Positions 1 to 49,490 of a DNA stretch of 49,490 nt are shown piece by piece. The translations under genes and the position numbers were made by a program. The notes below the pieces were generated by a model that saw nothing but the letters and a program-made list of their open reading frames with translations, was not told where the DNA came from and searched no databases. The first letter of the stretch is position 1; each line of letters opens with the position of its first letter. This DNA comes from Eubacteriales bacterium (GTDB taxonomy: Bacteria; Bacillota; Clostridia; Oscillospirales; CAG-272). The stretch covers positions 1-49,490 of the forward strand of contig JAZNAM010000004.1 of NCBI GenBank assembly GCA_045586515.1. Direction: 5' to 3'.

Positions 1-79
1 AAACATTACTCCAGAATTATTATAAGTATCTCATGCGATCAAAAAATCTTAATAACTGATATTTTTGTGAGGAACTTGT

Positions 80-739
80 ATGCAAGACCTTTTACAATAT
101 AAAACAGCACTTGATTCGAAATTGCACAATAAGTACATTGAACAACTTTCACTTTTGATGTTAAAATATATATGTCCAGATTCATATTCTAATCTTTCTC
201 TTGCTGATTCGCCAGATTTGCAATCATTGGATATGTCGATTGGAATAGAGGTTACCGAAGCTATTTCGCAGTCAATAGCAAGAATCGACGGTGAATTTGT
301 AAAGATGAGATTTGGTAAAAAAGAAACCGACGCTCGTTTATTGTGCAAGAAAAAAATAGAATTGAATGGTGGGGAAGTTGATGATATTTCTCTTTCATAT
401 CCACCAATCACTTCGAAAGAAGAAATTAAAATTTTTCAAAATGCAGTTCAACGAAAAATGCCACTGTTACCGACCTATCGAGATAAAGGATTTCAAAAAG
501 TCGGATTGTTTGTTTTTTATGATCAGCCACCTATTCCATTCGATTTTGCCGATTCTTTAGAATGGTTTGCTGAAATTCAAAGAAAATATCATGATAATTA
601 TGATTTTTTATTTTTTGGCTACCACTGCGGAATAATTCAATACGATTTCAAAAAAATGATCTTTGACACATATAGAATAGGACAAAGTGCTTTTCACAAT
701 ATGTGTATATTGGCACGAAATGAAGTTGAGAAAAAATAA
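80..739 (+). CDS. Hypothetical protein, possible PD-(D/E)XK restriction-endonuclease-like fold (AT-rich accessory gene)
   Basis: 219-aa ORF with GAGGA RBS; motif SPDLQS..IGIEVT resembles the PD..(D/E)xK-type core; sequence visibly AT-rich relative to the window. Confidence 0.5.
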   Translation: MQDLLQYKTALDSKLHNKYIEQLSLLMLKYICPDSYSNLSLADSPDLQSLDMSIGIEVTEAISQSIARIDGEFVKMRFGKKETDARLLCKKKIELNGGEVDDISLSYPPITSKEEIKIFQNAVQRKMPLLPTYRDKGFQKVGLFVFYDQPPIPFDFADSLEWFAEIQRKYHDNYDFLFFGYHCGIIQYDFKKMIFDTYRIGQSAFHNMCILARNEVEKK

Positions 740-751
740 CAAAATATATTG

Positions 752-955
752 AAAAATCCCTAAAACCGTGTTATAATAGGTTTGTCACACAAACTGAATA
801 ATCGGATTTTAGGGGTATTTTCTTTATTGGGGGATACTATACCCTTTTTTCGGCTACGCTTAAGTTATATGAGTTTGGCAAAAATGCGAACTCCACTAAC
901 TTGAGTGTAGCGAGTAATATCTCTATTCCGATTAGTTTGTGTGACAACAATCGGA
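752..955. repeat. Nested inverted-repeat region, possible IS-end/MITE remnant
   Basis: Perfect 14-bp IR TTGTCACACAAACT 782-795 / AGTTTGTGTGACAA 934-947; hairpin GCTACGCTTAAGTTA 853-867 / TAACTTGAGTGTAGC 897-911; local stems around each IR copy. Confidence 0.5.
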
Positions 956-1020
956 GTTTGCGTTTTTCGGTGTGCATAGCTTCGGTTGTGCACACCTTTT
1001 TGTTTTTGGAGGAAAAGATT

Positions 1021-2226
1021 ATGAAAAAAACGTGTTCAATTTGTAAAAGCGAATTGGATATGGGCATTACCCGTATTGTACAAGTTAAAGGTAAAGATTG
1101 GGTCTGTAGAGAATGTCTAAAAAAGGCAAACATATCTGTTATGTCAGCTTCGGGAAAAACTGCAAGTGAAATCTCTGCGTTAGTACCATTGCAAAGTGAA
1201 AATGATAACAAATATTGCTCCAACTGTGGCTCTCAATTGAATGGAGCAAACTTTTGCCCACAATGCGGAGCTGCCATTTATGCAGCAACCGAAATGAAAA
1301 GCAATCAAATTAGCACACCTATGGCATCTAATTATGATGTGAATATGCCACAGAAAAACAAATCTATGGGTGAAGCTATTAAAAAGGGACTTGCAATTTC
1401 GGCTATCGTTTTAGTTTTGTTTTTTGGAATAATAGTTGCTCTGGCATTGTTATTGCCTGAAAATGGACAACCTGATTTAGAAAGCCAGCAAACAAACACA
1501 GAAAGCGAAATTATTTTGAAACCATCTCCGATAGCATTTATAAATCGAACCTATGAAATAGATTATGTTGGCGGAGTACAATGGACGTTTGAAATAAAGA
1601 ACAATTCAGAAAAAGAAATAAAATATGTAACTCTTGAGTGGAGTTGCTGTGATTCGGTAGGCGAACCGATATACGACGATATTACAGGGAAAAATATTGT
1701 TGGTTATAAATTCCCAGGTCCTTGGGAAAGTGGCGAAACAAAGCGTTATCAAACCGACAATACTTCAAAATTTTACAACCACGCCTATGCACAATCAAAG
1801 CTTGTCACCATAAAAGTCGAATTCATGGATGGAGAAATAGTCGATATCAATAGCAAAGAATACACGGATATTTTTAAAACAACTTCGTTAAACATTCCAA
1901 CATTACCCTATACAGTTAATAAAAATGCAGATCAACCTTGTTGCACAATAACAAAAATAGAATATGAGTTTTTTGATTATACCACTTATCACACTGACGG
2001 AAAATTTATAACTAATGATTTTGAAATCAGTATATACGGTGAGTATGATGAAGAATTTGCCCCAGATCAATATCAATTAATTGGTAAATTGATTAATTCT
2101 AAGGGTGAGACGATTCTTGACTTTATTGTAGATTTTGACTATTCAGGACGTTATCATAAGCGCGCCCTTGATAGTATAGATCCCGGAGAAACGTATACAT
2201 TAGAGTTTTGTTATGAAAGCAAATAA
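1021..2226 (+). CDS. Double zinc-ribbon, single-TM membrane protein with extracellular beta-rich domain(s)
   Basis: ATG 1021 after GGAGG; CSIC..CREC and YCSNCG..FCPQCG zinc ribbons; hydrophobic helix AISAIVLVLFFGIIVALALLL; acidic C-terminal domain. Confidence 0.7.
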   Translation: MKKTCSICKSELDMGITRIVQVKGKDWVCRECLKKANISVMSASGKTASEISALVPLQSENDNKYCSNCGSQLNGANFCPQCGAAIYAATEMKSNQISTPMASNYDVNMPQKNKSMGEAIKKGLAISAIVLVLFFGIIVALALLLPENGQPDLESQQTNTESEIILKPSPIAFINRTYEIDYVGGVQWTFEIKNNSEKEIKYVTLEWSCCDSVGEPIYDDITGKNIVGYKFPGPWESGETKRYQTDNTSKFYNHAYAQSKLVTIKVEFMDGEIVDINSKEYTDIFKTTSLNIPTLPYTVNKNADQPCCTITKIEYEFFDYTTYHTDGKFITNDFEISIYGEYDEEFAPDQYQLIGKLINSKGETILDFIVDFDYSGRYHKRALDSIDPGETYTLEFCYESK

Positions 2227-2241
2227 ATACACTTTTGAAAT

Positions 2242-2337
2242 TGGCATCTATTAAGGATGCACATAAAACCGCTTCAAAAGTTGCACCCCCCTTGATTTTA
2301 TTGACTTTCCCGTGGTGGCATCAATTTAGGATGCACA
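2242..2337. repeat. Pair of 22-bp imperfect direct repeats with GCATC-N7-GATGC dyad at the island boundary (att-like)
   Basis: TGGCATCTATTAAGGATGCACA 2242-2263 vs TGGCATCAATTTAGGATGCACA 2316-2337 (20/22), located at the AT-rich to GC-rich transition. Confidence 0.6.
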
Positions 2338-2342
2338 ACACA

Positions 2343-2383
2343 AAAAGAGAACAGCCACCCAATCGGGTGGCTGTTCTCTTTTT
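2343..2383. terminator. Bidirectional rho-independent terminator
   Basis: AAAAGAGAACAGCCACCC-AATC-GGGTGGCTGTTCTCTTTT stem with A/T tracts. Confidence 0.8.
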
Positions 2384-2449
2384 GCTTGCGGACGCGGCTT
2401 GTGCCGCGTGTCTTCCCGGGTTATGAGATCGACGAGCGTAGCTCGTTGG

Positions 2450-2563
2450 GGGAGTGCGGACACGCGCTGCCGGTGGCAGAAGCCGCGTGTCCGCACGAGT
2501 GGCCGCGGTCGAAAAAATCAAGGAAAGCGAGAGCCCGCAGATTTTTTCGTGCACCGCAACAGG
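2450..2563 (+). repeat. Structured ~114-nt non-coding element, copy 1 (homologous to 44588-44698)
   Basis: Ordered motifs GCGCTGCCGGTGGCAGA, GAGTGGCnGCnGTCG, AAGCGAG and GCAACAGG shared with copy 2; two long stems. Confidence 0.7.
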
Positions 2564-2658
2564 GCTTTTTCGCACTTGCTTTTGGGTTAATCTCCCCCCC
2601 CTCGCGGCAGAATGGGGGAATCGCAACATAAAAAACGACAAAAATATCCACAATCCTA

Positions 2659-2687
2659 TTGCACTTTCCATCATTTTATGATAAAAT
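2659..2687 (+). promoter_or_regulatory. sigmaA-type promoter of pfkA
   Basis: TTGCAC-17 bp-TAAAAT with extended TG. Confidence 0.55.
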
Positions 2688-2791
2688 TGATGCGTTAATG
2701 GAAATCTTTCGACTCGGAAGGGTTTAGGATGCGCTTGCTTCACCCAACATACGAAAAGCAAGCAAAGATCAAAGCAAAGGATATAGAAACG

Positions 2792-3913
2792 ATGAAAGAA
2801 ATTAAGAGAGTTGCGATTTTGACCGCAGGCGGCGATTGCCCCGGCCTCAATCCTGTGATTCGTGCGGTTGTCAAGACTGCCATCACCAAATACGGCCTTG
2901 AGGTAATGGGTGTCCGTCACGGTTATTTTGGCCTTTACCATGGTGATTTTATCAAGCTCAGTCTTGAGGACGTTGAGGAGATCATTACAAAGGGCGGTAC
3001 CATTCTTTACAGCTCTAACAAAGATAATTTGTTCCAATACCCTGTGAAGGATGAAACCGGAAATCTTGTCCGCGACGAGAACGGAAAGCTTGTATATGAG
3101 GACGTTTCCGACGTGGCGGTTGAGAATTTGAAGAAGGCGGGCATTGATGCGCTCTTCATTCTTGGCGGTGACGGATCTCTTACCTCGGCAAGAGATTTTG
3201 CGCGCAAGGGCGTGAACGTCGTCGGCATTCCCAAGACGATTGATAACGATCTGGCGCACACCGATTACACCTTCGGTTTTGATACCGCTATTTCCGTAGC
3301 CACCGATGGCCTTGACAGAGTGCGCACCACCGGCATGTCCCACCACAGAATCATGGTGGTGGAGATCATGGGCAGAGGCGCGGGTTGGCTGGCGCTGCAC
3401 GCAGGCATTGCGGGCGCTGCGGATGCCATTTTGCTCCCCGAAATCCCCTACGACATCAACAAAATTGCAGAAAAGATCAAAGCAGACAAGGCAAACGGCA
3501 AGGATTTCTCGATTGTTGCTGTTTCCGAGGGTGCCAAGGCAAAGGACGGCAAGCTGGTTGTTTCGAAGATCATTGAGGATAGTGCGGATTCCATCCGTCT
3601 TGGCGGTGTAGGCGCCGTGGTTGCGGATCAGCTGGAGAAGCTGACGGGCTCTGAGGCAAGAGCAACCGCGCTCGGTCACATTCAACGCGGTGGTACGCCC
3701 ACGGCACATGACAGAGTGCTTTCCTCCCGTTATGGCTATGCGGCGGTAGAGCTTTGCATGAAGGGCGGTTTTGGTAGAATGGTTGCGATGCAAGGCGACG
3801 AGATCGTGAACGTTTCTCTTGAGGACGTGATCGGTCAGAAGACCAAGAACGTTGATCCCAATGGCGAGCTTGTTGCTATGGCAAAGGCCATGGGCGTCTG
3901 CTTCGGCGACTGA
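2792..3913 (+). CDS. pfkA: ATP-dependent 6-phosphofructokinase
   Basis: TAGGDCPGLN, GGDGS, PKTIDND, EIMGR, LGHIQRGG motifs; start moved to ATG 2792 (MKEIKRV). Confidence 0.95.
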   Translation: MKEIKRVAILTAGGDCPGLNPVIRAVVKTAITKYGLEVMGVRHGYFGLYHGDFIKLSLEDVEEIITKGGTILYSSNKDNLFQYPVKDETGNLVRDENGKLVYEDVSDVAVENLKKAGIDALFILGGDGSLTSARDFARKGVNVVGIPKTIDNDLAHTDYTFGFDTAISVATDGLDRVRTTGMSHHRIMVVEIMGRGAGWLALHAGIAGAADAILLPEIPYDINKIAEKIKADKANGKDFSIVAVSEGAKAKDGKLVVSKIIEDSADSIRLGGVGAVVADQLEKLTGSEARATALGHIQRGGTPTAHDRVLSSRYGYAAVELCMKGGFGRMVAMQGDEIVNVSLEDVIGQKTKNVDPNGELVAMAKAMGVCFGD

Positions 3914-3932
3914 TTTTTATATTGATACACAT

Positions 3933-3960
3933 AAATGGCGGGACTCGTTCCCGCCATTTT
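3933..3960 (+). terminator. Rho-independent terminator
   Basis: AAATGGCGGGA-CTCGT-TCCCGCCATTTT. Confidence 0.8.
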
Positions 3961-4104
3961 ATATGTGCAGGCGTGCCGGTGACTGGTGCAGTGCGCTATT
4001 TTAAAATGTCAAAACGCCTTGCATTTTCCCATTTTATATAGTATAATGTTTTCATAACATAAAAATGCGACGTTACAATGTGACAAGCAGCAAAGGAGTT
4101 TAAA

Positions 4105-5694
4105 ATGGAAGGAACTTTTTGGGCGTTTATGCCCGCGATTATCGCTATCGTCCTTGCCTTGGTAACGAAACAGGTTTACGTTTCGCTTTTCCTCGGTATT
4201 TTCGTTGGTGCGATGATGTATGTGGGGGGCAACCCATTGAAGGCACTTTTCACCTTGTTCCAGGTGATGAGCGAGAAGGTTGGCGCGAATACGCCGATCA
4301 TTGTCTTCCTTGTTGTATTGGGTATTCTGGTCGTTTTGATGCAGAAGTCGGGTGGCGCGAAGGCGTACGGTGACTGGGCAGGCAAAAAGATCAAGTCCAA
4401 GGGTGGAGCACTTGCCGCGACGGCAGGACTTGGCTGCCTGATTTTTGTGGATGACTATTTCAACTGCCTCACGGTTGGCTCGGTCATGCGCCCTGTAACG
4501 GACAAGTTTAAGATCTCGCGTGCTAAGCTTGCGTACATCATTGACGCGACCGCGGCTCCTGTTTGTATCATCGCCCCGATCTCCAGCTGGGCGGCTGCCG
4601 TGGCAGGCGAGTTGGAGGGTGACGGACTCGTGGTGTTTATGAGCACTATCCCGTTCAACGTATACGCACTTTTGACGCTGGTAATGGTGTTTACGCTTTG
4701 TTTTGTAAAGTTTGATTTTGGCAAAATGAAGCGCGACGATGCCGTGGCGGAGCAGACGGGTGACGTACATGCGGGCGTCGAGCTGGATGCAAAGGAAAAT
4801 GCCGTTATCAGCGTTAACGCCAACGGCAAGGTGCGCCATCTGCTCATTCCCGTTGCCATTTTGATTGCTTCTTGTATCGGTGGTATGATTTATACCGGTT
4901 TCTTCTACAACTGGGATACAGGTCTTATCGGCAAGGAATTGCAGTCTGCCAACGTGATCGAGGCATTTTCTAACTGTGATGCCGGCATGTCGCTCGCCAT
5001 TGGATCGACGGTGGCGCTGTTTGTAATTGCGGCATACTACATGTTTGGTAAGGTCGTTTCCTTTAAAGAGGTGACGGGCAGCTTTACCGAGGGGTTTAAG
5101 GCAATGGTGCCTGCTATCCTGATCCTGACCTTCGCGTGGTCGATTTCGGGTATTATGGGTGCAAAGGGCGGCTATCTTGACGCGCAGGCGTTCGTGCAGA
5201 ATAACCTTGCAAACAGTGCCTTCCCGCAGTTCCTTTTCCCGGCGATCTTCTTTGTGCTTGCGGGACTGATCGCGTTCTCGACCGGCACCTCTTGGGGTAC
5301 GTTCGGCGTGCTCGTCCCCATTGCCGTTACCATTTTGGGCGGCAGTGGTACGCTTGCCCTGATGACTGTTTCGGCAACGCTTGGTGGTGCGGTATTCGGC
5401 GACCATATTTCTCCCATTTCCGACACGACCATTCTCGCGTCTGCGGGCGCGCAGTGTAACCATGTGGAGCACGTTAACACCCAGTTGCCCTATGCGGCAC
5501 TCGTGGCGGGCATCTCGGTCGTTGCCTACTTGATTGCAGGTGCTTGCGTTGGCCTTGGCGGCGTGCTTTCGGGCATCATTATGTGGGCTTGTGCGCTTGT
5601 GATGTTTGCAGGTGTGGTGTTTGCGATCAAGGGCATTCAGAAGAAGAAAGCGAATGCTGCCCTTTCTGATAGTGCAGACAAAGAGGCAGAGTAA
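4105..5694 (+). CDS. Na+/H+ antiporter NhaC family transporter (likely amino-acid transporter subgroup)
   Basis: Multi-TM; FVDDYFN, DATAAP, GTSWGTF, GDHISPISDTT motifs; AAGGAG RBS. Confidence 0.9.
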   Translation: MEGTFWAFMPAIIAIVLALVTKQVYVSLFLGIFVGAMMYVGGNPLKALFTLFQVMSEKVGANTPIIVFLVVLGILVVLMQKSGGAKAYGDWAGKKIKSKGGALAATAGLGCLIFVDDYFNCLTVGSVMRPVTDKFKISRAKLAYIIDATAAPVCIIAPISSWAAAVAGELEGDGLVVFMSTIPFNVYALLTLVMVFTLCFVKFDFGKMKRDDAVAEQTGDVHAGVELDAKENAVISVNANGKVRHLLIPVAILIASCIGGMIYTGFFYNWDTGLIGKELQSANVIEAFSNCDAGMSLAIGSTVALFVIAAYYMFGKVVSFKEVTGSFTEGFKAMVPAILILTFAWSISGIMGAKGGYLDAQAFVQNNLANSAFPQFLFPAIFFVLAGLIAFSTGTSWGTFGVLVPIAVTILGGSGTLALMTVSATLGGAVFGDHISPISDTTILASAGAQCNHVEHVNTQLPYAALVAGISVVAYLIAGACVGLGGVLSGIIMWACALVMFAGVVFAIKGIQKKKANAALSDSADKEAE

Positions 5695-5814
5695 ATAATA
5701 ACGTTAGGCCGCGGTTGCACGAGATTGGCAACCGCGGCGTTTCGTTTTGGCTGGACAATTTGCGAAAAGCATGGTATAATCAATTTTGATGGATGCACCA
5801 AAGGAGGGAAGCGT

Positions 5815-6822
5815 ATGGAATACAGAGCATTGGGAAAAACAGGTCTTACCATTTCGCGACTTGGTTTTGGCGGCATTCCGATCCAGAAAATTGATGCGAG
5901 CGGTACAAGGGCATTGGTCGATGAGTTGATCGCGCAAGGCGTGAACTTTATCGACACTGCAAGAGGATATACCGTAAGCGAAGAATACCTGGGCTTTGCG
6001 CTGGAAGGGCGGAGAGATCGCTTTGTGCTTGCCACCAAAAGCATGGCGCGCACCAAAGAGGCAATGGAACGGGATATTGACATCAGCCGCACGAATCTCC
6101 GAACAGACTACATTGATCTTTACCAGATCCATAACCCTGGCCCCAAGGATTTAGAGCAAGTAACAGCCCCCGGTGGCGCGCTGGAAGCGTTGCTGGAGGC
6201 AAAGGCGGCAGGGAAGATCGGGCATATCGGCATCACGCTTCATTCTGTGGAGCTTTTTGCGCAGGCGTTGGAGCTGCCGTGGGTGGAAACGATCATGTTC
6301 CCCTATAACATTGTGGAAACGCAGGGCGAGGCACTCATTGCGCGTTGCGCCGAAAAGAACATTGGCTTTATTTGCATGAAGCCCTTGGCTGGTGGCGCGA
6401 TTGAGGATGGCAACGTTGCGCTTCGCTTTATTGTGAGCAACCCCGACGTCACGGTGGTGATCCCCGGCATGGCGGATAAAGCGGAGATTGCGCACAACAC
6501 AGCGGCTGTTGCCAATACGGCGCTGCTTGACGAAAACGAGCAGGAAGAGATTGCTAAGATCAAAGCGCTGCTCGGCACGAATTTCTGCCGCCGCTGTAAC
6601 TACTGTGCCCCTTGCAGCGTGGGCATCAATATCCCCGGCGTATTTCTCTTTGAGGGATATTATAGCCGTTATAATTTAAAGGATTGGGCGAAGGATCGCT
6701 ATGCACAGTTGCCAAAAACCGCATCTGATTGCATCGGTTGCGGCGTTTGCGAGGGGCGTTGTCCCTACAACCTCCCGATTCGCGAGATGCTGCAAAAAGT
6801 GGCACGCGTCATGGGAAAATAA
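5815..6822 (+). CDS. Aldo/keto reductase with C-terminal 4Fe-4S dicluster domain
   Basis: YRALGKTG, FIDTARGY, DYIDLYQIH, MKPLAGG; CRRCNYCAPC and CIGCGVCEGRCP. Confidence 0.9.
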   Translation: MEYRALGKTGLTISRLGFGGIPIQKIDASGTRALVDELIAQGVNFIDTARGYTVSEEYLGFALEGRRDRFVLATKSMARTKEAMERDIDISRTNLRTDYIDLYQIHNPGPKDLEQVTAPGGALEALLEAKAAGKIGHIGITLHSVELFAQALELPWVETIMFPYNIVETQGEALIARCAEKNIGFICMKPLAGGAIEDGNVALRFIVSNPDVTVVIPGMADKAEIAHNTAAVANTALLDENEQEEIAKIKALLGTNFCRRCNYCAPCSVGINIPGVFLFEGYYSRYNLKDWAKDRYAQLPKTASDCIGCGVCEGRCPYNLPIREMLQKVARVMGK

Positions 6823-6830
6823 TCATGGTA

Positions 6831-6860
6831 AAGGGGCGCCCTGTTGGGGTGCCCTTTTTT
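6831..6860 (+). terminator. Rho-independent terminator
   Basis: AAGGGGCGCCC..GGGTGCCCTTTTTT. Confidence 0.7.
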
Positions 6861-7025
6861 CGTTTGGTTCGTGAGTCCACGCAAGAGAGCAGGGATGTTT
6901 AATATCGCGCTTTCTGAGGTGGAGCTATTGTCTTTGTCAAACGAAAGTCGTGCATTGACAAGGCGGCGTACGCAGTATATAATAGAGGTGTGAATTTCTT
7001 TCATATGTGAGAAAGGGAGTACGCA

Positions 7026-7592
7026 ATGGAAACACAGAAGATCAAGGCGATGCTGTCTGCCGCGAAGCACAGGAGTCTATCCAAGGCAGCAGCAGAAGTG
7101 TCTTATACCCCCTCTGCCATGTCACATATTGCGGACGCAATCGAGCGCGAGCTCGGCGTGAAGATCTTGGTGCGCACGCCGCTTGGCGTGACGCTTACCG
7201 AAGAGGGCGAGGCGCTCTACGATCGCATGGTGGCGCTTGTCGAGGCGGAACGCGAACTTGTGCAGGCGGCACGTACGCTTGCACAGGATTGTTTGTGCAT
7301 CGGTGCCCGCACGAGGGTATCGCTTGGTATGCTGTACGAAATCGTGGACGGTTTTCGCGCGGCGCACCCCGGCATACGTATTTCGATGGCGGTAGAGGAT
7401 GACCTGCAGCTGGGACTTGAGAACGAGCAAGTGGACGTAGTTTTCACCGATGAGCCAACGGTTGAGCACAATAAATGGCTACCGGTGGGGGAGGATCAAG
7501 AAAATCGCATCGTCGGCTTTGCCTTTCGCAGTGGAGGAGTGCGCACAAGTGCCGTGCGTGCGTTTGCCGATTATCTCAAAACGATAGTGTGA
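7026..7592 (+). CDS. LysR-family transcriptional regulator with internally shortened effector domain
   Basis: SLSKAAAEVSYTPSAMSH..IERELGVKILVRT..LTEEG HTH; only 188 aa. Confidence 0.8.
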   Translation: METQKIKAMLSAAKHRSLSKAAAEVSYTPSAMSHIADAIERELGVKILVRTPLGVTLTEEGEALYDRMVALVEAERELVQAARTLAQDCLCIGARTRVSLGMLYEIVDGFRAAHPGIRISMAVEDDLQLGLENEQVDVVFTDEPTVEHNKWLPVGEDQENRIVGFAFRSGGVRTSAVRAFADYLKTIV

Positions 7593-7652
7593 AACCCTTG
7601 CGAGATGTCACGGTTCGTGATGTGCTGAAACAAATGGAAAGGGGGTGCGCGT

Positions 7653-8519
7653 TTGTTTGCACCGAAGTATTATAGCGCGTTTCGCTGTCTGGCAGACGCT
7701 TGCACGCACAGTTGTTGCGTGGGCTGGGAGATCGACGTGGATGCGGATACGCTGGCGTATTACCGCGCGCTCCCTTCGCCCATAAAAGAAGAAATCCTTT
7801 GCGGCATTACCTGTGGAGAGGAGGGGGCGCATTTTGCACTTTGTGCAAATGGAAAGTGCCCCAATCTTGACGAGAGGGGACTGTGCCGTATCATCAGCGC
7901 CCTTGGCGAAGGGGCGCTTTGCGATATTTGTCGTGAGCACCCACGCTTTTATAACGAGGTGTCGGGTCGCTTGGAGGTGGGGCTTGGTGCCGCGTGCGAA
8001 GCGGCGGCAGCACTCATTTTAAGCGCGGATACGTATGCGGAGATTGTGCCGCTTGACGCGGAGGAAGGCGAAGTTTGTGTCGGCGGCTTTGACGCGGTTT
8101 CGGCACGTGCCGCACTTTACGCGCTGCTTGGAGATCGCGCGAGGGATTATGATGCGCGCCGCGAGACGCTTGGTGTCACGTACGGCTTTGCGTGGCACGC
8201 CAAGGCGGCAACGGAGCGCCTTTTGGTGCTTGAATTCATGGATGAAGCGCACCGCGACTTGCTTTTGAGCGCGGCGGGGGCGAAAAGAGGGGGCGCACAT
8301 GATCTTGCGAGTGAGCGATTTCTTGCCTACCTGATCTATCGCCACGCAAGCGCGGCAGAGAGTGCCGAGGCGTTTGGCGCGGCGGTGCGTATGGCGCTCT
8401 TTATCGAGGGGTTGTTTGCACGTCTTGTGGAAAACGGCTTGGATGAAGTGCAAGCGGCGATCCTGCTTTCCGAGGAACTCGAGTATTCCGAAGAAAATAC
8501 AGCAGCACTGTTGCAATGA
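7653..8519 (+). CDS. FliB / flagellin lysine-N-methylase family protein (Cys-cluster)
   Basis: PKYYSAFRCLADACTHSCCVGWEIDVD, CPNLD..GLCRI, LCDICREHPRF, C-terminal ELEYSEEN; start uncertain. Confidence 0.8.
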   Translation: MFAPKYYSAFRCLADACTHSCCVGWEIDVDADTLAYYRALPSPIKEEILCGITCGEEGAHFALCANGKCPNLDERGLCRIISALGEGALCDICREHPRFYNEVSGRLEVGLGAACEAAAALILSADTYAEIVPLDAEEGEVCVGGFDAVSARAALYALLGDRARDYDARRETLGVTYGFAWHAKAATERLLVLEFMDEAHRDLLLSAAGAKRGGAHDLASERFLAYLIYRHASAAESAEAFGAAVRMALFIEGLFARLVENGLDEVQAAILLSEELEYSEENTAALLQ

Positions 8520-8552
8520 AAAAAGCGGAGAACCCGATTGTTCTCCGCTTTT
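8519..8552. terminator. Bidirectional terminator between convergent genes
   Basis: AAAAAGCGGAGAAC..GTTCTCCGCTTTT. Confidence 0.8.
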
Positions 8553-8553
8553 C

Positions 8554-9351
8554 TTACATTTCAGAGATTTTTTTGATGCGTTCGTAGCACGTGGTGAGAA
8601 ATTCTTCGTGCGACATTTTGTGATAATCCGCTCTGTTTTGGAACACCTCCAACATCAGCGAGCCTGTATAGCCATACTCGTCGAGTTTGCGCATCATCTG
8701 CGCGTAATCGTACGTGCCGTCAAAGGGGAGCAAATGCTCGTCACCATCCCCTGTCTTATCCAGAAGCGGACGGCTGTGGTTGTCGTGAATGTGCGTGCAG
8801 ATGACGCGATCAGTGAAAACGTCAAGGAGCTTGATCGTCTTGGTATAGCAATGCTCGTGCCCGCAGTCAAAGCAGAAGCGCACGTTGTCGATCTTCTCAT
8901 AGCGGTCGACCAGGCACGCAAGGTTGCCGAGCATGCGTAGATTCTCGAAAGCGAGCGTGATGTCGCGCTCTTTGGCGTAGAGCACAAGCTCGTCAAATCG
9001 GGCAAGCCCCAGGTCGTTTACCTGCGGCGCATTCCAACCGCTGGATACGTGGGTGATGACGGTTGGCACGTCGTTATTGGCTGCTGCGTCGATTGACTTT
9101 TTCATATAGTCAAACACTGTGAGGTAGGAAGACCCCGGCATCCACATTTCGTTGATGCTGTAAAAGGGGGCGTGGATAAATTCATACGTGAGGCCAAGTT
9201 CTTTGGCGCGCGCTTGAATTTTTGCCACGTCATCGTTTTGATATTCGCCCGTAAAAAAGGTTTCAAAGCCTGCCGCTTTGATTTTGTCAAGTGTATCCAC
9301 TGTGTCGATGTCGCACAGGCAATTTGCGATAATGCCAAGTTTTCGTTTCAT
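8554..9351 (-). CDS. Sugar phosphate isomerase/epimerase (xylose-isomerase-like TIM barrel)
   Basis: IHAPF, LAFENL, FDCGH, THIHDN, HLLPFDG, LEV metal-binding pattern. Confidence 0.85.
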   Translation of the reverse strand: MKRKLGIIANCLCDIDTVDTLDKIKAAGFETFFTGEYQNDDVAKIQARAKELGLTYEFIHAPFYSINEMWMPGSSYLTVFDYMKKSIDAAANNDVPTVITHVSSGWNAPQVNDLGLARFDELVLYAKERDITLAFENLRMLGNLACLVDRYEKIDNVRFCFDCGHEHCYTKTIKLLDVFTDRVICTHIHDNHSRPLLDKTGDGDEHLLPFDGTYDYAQMMRKLDEYGYTGSLMLEVFQNRADYHKMSHEEFLTTCYERIKKISEM

Positions 9352-9436
9352 AAAAAGGCCCCCTTTGGCTCACTCTGTGTTCAGTATAGCATCGTTTTTT
9401 TGAAAACGCAAGAGATTTGTCGAAATAGGGCAAAAG

Positions 9437-9467
9437 AAAAAGTGCCGCGCATTTGCGCGGCACTTTT
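9437..9467 (-). terminator. Rho-independent terminator of the GH20 gene
   Basis: AAAAGTGCCGCGC-ATTT-GCGCGGCACTTTT. Confidence 0.8.
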
Positions 9468-9469
9468 GA

Positions 9470-11359
9470 TTAGATCACTTTATAATCGATACGAGAGGGA
9501 GAAACCACGTTGCCGTAGTTGTTGGTGGTGACGGGACCGCCACTCACGTTGTAATAAAGCTTCTCCACCTCAAGCTCCTCAATGCGAGTAAGCGTGCCGT
9601 CAAGGTAGGCGTTTATCTCGGCAATCGCGCTCTTGATACGTGCGTGAAGCGAGCCGTGGTGCATATCCATGACGTCCCATCCAAAGGGCTTGTAGAGTGC
9701 GAGCCATACACGCATGTGCATCTCACGTAATGCCTCGCTACGTGCGAGCAGATCGGGCAACTCTACGTCGGCGAAGCGACGCAGTGCCTCCTTGTCGTTT
9801 GCGCGATAGGCGGCGGTGAGGCGCAGACCCATTTCGCATTTGACGGCGAGCACGCGCGCGGCGAGATGGTTGAAGCGGAACATATCGTCAAAGCGACCGT
9901 TGCGCCCGATGGCGTTGGCGAGATCCTTTTCCAGTGCCTCATAGTGGGCGTTCATCGGGAGTCCCTCGATGTTCTTGTCGAACAGACCCGTAAGGATGTC
10001 CTGCCACATAAGATACTTCGAGGGGTTGTGACCCGATACGTTGTCCTTGGGATCAACTAAGGGGTTGAGGTCAAAGCGCTCAAGCTGTTCAAAGTCCGAG
10101 AGATTGCCGCCCGTGCAGAAGGCGAAGCGCGTGCGAAGCTTTTCGTACTCGAATACATCCGCATAGGCGTATTCTGCAAAGAGCTGACAGCCGACAAGCG
10201 TGGTATTCAGCAAACATTCGGTGGCGTTGTCACCCCAAGTGGTCATAAACACGTGCTTTACGCCTTGCTTTTTGCACACGGTGAGTGCCGACTCGGTAGT
10301 GGTCAGCGTGCGCTGCCAGTTGAGTCCGAAACCGCGCCACGTCCAGATGCCGCCTGCAAAGATCATGTCGGGGTCAAGCTGCTTGTGCTTGGGGATCATT
10401 TTCTCGTAGTGCTCGCGTTCCTCGGTGTAGAAGTCCCAGTAAACGCAACACATACCCTTAAACACAACGCGGATCATTTCCTCCGGCAGTACAAAATCGG
10501 GGTCGTAGTAGTTGCCTGTGCCTGCCGTGAAGAACATATCGTCCCACATCATGGGCTCAAGGCCGAGGTCATTGATGATATCCATGACGCGTGCAAGATG
10601 CTCGGTCATGATCTCGTGCATGGGTCGATGGCCGTTCAGGTCAAGATATTTGCCTCTGCCGAGTTTCCACGCCTCGTCCATGCCGATGTGGATGCGCTTG
10701 GAGCGGAAGGGACGCGATGCGCTTGCGAGCAGGGCGCGAATGAAATCGTAGGGTTCCTGTTTGCCTACGAGCAAGCAAGACTCATAGTCACGGATGCCGT
10801 GGAAGCAACGCCAACGCAAACCGTCGGTGAGGTGGGCAAGCGTTTGAATACAGGGGATCATCTCAATGCCGAGCGTGTAGGCGTACTCGTCCAGCTCGTG
10901 CAACTCCGCCTCGGTGTAGGCGGGACGCATATAGCCAAAGTAGGGGTACCCCTCCACTTGCACGCAGTCCTCACAGTAGAGCATGAGCATGTTATGGCCC
11001 ATGAGCGCCAGCATGCGGATAAAGTCTTTTGCGGTGTCAAGGTTAGGGGCGGCGTTGCCTTGTGCGACGTCAAAGAGCGTGCCGATGGTTTCAAACTGAG
11101 GTTTTTCCACAATAGAAAACGTTGTTTTGCCTGCGTTTAACTGTTCGATGGCGATGCCGAGTGCGCGGTAAAACTGGCAGGGTTCGCCGTATGAAATCTC
11201 GCCCTTGCCGTCCTGAAAGCATACGGAGAGGGTGGGGGTGCTTTGTTGCTTTACGCATAGCGTATAACCACCTTCCTCAAGCGTGATACCGATGGTCGGG
11301 GCGAGCAAGGAAATGCCGGCTTGCAGTCGGGTGATATCGCCCGTGATATACAGCTTCAT
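9470..11359 (-). CDS. Beta-N-acetylhexosaminidase, GH20 (cytoplasmic, GcnA-like)
   Basis: IPCIQTLAH, catalytic HIGMDEA, MWDDMF, TTWGDN; no signal peptide; start 11359 after AGGAG. Confidence 0.9.
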   Translation of the reverse strand: MKLYITGDITRLQAGISLLAPTIGITLEEGGYTLCVKQQSTPTLSVCFQDGKGEISYGEPCQFYRALGIAIEQLNAGKTTFSIVEKPQFETIGTLFDVAQGNAAPNLDTAKDFIRMLALMGHNMLMLYCEDCVQVEGYPYFGYMRPAYTEAELHELDEYAYTLGIEMIPCIQTLAHLTDGLRWRCFHGIRDYESCLLVGKQEPYDFIRALLASASRPFRSKRIHIGMDEAWKLGRGKYLDLNGHRPMHEIMTEHLARVMDIINDLGLEPMMWDDMFFTAGTGNYYDPDFVLPEEMIRVVFKGMCCVYWDFYTEEREHYEKMIPKHKQLDPDMIFAGGIWTWRGFGLNWQRTLTTTESALTVCKKQGVKHVFMTTWGDNATECLLNTTLVGCQLFAEYAYADVFEYEKLRTRFAFCTGGNLSDFEQLERFDLNPLVDPKDNVSGHNPSKYLMWQDILTGLFDKNIEGLPMNAHYEALEKDLANAIGRNGRFDDMFRFNHLAARVLAVKCEMGLRLTAAYRANDKEALRRFADVELPDLLARSEALREMHMRVWLALYKPFGWDVMDMHHGSLHARIKSAIAEINAYLDGTLTRIEELEVEKLYYNVSGGPVTTNNYGNVVSPSRIDYKVI

Positions 11360-11464
11360 AGAACCACTCCTTTTTTGTTTCATTATACAAGAACAAGAGG
11401 GCAAATCAAGGGAGAGAGGCTTTTCTTGGTCGATATTATAATTTCTCTCGTTTATATTGCAGAC

Positions 11465-11494
11465 AAAAAGCGGAAGCCGATGGGCTTCCGCTTT
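11465..11494 (-). terminator. Rho-independent terminator of the patatin gene
   Basis: AAAAAGCGGAAGCC..GGCTTCCGCTTT. Confidence 0.75.
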
Positions 11495-11500
11495 CGTATG

Positions 11501-12352
11501 TTAGAAAATAACCTTTCGCTTGGCAAAGCGCGCGAGCGTTTTGTTTACACCTGTGATCACCACGTCGGTTGTCAAGCGTACCTTGGGGCTGCCGAGCTGC
11601 TCATTGTGGTAGCGGATCGACTCGAAGATGGTTTCCAGATCCTCATGACCATTGGAGAAGATCGCAGAGAGGATTTCTTTCGTGCGCTCATATCCTTGCT
11701 CTTTCATTTCGGTAATATCTTCGGGCTTGATGAGGAAGGAGTCTTTGATCGCGCTCATTTCAGGGAAGGTGATTTTGATGATCTTGCCGTCGAAATGAGA
11801 GGTTTCAAATTGGTAGCCGATGTCATCAAAGTAGATGCAGATGATATAGTCCAGATCGTGTTTAATGAGAGGGTGAACGGGAATGTTGTCTACAAATCCT
11901 CCGTCAAAGTAGCGGCGTGCACCCATCTCCACCGCCTTGTTGTAGATGGGGAAAGCAACGCTTGCTTTCAAATAAGTAGGCACTTTTTCCAGCGAGGTTT
12001 TCGAAAGGTCCTTATAGTGCACCTCTTTGCCTGCATAGTCAAGCAAACAGGTATAGAAAGGGATGGGCATTGGCTCGCCATTAAAGATATCTTTGATGTA
12101 TTGTTGGAGTAGAGAACCGCGCAAAATTTTGGTGATGAAGATGCGCGAGCTGCCGTCCATAATGTTTTGCCACATGTCCTCAATCTTTTCCATTTGTCCT
12201 GTGACGTAGGCGTAGGAATTGAGTGTGCCGATCGACGAGGAGCTGATACATTTAAAGTCCTCCATGGGTACGAACTCCGAAATTGCACGAAGCGCACCCA
12301 GCTGATACGCTCCCTTCGCAAATCCGCCGGATAAGACCAATCCGATATTCAT
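11501..12352 (-). CDS. Patatin-like phospholipase
   Basis: LSGGFAKGAYQLG oxyanion motif, SSSIG nucleophile elbow, DGG; GGAGG RBS. Confidence 0.88.
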   Translation of the reverse strand: MNIGLVLSGGFAKGAYQLGALRAISEFVPMEDFKCISSSSIGTLNSYAYVTGQMEKIEDMWQNIMDGSSRIFITKILRGSLLQQYIKDIFNGEPMPIPFYTCLLDYAGKEVHYKDLSKTSLEKVPTYLKASVAFPIYNKAVEMGARRYFDGGFVDNIPVHPLIKHDLDYIICIYFDDIGYQFETSHFDGKIIKITFPEMSAIKDSFLIKPEDITEMKEQGYERTKEILSAIFSNGHEDLETIFESIRYHNEQLGSPKVRLTTDVVITGVNKTLARFAKRKVIF

Positions 12353-12527
12353 TTCATACCTCCGTAGAGTAACGTGATGCCGCGCAATACGCGTTTTGGT
12401 GACATCATCAATAATTATAGCATATAAAAATTCATTTTGCAATAGTTAATAAAGGGGAATTTTGTATTGAATTTTGGTTGCATACAATGATATAATGAGT
12501 ATAGAGAACGGGAAAGGAGGAGCGCTT

Positions 12528-14129
12528 ATGAAGATACAGTTTATCGGTGCTGCACAGGAGGTTACAGGCAGTTGTACCCTTTTGGAGGTCGGCGAGCGCT
12601 ACTACTTGGTGGATTGTGGTATGGAGCAAGGGATCGACGTGTTTCAAAACGTGCCGCTCCCGATTGCGCCCAGCCACATTGATGGCGTTTTTCTCACGCA
12701 CGCCCATATCGACCATTCGGGCATGTTGCCCAAGCTTTACAAGGACGGATTCCGCGGTATCATTTGGGCCACGAAGGCAACCAAGGAGCTTGCAAGCATC
12801 ATGCTGCGTGATAGTGCGCACATTCAGGAGAGTGAGGCCGCATGGCGCTCCAAAAGAGCCGAACGCGCGGGCGAGCCGCCGTTTAGTCCTACCTATACCA
12901 CCGAAGATGCGCTTGGTGCCATTGCGCTTTTCCGCGGTGTAGAGTATGGCCAACGCGTAGCGGTGGCGGCAGGGGTGGATATCCGTTTTTCGGACGTGGG
13001 GCATTTGCTTGGTTCCGCCGCCATCGAGGTGTTTTTGCGTGAGAGTGATGTGGAGCGCAAGATCGTGTTCAGTGGCGACGTGGGCAACGTGGATCAGCCC
13101 ATCATCAACGATCCTTTACCCATCGCTAAAGCAGACTATCTCGTGCTCGAATCCACTTACGGCTCGCGCGATCACGAGCGTGGCGGCGATGTGATCCCGT
13201 CGCTTGCCGGTTATATTGACGAAACGCTTTCGCGCGGCGGCAACGTGATCATTCCTTCCTTTGCTGTCGGGCGCACACAAGAGTTGCTTTACGCCATTCG
13301 CGAGATCAAACAACGCGGACTTGTAAGGCAGAAGAATTTCCCCGTATTTGTGGATAGTCCTTTGGCAATCGAGGCAACCCAGATTTTCTCGCGATGCGAC
13401 GTTTCTTGCTTTGATGAGGAAACGCGCGCACTGATCGCTGCGGGGGTTGACCCGATTCGCTTTCCCGATCTGCACCTGTCCGTTACGGTGGAGGAGTCAA
13501 AACGCATCAATGAGGATGCACGCCCCAAGGTGATTCTTTCGGCATCGGGCATGTGTGAAGCGGGTAGAGTGCGGCATCATTTGAAGCACAATCTTTGGCG
13601 TGAGCAATCGCTTATTTTGTTCGTTGGTTATCAAGCCGAGGGGTCGCTTGGGCGCACTTTGCAGGAAGGGGCGGCGCGCGTGAAGCTGTTCGGTGAGGAG
13701 ATCGCGGTACGTGCACGCATCGCATCGCTTCGCGGCACAAGTGGTCACGCGGATAGAAGAGGGTTGATCAACTGGCTTTCGCACTTTGAGAAAAAACCGC
13801 GTACGGTTTTCCTCAATCACGGCACGGAGGAGTCTATCGCCTCGCTTGGTGCTGAGTTGCGCGAATGTGGCTATGCAGTGGAAGCGCCATATAGTGGAAC
13901 GGAATATGATCTTGCAACCGGGGCAATGACGGCTTATACCGATAGTCGCCGCGTGACGTCGCAAAGCGCCGCGCGGGCAAGATCTCGTCAGACGACTGTG
14001 CATGCCACGCTTCTCTCGGAGGCGAGAGCGCTTCTTGCTCTTGCCGAGCGATGCGAGGGAAGACCTAACAAGGAAAATGCCAAGTTCGCCGCACAGATCC
14101 GTGCGCTTGCCGAAAAATGGGAGAAATAA
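12528..14129 (+). CDS. MBL-fold / beta-CASP ribonuclease (YSH1-like)
   Basis: GAAQEVTGSC, THAHIDH, GHLLGS, ESTYG, SASGM, SGHAD. Confidence 0.92.
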   Translation: MKIQFIGAAQEVTGSCTLLEVGERYYLVDCGMEQGIDVFQNVPLPIAPSHIDGVFLTHAHIDHSGMLPKLYKDGFRGIIWATKATKELASIMLRDSAHIQESEAAWRSKRAERAGEPPFSPTYTTEDALGAIALFRGVEYGQRVAVAAGVDIRFSDVGHLLGSAAIEVFLRESDVERKIVFSGDVGNVDQPIINDPLPIAKADYLVLESTYGSRDHERGGDVIPSLAGYIDETLSRGGNVIIPSFAVGRTQELLYAIREIKQRGLVRQKNFPVFVDSPLAIEATQIFSRCDVSCFDEETRALIAAGVDPIRFPDLHLSVTVEESKRINEDARPKVILSASGMCEAGRVRHHLKHNLWREQSLILFVGYQAEGSLGRTLQEGAARVKLFGEEIAVRARIASLRGTSGHADRRGLINWLSHFEKKPRTVFLNHGTEESIASLGAELRECGYAVEAPYSGTEYDLATGAMTAYTDSRRVTSQSAARARSRQTTVHATLLSEARALLALAERCEGRPNKENAKFAAQIRALAEKWEK

Positions 14130-14135
14130 TAAATT

Positions 14136-14166
14136 ACGCCACTCCGTAAAGGGGTGGCGTTTTTTT
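14136..14166 (+). terminator. Rho-independent terminator
   Basis: ACGCCACTCC..GGGGTGGCGTTTTTTT. Confidence 0.75.
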
Positions 14167-14228
14167 GGTTGCAAGCGGTCTTTTTGTCACATACTTTATA
14201 AGAGGATGTGATAAACGGAGGTGGGCAT

Positions 14229-14870
14229 ATGTGGGAGGATGAGCAGGACGCGCGAGAGGACTATGCGCTGCTTGCCGGGTTGCCTGCCGAGACTTTGCCG
14301 TGTGAGACCGTGGGGAAAAGTGTGGTGGGGCGGTTACCTTGGCTTGTGCTGCTTTTCTTGCTTGGCCTTTTGGTGTCGGGCGTGGTAGGCGTGTTTGAAC
14401 GCGTAGTGGAGCAACTTTCCGTTATCGTTTCCTTTCAGTCGCTTATTCTGGGCATGGCGGGTAATGCGGGTACACAGTCGCTTGCCGTGACTGTGCGCAC
14501 CCTCTCGGACGGCGCGCTCGATCGCGTGCAAAAACGGTTTATTGCACGTAGAGAGGCGCTTATCGGCCTTTGTAACGGTGCGCTTATCGGCGTGCTTTCC
14601 TTTGCGCTTGTGGGACTATATTTGTATGTGTTGCGCGGCGAGTTGCCGGCGCTTGCTTTCTCGGTTTCGTTTTGCGTAGCGTTGGCGCTTTTTGTCGCGA
14701 TGATGCTCTCGGGGCTATCGGGCGCGGTGATCCCGCTTTTTCTCGCACATATTGGCGTGGACCCAGCGGTGGCATCGGGACCGTTTATCACGACTGTGAG
14801 TGATCTTGTGGCAGTGGTTGCCTACTACGGGCTTGCGTGGTTGTTTCTTGTGCGGCGGCTAAGCATATAA
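14229..14870 (+). CDS. mgtE: MgtE-family magnesium transporter, membrane domain only
   Basis: RLPWL, MAGNAGTQS, DPAVASGPFITTVSD; no N-domain or CBS pair; start GTG 14208 or ATG 14229. Confidence 0.8.
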   Translation: MWEDEQDAREDYALLAGLPAETLPCETVGKSVVGRLPWLVLLFLLGLLVSGVVGVFERVVEQLSVIVSFQSLILGMAGNAGTQSLAVTVRTLSDGALDRVQKRFIARREALIGLCNGALIGVLSFALVGLYLYVLRGELPALAFSVSFCVALALFVAMMLSGLSGAVIPLFLAHIGVDPAVASGPFITTVSDLVAVVAYYGLAWLFLVRRLSI

Positions 14871-14896
14871 AAATGCCACCCAATGGGTGGCATTTT
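14870..14896. terminator. Bidirectional terminator
   Basis: AAAATGCCACCC-AAT-GGGTGGCATTTT. Confidence 0.8.
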
Positions 14897-14901
14897 GCGT
14901 T

Positions 14902-15315
14902 TTAGAAGGGGTAGATTTCAGAGAAGGCTGCGAAAAATCCCGTGGTGAAGCTGGAAAGAAGCGAGAGCGCGCCGAGGATCGTGCAGACAAGGCCGACCAC
15001 AAAGCCCGCAATGGCGAGCCCCTTGCCGATGCCCGCAACTTCCTTAGCAGCGCCGTATGTTTGCTCGTAGGCAGTGACCTTTTTGCGCGCGATGCAGGAG
15101 AAGATCAAGCCAAGAAGCGGGAGTTCCAGTGCGAAGAAAAGGCCTAGGATGCCCCAGACAAGCACGTTGATCGAAGCGGACTTTTGTGCTTCGTTTGCGG
15201 GTTGCTCAGTGGGTTGATCGGTGTATGTGTAGGTGCTTTGTTGTTGTGCCGCGCCGCATGCGCTACAATACGCGGCGTCATCGTTTAAATATGTGCCGCA
15301 GTTTCTGCAATACAT
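14902..15315 (-). CDS. Zinc-ribbon domain membrane protein (DUF4190-like)
   Basis: MYCRNCG..YCSACG, Q/T-rich linker, 2-3 TM helices. Confidence 0.8.
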   Translation of the reverse strand: MYCRNCGTYLNDDAAYCSACGAAQQQSTYTYTDQPTEQPANEAQKSASINVLVWGILGLFFALELPLLGLIFSCIARKKVTAYEQTYGAAKEVAGIGKGLAIAGFVVGLVCTILGALSLLSSFTTGFFAAFSEIYPF

Positions 15316-15327
15316 GATGAGTCCCCC

Positions 15328-15558
15328 TTATAACTTGTTTTCATCATTATAGCACGCATGCTGCGTTTTGTCAATTAACAAGGGGAGATATTCCGCAAAG
15401 CGTTCCTCGCGGATAGGCATTATAGGATGAGTGGGATCGTCGAAAATTAATACCATTGCGGGGGATATTCCGTTGTACTCATCGACGATGAGCCACGAGA
15501 GCAGTTTCCCCTCTCGAATCAAGCGCTTTGCTTTGGCGTGGTAATTGAAGTATGCCAT
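15328..15558 (-). CDS. Small conserved hypothetical protein (family often auto-annotated 'thermostable hemolysin delta-VPH')
   Basis: MAYFNYHAKAKRLI..MPIREERF pattern recalled from Firmicutes proteins; AGGAGG RBS. Confidence 0.65.
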   Translation of the reverse strand: MAYFNYHAKAKRLIREGKLLSWLIVDEYNGISPAMVLIFDDPTHPIMPIREERFAEYLPLLIDKTQHACYNDENKL

Positions 15559-15632
15559 ACGAGCCCTCCTTTTGGCTTAGTATGTAGCGTCCGGGTGTGG
15601 GGTATACTTACACCAAAAGGGGAGGTGAAAAT

Positions 15633-16067
15633 ATGATAGAGCAGGATACCATAAAATTGCTTCGGGAGTGCGATGCGGGGGTGAAAATGGGGATATCCTC
15701 CATTGATGACGTGATGAAATACGTGAAGTCGGATGACCTTCTTGCACGTTTGAAGCGTTGCCGTGACGATCACGATAAGCTGGATAGTGAGCTGCAAGAG
15801 CTTCTTGACAGATATCGCGACGAGGGAAAGGCACCGAGCGCCATTGCCAAGGGGATGTCGCGCATCAAGACGGAAATGAAGCTTGCCATGCATGAGAGCG
15901 ATCATACCATAGCGGATCTCATGACGGATGGCTGTAATATGGGCGTGAAGTCACTGTCGCGCTATTTAAACCAGTATCGTGCGGCAGACGAGAAATCCAA
16001 GGATATTACGAAGCGCTTGATCGCATTGGAGGAAGAACTGGCCGTTGATATTCGTGGCTATTTGTGA
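15633..16067 (+). CDS. Conserved clostridial helical-bundle (ferritin-like) hypothetical protein
   Basis: DTIKLLRECDAGVKMG..IADLMTDGCNMG; GGAGGTG RBS. Confidence 0.75.
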   Translation: MIEQDTIKLLRECDAGVKMGISSIDDVMKYVKSDDLLARLKRCRDDHDKLDSELQELLDRYRDEGKAPSAIAKGMSRIKTEMKLAMHESDHTIADLMTDGCNMGVKSLSRYLNQYRAADEKSKDITKRLIALEEELAVDIRGYL

Positions 16068-16133
16068 TCAAAAGGGATGCTGATGCACCTTTTTGCGCGC
16101 GTGTGTTGGTGATGACGGCTTTGCAAGAAAAAC

Positions 16134-16160
16134 AAAAAAGCCCCGAAACGGGGCTTTTTT
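16134..16160. terminator. Bidirectional terminator
   Basis: AAAAAGCCCC-GAAAC-GGGGCTTTTTT. Confidence 0.8.
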
Positions 16161-16162
16161 GT

Positions 16163-16717
16163 TTAGGTTGTTTGGCAAAGGGGGCGCGCCAAAAGACGGT
16201 ATGCAATATCGGTCATCTCGCCGACTGTTCGGTCGAAGCCGTTTTTGTGCCACTCTAATACAAGGGAGGCAAATCCGGCAGCGGCGAAGCGGGCGAGTGT
16301 GGGGCGTACCCACTCGGGTTCGGTTGAGAAAACGCTGGCAAGAAGCTCGGGCTTGCCGGCAGGGTGCTGTGCGGCAATGTTGGTGAGGGGACAAAGAAGG
16401 TCGTTTTTGGCGAGCGCGTCCAAAAGTGGTTTTTGGCGCTTGACGAAAAGCACCACGCTTTCCACGCGCGCTTTCAAGGGCGCTTTTGCCGAAATGAGTG
16501 TATCGCACTCTGCCAAGGTGTGATCAATCAACGCGTGAAGCGCGTCTTCCTTGGTGTCAAAGTAGCGGTAAAAAGCCTTGCGTGGGATGCCGAGCGACTG
16601 GCAAAGCATCGTGACGCTGATGTCGCTGTATGGAGTTGTTTCCATCAATTTTAAGAATGCTAGCTCGATTTCGCGTTGTCGTTTGGCCGACCGTTCGGTC
16701 TTACATAGCTTATACAT
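16163..16717 (-). CDS. TetR/AcrR family transcriptional regulator
   Basis: ISVTMLCQSLGIPRKAFYRYFDTKE HTH. Confidence 0.88.
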   Translation of the reverse strand: MYKLCKTERSAKRQREIELAFLKLMETTPYSDISVTMLCQSLGIPRKAFYRYFDTKEDALHALIDHTLAECDTLISAKAPLKARVESVVLFVKRQKPLLDALAKNDLLCPLTNIAAQHPAGKPELLASVFSTEPEWVRPTLARFAAAGFASLVLEWHKNGFDRTVGEMTDIAYRLLARPLCQTT

Positions 16718-16989
16718 ATTTACCCCCATTTTACACATCTTTTTCGCTGTGTCAACTTCATTATAGCAACGCAATAAAGCGCTCGTCAAGCCTTTTTTCG
16801 AAAAAATGTTCTTTTTTTATGGAAGATAGGACATATCTTTCGAAGTGTGTCATGTTGTTTAAACTCGACCGGCATATTTGCAATGAACGAGGGGAAGGTC
16901 TTGATGGGAAGGCGTGGAAAACGGTTGTTTTCCCTATAAATAAGATTCACTACATAGTAGAGGTGTTTAGGGAAGGCAAACGTTTTTTG

Positions 16990-18369
16990 TCATTTCAAGA
17001 AATGGCGGATGAGTCGCTCGCCGCTTTTTTTATAGGGTTGATAGCGCATGGGGAGATCGATGCGCGTGCTCTTCTTCACGATGCTCTTGTGATGCGAAAA
17101 CGTATCGAAGCCCACCTTGCCATGATACGCGCCCATGCCACTCTCACCCACGCCACCGAATCCCATTTCGCTTGTGGCGAGATGTATGATGGTGTCGTTG
17201 ATACAGCCACCGCCAAAGGGCAAGCGCTCGCGTACGGCGCGCATGTGTTTGCGGTTTTCACTGAATAGGTAGAGTGCGAGAGGCTTGGGTTTTGCGCCAA
17301 GAATGGGGAAGATCTCGTCGAATTGCTCATAGGTGAGAACGGGTAGAACGGGGCCAAAGATTTCCTCGCCCATCACGGCATCTGCAAAGGTCACATCGGC
17401 CATGACGGTGGGGGTGATGCGCAGAGCATCGGCGTCCCACGTGCCGCCATACACGACCTTCTTCTTGTCGATCAAGCCGCAAAGACGGGAGAAATGTTTT
17501 TCGCTGATGATCTTACCGTAGTGAGGGTTTTGCAAAGGATCGCTACCGTATTGGCGTTCGATCTCGTCTTTGATGGCGGAGAGGAGCGCATCTTTCACGC
17601 GTGTGTCGCAGAACACAAAGTCGGGGGCGACACAGGTTTGACCGCAGTTGAGAAACTTGCCAAATACGATCCGTTTGGCGGCTAATTTGATGTTTGCGCT
17701 ACTGTCTACAATACAAGGGCTCTTGCCGCCCAATTCCAAAACGGCAGGGGTGAGGTGTTCTGCGGTATGACGCAGTACCTCGCGCCCCACAGTGCTGCTG
17801 CCGGTGAAGAATACAAAATCAAACTGTTGGTCAAGAAGCGCTGCGTTTTCGCTTCGCCCGCCTGTGACAACGGTGACGTATTCGGGCGGAAAACACTCCG
17901 CCACCAAACGCGCGATGATTGCGGAGGCCGCGGGGGAGTAGGCGCTGGGTTTCAAGATGGCGGTGTTGCCTGACGCGATGGCAGTGGCAAGCGGATCAAT
18001 GCTGAGCAGGAACGGGTAATTCCAGGGGCTCATAATGAGCACCGTGCCGAAGGGACAAGGTGTAACGCTGCTCCGGGACGGGAACTGTGCGAGCGGCGTG
18101 CGCACGCGACGGGGCTTTGCCCAGTGCCTTGTGTGTTTTATCATGTGTGTGATTTCGGAGAGCGCCATGCCGATCTCGCACATATAGCTCTCGGCTTGGC
18201 TTTTGCCAAGATCGGCATATAGCGCCGCCGAAATTTCCTTTTCGTTTTTGACAATGGCGGCATGCAATGTCTTCAAAGCGGCAATTCGGTGGGCTACGGG
18301 TAGCGTTTCGCCGCTTTCAAAGTAGGATTTTTGTGCCGCGTGTAAGGCGGCGATCTGCTCGTTATTCAT
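16990..18369 (-). CDS. NAD(P)+-dependent aldehyde dehydrogenase (ALDH3/YwdH-like)
   Basis: SPWNYP, FFTGS, LELGGKSP, GQTCVAPD, EEIFGP. Confidence 0.93.
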   Translation of the reverse strand: MNNEQIAALHAAQKSYFESGETLPVAHRIAALKTLHAAIVKNEKEISAALYADLGKSQAESYMCEIGMALSEITHMIKHTRHWAKPRRVRTPLAQFPSRSSVTPCPFGTVLIMSPWNYPFLLSIDPLATAIASGNTAILKPSAYSPAASAIIARLVAECFPPEYVTVVTGGRSENAALLDQQFDFVFFTGSSTVGREVLRHTAEHLTPAVLELGGKSPCIVDSSANIKLAAKRIVFGKFLNCGQTCVAPDFVFCDTRVKDALLSAIKDEIERQYGSDPLQNPHYGKIISEKHFSRLCGLIDKKKVVYGGTWDADALRITPTVMADVTFADAVMGEEIFGPVLPVLTYEQFDEIFPILGAKPKPLALYLFSENRKHMRAVRERLPFGGGCINDTIIHLATSEMGFGGVGESGMGAYHGKVGFDTFSHHKSIVKKSTRIDLPMRYQPYKKSGERLIRHFLK

Positions 18370-19255
18370 TTGGGATCTCCTTTGTCAGGATTTGATAGAT
18401 ATGCTCGGCGCGCGCGGCAATCGTGCCGCGTTCCGCTTCTTTACAGGTGCGAAGTGGCTCTTTGCGGGGAAGTCCCCATACGCGAAGCACGCGTGGGCCG
18501 ATCCACTCTGTGGGGGCACAAGTGGCAAATACTCCGAGTAGGAGGGAAAGTGCCGCTTTGCGCGGTGGCATAAAGATGATTTTCATCGGATGCTTGATGA
18601 TGGCAAAAATCACGGGCGGATAATGTGCCGTGATATTGGTAAAGGTGATGCCCGGATGGGTAATGGAAAGGGTGACGTCGGTTTCGCTCTCAAATAATGT
18701 AAGAAGAGAAAACATTAAATGGCGTTTCGCGTTGCCGTAAACGAGGGACGCCTTGTCCCGGGTGGAGAAATCAACGTCCTCGGGGTCGATTTTGGAGTAG
18801 TTGTGCGCGATGCTACCCACTGCCATCACGTGCCCTTTGCGTGCACGCAAAAGTGGCAACAGACGGCGGATTATGTAGTAGGGCGACACGAAGTTGATCT
18901 GAAATACGTTGTCATAGCCCGTGTCGCAGGTTTTGCGCGGAATGGCGTATGCGCCGGCGTTGTGGATAAAAATATCAAGCGGCAAAGAAAGCAACGTTTC
19001 GGTTGCGTTTTTTACCGATGTCATCTCCGATAGATCTGCGCGCACCAACGTAACGTGGCAGCCGGGGAACTCTTGCAAAAGTGCCTCCTTGTGCGCTTTG
19101 GCGCGCTCCTCGGAGCGATCCACCAGTACAAGGTCTGCGCCAAGCGATGCAAGATAGCGGCAAAGCGGCTTGCCAAGTCCGCCGGTGGAACCCGTTATGG
19201 CAATAGTTTTGCCCGCAAGCGAGGTGGTATTCTTTTGTAACCATCTGTTATACAT
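18362..19255 (-). CDS. Short-chain dehydrogenase/reductase (retinol-DH-like subgroup)
   Basis: ITGSTGGLG, HNAG, YGNAK, HPG; overlaps the ALDH start (coupled). Confidence 0.88.
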   Translation of the reverse strand: MYNRWLQKNTTSLAGKTIAITGSTGGLGKPLCRYLASLGADLVLVDRSEERAKAHKEALLQEFPGCHVTLVRADLSEMTSVKNATETLLSLPLDIFIHNAGAYAIPRKTCDTGYDNVFQINFVSPYYIIRRLLPLLRARKGHVMAVGSIAHNYSKIDPEDVDFSTRDKASLVYGNAKRHLMFSLLTLFESETDVTLSITHPGITFTNITAHYPPVIFAIIKHPMKIIFMPPRKAALSLLLGVFATCAPTEWIGPRVLRVWGLPRKEPLRTCKEAERGTIAARAEHIYQILTKEIPNE

Positions 19256-19371
19256 GCAAATTCCATCTTTCCGTCGTGATGCAATCATTATACCATGTGG
19301 GCGCGTAAAAAGCAAGCGAACGACGCGCTTTGCATCGACATAATATGACAGTGTGGAGGGAGGAATGTAAT

Positions 19372-20112
19372 TTGTATTTGGTGCTTCTTGCCGCATTGGG
19401 TGTAGGCGGTGCCACCATTCTTGGCGTCTTGGTGGGATTTGTTTTGCGTGATACTGCGAAACGGTTTTCCGATATGGTGTTATCTTTTGCGGCAGGCGTG
19501 ATGCTCGCCGCCGCTATCTTTGGGCTTATTGAGCCCGCATTGGCGACGGGCGGTATCGACGTATTGCTTGGTATTGCCGGTGTACTTGCAGGGGCGGTTT
19601 GCCTCGCGTATGCGGAGCGGTTGGTCCCTCATATGGCAAAACTTGCCGGATGCGAGCCCAGCGCGGACGGAAGTGTGGAAGGCGTGATGCTGTTTGTGCT
19701 CGCGATTGCCATACACAATCTGCCAGAAGGACTCGCCGCAGGGGTTGGATTTGGCGCGGGAGAGGTCAGCGAGGCAATGTTGATTGCCGGCGGCATTGCC
19801 TTGCAGAATGTGCCGGAAGGTATGGTGATCGTGCCGCCGATGTTAGCGTCCGGCGTGCGGCCCTTTCGCACTTTTTTGCTAGCGGCGCTTACGGGCGTGG
19901 TGGAGATCGTGGGCACGTTTGTCGGCTATTTTGCCGTGCAGATTGCGGCGGCGACACTGCCGTTTTCGCTTGGCTTTGCGGGTGGCACCATGCTCTATGT
20001 GATTGGCGATGAGATGATTCCGCGCACGCACAGGGATGGAAATGGGCGGGCGTCTACTTTCTCGCTGTTGGTGGGATTTTGCCTGATGCTGGTGTTTACG
20101 GCGCTGGTTTAA
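19372..20112 (+). CDS. ZIP family metal transporter (ZupT/GufA)
   Basis: FAAGVM, IHNLPEG, LQNVPEG, DEMIP; TTG start after GGAGG. Confidence 0.9.
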   Translation: MYLVLLAALGVGGATILGVLVGFVLRDTAKRFSDMVLSFAAGVMLAAAIFGLIEPALATGGIDVLLGIAGVLAGAVCLAYAERLVPHMAKLAGCEPSADGSVEGVMLFVLAIAIHNLPEGLAAGVGFGAGEVSEAMLIAGGIALQNVPEGMVIVPPMLASGVRPFRTFLLAALTGVVEIVGTFVGYFAVQIAAATLPFSLGFAGGTMLYVIGDEMIPRTHRDGNGRASTFSLLVGFCLMLVFTALV

Positions 20113-20119
20113 ACAAAAA

Positions 20120-20162
20120 ACAAGAAACTGCCCTTAAAAAATGTTTTAAGGGCAGTTTCTTG
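20120..20162. terminator. Bidirectional terminator
   Basis: CAAGAAACTGCCCTTAAAA..TTTTAAGGGCAGTTTCTTG. Confidence 0.75.
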
Positions 20163-20228
20163 CTTGTAATTGGAAACAATTTAAAACGCAACTGCGGATA
20201 ATTGGAAAATTATAACGCGAAAATGGAA

Positions 20229-23200
20229 TTATTCTTGGTTCAGCTGCGCTTCAAAACGAGCGTGCAGCTCGTCAGAGAGTGCCCTCATTTCCGGTTCGTT
20301 CACCTTTACAACGCGTCGGTCGTAGGTGATAAGGCCGTTGGTTTCATCCTCTACGTCGGTGAGCTGTGTGAGCACAGTGGCGCAAAGCCCTTCGCTTTCT
20401 ATGCAAGGGATCACCTCGTTTTTATAAAGAGCGAGGAGGGCCTCGGAGAACTCCTCCGCGTTTTTAAAGAAGCGGTATCCGTAGGTCTTATCCAGGTTGA
20501 AGGAGTGATCCTCAATCTTAGCGGAATAACCGCCGAATTCGGAGAGCACGAGGGGGCGGTCAGGGCGGTGCTTCAGCTTTAATTTTTTGAAATAAACGTG
20601 CTCGCTTTGCACGTCGCTTTGCTTTGCGTGGAACCAACCTGAGGTGGTGTCATACAAACGTGTGGGATCATAGCCGTGGAGCTTACGGTACAGACGGCTT
20701 GCATCATATTGCCCCCACCCTTCGTTAAAGATGGTGTAATACACAACGCAAGGGTGGCTTTGCAGGTGCAGAATCGTTCCCTTGGCGTCGCGTTCAAAGT
20801 GTTCGCGGCGGCGCTCGCTTGCAAAATGTGTGATGCAGCGGCGCAGTCCCACTGTGGGGAGTGCGGTATCAATCAGGAAATGATACTTGCCGCTGTTCAC
20901 CATATCCTGAAACACGAGCATGCCGTGTTTGTCGCAAAAATAGTAGAAAAGATCGGGCTCGATCTTGATATGCTTGCGCAACATGTTAAAGCCCAGCGCC
21001 TTGGCGCGCAGAATATCATCAAGGAAGCCCTTGGGTGAAGCGGGGAGATAGATACCGTCGCTGAAATAGCCTTGATCAAGCAGACCGTGGCAGAAGATTG
21101 GCTTGCCGTTGAGAGTGATATAGGAACGATCGCCCGACTGCATGGTGCCAACCGTGCGCAGACCGAAGTAGGAGTGCACGGTGTCGTTGCCGTCGGTCAG
21201 GGTGAAATCGTAGAGATAGGGGGAATCGGGCGTCCACAAAACAGGGTTCTCGATAACAACACTTGTGGAATTACCCGCGAAACGGTGTGAGATATCGCCA
21301 GTTGGCGTGTGAATAATGAGCGTTTTTTCCTCGTTGCCGCCCTCGACCTGTACATAGATCGTGTCGAGCGTGGTCGTCACGTTCAGGGTGCGGAAATAGT
21401 CGCGCGGCACGCTTTCCGCCCATACGGATTGCCAGATGCCCGACACCGGTGTGTACCACATGCCGCCGCGTTTCTTTGTTTGTTTGCCGTAGGCAAGGTC
21501 AGTGTCGAGCTCGTCTGTAACGGTAAGCGTCAATTGATTCTCCCCTGCGGTGAGCGCGTCTGTAATATCAAAAGAGAAGGGGAGATAGCCGCCCTCGTGC
21601 GTGCCGATTTCTACGTTGTTGACGCAGAGCGTTGCAATTTGGTCGACGGCGCCAAAATGGAGCAGGACGTGGTCTTTTTTAAAATCGTTTGGTAACGTAA
21701 AGGTGCGCGTATAGACGTACTTTTCACCGCGACCAAGTGTGCGCTCGATACCAGACAGCCGCGATTCGGGTGGGAACGGTACGAGAATTTCGCCAAGAGG
21801 CGTTTCTCTTTTCCCTTTTTTTACGGCAAGGTGCCATGTGCCGTTGAGCGGCAGATAGGAGTCGCGGCGCAGCTGGGGGCGGGGGTATTCCCGATCAAAT
21901 GCCGCATCATCCCCCTCGTAGGGTGTGGTGAGATCGCGGCGTGTGCGCGGCTTTTGCCATTTGAGGATCAAGGCAAACAGTAGGGCAGTGAGCAGTATGA
22001 CGGCGAGTGCTGCGGCGAAAATATTGGCGTTTGGCACGAAGGATTGCGTGCCGTCGCTATTGGTGATCATTTGAGCGTTTTTTAGCACCGTTTTACCGAT
22101 AAACGGTCCTACGATACCGGGAATGAGCACTTGGGAGAAGATACGCACGCCCTGGAAGCGTCCCGCTTCACCCGTGGGGGTAAGGTCACGAATGCGCGCC
22201 CCGAATACCGCCATGCCACATAGGTAACCGCACATCATCAAAAGGGAGCCTATAAACACAGGGAGTTTGGTGCGCGTGAAGAAGAGAACAACAAAGCCAA
22301 CGGCAAGGGCGAGAAGGGCGATCCATCCCGAGAACGCGAAGCCCTTTTTATCATACACGCGTCCCCAAAGCACAGTGGCAACCGACGCGAGGATAATGGC
22401 GGGTGCCATCACGAGCACGTAGTCGGTCATGCCGAGCGATACCTCGTAGTATAAGATGAGGTAGGGCATGAAGATTTGAATGGCAATGTTGAAGAGAATG
22501 AAAACAGCAAGTGAGAGGTAAAGAGTGCCGTTTTTGCGAACGGTCCGCGGTGCAAAGCCGTGCAGAACGGTGCGCAGGTAGGTGCCGCTTGCTTTTTCGG
22601 TGCGGGGTTCTTTTATGAGGAAGATACCGAGCACGCCGATCAGCGTGACGGCAATGCCGATGATGGTGAAGATGGCAAGCCAGCTTTCGCTTTTATCGAG
22701 GTCAAAAGCCATGAAGCCGCCGAACACGGCGAGAATGGCAACGAGGGGCATCATCGCATTGATCCCCTCTGCTTTGCCACGGTTGGTGGTGTCGGTGCTG
22801 TCCGTGAGCCAAGCGTTAAAGGCGGCGTCGTTTGCGCTGGAGCCAAAGAAGGTCATCACGCAGTCCAGCGCAATCACCGCGTCAATGGCCAGAGCAGCGG
22901 CACCTAACCCCATGGTGGCAAGGAGAGATCCAAACGTTGCTTCAATGAGGTCGGTGCGCACAAACGCGAAGCCGAGGATGGAAACGCCCCACAAAATATA
23001 GCCGCCACACATGAACAGCTTGCGCCGCCCGATCTTATCGGAGAGTGCGCCGACCAGCACGGTGGTGAGCGTTGCCGCCACGGCGCTTGCCGCGACCATG
23101 GCAGAGATGTCACCCGCGCTTGCATGAAACATTTTGTAAAGGAAAACGTTGAGGTACATATTTTCAACTACCCACGCGATCTGTCCGACAAGCGAGAAAA

Positions 23201-23243
23201 GCGTGAGTGCCGCCAAAAAGCGCGGGGAAAGTTTCTTTTTCAT
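20229..23243 (-). CDS. MFS transporter - GH2 glycoside hydrolase fusion protein (~1004 aa)
   Basis: N-half multi-TM with GALSDKIGRRK motif A; C-half YPRPQ, HFGAVD, GFNMLRKHIK, FNEGWGQ, LSEFGG; one uninterrupted ORF. Confidence 0.88.
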   Translation of the reverse strand: MKKKLSPRFLAALTLFSLVGQIAWVVENMYLNVFLYKMFHASAGDISAMVAASAVAATLTTVLVGALSDKIGRRKLFMCGGYILWGVSILGFAFVRTDLIEATFGSLLATMGLGAAALAIDAVIALDCVMTFFGSSANDAAFNAWLTDSTDTTNRGKAEGINAMMPLVAILAVFGGFMAFDLDKSESWLAIFTIIGIAVTLIGVLGIFLIKEPRTEKASGTYLRTVLHGFAPRTVRKNGTLYLSLAVFILFNIAIQIFMPYLILYYEVSLGMTDYVLVMAPAIILASVATVLWGRVYDKKGFAFSGWIALLALAVGFVVLFFTRTKLPVFIGSLLMMCGYLCGMAVFGARIRDLTPTGEAGRFQGVRIFSQVLIPGIVGPFIGKTVLKNAQMITNSDGTQSFVPNANIFAAALAVILLTALLFALILKWQKPRTRRDLTTPYEGDDAAFDREYPRPQLRRDSYLPLNGTWHLAVKKGKRETPLGEILVPFPPESRLSGIERTLGRGEKYVYTRTFTLPNDFKKDHVLLHFGAVDQIATLCVNNVEIGTHEGGYLPFSFDITDALTAGENQLTLTVTDELDTDLAYGKQTKKRGGMWYTPVSGIWQSVWAESVPRDYFRTLNVTTTLDTIYVQVEGGNEEKTLIIHTPTGDISHRFAGNSTSVVIENPVLWTPDSPYLYDFTLTDGNDTVHSYFGLRTVGTMQSGDRSYITLNGKPIFCHGLLDQGYFSDGIYLPASPKGFLDDILRAKALGFNMLRKHIKIEPDLFYYFCDKHGMLVFQDMVNSGKYHFLIDTALPTVGLRRCITHFASERRREHFERDAKGTILHLQSHPCVVYYTIFNEGWGQYDASRLYRKLHGYDPTRLYDTTSGWFHAKQSDVQSEHVYFKKLKLKHRPDRPLVLSEFGGYSAKIEDHSFNLDKTYGYRFFKNAEEFSEALLALYKNEVIPCIESEGLCATVLTQLTDVEDETNGLITYDRRVVKVNEPEMRALSDELHARFEAQLNQE

Positions 23244-23377
23244 AGGAACCTCCGGGGGAAGTGATGCATACATTTTAACACGCAAGGATACCTTTGTCAA
23301 ATCATACGCGTTTTGCTACTTGAATTTACATGCTAAATGATGTAAAATAAAAATAACGACAAACAAGGAGAATTTCG

Positions 23378-24010
23378 ATGAAGGTATTACTTGTAAACGG
23401 AAGCCCACACGAGAATGGTTGTACGGCAAGAGCGCTTGCCGAGATCGCGACGACGCTTCACGCGTGTGGTGTGGAAAGCGAGATTTTTCAACTTGGTGCG
23501 GATGCAATCGGTGGATGTCGCGGTTGCGGTGCTTGTGGCAAGCTCGGCCACTGTGTGATCGAGGATAAGGTGAACGCGTTTGCGGAGCTTGCAAAGGATG
23601 CGGACGGCTTTATTTTCGGATCCCCCGTGCATTATGCGGCGGCAAGCGGCAATATCACCGCGTTTATGGATCGCCTGTTTTACTCGGACATGTGTGGCAG
23701 ACGCCGCGCCTTTTACTTAAAGCCCGCGGCGGCGATCGTATGTGCACGCCGTGGCGGCACGACCGCAGCGTTGGATCAGCTGAACAAATACTTCACCATT
23801 TCGCAAATGCCCGTTGTACCGTCTTGCTATTGGAACATGGTACACGGTTCTACTCCTGCACAGGTGGAAGAGGATGCGGAGGGAATGCAGGTCATGCGCA
23901 CGTTGGCGCGCAATATGGCGTGGATGCTCAAATGCCGTGAGGCGGCAAATGCCGCAGGCGTGGAGCTTCCCGAGCGCGAGCGCCGCGTGTTTACCAACTT
24001 TATCCGTTGA
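23378..24010 (+). CDS. Flavodoxin-family iron-sulfur flavoprotein / NADPH-dependent FMN reductase
   Basis: NGSPHENGCT, CRGCGAC..HC, GSPVHY. Confidence 0.9.
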   Translation: MKVLLVNGSPHENGCTARALAEIATTLHACGVESEIFQLGADAIGGCRGCGACGKLGHCVIEDKVNAFAELAKDADGFIFGSPVHYAAASGNITAFMDRLFYSDMCGRRRAFYLKPAAAIVCARRGGTTAALDQLNKYFTISQMPVVPSCYWNMVHGSTPAQVEEDAEGMQVMRTLARNMAWMLKCREAANAAGVELPERERRVFTNFIR

Positions 24011-24019
24011 GGTGGTAGG

Positions 24020-25138
24020 ATGAGCGCAAGTTTCCCTGAGATCAAAAAGAATTTTGGCTTTGGCTGCATGCGGTTGCCGATGAAGGACGGCGAGGTGGAT
24101 ACTGCCGAGTTTTCGCGGATGGTGGATGCGTTTCTTGACGCGGGCTTCAATTATTTTGATACCGCGCACGGCTACCTGAACGGCAAGAGCGAAACGGCGA
24201 TAAAGACGTGTCTTTCTTCGCGTCATCCGCGCGAGCGTTATTTGCTTGCGAACAAACTGTCAGGGCATCATTTTCATTCCAATGAGGAGATCATGCCGCT
24301 TTTTCAAAGTCAGTTGGATGCATGTGGTGTGGATTACTTTGACTTTTACTTAATGCACGCGCAGGATCGTGTGCTGTTTGAAAAGTATAAGCAATGCCGC
24401 GCCTATGAAAAAGCATTTGAATTGCGCGAGGCGGGTCTTGTACATCACGTGGGACTTTCTTTTCACGATAAAGCGGCGGTGCTGGATCGGATACTTACGG
24501 AGTATCCTCAGATCGAGTTTGTGCAGATACAGTTCAATTACATGGACTATGAAGACGTGTCGGTGGAAGGACGCAAATGCTATGAGGTGTGCCGCAAGCA
24601 CGGGAAGCCCGTGTTTGTGATGGAGCCCGTAAAGGGCGGTTGCCTGGTGGCACTCCCCGAGGAGGCGGAAGCGGTGCTTCGCGCGTTTGGCGAAGCTTCG
24701 ATGGCGAGTTATGCAATCCGCTTTGCCGCAGGTTTTGAAGGCGTTGAGATGGTGCTCTCCGGAATGGGAAATATGGAGATGATGACCGATAATCTTGGTT
24801 ATATGCAGGACTTTTTGCCGCTTGATGCGCGTGAGCGTGAGGGAATTGCACGAGTGGTAGAGATCTTGCAATCCAAGAAGTTGATTTCTTGTACCGCGTG
24901 CAAATACTGTATGGAGCGTTGCCCCATGGGCATCAAGATCCCGAAGCTCTTCTCCTGCCTCAACGGCAGAGAACTCTACCGCAGTTGGAATGCCGCGTAC
25001 TATTACAGCGTACACACCAAAAAGGGTGGCCTTGCCTCCGAGTGCCTCGGTTGCGGTCTTTGCGAGGAGGTCTGTCCCCAACATCTGCCGATCCGTGACC
25101 TCTTGCGTGACGTGGCGGCATCGTTTGAAAAAAAGTGA
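24020..25138 (+). CDS. Aldo/keto reductase with 4Fe-4S dicluster domain
   Basis: FGFGCMRLP, YFDTAHGY, MEPVKGG, CTACKYC, CLGCGLCEEVCP. Confidence 0.9.
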   Translation: MSASFPEIKKNFGFGCMRLPMKDGEVDTAEFSRMVDAFLDAGFNYFDTAHGYLNGKSETAIKTCLSSRHPRERYLLANKLSGHHFHSNEEIMPLFQSQLDACGVDYFDFYLMHAQDRVLFEKYKQCRAYEKAFELREAGLVHHVGLSFHDKAAVLDRILTEYPQIEFVQIQFNYMDYEDVSVEGRKCYEVCRKHGKPVFVMEPVKGGCLVALPEEAEAVLRAFGEASMASYAIRFAAGFEGVEMVLSGMGNMEMMTDNLGYMQDFLPLDAREREGIARVVEILQSKKLISCTACKYCMERCPMGIKIPKLFSCLNGRELYRSWNAAYYYSVHTKKGGLASECLGCGLCEEVCPQHLPIRDLLRDVAASFEKK

Positions 25139-25146
25139 GGGATATC

Positions 25147-25692
25147 ATGATTACAGTAGCACAGAAAAAGAAAACGATAGGCGCACGACTGCTTGTTGTG
25201 CTGGTTACGCTTGTTGCCGCCGTGCTGTTGCCCCAAATCTGTCATTTGCTTGGCCGTGCGTCGGGAGTTGGGAGCGCGCTTGGTGAAATGCTTTTGCCCA
25301 TGCACTTGCCGATCCTTTTGGCGGGTGCGCTGGCAGGCCCCTTTGTGGGTGGCGTGGCAGGTGTGATGGCGCCCCTTGTGTCATTCGTACTCACGGGTAT
25401 GCCCGGTGCGGCTTTGCTCCCCTTTATGGTGATTGAGCTTGGCGTATACGGCCTTTGCGCCGGCGCGCTTTCGCGCACGAAGCTGCCCACCGTGGCACAG
25501 CTTGTTGCCGCACAGTTCGCAGGGCGTGTGATGCGCGCTTTGGCAATCGTCGTTGCCGTGTATGGCTTTTCCTATACGGCAGTACCCGTTGCGATCATTT
25601 GGAACAGTGTGCGCGTTGGATTGATCGGTATCGCCTTGCAGTGGATGATGATTCCCCTTATTGTATACCGTGTTAAACATGCATCGCGATAA
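25147..25692 (+). CDS. ECF transporter S component
   Basis: LPQICH, LLPMHLP, LTGMP, about six TM helices. Confidence 0.8.
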   Translation: MITVAQKKKTIGARLLVVLVTLVAAVLLPQICHLLGRASGVGSALGEMLLPMHLPILLAGALAGPFVGGVAGVMAPLVSFVLTGMPGAALLPFMVIELGVYGLCAGALSRTKLPTVAQLVAAQFAGRVMRALAIVVAVYGFSYTAVPVAIIWNSVRVGLIGIALQWMMIPLIVYRVKHASR

Positions 25693-26107
25693 TCTGGTGC
25701 GCGCGATCGCGCGTCTTGAAGAAGGAAATTTCACTTGCGTTTTAACCGACGGCGTCCACACGTTCGACAGCCGCGCGCGCGGTGTTGCACCGTTACTTGC
25801 GTGGATAGAGAGTGGCGAAGTGCCGAACGGATGCGTTGCGGCAGACCGCGTGGTCGGTCGCGCAGCGGCATTTTTGTACGTGCACTTGAATGTCACGGCA
25901 GTATATGCACACGTGATGAGCCGCCCCGCCATCGAGGTGTTCGAGCGTTACGGTATTGCGTACAGTGCGGGGGAGCAGGTCGAGGCGATCCGCAATCGTA
26001 CGGGAACGGGGTATTGCCCGATGGAGCGTGCCGTTTGGAACGTGAGCGATGCTGTCGGTGTACCCGATCTGTTGCGCGATGCGTTGAAAAAACTAAAAGA
26101 ACAATAA
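25679..26107 (+). CDS. DUF1893 (TM1506-like) protein
   Basis: RGVAPL, ADRVVGRAAA, IRNRTGTGYCPME. Confidence 0.85.
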   Translation: MHRDNLVRAIARLEEGNFTCVLTDGVHTFDSRARGVAPLLAWIESGEVPNGCVAADRVVGRAAAFLYVHLNVTAVYAHVMSRPAIEVFERYGIAYSAGEQVEAIRNRTGTGYCPMERAVWNVSDAVGVPDLLRDALKKLKEQ

Positions 26108-26131
26108 ATCAAAGAAAATTCGCCCTTTTCG

Positions 26132-26171
26132 TTACAGTTGTATTGACACATGTAAATGGATGTGTTATAAT
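26132..26171 (+). promoter_or_regulatory. sigmaA promoter overlapped by a NiaR-type operator
   Basis: TTGACA 26143-48, 17 bp, TATAAT 26166-71; dyad TTACAGTTGTATTGACACATGTAA 26132-26155. Confidence 0.75.
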
Positions 26172-26275
26172 GTTTGGTGAAATATCCACACGGCTGTCGA
26201 AGGGGCAATTTTTTTTGTATTCTTTGCCGCGTGTTGTGCCGTTTCGAAAAATGAACTGATACGGAGGAATAGAGA

Positions 26276-26785
26276 ATGAAAACCAAGGAAAGAAGAAATG
26301 CGATCGCCGTCTGGCTCCTCGGCGAGAAGAAGCCGATCTCGGGTGATATGATCGCGGCGCGTTATAAGGTGTCGCGCCAGACTGTTGTAAAGGATATTTC
26401 CGTTCTGCGCGAGATGGGTTATGAGATCCTGCCCACGCACAGCGGCTACGTATTGCAGAAATCTCCCCTTGCTGAGCGCGTGTTTGAAGTCAAGCACGCC
26501 ACCGAGCAAACCGAGGACGAGTTGTCCGCCATCGTGGCGCTTGGCGGCACGGTTGCAGACGTGTTTGTGTATCATAAGGTGTACGGTAAGCTGATCGCAC
26601 CGCTTGGTATCTATGCACAGGCGCAGATCGACGACTTTATGCGTGACGTGCGCGAGGGTAAATCGCGCGAGTTGATGAACGTAACGGGCGGAGATCACTT
26701 CCATACGGTACGCGCTGAGACCGAGGAGATCCTCGACAAGATCGGTGCGGCGCTGGACGCAAAGGGCTACCTGGTCAAGAACTGA
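26276..26785 (+). CDS. niaR: Niacin-responsive transcriptional repressor (HTH + 3H domain)
   Basis: VSRQTVVKDISVLR HTH; H..EDEL, HKVYG, HFHTV 3H motifs. Confidence 0.9.
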   Translation: MKTKERRNAIAVWLLGEKKPISGDMIAARYKVSRQTVVKDISVLREMGYEILPTHSGYVLQKSPLAERVFEVKHATEQTEDELSAIVALGGTVADVFVYHKVYGKLIAPLGIYAQAQIDDFMRDVREGKSRELMNVTGGDHFHTVRAETEEILDKIGAALDAKGYLVKN

Positions 26786-26922
26786 CGCTAGAAAAAGGAA
26801 CGGGCAATGCCCGTTCCTTTTTTTGCGAGTTCGCTTGGTATGTATTGGAGCGCTTTGGCTTGCAAACAATGGGGGTTTGTGGTATGATAAATAGTAGAAA
26901 GCTTTGGAAGGTGGCGAGTGCT

Positions 26923-27024
26923 ATGGTGCCTGATATTTATATGGCGCGCGTAACGGCGAAGGATGGCTCGCGCGAAGTGACGGTAGATCCGCTTGCCTTC
27001 GCGCGCTTGCAGGTGGCGCTTTGA
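26923..27024 (+). CDS. Putative 33-aa small protein coupled to the TraX-like gene
   Basis: MVPDIYMARVTAKDGSREVTVDPLAFARLQVAL*; GGAAGGTGG upstream; TGA overlaps the TTG start at 27021. Confidence 0.4.
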   Translation: MVPDIYMARVTAKDGSREVTVDPLAFARLQVAL

Positions 27025-27746
27025 GTGCGGCAAGACGCGGTGTGAGCGGTAACGTGTTAAAGCTTGTCGGTGCGCTGTCTATGGTGCTGGACCACATGGG
27101 CGTGATCCTATTCCCCGAGGTGGCGATATTCCGCATCCTCGGTCGGCTTGCTTTCCCGTTGTTTGCCTTTATGATTGCGGAGGGGTGTCGGCATACGCGA
27201 CACAAATGGCGCCATTTCGGGTGTGTGTTCGGTGTGGCGGCGCTGTGTCAGATCGTGCTGTGTCTATATAACCGCTCGCTTGAGATGAACGTGCTTGTCA
27301 CGTTTTCGATTTCGATTTTGCTCCTATATGCACTCCAATGGTTCTGCACGCATTTCTTTGCGTTGGACACGAAGCCCATGCTTCGTGTTGTGGTGTTGTT
27401 TGCCTTGCTTTTTGGTGTTGGCGGCGTTTTGATTCTGGACCTTTTCGTGGATCTGGACTACGGTGCAGTGGGCTGTTTGTTGCCGCTGTTTGCTGCTGTT
27501 CCGTATGCGATTAACAAAAAGGGAGGCAAGGGCGCGCGCCTCATTTCGGTCGGTGCGTTTGGCGTGGGGTTGTTGCTTCTCTCGCTTGTACAGGGAGGGG
27601 TGCAGATCTTCTCGCTACTTGCTCTGCCGCTTTTGCTTGCCTATTCGGGCACGCGCGGTAAGGCGAAACTGAAATACTTCTTTTACGTGTTCTATCCCAC
27701 GCATTTATTATTATTAGAGGGGATTGCACTGATACTGCGCGATTGA
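27021..27746 (+). CDS. TraX-family membrane acyltransferase
   Basis: LKLVGALSMVLDH, GRLAFPLFAFMIAEG, YSGTRG, FFYVFYPTHL. Confidence 0.88.
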   Translation: MSAARRGVSGNVLKLVGALSMVLDHMGVILFPEVAIFRILGRLAFPLFAFMIAEGCRHTRHKWRHFGCVFGVAALCQIVLCLYNRSLEMNVLVTFSISILLLYALQWFCTHFFALDTKPMLRVVVLFALLFGVGGVLILDLFVDLDYGAVGCLLPLFAAVPYAINKKGGKGARLISVGAFGVGLLLLSLVQGGVQIFSLLALPLLLAYSGTRGKAKLKYFFYVFYPTHLLLLEGIALILRD

Positions 27747-27797
27747 TGCGAGAATAATATTGTGAAAAAAGAAAAGACTAATTGCGAGGTGATGATG

Positions 27798-27956
27798 ATG
27801 AAGAAGTACGCATGTGACGTGTGTGGCTGGGTGTACGACGAGGCGCTGGGCGATCCGGATAACGGTATTGCCCCCGGTACCGCGTTCGACGCCTTACCCG
27901 AGAGCTTCGTTTGCCCTCTTTGCGGTGTAGGGAAGGATCAGTTCAGCGAAGCGTGA
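27798..27956 (+). CDS. Rubredoxin
   Basis: [17 protein letters not shown]. Confidence 0.95.
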
Positions 27957-27961
27957 AAAAT

Positions 27962-27992
27962 AAAAAAGCAGGTAGCGCACTACCTGCTTTTT
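27962..27992 (+). terminator. Rho-independent terminator
   Basis: AAAAAGCAGGTAG..CTACCTGCTTTTT. Confidence 0.8.
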
Positions 27993-28055
27993 TGTATGCG
28001 AGAGGACTTCTTTGGGAAAGATAAGCGCGTGTTTTTCATAAAGGAGGGAAGTAAA

Positions 28056-29000
28056 GTGTGTACGGCAATCAGCATCCGCGGCACGCATCATATTTTCGGA
28101 CGCACGCTTGATCTGGAGCGCTCTTACGGCGAGCAGGTTGCGATTATGCCCAAGAATGCACCGCTGCGATTTGTGCGGGAAGGGGTAATGGAGTCGCACG
28201 TGCCACTCGTTGGGGTGTGTTGCGTGCGAGAGGGAGCAGCGCTTTACTACGACGCGATCAGTGGGGCAGGACTGGCGATGGCGGCGCTCAATTTCCCGGA
28301 AAGTGCAGTCTATCACGCACCCAAAGCGGGCTTTTACAACGTGGCATCTTTTGAGCTTATTCCGTTTATACTGGGGCGATCACGCACGATGGAGGAGGCG
28401 CTTTCTCTCCTTGCGTGTGCAAACGTGACACCCGATGCCTTTTGTGCGGAACTGCCTCCCTCATCTTTGCACTGGCTGTTATCTGACGGCGTACGCTCGG
28501 TTGCGGTGGAGAGCGTTGCGGAAGGATTGCGTGTTTATGACGATCCCTTTCACGTGCTTGCCAACGAACCGCCGTTCCCCTATCACATGGCACGCGCGAG
28601 GGAACTGCTTCACCTTTCACCCGTGATGCCACGTAACACGCTTGCGCCCGATGTGAAGCTCACCCCCCTCTCCCGTGGTGTGGGAGCCGTGGGATTGCCC
28701 GGAGATTTCTCCTCGTCCTCGCGGTTTTTGCGTGCACTCTTTGCTTCCTCACACACCGAGAGCGGCGGCTCGGAGCGTGAGGAGGTGGAGCGCTTTTTTC
28801 ACGTGGCAAGTACCGTGAGCGTTCCGCGAGGTTGTGTGCGCGCCGAGGATGGCAGCTCGGTTTGCACCGTGTACACCGCATGCGGTTGCACCGATACGCG
28901 CACCTACTATGTGTGCACCTATGGACGTCGGGAGCTTCGTGCCGTGACGCTGAATGGTATTCCGGACACGGAGCGCGCGCTGCTTGCGTTTCCGCTATAA
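28056..29000 (+). CDS. Linear amide C-N hydrolase (choloylglycine hydrolase / penicillin V acylase family)
   Basis: GTG start gives M-CTA (N-terminal Cys nucleophile); GRTLD, LNFP, GLPGD.SSSSRF; AAGGAGG RBS. Confidence 0.88.
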   Translation: MCTAISIRGTHHIFGRTLDLERSYGEQVAIMPKNAPLRFVREGVMESHVPLVGVCCVREGAALYYDAISGAGLAMAALNFPESAVYHAPKAGFYNVASFELIPFILGRSRTMEEALSLLACANVTPDAFCAELPPSSLHWLLSDGVRSVAVESVAEGLRVYDDPFHVLANEPPFPYHMARARELLHLSPVMPRNTLAPDVKLTPLSRGVGAVGLPGDFSSSSRFLRALFASSHTESGGSEREEVERFFHVASTVSVPRGCVRAEDGSSVCTVYTACGCTDTRTYYVCTYGRRELRAVTLNGIPDTERALLAFPL

Positions 29001-29086
29001 AAGTGCAAAACAAAGCAAGTGATGGCTTGCAAGGCGCAAAGGGTTGTGCTATAATGGTGTTACCGATAGCAAAAAGGAGAACCCTT

Positions 29087-30013
29087 ATGAGTAGTTTTGA
29101 GAATTTGCGCGTGGTGGATAATTTCTACCAAACGTCGCTGTTTTTCCCGATGCCCACCGTGGTGATCAGTACGTTGTGTGAGGATGGTACGACCAGTCTT
29201 GGGCCGTACTCTCTGGTACAGCCCTACTACGTGGCGGGCAAAGACTACTATGCGATGCTACTTTGTTGCCGCAACTCCTCGAATACGGCGCAAAATATTT
29301 TGCGCAACGGCAAGTGCGCGCTCAACTTCATCGACGATAACCCGAAGGCCTTCAAGGAGGCGGTCAAGCTTTCTTGGCCTGGTGATACACCCGCCGAAAA
29401 GATGCCGCGCTGCAAGTTCAAGCTGGAAAAGAGCATGATCGAGGAGGAAACGGGCGAGGCGCGCCCGATGGTGCTTACCGACGCCATTGAGGTGATCGAG
29501 TGCACGTGGATGCGCGAATTGGATGGCGCGGATCGCGATATGGCGGGTGAGCTGAACGGATACGAACCCCCGTATCACGATTTTAACGGTATTACCAGTA
29601 AGTTCGGCGCGCATTTCATCTTGCGTGTGGATAAAATATTGATGAAGAAGAAGTACCGTGATGCGATCATCAACGGCGTACGCGCCAAGGATTTTCCCGC
29701 GCTCCCCGTGGATTACGGCTACCGCGACAGCAAGAACTTTTGGTTCCACCGCAAGCGCCGCATGCGCGCGGAACTCTTACAGGTGCGCGAGGCATCGCTC
29801 GCTTCTGTGCGTTACGCGGCGGATCGCGTAGACGACAAGATCAAATTTACCGACGACGCACTTCGCACCGTGTTGGGTGTGCCACGCGTGTTCTTGCCTT
29901 TGGTTTTGAAGGGTTGTGTGGCGTGGGCACGTGAGAACGACGTTACCCTCATCACCGCAGAGCATATGCAGATCATCAACGACAAACGCGCCAAGGAAAA
30001 GGCGAAGAAATAA
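29087..30013 (+). CDS. Flavin-reductase-like (FMN split-barrel) protein with C-terminal PCP_red-like helical domain
   Basis: PMPTVVIST..LGPYS..SNTAQNILRNGKCALNF; C-terminal FTDDA..VPRVF..WARENDVTLIT. Confidence 0.65.
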   Translation: MSSFENLRVVDNFYQTSLFFPMPTVVISTLCEDGTTSLGPYSLVQPYYVAGKDYYAMLLCCRNSSNTAQNILRNGKCALNFIDDNPKAFKEAVKLSWPGDTPAEKMPRCKFKLEKSMIEEETGEARPMVLTDAIEVIECTWMRELDGADRDMAGELNGYEPPYHDFNGITSKFGAHFILRVDKILMKKKYRDAIINGVRAKDFPALPVDYGYRDSKNFWFHRKRRMRAELLQVREASLASVRYAADRVDDKIKFTDDALRTVLGVPRVFLPLVLKGCVAWARENDVTLITAEHMQIINDKRAKEKAKK

Positions 30014-30023
30014 GGAGAACACT

Positions 30024-30530
30024 ATGAGTAACGTAAAGAACGATCCCAAGTATAAAAACGGTTTGTTGCAGGCAGTACGCGCGCAGCTTGAGCATAGAGC
30101 TTTTTGGCTGTATCTGCTTTGCGACGAGGCGAAGAAGCGCGGACTTGACCCCAGAGATTTTGCCTCGGATGCAGTGAAGCGCTGTGGTCTTTCGCAGGGC
30201 GCAGAATTGGTGGCAAAGGGCAAGACGGATAGCCTCAAGGGACTTCGCAAAACCCTGTTTACCAAGCCCGCACAGTTTGTGTTTGAAATGAAGATCTTGG
30301 AGAGCACCGATGACAAGCTTTCCATTGACTTCCACTATTGCCCCCTGGTGAAGGCATGGCAGAAGGCGGGCTGCTCGGATGAGGAGATCGCGATGCTTTG
30401 CGATATTGCCATGTGCGGCGACCACGGTATCGGTGAGTGCTACGGTAGTGTGCTCGATCTCCCTAAGTGCATTGCCAAGGGCGACGATATTTGCGCGCTC
30501 CGTTATCACAAAAAAGAAGAAAATACATAA
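30024..30530 (+). CDS. L-2-amino-thiazoline-4-carboxylic acid hydrolase family protein
   Basis: FHYCPLVKAW, LCDIAMCGD, IAKGDDIC Cys pattern. Confidence 0.8.
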   Translation: MSNVKNDPKYKNGLLQAVRAQLEHRAFWLYLLCDEAKKRGLDPRDFASDAVKRCGLSQGAELVAKGKTDSLKGLRKTLFTKPAQFVFEMKILESTDDKLSIDFHYCPLVKAWQKAGCSDEEIAMLCDIAMCGDHGIGECYGSVLDLPKCIAKGDDICALRYHKKEENT

Positions 30531-30548
30531 TCCGAAAGGGGTGCTACT

Positions 30549-30854
30549 ATGGCTGTTTTGAAAATCACCAAAGAGAATTTTACCGAGGTGACGGGTAGAG
30601 GACTTCCCGTGCTGATTGATTTTTATGCAGATTGGTGTGGCCCTTGCCGCATGATGGCACCCGTGATGGAGGAGATCGCCGCCGAGCGCGAGGACGTGCT
30701 GGTCGGCAAGATCAACGTGGACGAGGAAGGCGAGCTTGCCGCCGCGTTTGGTGTGCAGAGCATTCCGCTGATCGTGCTGTACCGTGACGGAAAGGTGGTT
30801 GCGCAGTCACTTGGCGCACGCCCGAAAGCAAGCATTGAGGCAATGCTGAACTGA
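30549..30854 (+). CDS. trxA: Thioredoxin
   Basis: DFYADWCGPCR, cis-Pro SIP. Confidence 0.95.
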   Translation: MAVLKITKENFTEVTGRGLPVLIDFYADWCGPCRMMAPVMEEIAAEREDVLVGKINVDEEGELAAAFGVQSIPLIVLYRDGKVVAQSLGARPKASIEAMLN

Positions 30855-30859
30855 ACGTG

Positions 30860-30897
30860 TAAAAAAGCCGATGCAAATTTTTTGCATCGGCTTTTTT
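30860..30897 (+). terminator. Rho-independent terminator
   Basis: AAAAAAGCCGATGCAAA..TTTGCATCGGCTTTTTT. Confidence 0.8.
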
Positions 30898-30961
30898 GCG
30901 CTTGTTTTTTTCTTTGCCGCGTGCTATAATAGAGAAAATGACGGCGGGGAGGTGTTGCCGC

Positions 30962-31879
30962 GTGACAATTGCATACGGCGTAATGCTTACACTTGCGGCA
31001 TTGCTCTTTGTTGGCCATCTGGTGCTTGTAAAAAAGCGCGAGCCGTGGCTCACACTTCTGTTTGGCTGTGTAACGGTGGTGAATTTTGGCTATTTTTTGC
31101 TGTCACTGGCAGAAACGCTGTCTTTCGCCATTTTTGCCAACGACGTGGCGTATCTCGGCTCGGTGTTCCTCTCCGCGTGTATGCTCTTTACAGTGATGAA
31201 ACTGTGCGGATTTAAGCCGCGCCGTGCGCTGATTGTGACGCTGCTCGCAATCGGGGTTGTCATGCTTGCCATCGTTTGCACATCGGGGCTGTTGCCGCTG
31301 TACTATCGCGAGGTGTCGCTCACGTTTGTGGACGGTGCCGCCAAACTTGAAAAGGTATACGGCGTGCTGCATCCTGTGTATCTTTTCTACACGCTGGCGT
31401 ATTTTGCGGCGATGATCACTGCCATTATCTATTCAGCATATCGTCACACGGTGGGGAAGCGCCGCTTTGCCGCCCTCATTGCGGCGGTGGTGTGCGGCAA
31501 CATTCTTGTGTGGGTGGTGGAGAAATTTATTCCGTGGAACTTTGAATTTCTCTCCGTGACTTATATCTTGTCCGAACTCGTGTTACTGCTTGTGTACTGG
31601 ATGATCGAGGAGTATATCCACGTGCAGGATATGGCGCAACGCGAGGACGATGAGGGCGAGCGTATGATGCGCGTGCTTTCCCGACTTGCTAAGGGTGAAA
31701 CACTTTCTCCGCGTGAGCAAGAGATCTTAACGCTTGTATTAAGAGGCAAAAAACGGCGCGACATTGCAAGCGCGCTCCATTTGTCGGAAAACACCGTCAA
31801 AACATACACACGCACGCTCTACGCCAAGATCGGTGTGGCATCTCGCGACGAGCTGTATGCGTGGCTTGACGAGCAATAA
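30962..31879 (+). CDS. Membrane one-component regulator: N-terminal 7TM (HisKA_7TM-like) sensor plus LuxR HTH
   Basis: About seven TM helices with AYLGSVF and KVYGVLHPVY; C-terminal LSPREQEIL..IASALHLSENTVKTY..KIGV. Confidence 0.85.
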   Translation: MTIAYGVMLTLAALLFVGHLVLVKKREPWLTLLFGCVTVVNFGYFLLSLAETLSFAIFANDVAYLGSVFLSACMLFTVMKLCGFKPRRALIVTLLAIGVVMLAIVCTSGLLPLYYREVSLTFVDGAAKLEKVYGVLHPVYLFYTLAYFAAMITAIIYSAYRHTVGKRRFAALIAAVVCGNILVWVVEKFIPWNFEFLSVTYILSELVLLLVYWMIEEYIHVQDMAQREDDEGERMMRVLSRLAKGETLSPREQEILTLVLRGKKRRDIASALHLSENTVKTYTRTLYAKIGVASRDELYAWLDEQ

Positions 31880-31974
31880 ATCAAAATAAAAGGGAACGGT
31901 GCGAGTTTTCGCAGCGTTCCCTTTCTTTTTGAACGAAATAAAGTTGTCACAAAAATTTGACTTTTTTGCATTTT

Positions 31975-32019
31975 CACCCCTTGGGGGTGTAGTGCGCCCT
32001 AACGCGCGCGTGTTACAAT
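31975..32019 (+). promoter_or_regulatory. Candidate LuxR activator site plus extended -10 promoter
   Basis: Palindrome CACCCC-TTG-GGGGTG 31975-31989; TGtTACAAT 32011-32019; no consensus -35. Confidence 0.5.
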
Positions 32020-32067
32020 GGGTTTGGGTAGAACCCAAACCAAGTCCTTTGGGAAGGAGTCACGACA

Positions 32068-34752
32068 ATGAAATCCAAATCTGTAAAACTCACACTTACA
32101 CTACTGTTCACAGCCGTGCTGCTCGTCGGCCTTCTGGTCGGTTTGTCACTTGTGACAAGCGCTGCCGCACCCGCCAGCGTGGCGGTCGGCCCGATTGAGA
32201 ATTTGCAGGACGACTACTACACGGCGTCCGGCACGACGGGCGTGACGCTTGTTGAGCCTGGCGGCGGCTACGCCTACTATAACGACGGCGTGTTGGAGCT
32301 CAACAACTACACGTATGCGGGCTACGGCGAGGGTGACGACGGTCACGGTGGTTGCTACGTGATCTCTTCTGACGGCGATCTTACCGTTCGCCTTGTCGGC
32401 AATAATACGCTGACGGCAGGCGAAGGTGGCATCTTCACCCATGGCAATCTGACGATCACGGGTGACGGCACCCTCACGATCGTTGGCGATATCGACACCT
32501 ATAGTAGCTATACCTTGCGTATCGAGGGTGGCATTATCCACGCCACGGCGTCGGGTACTGTCATCGGTGGCAACGCAACCACCATTGAGCTTACGGGTGG
32601 CTCGGTGACCGCCGTTTGTACGGGTACGGCTCCCGCGTTTGGCGGCGCGCCCGACGTGAGTGGAATGAGCGGCGCGATCCTCACGGCGTCGGTATCGTCG
32701 AGCGGCACGCCCACGACCGATTACACCCCCGGAAACGTTTCGACGTATCACTATTTGAGAGTATCCGAATCCCGTACGGCATCTTTCAATGCCAATACCG
32801 GCACGGGCACGATGGCACCCGTTACGGCAGAGTACGGCATCTTCCGTTTGCCCGAGTGTACCTTTACGCCCCCCACGGGCAAGCGCTTCAAGGCGTGGGC
32901 GGTGCATAGCACAAGCGGTACGCAGGTCGCGGCAGGCGAGCGCTTTGATATACTGAGCAATATGACCTTCTACGCGATCTGGGAGGACGATACCGTTACG
33001 TACTACTACATCCCCGGTGAAGCGGAAGGCTCGTCTGAATTCGACGAGATCGTGAAGGGTGGCACGCTGGAGCTGCCCGACTGTATGTTTGAAGCCCCTG
33101 CGGGCAAGCAATTCGCCTATTGGCAGATCGGCAACCCCGCCGTGGCAACGAAGTATCCCGGTGATGAGATCACAATAAATGATGAAACCTACATCATCGC
33201 TATTTGGGAAGCACTTGTCTACGACGTGAACTTTGACGCGAATGGCGGCACGGGCACGATGGCAGCGCTTGAGGGCGTCGCCACGCCCTACACCCTGCCC
33301 AATTGCACCTTCGTAGCCCCCGCGGGCAAGCAGTTCAAGTGCTGGGCACTCGGTAGTGCCGAGGGCGCACGGTATAATGCGGGCACCGAGATTGACCTCA
33401 CGGGCGACACCACGCTTTACGCGATCTGGGAGGATATCCCCGTCACCTGTTACACCGTGACCTTCTACGCGAACGGCGGTACGGGCACGATGACGCCCGT
33501 CACGGTACCCGCAGGTGAGTACGAGATTCCCGCGTGTACGTTCACAGCCCCTACGGGCAAGTTCTTTACAGCTTGGGCACAAGGCTCTCCCAATGGCCTT
33601 GCCTATTACGAGGGCGACACCTATATGCTGACGGCAGACACGGCGTTCTATGCGTTGTGGGAGTATGAGTATTATGGCATTATGATCGGTAACGCCGAGG
33701 TCACGGCAGAAAACAATACCGACGTGTTTGGCGACGGTAAGGTATCTTACGATCCCGCCACCAAGACGCTGACGCTGAACGGATACAGCTACACGGGCGA
33801 AGGAATGGGAATTGGCGACTCCCCCCGCGTACTGATCGGCGCTGCTGTTTCCGGACTTGCGATTCGCCTGGAGGGCAACAACACGATCACCGGCACCCAC
33901 GCGAAGAGCATGGCACTGGTGCTGGAGGGCGCGACGACGATCACGGGTAGCGGTACGCTCACCATTACCACGCCGTATATGGCTATTTTCAATGAATCGA
34001 TGGGGCTCCTGACCATTGCGGACGGTACGCTCGATTTGACGGTAACGGGCAATGCGGAGCAGGCGGCTGCGCTTGTGGCACACAAACTCGCAATTACGGG
34101 CGGTACGCTCAAGGTAAACTCGACGAGAGTTGGCGTATATACAGCCACGGCAGAAAACCTCAGCATCACGGGCGGTGATATCACCGTGTCGGTCACGAAT
34201 GCAGGCATGGCGTTCGTCATTGCGGCGGGTATGGATCCGGATCCCAATATGCCCGATCTTGACGAGTATGACGGTGCAACGCTGACGGTGAGCGTCAATG
34301 CGGACGGCACGGAAGCGGGCGCGTATAACGAAAGCAACCTGGCAACCTACAAGTACGTGTCGATCAAGACGCCCACCGCACCTGGTGGCGGCGGTAACGG
34401 TGGCGATAACGGCGGTGGTAACAACGGTGGCAACAACAGCGGCAACAACGGTGGTAACAACGGTGGTAATACCGGTAATGGTGGCGATACCGGCAATAAC
34501 GGTGGCAACACCAACACCGACGCCGGCAACAATACCGGCAGCACCAATACCGATAACACCAACACGGGCAATACCGATACGAACGCTCCCGCCGACACCA
34601 AGGAAGACGACAAGGAAGGCCTTGGCGCAGGCGTGATCGTGGCGATCACGCTCGGCAGCACTGTGGTAGGCGGTTGCGGCATCTTCGCCCTTATTTGGTT
34701 TGCCATCAAGAAAAAGACCTGGGCGGAGCTTGTTGCTATTTTCAAGAAATAA
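32068..34752 (+). CDS. Secreted membrane-anchored surface protein with four InlB B-repeat-like (Flg_new) domains and beta-helix-like domains
   Basis: Signal peptide; four F.ANGGTGTM..LP.CTF..P.GK.F..W..YAIWE-type units; G/N/T linker; C-terminal TM helix plus KKK. Confidence 0.88.
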   Translation: MKSKSVKLTLTLLFTAVLLVGLLVGLSLVTSAAAPASVAVGPIENLQDDYYTASGTTGVTLVEPGGGYAYYNDGVLELNNYTYAGYGEGDDGHGGCYVISSDGDLTVRLVGNNTLTAGEGGIFTHGNLTITGDGTLTIVGDIDTYSSYTLRIEGGIIHATASGTVIGGNATTIELTGGSVTAVCTGTAPAFGGAPDVSGMSGAILTASVSSSGTPTTDYTPGNVSTYHYLRVSESRTASFNANTGTGTMAPVTAEYGIFRLPECTFTPPTGKRFKAWAVHSTSGTQVAAGERFDILSNMTFYAIWEDDTVTYYYIPGEAEGSSEFDEIVKGGTLELPDCMFEAPAGKQFAYWQIGNPAVATKYPGDEITINDETYIIAIWEALVYDVNFDANGGTGTMAALEGVATPYTLPNCTFVAPAGKQFKCWALGSAEGARYNAGTEIDLTGDTTLYAIWEDIPVTCYTVTFYANGGTGTMTPVTVPAGEYEIPACTFTAPTGKFFTAWAQGSPNGLAYYEGDTYMLTADTAFYALWEYEYYGIMIGNAEVTAENNTDVFGDGKVSYDPATKTLTLNGYSYTGEGMGIGDSPRVLIGAAVSGLAIRLEGNNTITGTHAKSMALVLEGATTITGSGTLTITTPYMAIFNESMGLLTIADGTLDLTVTGNAEQAAALVAHKLAITGGTLKVNSTRVGVYTATAENLSITGGDITVSVTNAGMAFVIAAGMDPDPNMPDLDEYDGATLTVSVNADGTEAGAYNESNLATYKYVSIKTPTAPGGGGNGGDNGGGNNGGNNSGNNGGNNGGNTGNGGDTGNNGGNTNTDAGNNTGSTNTDNTNTGNTDTNAPADTKEDDKEGLGAGVIVAITLGSTVVGGCGIFALIWFAIKKKTWAELVAIFKK
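34381..34590 (+). repeat. Low-complexity Gly/Asn/Thr coding repeat (linker)
   Basis: Tandem GGT/GGC/AAC codons encoding GGNNGG..NTD. Confidence 0.85.
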
Positions 34753-34791
34753 CAAGATATAAACTGTCAATGCACACAGCGTGATTTTTCA

Positions 34792-34823
34792 CAAAAAGGG
34801 GCAAGCACCGCTTGCCCCTTTTT
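34792..34823 (+). terminator. Rho-independent terminator
   Basis: AAAAAGGGGCAAGC-ACC-GCTTGCCCCTTTTT. Confidence 0.8.
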
Positions 34824-34884
34824 CCGTTTTTTCCATTGACAACTATGGGGAAACAGCGTATAATTAAGGGCAAGTAAGAAGGGG

Positions 34885-35397
34885 GTGATCCTTGTGAGAG
34901 GAACAACTAAAAAAATCGTATTTACGGCGATGTTTGCCGCGCTTGTTTGCGTTGCGACGATGCTTGTAAAGATTCCGTCGCCGCTTAAAGGCTACATCAA
35001 TCTTGGCGATTGCGTGGTGCTTGCCGCAGGATTTTTGCTCTCGCCCCTGTATGGCTTTTTGGCGGCGGGTCTTGGCTCTGCGCTTGCCGATCTGTTTGCG
35101 GGCTATGGCGTCTACGCACCTGCGACCTTCGTGATCAAAGGCGCCATGGCATTGGTGGTCTGCTTGGGCGTGCGATTTTTGGCGAAGCGCATGCGCAAAC
35201 TTCCCACTCGCATCGTGTTTGGTGTGATTGCCGAGCTTTGGATGATTGGCGGTTATTTTTTGTTTGAGGGCGCGCTATATGGCTTTGGCGCATCGCTTGT
35301 CAATATTCCCGCCAACGCCGTACAAGGCGTTGCGGGCGTGATTCTTGGCGTGTTGCTCACTGCCGCGCTGGATCGCAGTAAAATCAGCTTTGATTAG
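34885..35397 (+). CDS. ECF transporter S component (vitamin-type)
   Basis: TAMFAALVCVAT, GYINLGD, GSALADL, TFVIKG; TTGACA/TATAAT promoter upstream. Confidence 0.88.
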   Translation: MILVRGTTKKIVFTAMFAALVCVATMLVKIPSPLKGYINLGDCVVLAAGFLLSPLYGFLAAGLGSALADLFAGYGVYAPATFVIKGAMALVVCLGVRFLAKRMRKLPTRIVFGVIAELWMIGGYFLFEGALYGFGASLVNIPANAVQGVAGVILGVLLTAALDRSKISFD

Positions 35398-35527
35398 GCG
35401 CTTGGCGTACAAGCCACGTGTTACACAAAAGGGGAAGGCGACACAGCTCTTCCCCTTTTGTATTGACTTTTTGGGGAAAAGTGGTATAATGATAACAGTA
35501 AATTTTCAAGAAAGGGGGGGGCTTTGG

Positions 35528-36814
35528 ATGTCCGAGAAAAAGGAGCAGTTGCAATGGGTGCGTTTGGATACTGCGGCAACGATTTTTCCTGCCGCAACAC
35601 GTAAAAATTGGAGCAATGTATTTCGCCAGTCGATCACGCTTACCGAAGACGTGCACGTGGATGTGTTGCGAGAAGCGCTGGACGTCACGATAAAGCGTTT
35701 CCCCTCGATTTGCACGCGCCTTCGCCGCGGTGTGTTTTGGTATTATTTGCAACAGGTGGAGGAAGCACCCGATGTGATGCGCGAGAGCAGTTATCCGCTT
35801 GTCTATATGAGCCACAAAGAGATCCGCAAATGCGCGTTTCGTGTGATCGTGTACCACAACCGCATCGCGGTAGAGTTTTTCCATTCCGTGACGGATGGCA
35901 CGGGCGGGATGATCTTTCTTAAATCGCTCGTTGCCGAGTATCTTGAACGCCGTTACGGCGTTAAGATCCCTTGTGAGAACGGCGTACTTGCGCGTGACGA
36001 AGCACCGACAGAAGCGGAACTGGAGAACAGCTTTCACAAGTATTCGGGCCCCGTTGCGGCAAGCCGCAAGAGCACCAACGCGTTTCATATTGACGAGGAG
36101 TTACAAACCGACGGCTTTTTGCACCTGACGTGTTTTCACTTGCCCGTGAAGGAAACGCTGGCGCTTGCGCACGAGCACAATGTGACTGTGACGGTGTTTC
36201 TTTGCGCCGCCATGATGAAGGCGCTCCTTGCCATGCAGGCGGAACAGGTGTCTGATCTGCGTCGCCGTCGCCCGATCAAAGTGCATTTGCCCGTGAATTT
36301 GCGCAGTGTGTTCCCGAGTGAAACGCTTCGCAATTTTATGTCGCTGACCACGCCCGAACTTGATGCGCGCCTTGGTGACTATGAATTTGACGAGATCTGT
36401 GACATCATCAAGCACCGCATGGGATTGGATATTACCCCAAAATATATGAGCGGTATGATCGCCGCGAACGTCAATATTGAGCGCAATCCGCTCGTACGGA
36501 TTATGCCGTTGCCGATCAAGAATATTGCCATGCGAATCGGTTACGATAGCTATGGCGAAAAGAAGGCGTGCCTCACGATGTCTAACCTTGGCGTTGTAAG
36601 GATGCCCGAGGAGATGAGCCGCTATGTGGAGCGTGTGGACTTCCTGCTCGGCAGTCAGTCCAACGCCCCCTACAACTGCGCGGTGGTGTCGTTTGGCGAT
36701 ACGCTGTATCTGAACTTTATTCGCGACATTGAAAGTGCTGAGCTGGAGCGCCGTTTTTATGAGGTGCTTCGCGATATGGGACTCCCCGTTACGGTGGAAA
36801 GTAACAGAAATTGA
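35528..36814 (+). CDS. Alcohol acetyltransferase / condensation-domain (HxxxDG) acyltransferase
   Basis: RLDTAA, FHSVTDGTGG, PVNLR..SETLRNF, SNLG. Confidence 0.85.
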   Translation: MSEKKEQLQWVRLDTAATIFPAATRKNWSNVFRQSITLTEDVHVDVLREALDVTIKRFPSICTRLRRGVFWYYLQQVEEAPDVMRESSYPLVYMSHKEIRKCAFRVIVYHNRIAVEFFHSVTDGTGGMIFLKSLVAEYLERRYGVKIPCENGVLARDEAPTEAELENSFHKYSGPVAASRKSTNAFHIDEELQTDGFLHLTCFHLPVKETLALAHEHNVTVTVFLCAAMMKALLAMQAEQVSDLRRRRPIKVHLPVNLRSVFPSETLRNFMSLTTPELDARLGDYEFDEICDIIKHRMGLDITPKYMSGMIAANVNIERNPLVRIMPLPIKNIAMRIGYDSYGEKKACLTMSNLGVVRMPEEMSRYVERVDFLLGSQSNAPYNCAVVSFGDTLYLNFIRDIESAELERRFYEVLRDMGLPVTVESNRN

Positions 36815-36823
36815 GAGGTTTTT

Positions 36824-37516
36824 ATGTATTGTATCAACTGCGGCGTAAAGCTTGCTGACACCGAAAAGGTGTGTCCGCTTTGCGATACGGTGGTGTATCA
36901 CCCCGATCTGCAACGCGAGGACGCGCGCCCCTTATATCCGCATAACAGACACCCCAAGCTGAAGGCAGGTTCCAAGGTGCTCTCGGGTGTGGTGCTGTTT
37001 TTGTACTTTATCCCCGTGGTAGTGACGTTTCTTGCGGACTTTCAGGTGGATCGCGAACTCAACTGGTTTTTCTACGCTTTGGGCGCGCTGGCGCTTTCCT
37101 ACATTTCGTTTGCCCTGCCGCTGTGGTTTAGAAAGCCCAATCCCGTGATTTTTGTGCCTTGCTCCTTTGCGGCGACGGCGCTCTACCTGTTTTATATCAA
37201 TTTTGCAACGGGCGGTCATTGGTTTTTGACCTTTGCACTTCCTGTGACGGGCGGTTTTTGTTTGATTGCCACCACGGTGGTGACGCTTTTCCGCTACGTA
37301 CCTCGCGGGCGCTTCTATATTCTCGGTGGTGCCGCGCTTGCGACGGGCGGCTTTATGTTGCCGGTTGAGATTTTGCTCACAATTACGTTCCCCTTGCCGT
37401 TTGTCGGTTGGTCAATCTACCCCATGGCGGGGCTTATTCTCATCGGTGGCGCGCTTATTTTCCTTGGCATTAACAGTTCCGCTCGCGCCGTGATGGCACG
37501 CAAGATGTTTATCTAA
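36824..37516 (+). CDS. Zinc-ribbon plus multi-TM membrane protein (DUF6320-like)
   Basis: MYCINCGV..CPLC followed by about six TM helices; 9 bp after the acyltransferase gene. Confidence 0.75.
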   Translation: MYCINCGVKLADTEKVCPLCDTVVYHPDLQREDARPLYPHNRHPKLKAGSKVLSGVVLFLYFIPVVVTFLADFQVDRELNWFFYALGALALSYISFALPLWFRKPNPVIFVPCSFAATALYLFYINFATGGHWFLTFALPVTGGFCLIATTVVTLFRYVPRGRFYILGGAALATGGFMLPVEILLTITFPLPFVGWSIYPMAGLILIGGALIFLGINSSARAVMARKMFI

Positions 37517-37661
37517 AAAACAAAAGCAGGTACGCTCAGTGTGCCTGCTTTTTTGATGCTGCGATGAGATAAAAGTAATGTTGAAAGAGCGGTTGCTATG
37601 TGATATAATGAAAGGGAACTACCAAAGCGTAGCCGAAAACCGAAAACCAACGGAGAGAAGC

Positions 37662-38144
37662 ATGAAAAACACTGAAATTCGTTTTGCAACAGAGGGTGAT
37701 GTTTCCTTGATTTTTGATTTTATCAAGGGGATCGCGGCGTATGAAAAGATGTCCGATCAGGTGGTGGCGAGTGAAGAGTTGCTGCGTGAGTGGATATTCG
37801 AAAAGAAAAAGGCAGAAGTGATTTTTGCAATGGAGGAGGGGAAAGAGGTCGGCTTTGCGCTCTTTTTCCATAACTTTTCTACGTTTGTGGGTAGAGCAGG
37901 CCTTTACCTTGAGGATCTGTACGTGCTGCCCGAATACAGAGGGCGCGGACACGGCAAAGCGCTCATCACAGAGCTTGCTCGCATTGCCGTAGAGCGCGGT
38001 TGCGGCAGAATGGAATGGGTCTGCCTTGATTGGAATGCGCCAAGCATTGCGTTTTATCTGTCGCTTGGCGCGAAGCAGATGAGCGAATGGACGATCTACC
38101 GTTTGGCGGGCGAGAGTCTTCGCGCGCTTGCTGATGGCGAGTAA
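37662..38144 (+). CDS. GNAT N-acetyltransferase (SSAT/diamine acetyltransferase-like)
   Basis: FSTFVGRAGLYLEDLYVLPEYRGRGHG, LDWNAPSIAFY. Confidence 0.92.
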   Translation: MKNTEIRFATEGDVSLIFDFIKGIAAYEKMSDQVVASEELLREWIFEKKKAEVIFAMEEGKEVGFALFFHNFSTFVGRAGLYLEDLYVLPEYRGRGHGKALITELARIAVERGCGRMEWVCLDWNAPSIAFYLSLGAKQMSEWTIYRLAGESLRALADGE

Positions 38145-38263
38145 GGACAACGCTCCTCCTAAGGCTCGCTGATGCTTTGTTTTAAGCCAAACTGTCGAGA
38201 GGGCGTTTGCCCCTCTTGCCCGGACACACGAATAAAGAAAATCCTTTGAAGGAGAGATAGCGC

Positions 38264-39280
38264 ATGAAAGCTGTGATTTTACACGCCCCCGGGGACGTTC
38301 GTTTTGGGGAGTTGCCAAGACCCACAGTGGGTAGCGAGGACGTTTGCGTCAAAGTCGCCTATTGCGGCATTTGCGGCAGTGATTTTCATAAGGCCGCGGG
38401 AAAAGAATACATTCATGCTGTTGAATATCCGTTTGCGCTCGGTCACGAGATTTCGGGCGTGATCACCGAGGTTGGAGACCGTGTTACCGAGTTTCAGGTT
38501 GGTGATCGCGTAACGGTGGACCCCAGTTGGAGTTGTGGCGTCTGTTACTACTGTCGTGCGGGGAAGCCCACCTTTTGCGAACATGCGCGCGGCGTGGTAA
38601 AGGGCATGGCGGAGTATGCCGTTGTGCCTGCGCGGAACGTACACCCCCTGCCGAAAAATTTGAGTATGCGTACCGCCGCACTCGCCGAGCCGCTTTCCTG
38701 CTGTTTGCGCGGTATTGATCTTTTGGACGTGCAAGCGGGCGCGCGTGTTGCACTGATCGGTTTTGGCGCGATTGGGGCGATCATGTTGCGCCTGCTCCGC
38801 TCGTCGGGCGCAGGCGAGATCGTTGTGATCGAATATAATCCCGCGCGCCGCGAGGCGGCGCTGGCCGGGGGCGCGGATGTGTTCCTGTGTTCTCAGAACG
38901 AAGAGGCGGTTGCTGCGTATGCTGCGCAAAACCCGATTGATCGCGTCATTGAGTGCGTCGGCATTCCGTCGGTGCAGGAAAGCGCGCTTGCCGTGGCGGG
39001 AAAGGGTGCCACGGTTGTGATGTTCGGTGTGCCCGACAGCACGAAGCGGACAAGCGTTTCTTTCTTTGATATCTTTTCAAAGGAGTTGACGATCAAGACC
39101 TCTTTCCTCAATCCAAACACGATGGGGCGCGCATTGCAGCTGCTCGCGCGCGAGGAGTTTGGCGCCGACGAGATCATTCATACCGTGCTTTCTATGGAGC
39201 AAGCCGCCGAGGAATTTAAGGCACCCAACCACGCCAGGCGCGGCAAGGTCCTCGTAGAGATTGATCCCACCATTACCTAA
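38264..39280 (+). CDS. Zinc-dependent medium-chain alcohol/polyol dehydrogenase
   Basis: CGICGSD, GHE, CGVCYYC..C, EPLSC, GFGAIG. Confidence 0.92.
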   Translation: MKAVILHAPGDVRFGELPRPTVGSEDVCVKVAYCGICGSDFHKAAGKEYIHAVEYPFALGHEISGVITEVGDRVTEFQVGDRVTVDPSWSCGVCYYCRAGKPTFCEHARGVVKGMAEYAVVPARNVHPLPKNLSMRTAALAEPLSCCLRGIDLLDVQAGARVALIGFGAIGAIMLRLLRSSGAGEIVVIEYNPARREAALAGGADVFLCSQNEEAVAAYAAQNPIDRVIECVGIPSVQESALAVAGKGATVVMFGVPDSTKRTSVSFFDIFSKELTIKTSFLNPNTMGRALQLLAREEFGADEIIHTVLSMEQAAEEFKAPNHARRGKVLVEIDPTIT

Positions 39281-39406
39281 CGTTCTACCGCATCTTGATA
39301 GGAACCTGTCACATAGCAAAAAGCGCGTTGTTGGAATTACGCAGATCCCAACAGCGCGCCTTTTCTTTGTTTTGTCCCTTGCGTGGTACAAAGACGTCCT
39401 GTGCGT

Positions 39407-40246
39407 TTATAATTGCTTGTATAAAAGATTCTTTTCTTTTAAATAGTTTGAGAGCATGAGCGGCCAATCGGTTTGGATAAAGTCGAAGCCCTGCTTGACG
39501 AGCCAGCCCCAGGCGAGGTCGGGATCGGCGCAAAGTGCCGCATCATCGGAATGTCCCGCGCAAAGTTGCTTTTTGTAGTCGTAAATAATGGCGTTTACCC
39601 ATACCAATTTGTTGTCGCGGTGCAGTTTGTTGATAAACGCTCGCGAGGCAACCTCGCATTCCTCCTTGTCAAACAACACTTCGGCACCGATATAGTTGAG
39701 CTTGCTGTGCAGAAGTGCCCCGTGCATGGGGTGCGTATCCCGCACGATTGCCATGTACGGCAATTCGGGGGCGAGCTCGGTTAATACCGTCAATATTTCG
39801 TCTGACGGGGTGGATTTCACAAGCATTTGCTCGCACATGCCATGACGCTTGATGGCGTTGTATATCTCTTTGGGGTGCCCCCAAAACTTATCTACGTTGA
39901 CATAGCAACGGCCCTTGAAGGTTTCCAAAAACTCGTCGAACGTGTGTACGCCGAATTGCGTGGGCGTTTTGTCGTAATTGAAATAGCGAAGTTCTTTGAT
40001 CTCCTCGCTTGTCATATTACAGATCCTTTCGGTATGACACAGGTGATGGATCTCCATGCGCGGGTGGAAGACGTAAAGCTTTCCGTCGGCGCTCATTTCC
40101 ACGTCGATTTCAAGCATATCCGAGCCCTGCTTCAAGGCAATTTCATAGGCGGCAAGCGTGTTGCAAGGGATATTTCCGCCCGACACGCCTCGGTGTGCCA
40201 CGACCAATACCTTTTCTTTGGCGGATGCCAACAGGTCAAATACCAT
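39407..40246 (-). CDS. Glycerophosphodiester phosphodiesterase family protein
   Basis: VAHRG, EIDV, VFH, IQTDWP. Confidence 0.88.
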   Translation of the reverse strand: MVFDLLASAKEKVLVVAHRGVSGGNIPCNTLAAYEIALKQGSDMLEIDVEMSADGKLYVFHPRMEIHHLCHTERICNMTSEEIKELRYFNYDKTPTQFGVHTFDEFLETFKGRCYVNVDKFWGHPKEIYNAIKRHGMCEQMLVKSTPSDEILTVLTELAPELPYMAIVRDTHPMHGALLHSKLNYIGAEVLFDKEECEVASRAFINKLHRDNKLVWVNAIIYDYKKQLCAGHSDDAALCADPDLAWGWLVKQGFDFIQTDWPLMLSNYLKEKNLLYKQL

Positions 40247-40430
40247 TTCGTTTTCTCCCACTGTGATGATTGTTTTCCCTCGTGCTTGCAAGGGAGCGCA
40301 AGATCATTATAGCATCTTTCGATTTTTTGTCAACAGACGTTGTGATATTTTGACGTTTCGTTTGTTGCGCGGAGCGCGAAGATGCGCCTTTGCGGGCCTG
40401 CGACTTTTTCGCCGAGATCTTCCAAACAAC

Positions 40431-40464
40431 AAAAACGCCTTGGAAGCGTCGCTTCCAAGGCGTT
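40431..40464 (-). terminator. Terminator of the AcnX operon
   Basis: AACGCCTTGGAAGCG-T-CGCTTCCAAGGCGTT with an A tract on the + strand. Confidence 0.75.
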
Positions 40465-40483
40465 GAACGATTGAGAGGGGGAT

Positions 40484-40927
40484 TTACTCCACCTCGACCA
40501 CACCGCCCTCTTTGATGGTGACGGTCATACCGTCCTTCACGTAGGCGAGAAACTCATCGCCAAGCGAATCGACAACGGGCATAGTAACACCGTCCACCCA
40601 AACGTCGGCAAGCACCGCGCCTGCCGCTGCGAGTGAGTCGATGTGATTGGCAAAGAGCATACAGGCGGGGTTCTTCTTCATAGCGCACGCGCAGTAAAGC
40701 ACGAGACCGCCCGTGGTAGAACCGATGGTCTGCGGCAGGCAAAGTGCCTTGCCAATGAGGGGCTTGCCGTACAGCTCCTTGTTGCTCTGGTCACCGCATT
40801 TCACCTCTTTATCGCCGAACTGCAACGCCATTTGGAACGAAGCAAGCGTGTTGAAGCCCTCGGTTGTAACGACGGCTTTGGCGGTAACCTCACCGGGGGT
40901 TACGACTCTTCCTTGAAACGTTTTCAT
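40484..40927 (-). CDS. Aconitase X small (swivel) subunit, DUF126
   Basis: GRVVTPGEV, GKALCLP..GSTTGG; start overlaps the stop of the large subunit. Confidence 0.85.
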   Translation of the reverse strand: MKTFQGRVVTPGEVTAKAVVTTEGFNTLASFQMALQFGDKEVKCGDQSNKELYGKPLIGKALCLPQTIGSTTGGLVLYCACAMKKNPACMLFANHIDSLAAAGAVLADVWVDGVTMPVVDSLGDEFLAYVKDGMTVTIKEGGVVEVE

Positions 40928-42201
40928 TGCTTTTTACCTCCCGTGATGATACCTAAGATCTCTGCATCGGTATAGTATCTTGCGCTCGTGTAGGTGCGCA
41001 GCTTATTGGAGCACGTGATGACGGGCATCTTTTTGCAAAGGGGATTGTTCATATACATCAAGGGGCAGATGTACGAGGTAATGACCCCCGTCGCTTTCAG
41101 TCTTGCCGCGTACTCGGTCTTCTCAAAAGCTTCCAGCACGGCGGGTGCTGCGGTAAAGACCGTCTTGACGGTGACTTTTTTCTTGCCGTTCCTTGCAAGT
41201 GACTCTTCGAGCTTCAGCGTCCAATCCTTCAGCTGTTCAAGCGAGAGATGCGGGCAACCCACAAAGCAAAGCTTGGGGGCGGCGTTGGGGTTTTTCCAAA
41301 TGACGGGATAATTGTTCTTGACGCGCTCCAGCTCAGCATCGTCAATGACGTATTCCTTGGCGCCCTCGAGGACGAGCGTTTCACCAAGCTCAACTGCCTC
41401 GGGCGTGAGATTTTCGATGTGGTAAAGACCGACGGCACCGTTGGAGGCGGTGGCTGCACCGAAGTCTTTGAGGTAGGCACAGGTGGCGTCGTCCAGCTCA
41501 TTGCCGAGCCATGCGTCAAGCCCCGTGATGTAGGGAACATCCTCCATCACCTTCATGCCGATGGCAGAGCCGAGCAGCTGTGCCTCGGGCTTTTTAGTCG
41601 TCTTGACCTTGATCACCCAGCTTGCTTTTCTGCCCTCGTCGGTGAGTAGACCGAAATAGGGTACGTAGCCCACGATCGAGCCCATGATGTCGATGATGCC
41701 CGAGTTGCGGTTGCAACGTGCGCCGAGCACCGAGTTGGCGTAAACGACCGCGCTCGATTCCGCCCAGGAGAGCACGTCACCCTTCCTCGGCTTGTTGCCG
41801 ACCTCGTCGAGGTAGCAAGCGCAGGTGAATGCGTTTTCGTTCATCAATCCCAACTTGTCGAGCTGCCCTTCGTAAAAGTCCTGCTTACAGTACATAAACT
41901 TGTTGAACACAAGGTTTTGTAAGAAGTTCGCGGGCACGTTCTTGTCGATGGGACGGGGGTCAACCGAGAATTTTTGCGCCGAGGTGACGCCCGCATCCAA
42001 TAACTGCTGCATAAGGTCGTACACGGGGGACATGACCTTCAGACCAAAGGACGTGACGAGGTGGTTGTACTCCGACGTGATGGGCACGAGCTTTTCTGCT
42101 TCAAAAGCGTCACCGTACATCACCAGTGTTTTCATAACCTTGGCAAGCGTTTCTCCCTTGGCACCGTCAAGGATTGCCTGTTGTTCTTTTGTTAATACCA
42201 T
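40924..42201 (-). CDS. Aconitase X large (catalytic) subunit, DUF521
   Basis: LTKEQQAILDG, TCACY, WAESSAVVYANSVLGAR, GCPHLS. Confidence 0.9.
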   Translation of the reverse strand: MVLTKEQQAILDGAKGETLAKVMKTLVMYGDAFEAEKLVPITSEYNHLVTSFGLKVMSPVYDLMQQLLDAGVTSAQKFSVDPRPIDKNVPANFLQNLVFNKFMYCKQDFYEGQLDKLGLMNENAFTCACYLDEVGNKPRKGDVLSWAESSAVVYANSVLGARCNRNSGIIDIMGSIVGYVPYFGLLTDEGRKASWVIKVKTTKKPEAQLLGSAIGMKVMEDVPYITGLDAWLGNELDDATCAYLKDFGAATASNGAVGLYHIENLTPEAVELGETLVLEGAKEYVIDDAELERVKNNYPVIWKNPNAAPKLCFVGCPHLSLEQLKDWTLKLEESLARNGKKKVTVKTVFTAAPAVLEAFEKTEYAARLKATGVITSYICPLMYMNNPLCKKMPVITCSNKLRTYTSARYYTDAEILGIITGGKKQ

Positions 42202-42217
42202 GTTGGATGACCTCCTA

Positions 42218-44278
42218 TCAAAGCTTCATGCATACGTTCCACGCACCCCAGATGACCGTGCGCAGATTGCCAACGCCTGCGGCATCGCCAATGACGTGTA
42301 CGTGGCGTCCCTTTTGCGAAAGAGGAGCGGGGTTGTAGCCAACCGAGAGAATAACGGAATCGCAAGGAACGTCAAATGTCTTGCCATCCTTATCTTTTAG
42401 CGTGACGCACGCTTCACCGATCTCGCACAGTGCGGTTTCAAGGTGTACCTGAACCTTGTTGGTCTTGAAGAAGTCACGCAGATAGCTGGTGTTGGCAAGA
42501 CAGATGCCCTTGGTGGTGATGAGGTCGTCTTGCATCTCCACGATGATGGGCGTTTGTCCCTTGAGGTAAAGATCATACGCGATCTCACAGCCCGTAAGAC
42601 CGCCACCGATCACTACGACAGTCTTGCCAACCGTCTTGTTGCCAAGCAGGTAATCAACTGCTTCCACGGCGCGCTCTGCTCCCTTTACGGGAATGCGCTT
42701 TGCGACAGCACCGGTTGCCACGATGATCTCGTCTGCGTCAAGCGACTTCGGGTCGGTGACTTCGGTGTTCAGCTTCACGTCGATGGGGTATTTGGAAAGC
42801 TCACGGATGTACCACGCGATAAGTGCCCGGTCCTTTTCTTTGAAGGAGGGGGCGGATGCGGCAATGAATACGCCACCGAGCGCGTTCGTCTTTTCATAGA
42901 GTGTGACCGCATGACCGCGTTTGGCGAGCAGGATTGCTGCCTCCATACCGCCGATACCGCCGCCGATCACGGCGATCTTCTTTGCCTTCTTTGCGGGGGC
43001 GACGTAGTATTTCTTGGACTGCATTGTTTCGGGGTTGAGTGCACAGCGTGCAAGTCCCATCGTGTCGGTGAGGTCCTGCGTGTTGGCGTGTCCTTTGGAG
43101 GAGGAGAAGTTGAAGCAGCCGCTATGGCAGCAGATGCAAGGTTTGATGTCCTCCAGTCTGTCCTCAATGAGCTTGGTGATCCACTGGGGGTCAACGAGGA
43201 ACTGACGGGCAACGCCCATGGCGTCGATCTTGCCCTCGGCAATCGCCTTTGCGGCAACGCCGGGATCCATTCTGCCCGCGCAAACAACGGGGATGTCCAC
43301 GAATTTCTTGATGTGTGCAACGTCCTCGAGGTTGCAGTTCTCGGGCATGTACATCGGGGGATGCGCCCAATACCAGGAGTCGTACGTGCCGTTGTCGGCA
43401 TTCAGCATATCGTAGCCCGCGTCCTGCAAATACTTCGCGGCGCGTTCGGACTCTTCCATGTTGCGCCCGACCTCGACGTAGTCCTCACCGGGCATCGCAC
43501 CCTCGCAAAAGCCCTTGAGCTTGGACTCGACCGAGTAGCGTAGCGATACGGGATAGTCCTCGCCACACGCGGCTTTGATAGCCTTGACGATTTCGGCAGC
43601 AAAGCGGTAGCGGTTCTCAAAGCTGCCACCGTACTCGTCGGTGCGCTTGTTGAAGAATTCGATGGCGAACTGATCGAGCAGGTAGCCCTCGTGTACCGCG
43701 TGTACCTCAACGCCGTCCACGCCCGCATCGCGGCAAAGCTTTGCGGTCTTGGCGAACGCCTCGATGATCTCGTGAATCTGCTCTACCGTGATTTCGGGGC
43801 ATTCAATATCATGCGCCCAACGAGAGGGCTGGGGAGAGGGAGAGGCGAGCTCGTGCGAGGTGTCGATAATGGGCTTGATCAGTGTGCGCGTGAACTTGTT
43901 TTTATGTAGGGGTGCGATAAGATCCGTGATCGCCCAGGAGCGGCCCATACCCGCGGTGAGCTGAATGAAGAGCTTCGCGCCCGTCTTGTGGATCTCGTCC
44001 ATAAACTCTTTCAGGTCCTTGAACATCTTGGGGTTTTGCCAGAGCCACTTGCCCCAGAAGGTGTCGCGCACCGGGGCGATGCCGGGGATGATCAAGCCAA
44101 CGTTGTTGTTGGCACGCTCAAGGAAGAGCTTTGCCGCTTCCTTGTCGAAGTGGCAGCCCGTCAGTTCAAACCATCCGAACAGGGAAGTGCCACCCATGGG
44201 GCACATCACGATGCGGTTCTTGATCTCCACGTTGCCGATCTTCCAAGGGGTAAATAACGCTTCGTAGTTTTCGTTCAT
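42218..44278 (-). CDS. 2-enoate reductase-like NADH:flavin oxidoreductase (OYE barrel + 4Fe-4S + FAD/NAD domain)
   Basis: KNRIVMCPMG, EVHAVHEGYLLDQF, RTDEYGGS, CICCHSGC..C, two GGG dinucleotide-binding motifs. Confidence 0.9.
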   Translation of the reverse strand: MNENYEALFTPWKIGNVEIKNRIVMCPMGGTSLFGWFELTGCHFDKEAAKLFLERANNNVGLIIPGIAPVRDTFWGKWLWQNPKMFKDLKEFMDEIHKTGAKLFIQLTAGMGRSWAITDLIAPLHKNKFTRTLIKPIIDTSHELASPSPQPSRWAHDIECPEITVEQIHEIIEAFAKTAKLCRDAGVDGVEVHAVHEGYLLDQFAIEFFNKRTDEYGGSFENRYRFAAEIVKAIKAACGEDYPVSLRYSVESKLKGFCEGAMPGEDYVEVGRNMEESERAAKYLQDAGYDMLNADNGTYDSWYWAHPPMYMPENCNLEDVAHIKKFVDIPVVCAGRMDPGVAAKAIAEGKIDAMGVARQFLVDPQWITKLIEDRLEDIKPCICCHSGCFNFSSSKGHANTQDLTDTMGLARCALNPETMQSKKYYVAPAKKAKKIAVIGGGIGGMEAAILLAKRGHAVTLYEKTNALGGVFIAASAPSFKEKDRALIAWYIRELSKYPIDVKLNTEVTDPKSLDADEIIVATGAVAKRIPVKGAERAVEAVDYLLGNKTVGKTVVVIGGGLTGCEIAYDLYLKGQTPIIVEMQDDLITTKGICLANTSYLRDFFKTNKVQVHLETALCEIGEACVTLKDKDGKTFDVPCDSVILSVGYNPAPLSQKGRHVHVIGDAAGVGNLRTVIWGAWNVCMKL

Positions 44279-44469
44279 GTTGTTTACCTATTGCCTTTCG
44301 TTGTAAATTACGATGTTGGTTGCAGTAACATGTAACTTTATTATATCGCGAAATCGCGCATGTGTCAACCGCATTTGGAAAGGCGAAACAAAAGCGTCAG
44401 GCGACACGCGGCGCACGATAAGTAGGGCGCAATTATCAAACATGCGCGCATCTTCTACGCAGCAACCGC

Positions 44470-44524
44470 ACCTGCGACTTCTACTTCCCGAACGTAGCGC
44501 TCTACCAAACTGAGCCACATCTCG
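44470..44524 (-). pseudogene. 5' 55-nt fragment of tRNA-Pro(CGG)
   Basis: 54/55 identical to 49141-49195; lacks the T loop, 3' T-stem strand and 3' acceptor strand. Confidence 0.85.
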
Positions 44525-44587
44525 ATATTTAATTTTGTTGCATAAGCAAGATGAACAAGGGGTGTTGGCGTGGCGCTACGCGCTCTT

Positions 44588-44698
44588 CCTGTTGCCGTTA
44601 CCGCATCGTGCTACGCTCGAATACTCGCTTGCACTCTGCGACGGCTGCCACTCCTTTTTGCTCGCTTACTCTGCCACCGGCAGCGCTCGCAAACGTCC
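44588..44698 (-). repeat. Structured ~111-nt element, copy 2, inserted in the D-loop of a tRNA-Pro fragment
   Basis: Flanked by tRNA nt 1-20 (44699-44718) and AGAGCGC (44580-44586); motifs shared with 2450-2563. Confidence 0.7.
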
Positions 44699-44829
44699 CC
44701 AAACTGAGCCACATCTCGATACTATTAAATTTTGAGGTTTTGCGGTTTCCTCGACCGTTTTGTCACGAGCGCCCCGAGGGCTGAACGCGCCGTCGCATAG
44801 TCGCTGTCTGTCGCTGCGGCAGGCTTGCT

Positions 44830-45038
44830 CCGTCAGCTCAAACCAACCGAACAGGGAAGTGCCGCCCATGGGGCACATCACGATGCGGTTCTTGATCTCC
44901 ACGTTGCCGATCTTCCAAGGGATAAATAACGCTTCGTAGTTTTCGTTTATGTCGTTTACCTATTGCCTTTCGTTATAAATTACGATGTTGGTTGTAGTAA
45001 CATGTAACTTTATTATATCGTGAAATCGCGCTTGTGTC
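44830..45038 (-). pseudogene. Diverged duplicate of the promoter and first ~40 codons of the enoate reductase gene
   Basis: Direct repeat of 44158-44366 (offset 672), about 10 substitutions, ATG changed to ATA. Confidence 0.9.
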
Positions 45039-45161
45039 CATTATAATAGGAAAGGGAAGAGTGACATTGCGCCACACTGCCAACGGTGAGGTAAAAAAAG
45101 TTTGCACGAACGCAAAAAATGTGCTATACTGTACGTATCAACCAATAGGAGGATTTTTACG

Positions 45162-45791
45162 ATGTCTGATACTAAATTTTTTATTTGTGAGCATTGTGGT
45201 AATATGATCGGTATGATCCATGATTCGGGCGTACCTATGATGTGTTGCGGCCAGCGCATGACCGCGCTGGAGCCCGGCAGCGTTGAAGCGAGCGAGGAAA
45301 AGCATATCCCCGTTGTTACCTGGGAGGAGGATATCGTCCGCGTGGATATCGGTGCCGTAGCACACCCTATGACCGAGGCGCATAGCATTCTTTGGGTATA
45401 CCTGAAGACGGATAAGGGCGGTCAGCGCAAGTGCTTGAAGCCGGGTGATGATCCCGTCGTCACGTTCGCACTTTGCGACGAAACCCCCGTCGCCGCCTAT
45501 GCGTATTGCAATCTGCATGGTCTTTGGATGGCGGAGATCGAGCGTCCGCTTGTCTGCCCGTTGCAACCCGTTGATGCCGCTTCGAAAAAGAATTATGTTG
45601 TCTGTCAGTGCAATAACGTCAGTTATTTCGATATCCTGAACGCCATGCATGACCATACCGACGTGAACGCGCTGCTCGATATGTTTGAGAACGTAAAAAA
45701 TACCACCAAATGCTCCACTGGCTGCGGCGGCTGCTATGACAAGGTGATCAAGATCATCTCCGAGGTCATGGCAAACGGCGAAGCACTCTGA
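45162..45791 (+). CDS. Desulfoferrodoxin/superoxide reductase with fused C-terminal BFD-like [2Fe-2S] domain
   Basis: CEHCGN..MCCG; EKH, HPM, H, CNLHG; C-terminal VCQCNNV..CSTGCGGC. Confidence 0.85.
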   Translation: MSDTKFFICEHCGNMIGMIHDSGVPMMCCGQRMTALEPGSVEASEEKHIPVVTWEEDIVRVDIGAVAHPMTEAHSILWVYLKTDKGGQRKCLKPGDDPVVTFALCDETPVAAYAYCNLHGLWMAEIERPLVCPLQPVDAASKKNYVVCQCNNVSYFDILNAMHDHTDVNALLDMFENVKNTTKCSTGCGGCYDKVIKIISEVMANGEAL

Positions 45792-45797
45792 GAAAAT

Positions 45798-45826
45798 AAA
45801 AAAGGCTCCGATAAGGAGCCTTTTTT
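45798..45826 (+). terminator. Rho-independent terminator
   Basis: AAAAAGGCTCC-GATAA-GGAGCCTTTTTT. Confidence 0.8.
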
Positions 45827-46059
45827 ATTTTCCTCACCCCTTACGTCCTTGCGACTGCTACGTCTCGAACACACTTGACTTACCATCATTTCCAAGTGCG
45901 CAAATGACTTGGTGCCAACGTCTGTCACCTCAAAATCGTTATGTGTAAACAAAAGAAATTCAACGATCTTGTAATTTCTTCGAAGAAATCTCTTGATTTT
46001 TGTCGCATCAAATGGTAAAATGGAACTGTATAAAAATCTTTGTTTTTATGAGGTGACAT

Positions 46060-46272
46060 ATGGCTGCAAGCTATAAGAAACTTTTCAAACTGCTCATCGA
46101 CCGCGAGATGAAGAGCAAAGACCTTGCCGCCAAGGCAGGCATCAGCCCCGCAACCCTTGCCAAGATGAAAAAAGACGGCGCCACCGTTTCCAGTGACGTG
46201 CTCGTCAAAATCTGCACCGCGCTTGATTGCACGATGGATGATATTGTTGAGATTGTACCTTGCGAGAAATAA
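46060..46272 (+). CDS. XRE/Cro-C1 (HTH_26) transcriptional regulator
   Basis: SYKKLFKLLIDREM..LAAKAGISPATLAKM..KICTALDC. Confidence 0.9.
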   Translation: MAASYKKLFKLLIDREMKSKDLAAKAGISPATLAKMKKDGATVSSDVLVKICTALDCTMDDIVEIVPCEK

Positions 46273-46287
46273 TTTGGGAGAGTTCTT

Positions 46288-47007
46288 ATGAGCCGTTGCT
46301 TATATAATAGCAGTTTTGCAGAGTTTTTGAATGCGAGTGATCGTTTCATATTGGGCGTATTATGTGAAAAGTATCATGGTGTAGCGCTTACCACTACAAG
46401 AGAAGCGTGGTCGGGTGAAATTTCCATTATGAAACGTGTGCTATCCGACTTTAAAGATGAAGACGGACAGATTATATTTGAGTATGACATCCCTCGTCTT
46501 GGCAAACGTGTAGACGTTGTGTTGCTTTTAAGGGGAATTGTATTCTGCCTTGAATTTAAGGTTGGGGAATCTAAAATATTGGAAACGGATGTGGATCAGG
46601 TTTTAGATTATGCGCTTGATCTCAAGAATTTCCATAAATATAGTCGAGACAAGATTATTGTTCCGATTCTTATTGCAACCAATCATCGTAAATCCTCCAC
46701 GGATCTCCAAATGTCTGTTTATGATGACATGGTGGTGAATCCTTTGGTGTCCGGTGAAACAGGGATTTCCAATTTGATTGCCAACGTGCTAAGACGTTTC
46801 CCGAGTGAGCGTTCGATTGAGCCGGATTGGATTATTAGCCCTTATGCACCCACACCGACGATTATTGAGGCGGCAAAAACGTTATATGAGAATCATTCTG
46901 TTGCGGATATTACTCGACACGAAGCGGATAATGTGTCCACGGATAGCGTACGAACGAAATCTTCATCGTTTGGGCAATTTGACTCTTGCTACCAAGCCGG
47001 ACAATAG
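46288..47007 (+). pseudogene. N-terminal fragment of a DUF2075 (Schlafen group 3-like nuclease-helicase) gene
   Basis: FEYDIPRLGKRVDVVLL..LEFK, DYALDLKNFH, YAPTPTIIEAA; homology ends near 46940, before any Walker A motif. Confidence 0.7.
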
Positions 47008-47563
47008 CAAAATGCAAAATAAACCATGGGAATACAAAAAGGCGATTTTGGCAGATACAGCACATTTGACGATGAACCAAGAAATTCTCCAGAAAGAACA
47101 ATGGACGATTTCTGACATTGATGAAAGAACTCGAGCCCTTATAGAACAAATAATCGACTTGTATCCGTATTGCTCTGCTTCTGATGACGTTATCTCAAAG
47201 CATATAATTTCAATCGATTGGGATGGTGTGTATGCGCTTGCTCACTTTTATGAGGAGGACGGAAGCGTAGAAATTCAGGAAGGCTCTGAAATTGTTAAGT
47301 ATGTTCAATCGGAGATTGAAGAGTGGCAATACGACATATATAGTGACCTTCTAGAAGATGGCATAATTAGGGAAACTGAAAAAGGAGCTGTCTTTGTAAA
47401 ATCCTATATGTTTATTCCCCAAAGAACAAGTTATACTGCATTGAGCGCGGCAGCAGGATTTATCCTTTGCGGTAGCAGAAACGGTTGGGAATATTGGAAA
47501 GATGAAAGTGGTAAGTCGCTTAATGAAAATTCCCAGCTCAAGCAAAAGTTTATAGGAAGATAA
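46945..47563 (+). pseudogene. C-terminal fragment of a GmrSD-like gene (DUF1524 tail plus DUF4357-like domain)
   Basis: LHRLGNLTL..NSKMQNKPWEYKK..W..IDER; SAAAGFILCGSRNGWEYWKDESGKSL; no proper start. Confidence 0.65.
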
Positions 47564-47573
47564 TTATACCAAT

Positions 47574-47951
47574 ATGAAGAACTATGAACCCGAAACTCGC
47601 TCTCGTTGGGGTGGCACGGACGCCTACCGCGAGCACGAGCAGAAGACGAAGAATTACACAAAAGAGAAGTGGGCAGAGGCGATTCATGGACTCATGCCCA
47701 CCTTTGCCGAGTTTGCTGCGTGCAAAGAGCGCGGTGCTGGTGCGGATTCTGCCGAGGCACAGGCGCTTGTGGACAAGCTTCAGTCGCACATCACGGAGAA
47801 CTATTACACCTGCACCGATGAGATCCTCGCAGGCCTTGGCAAGATGTACGTTGCCGACGAGCGATTCAAGAAAAATATCGACAAGTACGGCGAGGGAACG
47901 GCGGAGTTCGCTTCGGCTGCGATTGATAGATTTGCGTTGCTTCGCAAGTAA
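47574..47951 (+). CDS. Stand-alone TipAS antibiotic-recognition domain protein
   Basis: YEPETRSRWG, SAEAQALV, LGKMYVADERF..NID..GTAEF. Confidence 0.85.
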   Translation: MKNYEPETRSRWGGTDAYREHEQKTKNYTKEKWAEAIHGLMPTFAEFAACKERGAGADSAEAQALVDKLQSHITENYYTCTDEILAGLGKMYVADERFKKNIDKYGEGTAEFASAAIDRFALLRK

Positions 47952-47968
47952 TACAAAGGAGAACAACC

Positions 47969-48361
47969 ATGAAAAAAGTATTTGATTTTCTGAAAAAAGC
48001 AGAGGTTTATTATTTGGCAACCGTGGAGGGCGATCAGCCGAGAGTGCGCCCCTTTGGTACGATCAACGAGTTTCAGGGCAAACTCTACATACAGACGGGC
48101 AAGGTCAAGCCCACGTCCAAGCAGCTTGCGGCAAATCCAAAGGCGGAGATCTGCGCCTTCTCGGAGGGCGCGTGGATTCGCGTGGCGTGCGAGCTCGTTG
48201 AGGATGATCGCTTTGAAGCGAGAAAATCCATGCTCGACGCCTATCCCAATCTGCGCGGCATGTATGACGAGAACGACGGCAACACACAGGTGCTCTATAT
48301 GCAGAACGCGACGGCAACCTTCTGCGCGTTTGGCAAAGCCCCCGAGATCGTGGAGTTTTGA
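47969..48361 (+). CDS. Pyridoxamine 5'-phosphate oxidase family (NimA/NimC-like) flavin-binding protein
   Basis: YYLATVEGDQPRVRPFG, NPKAEIC. Confidence 0.88.
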   Translation: MKKVFDFLKKAEVYYLATVEGDQPRVRPFGTINEFQGKLYIQTGKVKPTSKQLAANPKAEICAFSEGAWIRVACELVEDDRFEARKSMLDAYPNLRGMYDENDGNTQVLYMQNATATFCAFGKAPEIVEF

Positions 48362-48363
48362 TC

Positions 48364-48789
48364 ATGGTCAAAGAACTGATGCACGATCCGATATTTCTTG
48401 CAGGGAAGTCGGAGATTGCGACGAAAGAGGATTGGCAAGTGGCGCAAGACTTGCTCGATACGCTGATGGCGCACAGGGAAAGTTGTGTCGGCATGGCGGC
48501 GAATATGATCGGGGTGAAGAAGCGCATCATTGCGTTTCTCGACGAGAGTGGACGAGTCCCTACGTACACCGTGATGCTCAACCCCGAGATCATCAAGAAG
48601 GACGGCGCGTACGATACCGAGGAAGGCTGTCTGTCGCTTCTCGGTGGCCCTCGCAATTGCAAGCGCTACAAGACCATCAAGGTGCGCTATCAGACCTTGG
48701 AGCTGCAATCGCGCATCAAGACCTACACCGGCTGGACGGCACAGATCATCCAGCATGAGGTGGATCATTGTAATGGGGTGTTGATATAA
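48364..48789 (+). CDS. def: Peptide deformylase (short form)
   Basis: GMAANMIG, EGCLS, QHEVDH. Confidence 0.9.
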   Translation: MVKELMHDPIFLAGKSEIATKEDWQVAQDLLDTLMAHRESCVGMAANMIGVKKRIIAFLDESGRVPTYTVMLNPEIIKKDGAYDTEEGCLSLLGGPRNCKRYKTIKVRYQTLELQSRIKTYTGWTAQIIQHEVDHCNGVLI

Positions 48790-48900
48790 GATATGTGTAA
48801 AGAGGATTGAAAAAGAGACTCAAATGAGTAGTACGATCAGCTCAGTGCTAAAAAACTTTTTGCATGCCGCTTAAAATGTTATAAGACTCAAAAAAACAAG

Positions 48901-48958
48901 GTGTTACACAAATTTGCGTAGCAAACTGCGTAACACCCAGAGAAAAGTTGTGTAACAC
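48901..48958. repeat. Short inverted/direct repeats resembling integrase arm-type sites
   Basis: GTGTTACACAA 48901-11, TGCGTAACAC 48927-36, TTGTGTAACAC 48948-58. Confidence 0.5.
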
Positions 48959-49075
48959 GAGAACAAAAAACTGTCGAGATGACAGGGTATTCGCCTGCGG
49001 CGAAGATACCGCTTCGCGGTATGCGTACCTGCGTCATTGCAGAGCAACGACCATGCACGAAGTGCCATCTCGACG

Positions 49076-49118
49076 AAAAAAGGGATAGGCACCGCGATTG
49101 CGGTGCCTATCCCTTTTT
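49076..49118 (-). terminator. Terminator downstream of tRNA-Pro
   Basis: AAAAAGGGATAGGCACCGC..GCGGTGCCTATCCCTTTTT. Confidence 0.85.
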
Positions 49119-49195
49119 TGGTCGAGATGACAGGATTCGAACCTGCGACTTCTACGTCCCGAACGTAGCGCTCTACCAAACTGAGCCACATCTCG
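49119..49195 (-). tRNA. tRNA-Pro (anticodon CGG), 77 nt, CCA encoded
   Basis: CGAGATGTGGCTCAGTTTGGTAGAGCGCTACGTTCGGGACGTAGAAGTCGCAGGTTCGAATCCTGTCATCTCGACCA folds as a cloverleaf. Confidence 0.97.
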
Positions 49196-49240
49196 TTGAA
49201 TTTCAGTAAAAAACTGTAATTATTGATTTATCAGCACTAT

Positions 49241-49269
49241 ATTATATCATACGCGGCGGGGTTTGTCAA
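49241..49269 (-). promoter_or_regulatory. sigmaA promoter of tRNA-Pro
   Basis: TTGACA-17 bp-TATAAT on the minus strand. Confidence 0.8.
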
Positions 49270-49319
49270 GGGATTTTTGCAATTTTGATGCATTCTCGGG
49301 GTGCGGGTGGTGAAAAATA

Positions 49320-49348
49320 TTGACAACGACTGTGTGCGGTGGTATAAT
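49320..49348 (+). promoter_or_regulatory. sigmaA promoter
   Basis: TTGACA-17 bp-TATAAT. Confidence 0.8.
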
Positions 49349-49385
49349 TATATTACTTAATGTTATTGAAAGTGAGGTAAAAGAT

Positions 49386-49490
49386 ATGCCCGGTCCCGGT
49401 GGAGGTTCGAGAGGCGGAGGCGGCGGATTTAGCGGCGGCCCACGCGGCGGAGGTTTTGGCGGAGGCGGTTTTGGCGGCGGTTCACGCCCC
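49386..49490 (+). CDS. Partial CDS with Gly-rich N-terminus (runs off the window)
   Basis: GAGGT RBS; MPGPGGGSRGGGGGFSGGPRGGGFGGGGFGGGSRP. Confidence 0.7.
   Translation, partial: MPGPGGGSRGGGGGFSGGPRGGGFGGGGFGGGSRP

Follow-up and report, generated by a model that had tools for sequence, protein, structure and literature searches.

A gene-less repeat of two hairpins, here called EL, is widespread in the Clostridia and uncatalogued in Rfam. It occurs twice in the window—the whole 49,490-nt stretch of DNA analysed here—and one of these occurrences, copy A, sits directly behind the D-loop GG of a tRNA-Pro(CGG) gene fragment. We put the case for EL as a non-autonomous mobile element at about even. 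As such, EL would insert as a unit immediately 3′ of GG, mostly in tRNA-derived sequence, with D-loop G18G19, the variable-loop GG and the G run before the T loop as its targets, and with the following pyrimidine usually swapped for 1–3 mostly purine bases. The process would probably pass through a single-stranded intermediate (ssDNA or RNA/cDNA), the enzyme being supplied in trans. Selection would remove insertions from working tRNA genes, and copies would persist only where they are harmless: in truncated spare tRNA copies, in REP-like intergenic repeats and at the ends of small ORFs in mobile-element regions. Copy A would then be one step removed, an EL-bearing piece resembling a leader array having moved into the promoter region of an oxidoreductase gene.

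Copy A, copy B and their surroundings

The features of the window that bear on EL are as follows.

2416–2450, plus strand: 5′ flank of copy B, made of initiator tRNA-Met pieces with a fold-back ending in GGG (alignment to tRNA-Met)
2451–2563, plus strand: EL copy B, 113 nt, diverged, with compensatory changes that keep the stems (covariance-model score 109.3 bits)
44158–44366, minus strand: direct repeat 2, the working promoter and start of the oxidoreductase gene (promoter-like, 12/12)
44367–44469, minus strand: remainder of a 463-nt block, 103 nt, with no other copy in this genome
44470–44524, minus strand: second tRNA-Pro 5′ fragment, about nt 1–55, insert-free, ending in the T arm (Rfam partial tRNA, 22 bits, below cut-off)
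44525–44587, minus strand: tail 3′ of copy A, consisting of A, AGAGCGC and a leader-like stretch (read from the sequence)
44588–44698, minus strand: EL copy A, two hairpins, 111 nt, GGACG...CAACAGG (covariance-model score 130.3 bits)
44699–44718, minus strand: tRNA-Pro(CGG) 5′ fragment, nt 1–20, its last bases the D-loop GG (identity 20/20 to the gene)
44719–44829, minus strand: head of the 463-nt block, mostly present in the tRNA-Pro leader of a relative (G006)
44830–45038, minus strand: direct repeat 1, the oxidoreductase promoter, 5′UTR and about 40 codons, with ATG changed to ATA (95.2% over 209; promoter-like, 11/12)
49119–49195, minus strand: tRNA-Pro(CGG), the only intact tRNA gene in the window (ARAGORN and Rfam)

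The initial annotation had described tRNA-Pro nt 1–20, a 111-nt insert and then A-AGAGCGC on the minus strand, and this was confirmed letter by letter. Positions 44718–44699 are identical at 20 of 20 bases to the gene at 49195. The window contains three exact matches to the 20-mer CGAGATGTGGCTCAGTTTGG, always on the minus strand (44718–44699, 44524–44505 and 49195–49176), and 100 shuffled sequences contained none; at 44718–44699 it is directly preceded by ATAT. Beyond the insert, AGAGCGC (44586–44580) corresponds to tRNA-Pro nt 22–28, where collinearity with the tRNA stops, and the tail runs on for about 55 nt to an AAATAT end like that found before the tRNA-Pro genes of relatives.

The host of copy A is a tRNA-gene fragment and no tRNA gene, since ARAGORN and Rfam detect only the tRNA-Pro(CGG) at 49195–49119 in the window. 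That gene is the sole one of its kind among the 36 tRNA genes of the assembly (1.46 Mb, 90 contigs). The annotated placement in a tRNA D loop stands for the GG position, but the carrier is a 5′ fragment 4.4 kb from the gene. The GG on both sides had been taken as a possible 2-bp target duplication; the right-hand GG is part of CAACAGG, with which the element itself regularly ends, and where the true tRNA has a T behind G19 the copy A junction has A, so the duplication falls away. Folding reproduced the claimed structure—stem A capped by CUGCC-GGU-GGCAG, a GAGUGGC linker and stem B with a 3-nt bulge—at a minimum free energy of −41.6 kcal/mol (z −2.33), with 4 of 200 shuffles equally stable.

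Copy A belongs to a 463-nt block (44829–44367) flanked by 209-bp direct repeats that are 95.2% identical. The block lies upstream of an NADH:flavin oxidoreductase gene (42218–44278, minus strand), and the repeats are that gene's promoter, leader and about 40 codons. Part of the block head is 82% identical to a tRNA-Pro leader in a relative (G006:C43:8548–8687, locus L064), and the unit made of tRNA nt 1–20, EL and tail is 94% identical to contig C30 of the same genome, where a consensus promoter is followed by two or more such units at a period of 194 nt until the contig ends. Judging by these likenesses, the block is similar to a tRNA-Pro leader array and probably descends from one; with EL included, it now stands before the oxidoreductase gene, 4.4 kb from the intact tRNA-Pro gene. 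No empty orthologous site for it was found in relatives, which match only coding parts or EL itself. The left junction shares GACGG with the donor-like G006 sequence, a resemblance that hints at microhomology-mediated rearrangement.

The diverged second copy reported 42 kb away is real (2451–2563, plus strand; 109 bits with the model). Its fold reaches −54.4 kcal/mol (z −4.2), a value as good being found in none of 200 shuffles. Its 5′ flank holds antisense tRNA-Met nt 44–23 (20/22) followed by sense nt 20–28 (9/9), the sense piece extending by eye to nt 20–32. The two window copies are not the ends of one element, because the intervening 42 kb carries ordinary metabolic genes. GC content in window positions 1–2300 is 33–35%, against about 53% elsewhere in the window, and two ORFs there (80–739 and 901–2226) have no Pfam match; this stretch is possibly foreign DNA that stops just before copy B.

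Spread and conserved structure of the EL family

EL is 105–116 nt long, encodes no protein and is built from two hairpins with a conserved linker between them; in a longer variant, of about 160 nt, two additional hairpins lie between the stems. The junction strands GGAC, AAGGAGUGGCAG and CAACAGG are conserved, an internal loop contains tandem G-A, and copies differ in how variants of the two stems are combined, a sign of reassortment. This genome has six copies, five full and one broken by a contig end, and RNAalifold on the five full copies gave two stems with compensatory changes in 14 of 27 pairs.

A covariance model was built and other genomes were searched, showing EL to be a multi-copy family in many Clostridia. 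At E ≤ 0.01, 35 of 61 genomes were positive (this genome counted), including 27 of 36 from the same genus and 7 of 24 from other families of the order. Across the class, EL was found at E ≤ 1e-4 in 30 of 150 evenly drawn genomes and 22 of 106 genera, and it is thus common in gut Clostridia. The maximum was 28 matches in one genome (G030), many of them at contig ends. There (L021, L035–L038, L042) EL is a module of a larger mosaic repeat, in which terminator-like hairpins flank it with the motif CCCCGATAAATCAAAATTT on either side; this mosaic has many near-identical, contig-terminating copies.

The covariation check upheld the fold. Among 44 copies (43 distinct), 94.1% of cells were paired, compared with 72.3% in shuffles; double-sided changes affected 22 of 27 pairs, with none of 500 shuffles as high; and the covariation score of 0.496, against at most 0.095 with partners slid, comes from an alignment fitted to the model, which favours structure, although the margin is nonetheless large. 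G-U filled 14 and A-C 10 of 1111 cells, so there is no excess of G-U; since G-U is no commoner than A-C, the data are silent on RNA-level selection of the fold on this strand.

No Rfam 15 family matches EL, in keeping with the earlier failure to recognise it: the whole window at the gathering threshold returned tRNA only, positions 44350–44850 at E ≤ 10 returned partial tRNA only, and 13 other loci at E ≤ 0.1 gave no match over EL. Among the titles and abstract openings that literature searches returned, none describes such an element. The plasmids searched had no EL, and none of nine IMG/VR loci with the linker pattern matched the covariance model. A diverged copy also occurs in MT836571.1, a putative gut phage record, where it lies about 150 nt downstream of a gene for tRNA-Pro(TGG). 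Three sequencing runs contained small shares of the sampled words (0.04, 0.06 and 0.26); their Logan contigs are mostly 88–95% alike and so come from relatives, and the libraries possibly contain DNA. At one locus (L068, 1749–1823), a match to Gut-1 RNA (RF01706) lies 145 nt downstream of EL; its 41.9 bits fall short of the cut-off, which is 50.

Junctions, insertion and the search for a mobiliser

Inspection of the flanks bore out a tie to tRNA loops, with the junction directly after GG. A same-strand intact tRNA gene lies within 400 nt at 14 of 32 loci, 7 of 10 class-level loci hold a tRNA gene, and at additional loci tRNA pieces, read by eye, abut EL. In this genome, five of six copies have tRNA-derived flanks (three Pro, one Ser-CGA and one initiator Met). 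The 5′ flank ends in the D loop (tRNA nt 18–20) for Pro-CGG and three kinds of tRNA-Ser, at the variable-loop GG (nt 45) for Met, in the variable region with a TG end for Asn, and, for Trp, Arg, Glu and Ser-GCT, in the T arm, where a G run precedes the T loop. In the 3′ flank the tRNA sequence is taken up again 1–2 nt further on, behind an extra A, AA, G or GTA; at L014 this happens at Pro-TGG nt 21. The pyrimidine after GG is lost at the junctions, usually with 1–3 mostly purine bases in its stead, and GG is no target duplication at these sites either. Outside tRNA sequence, GG junctions occur in REP-like repeats (..TGTAGGG directly before EL) and at a CCTCCCTCC hairpin. The proposal of a mobile or structured element directed at the D-loop GG accordingly survives in its multi-copy nature, GG junction and discrete insertion, but the D loop is not the sole target.

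D-loop insertions are found in 5′ fragments upstream of the intact gene, while most of those in the T and variable loops occupy 3′ fragments on its downstream side, where the terminator is often duplicated too (L028, L018, L069); L070 and the first L069 unit are exceptions, with a T-loop insertion in a long 5′ fragment upstream of the gene. At many 3′-type copies, and at copy B, a short inverted copy of the adjacent tRNA segment precedes EL. These inverted pieces and the partial tRNA duplications are unexplained by simple insertion. Some spare fragments end at the anticodon loop (L019, L023 and L065; nt 20–41/42) and the second window fragment ends in the T arm; both places are crossover points of tRNA-integrating islands, which suggests that at least some fragments predate the entry of EL. 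A flank helix closing a three-way junction is visible in C64, L075, L033 and L068, and is unenriched overall (mean −14.5 kcal/mol versus −13.7 for mismatched controls; p = 0.15, n = 51).

The tRNA-Pro(CGG) leader is a hotspot in several genomes (L061 in G036, L063 in G029, L064 in G006 and L060 in G003), with unrelated inserts of about 150 nt behind tRNA nt 13 or nt 19 and, in G003 (L060), a 256-nt tandem duplication that includes tRNA nt 1–39. In G026 this leader is without any fragment.

Discrete insertion is documented by one filled site and two empty counterparts. In a conjugative-element-like region of G010, ..CCCGCAGG is followed by EL (167 nt) and then by GAGGATCA..; in G023, ..CCCGCAGG adjoins CGGATCG.., and in G002, ..CCGAACG adjoins CGGATCA... 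There is no target duplication, and the base following GG differs. This is a single clean comparison of filled and empty sites, with flanks 74–77% identical between species, so the junction change (C to GA) could be later drift. A small zinc-ribbon ORF is intact in G007; in its G034 counterpart (L012), EL has taken the place of about 75 nt, and with them of the protein's second CxxC, so that this is a replacement and no simple insertion. Two ORF-embedded copies, L040 (G010:C63) and L012 (G034:C26), are read through in frame (..GTFASA..), and at L030 (G025:C18) EL, likewise read in that frame, forms the end of an integrase gene. Head-to-tail tandems with a 111-nt period occur in G028, G035, G018 and G038; their arrangement would fit insertion behind EL's own terminal GG. 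For the copy on C64, an exact 25-mer beside it had no match, and so no empty site, in metagenome contigs, and relatives gave no orthologous empty site, only coding parts or EL matching.

EL shows no terminal inverted repeat, target duplication or ORF of its own, and the 85 neighbouring ORFs include no conserved neighbour, being unrelated housekeeping or mobile-element genes. An autonomous form with an ORF between the halves was sought and rejected: all 35 matches to the 5′ half (five genomes) are complete elements or elements cut by a contig end. Mobiliser profiles were run on this genome (G000), G030, G010, G018 and G003, which comprise three EL-rich relatives and one EL-free one besides our own. 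The five are MAGs that are 78–98% complete, and because of this incompleteness the absence of a transposase is weak evidence. The TnpB Zn-ribbon (PF07282) and the IS110 Transposase_20 domain (PF02371) were each found in none of the five. The suggested Y1/HUH partner is not supported, PF01797 giving one weak match in the five genomes (G030, 21.5 bits) and none in G000, G010 or G018. The resolvase domain (PF00239) was present in G010, G003 and G018, in long open frames of 529–578 aa, and absent from G000 and G030. RVT_1 was present in two of the five; in this genome it belongs to a diversity-generating retroelement (DGR). That DGR lies at C30:10558–13972 (L045), about 12 kb from the EL array on the same contig and unlinked to it, and comprises a target-protein C-terminus (..YWWLRSP..), an Avd-like ORF, an Asn-rich template repeat and a 332-aa reverse transcriptase.

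Several known families were rejected in turn. Against a TnpB/IscB omega RNA speak the absence of the TnpB domain PF07282 from the five genomes and flanks that are collinear tRNA on both sides, and against an IS110/IS1111 bridge RNA the absence of PF02371 and internal loops that are conserved and do not vary with the target. IS607 membership would call for a small serine recombinase; none was found in the five genomes, PF00239 occurring only in the 529–578-aa frames. A retron ncRNA was dismissed because no reverse transcriptase is encoded among the 85 neighbouring ORFs and the genome's one such enzyme is that of the DGR. Likenesses to HDV-like and hammerhead ribozymes, K-turns, attC sites, retrons and single-strand origins were also set aside, the covarying stems being a poor fit; the models applied were those of Rfam.

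Alternative readings and known systems

Removal at the RNA level, proposed earlier as a way of rebuilding the tRNA, would not restore one, since the sequence behind the insert lacks the 3′ two-thirds of the molecule. An intron-like insert spliced out to yield a working tRNA-Pro is likewise scarcely credible: its D-loop position and the flanking D-stem strands GCTC and GAGC would suit such an insert, but the anticodon arm, T arm and 3′ acceptor strand are absent beyond AGAGCGC, ARAGORN and Rfam find no tRNA at the insert, an intact tRNA-Pro(CGG) is present in the genome and the other loci examined are likewise without complete exons. At copy A this reading is refuted by the missing 3′ part. It is possible, if rather doubtful, that EL is primarily a functional structured RNA (protein-binding or regulatory, for example), transcribed with tRNA operons, whose promoters are strong, and copied by local duplication and recombination instead of transposition. 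The strong covariation, the conserved junction strands and the tandem G-A of the internal loop are what such an RNA would show, although the G-U and A-C counts carry no strand-specific RNA signature and flank pairing is no stronger than in the mismatched controls. Of 15 loci with a tRNA gene no more than 400 nt away, EL lies on the tRNA's strand in 14, and it does so in all seven class-level loci that hold one; it stands between a consensus promoter and the tRNA at C30, C50 and in relatives, and in copy A follows a duplicated promoter-like site; yet 3′-type copies lie beyond the tRNA terminator, others lie within ORFs and REP-like repeats, and a genome may hold up to 28. Many species of the genus have EL at the tRNA-Pro(CGG) locus, with differing stem B variants there, a pattern that could reflect vertical descent under functional selection instead of mobility. 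The mobile and RNA readings are compatible, and a functional role may coexist with mobility.

Two further readings concern how copies arise. The units could be relics or integrase-less derivatives of tyrosine-integrase tRNA elements—att scars or cis-mobilisable elements—with EL as a conserved arm beside the att site; we regard this as unlikely. Direct repeats of tRNA pieces bracket the 194-nt unit and occur in arrays (C30; window positions 44718 and 44524), one copy (L030) lies between two integrase genes, and fragments end at the anticodon loop (L019, L023, L065) or T arm (the second window fragment), which are known crossover sites in the available part of PMC4383910. The same part of that source accepts the configuration of the native loci, with 5′ fragments upstream and 3′ fragments downstream, but rejects that of the window, where 5′ fragments lie downstream of the intact gene, and the D loop is absent from the Islander crossover subsites that it gives (PMC4383910). 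EL moreover lies within tRNA-like sequence, with tRNA bases on both sides, the same element occurs in at least ten tRNA species as well as at non-tRNA sites, and most copies have no nearby integrase. The att-relic reading accounts for the fragments and not for EL's place inside them. A somewhat less likely course again is spread through RNA, in which the EL transcript would be fused to pieces of tRNA in their exposed loops, beside uridines that normally carry modifications (20, 47 or 54), and the chimera copied to DNA and recombined beside the tRNA gene. Its hints are the lost U, the fold-backs, the T-run ends and the reassortment of stems at the conserved linker: the U after GG is lost or misread at D- and variable-loop junctions (Pro-CGG, Pro-TGG, three tRNA-Ser loci and Met), T54–C56 is altered at T-loop junctions, the duplicated 3′ piece at L028 stops at the terminator T-run, and the fold-back copies of the adjacent tRNA piece have the look of snap-back priming, at which they may hint.

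If EL is mobile, its targets are the best-conserved loops of essential genes, it survives in their spare copies alone, and it does so without any transposase family tested; its mobiliser, if found, could point to a new mechanism of insertion or to cleavage of tRNA-like GG sites by the host. Were spread through RNA true, bacteria would have in EL an equivalent of SINE- or R2-like retroposition, or an RNA that inserts itself. Because assemblies break at EL and leave it at contig ends, because Rfam lacks it and because it can be read through within proteins, annotation pipelines currently mislabel or miss it.

Among known systems, the PATEs of IS200/IS605 and the REP/BIME repeats are small and protein-less, with subterminal hairpins and neither inverted repeats nor target duplication. 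EL resembles them in hairpins kept by compensatory change, in a short fixed motif at insertion, in its many intergenic copies and in forming mosaics with other repeats (G030). Set against the features of PATEs in particular, the two hairpins and the post-GG junction agree and the replaced base at the 3′ junction disagrees. EL differs from PATE and REP elements in that the EL-rich genomes tested have no Y1 transposase, RAYT or TnpB, bar the weak Y1 match in G030, and in that its target is GG in tRNA loops, with the next base replaced and partial tRNA duplications alongside. Elements of the IS607 family insert at or between GG, and EL likewise has GG at both junctions and no inverted repeats; unlike them it has no ORF, and the resolvase domain is absent in G000 and G030. 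Rickettsia palindromic elements are structured repeats able to sit in frame inside ORFs, as do the EL copies L040, L012 and L030, but EL lies mostly in tRNA-derived DNA, and the two are likened by description, not by sequence.

Islands in tRNA genes offer the remaining comparison. In the available part of the Islander account, 3760 of 3919 islands have a 3′ fragment and 159 a 5′ fragment, and the crossover subsites are the anticodon loop and the T-loop/junction (PMC4383910). As with such islands and their att scars, EL is accompanied by truncated tRNA copies beside an intact gene, 5′ copies upstream and 3′ copies downstream, and by tandem arrays; at native loci a directly repeated tRNA segment bounds the unit and the intact gene forms one end, which is not so in the window, where the 5′ fragments lie downstream. 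Unlike an island, the EL unit measures 110–200 nt, carries no integrase, interrupts the fragment, takes a D-loop position and uses non-tRNA sites too. EL is best grouped with the small non-autonomous structured repeat elements, and there is a modest chance that its mechanism is new.
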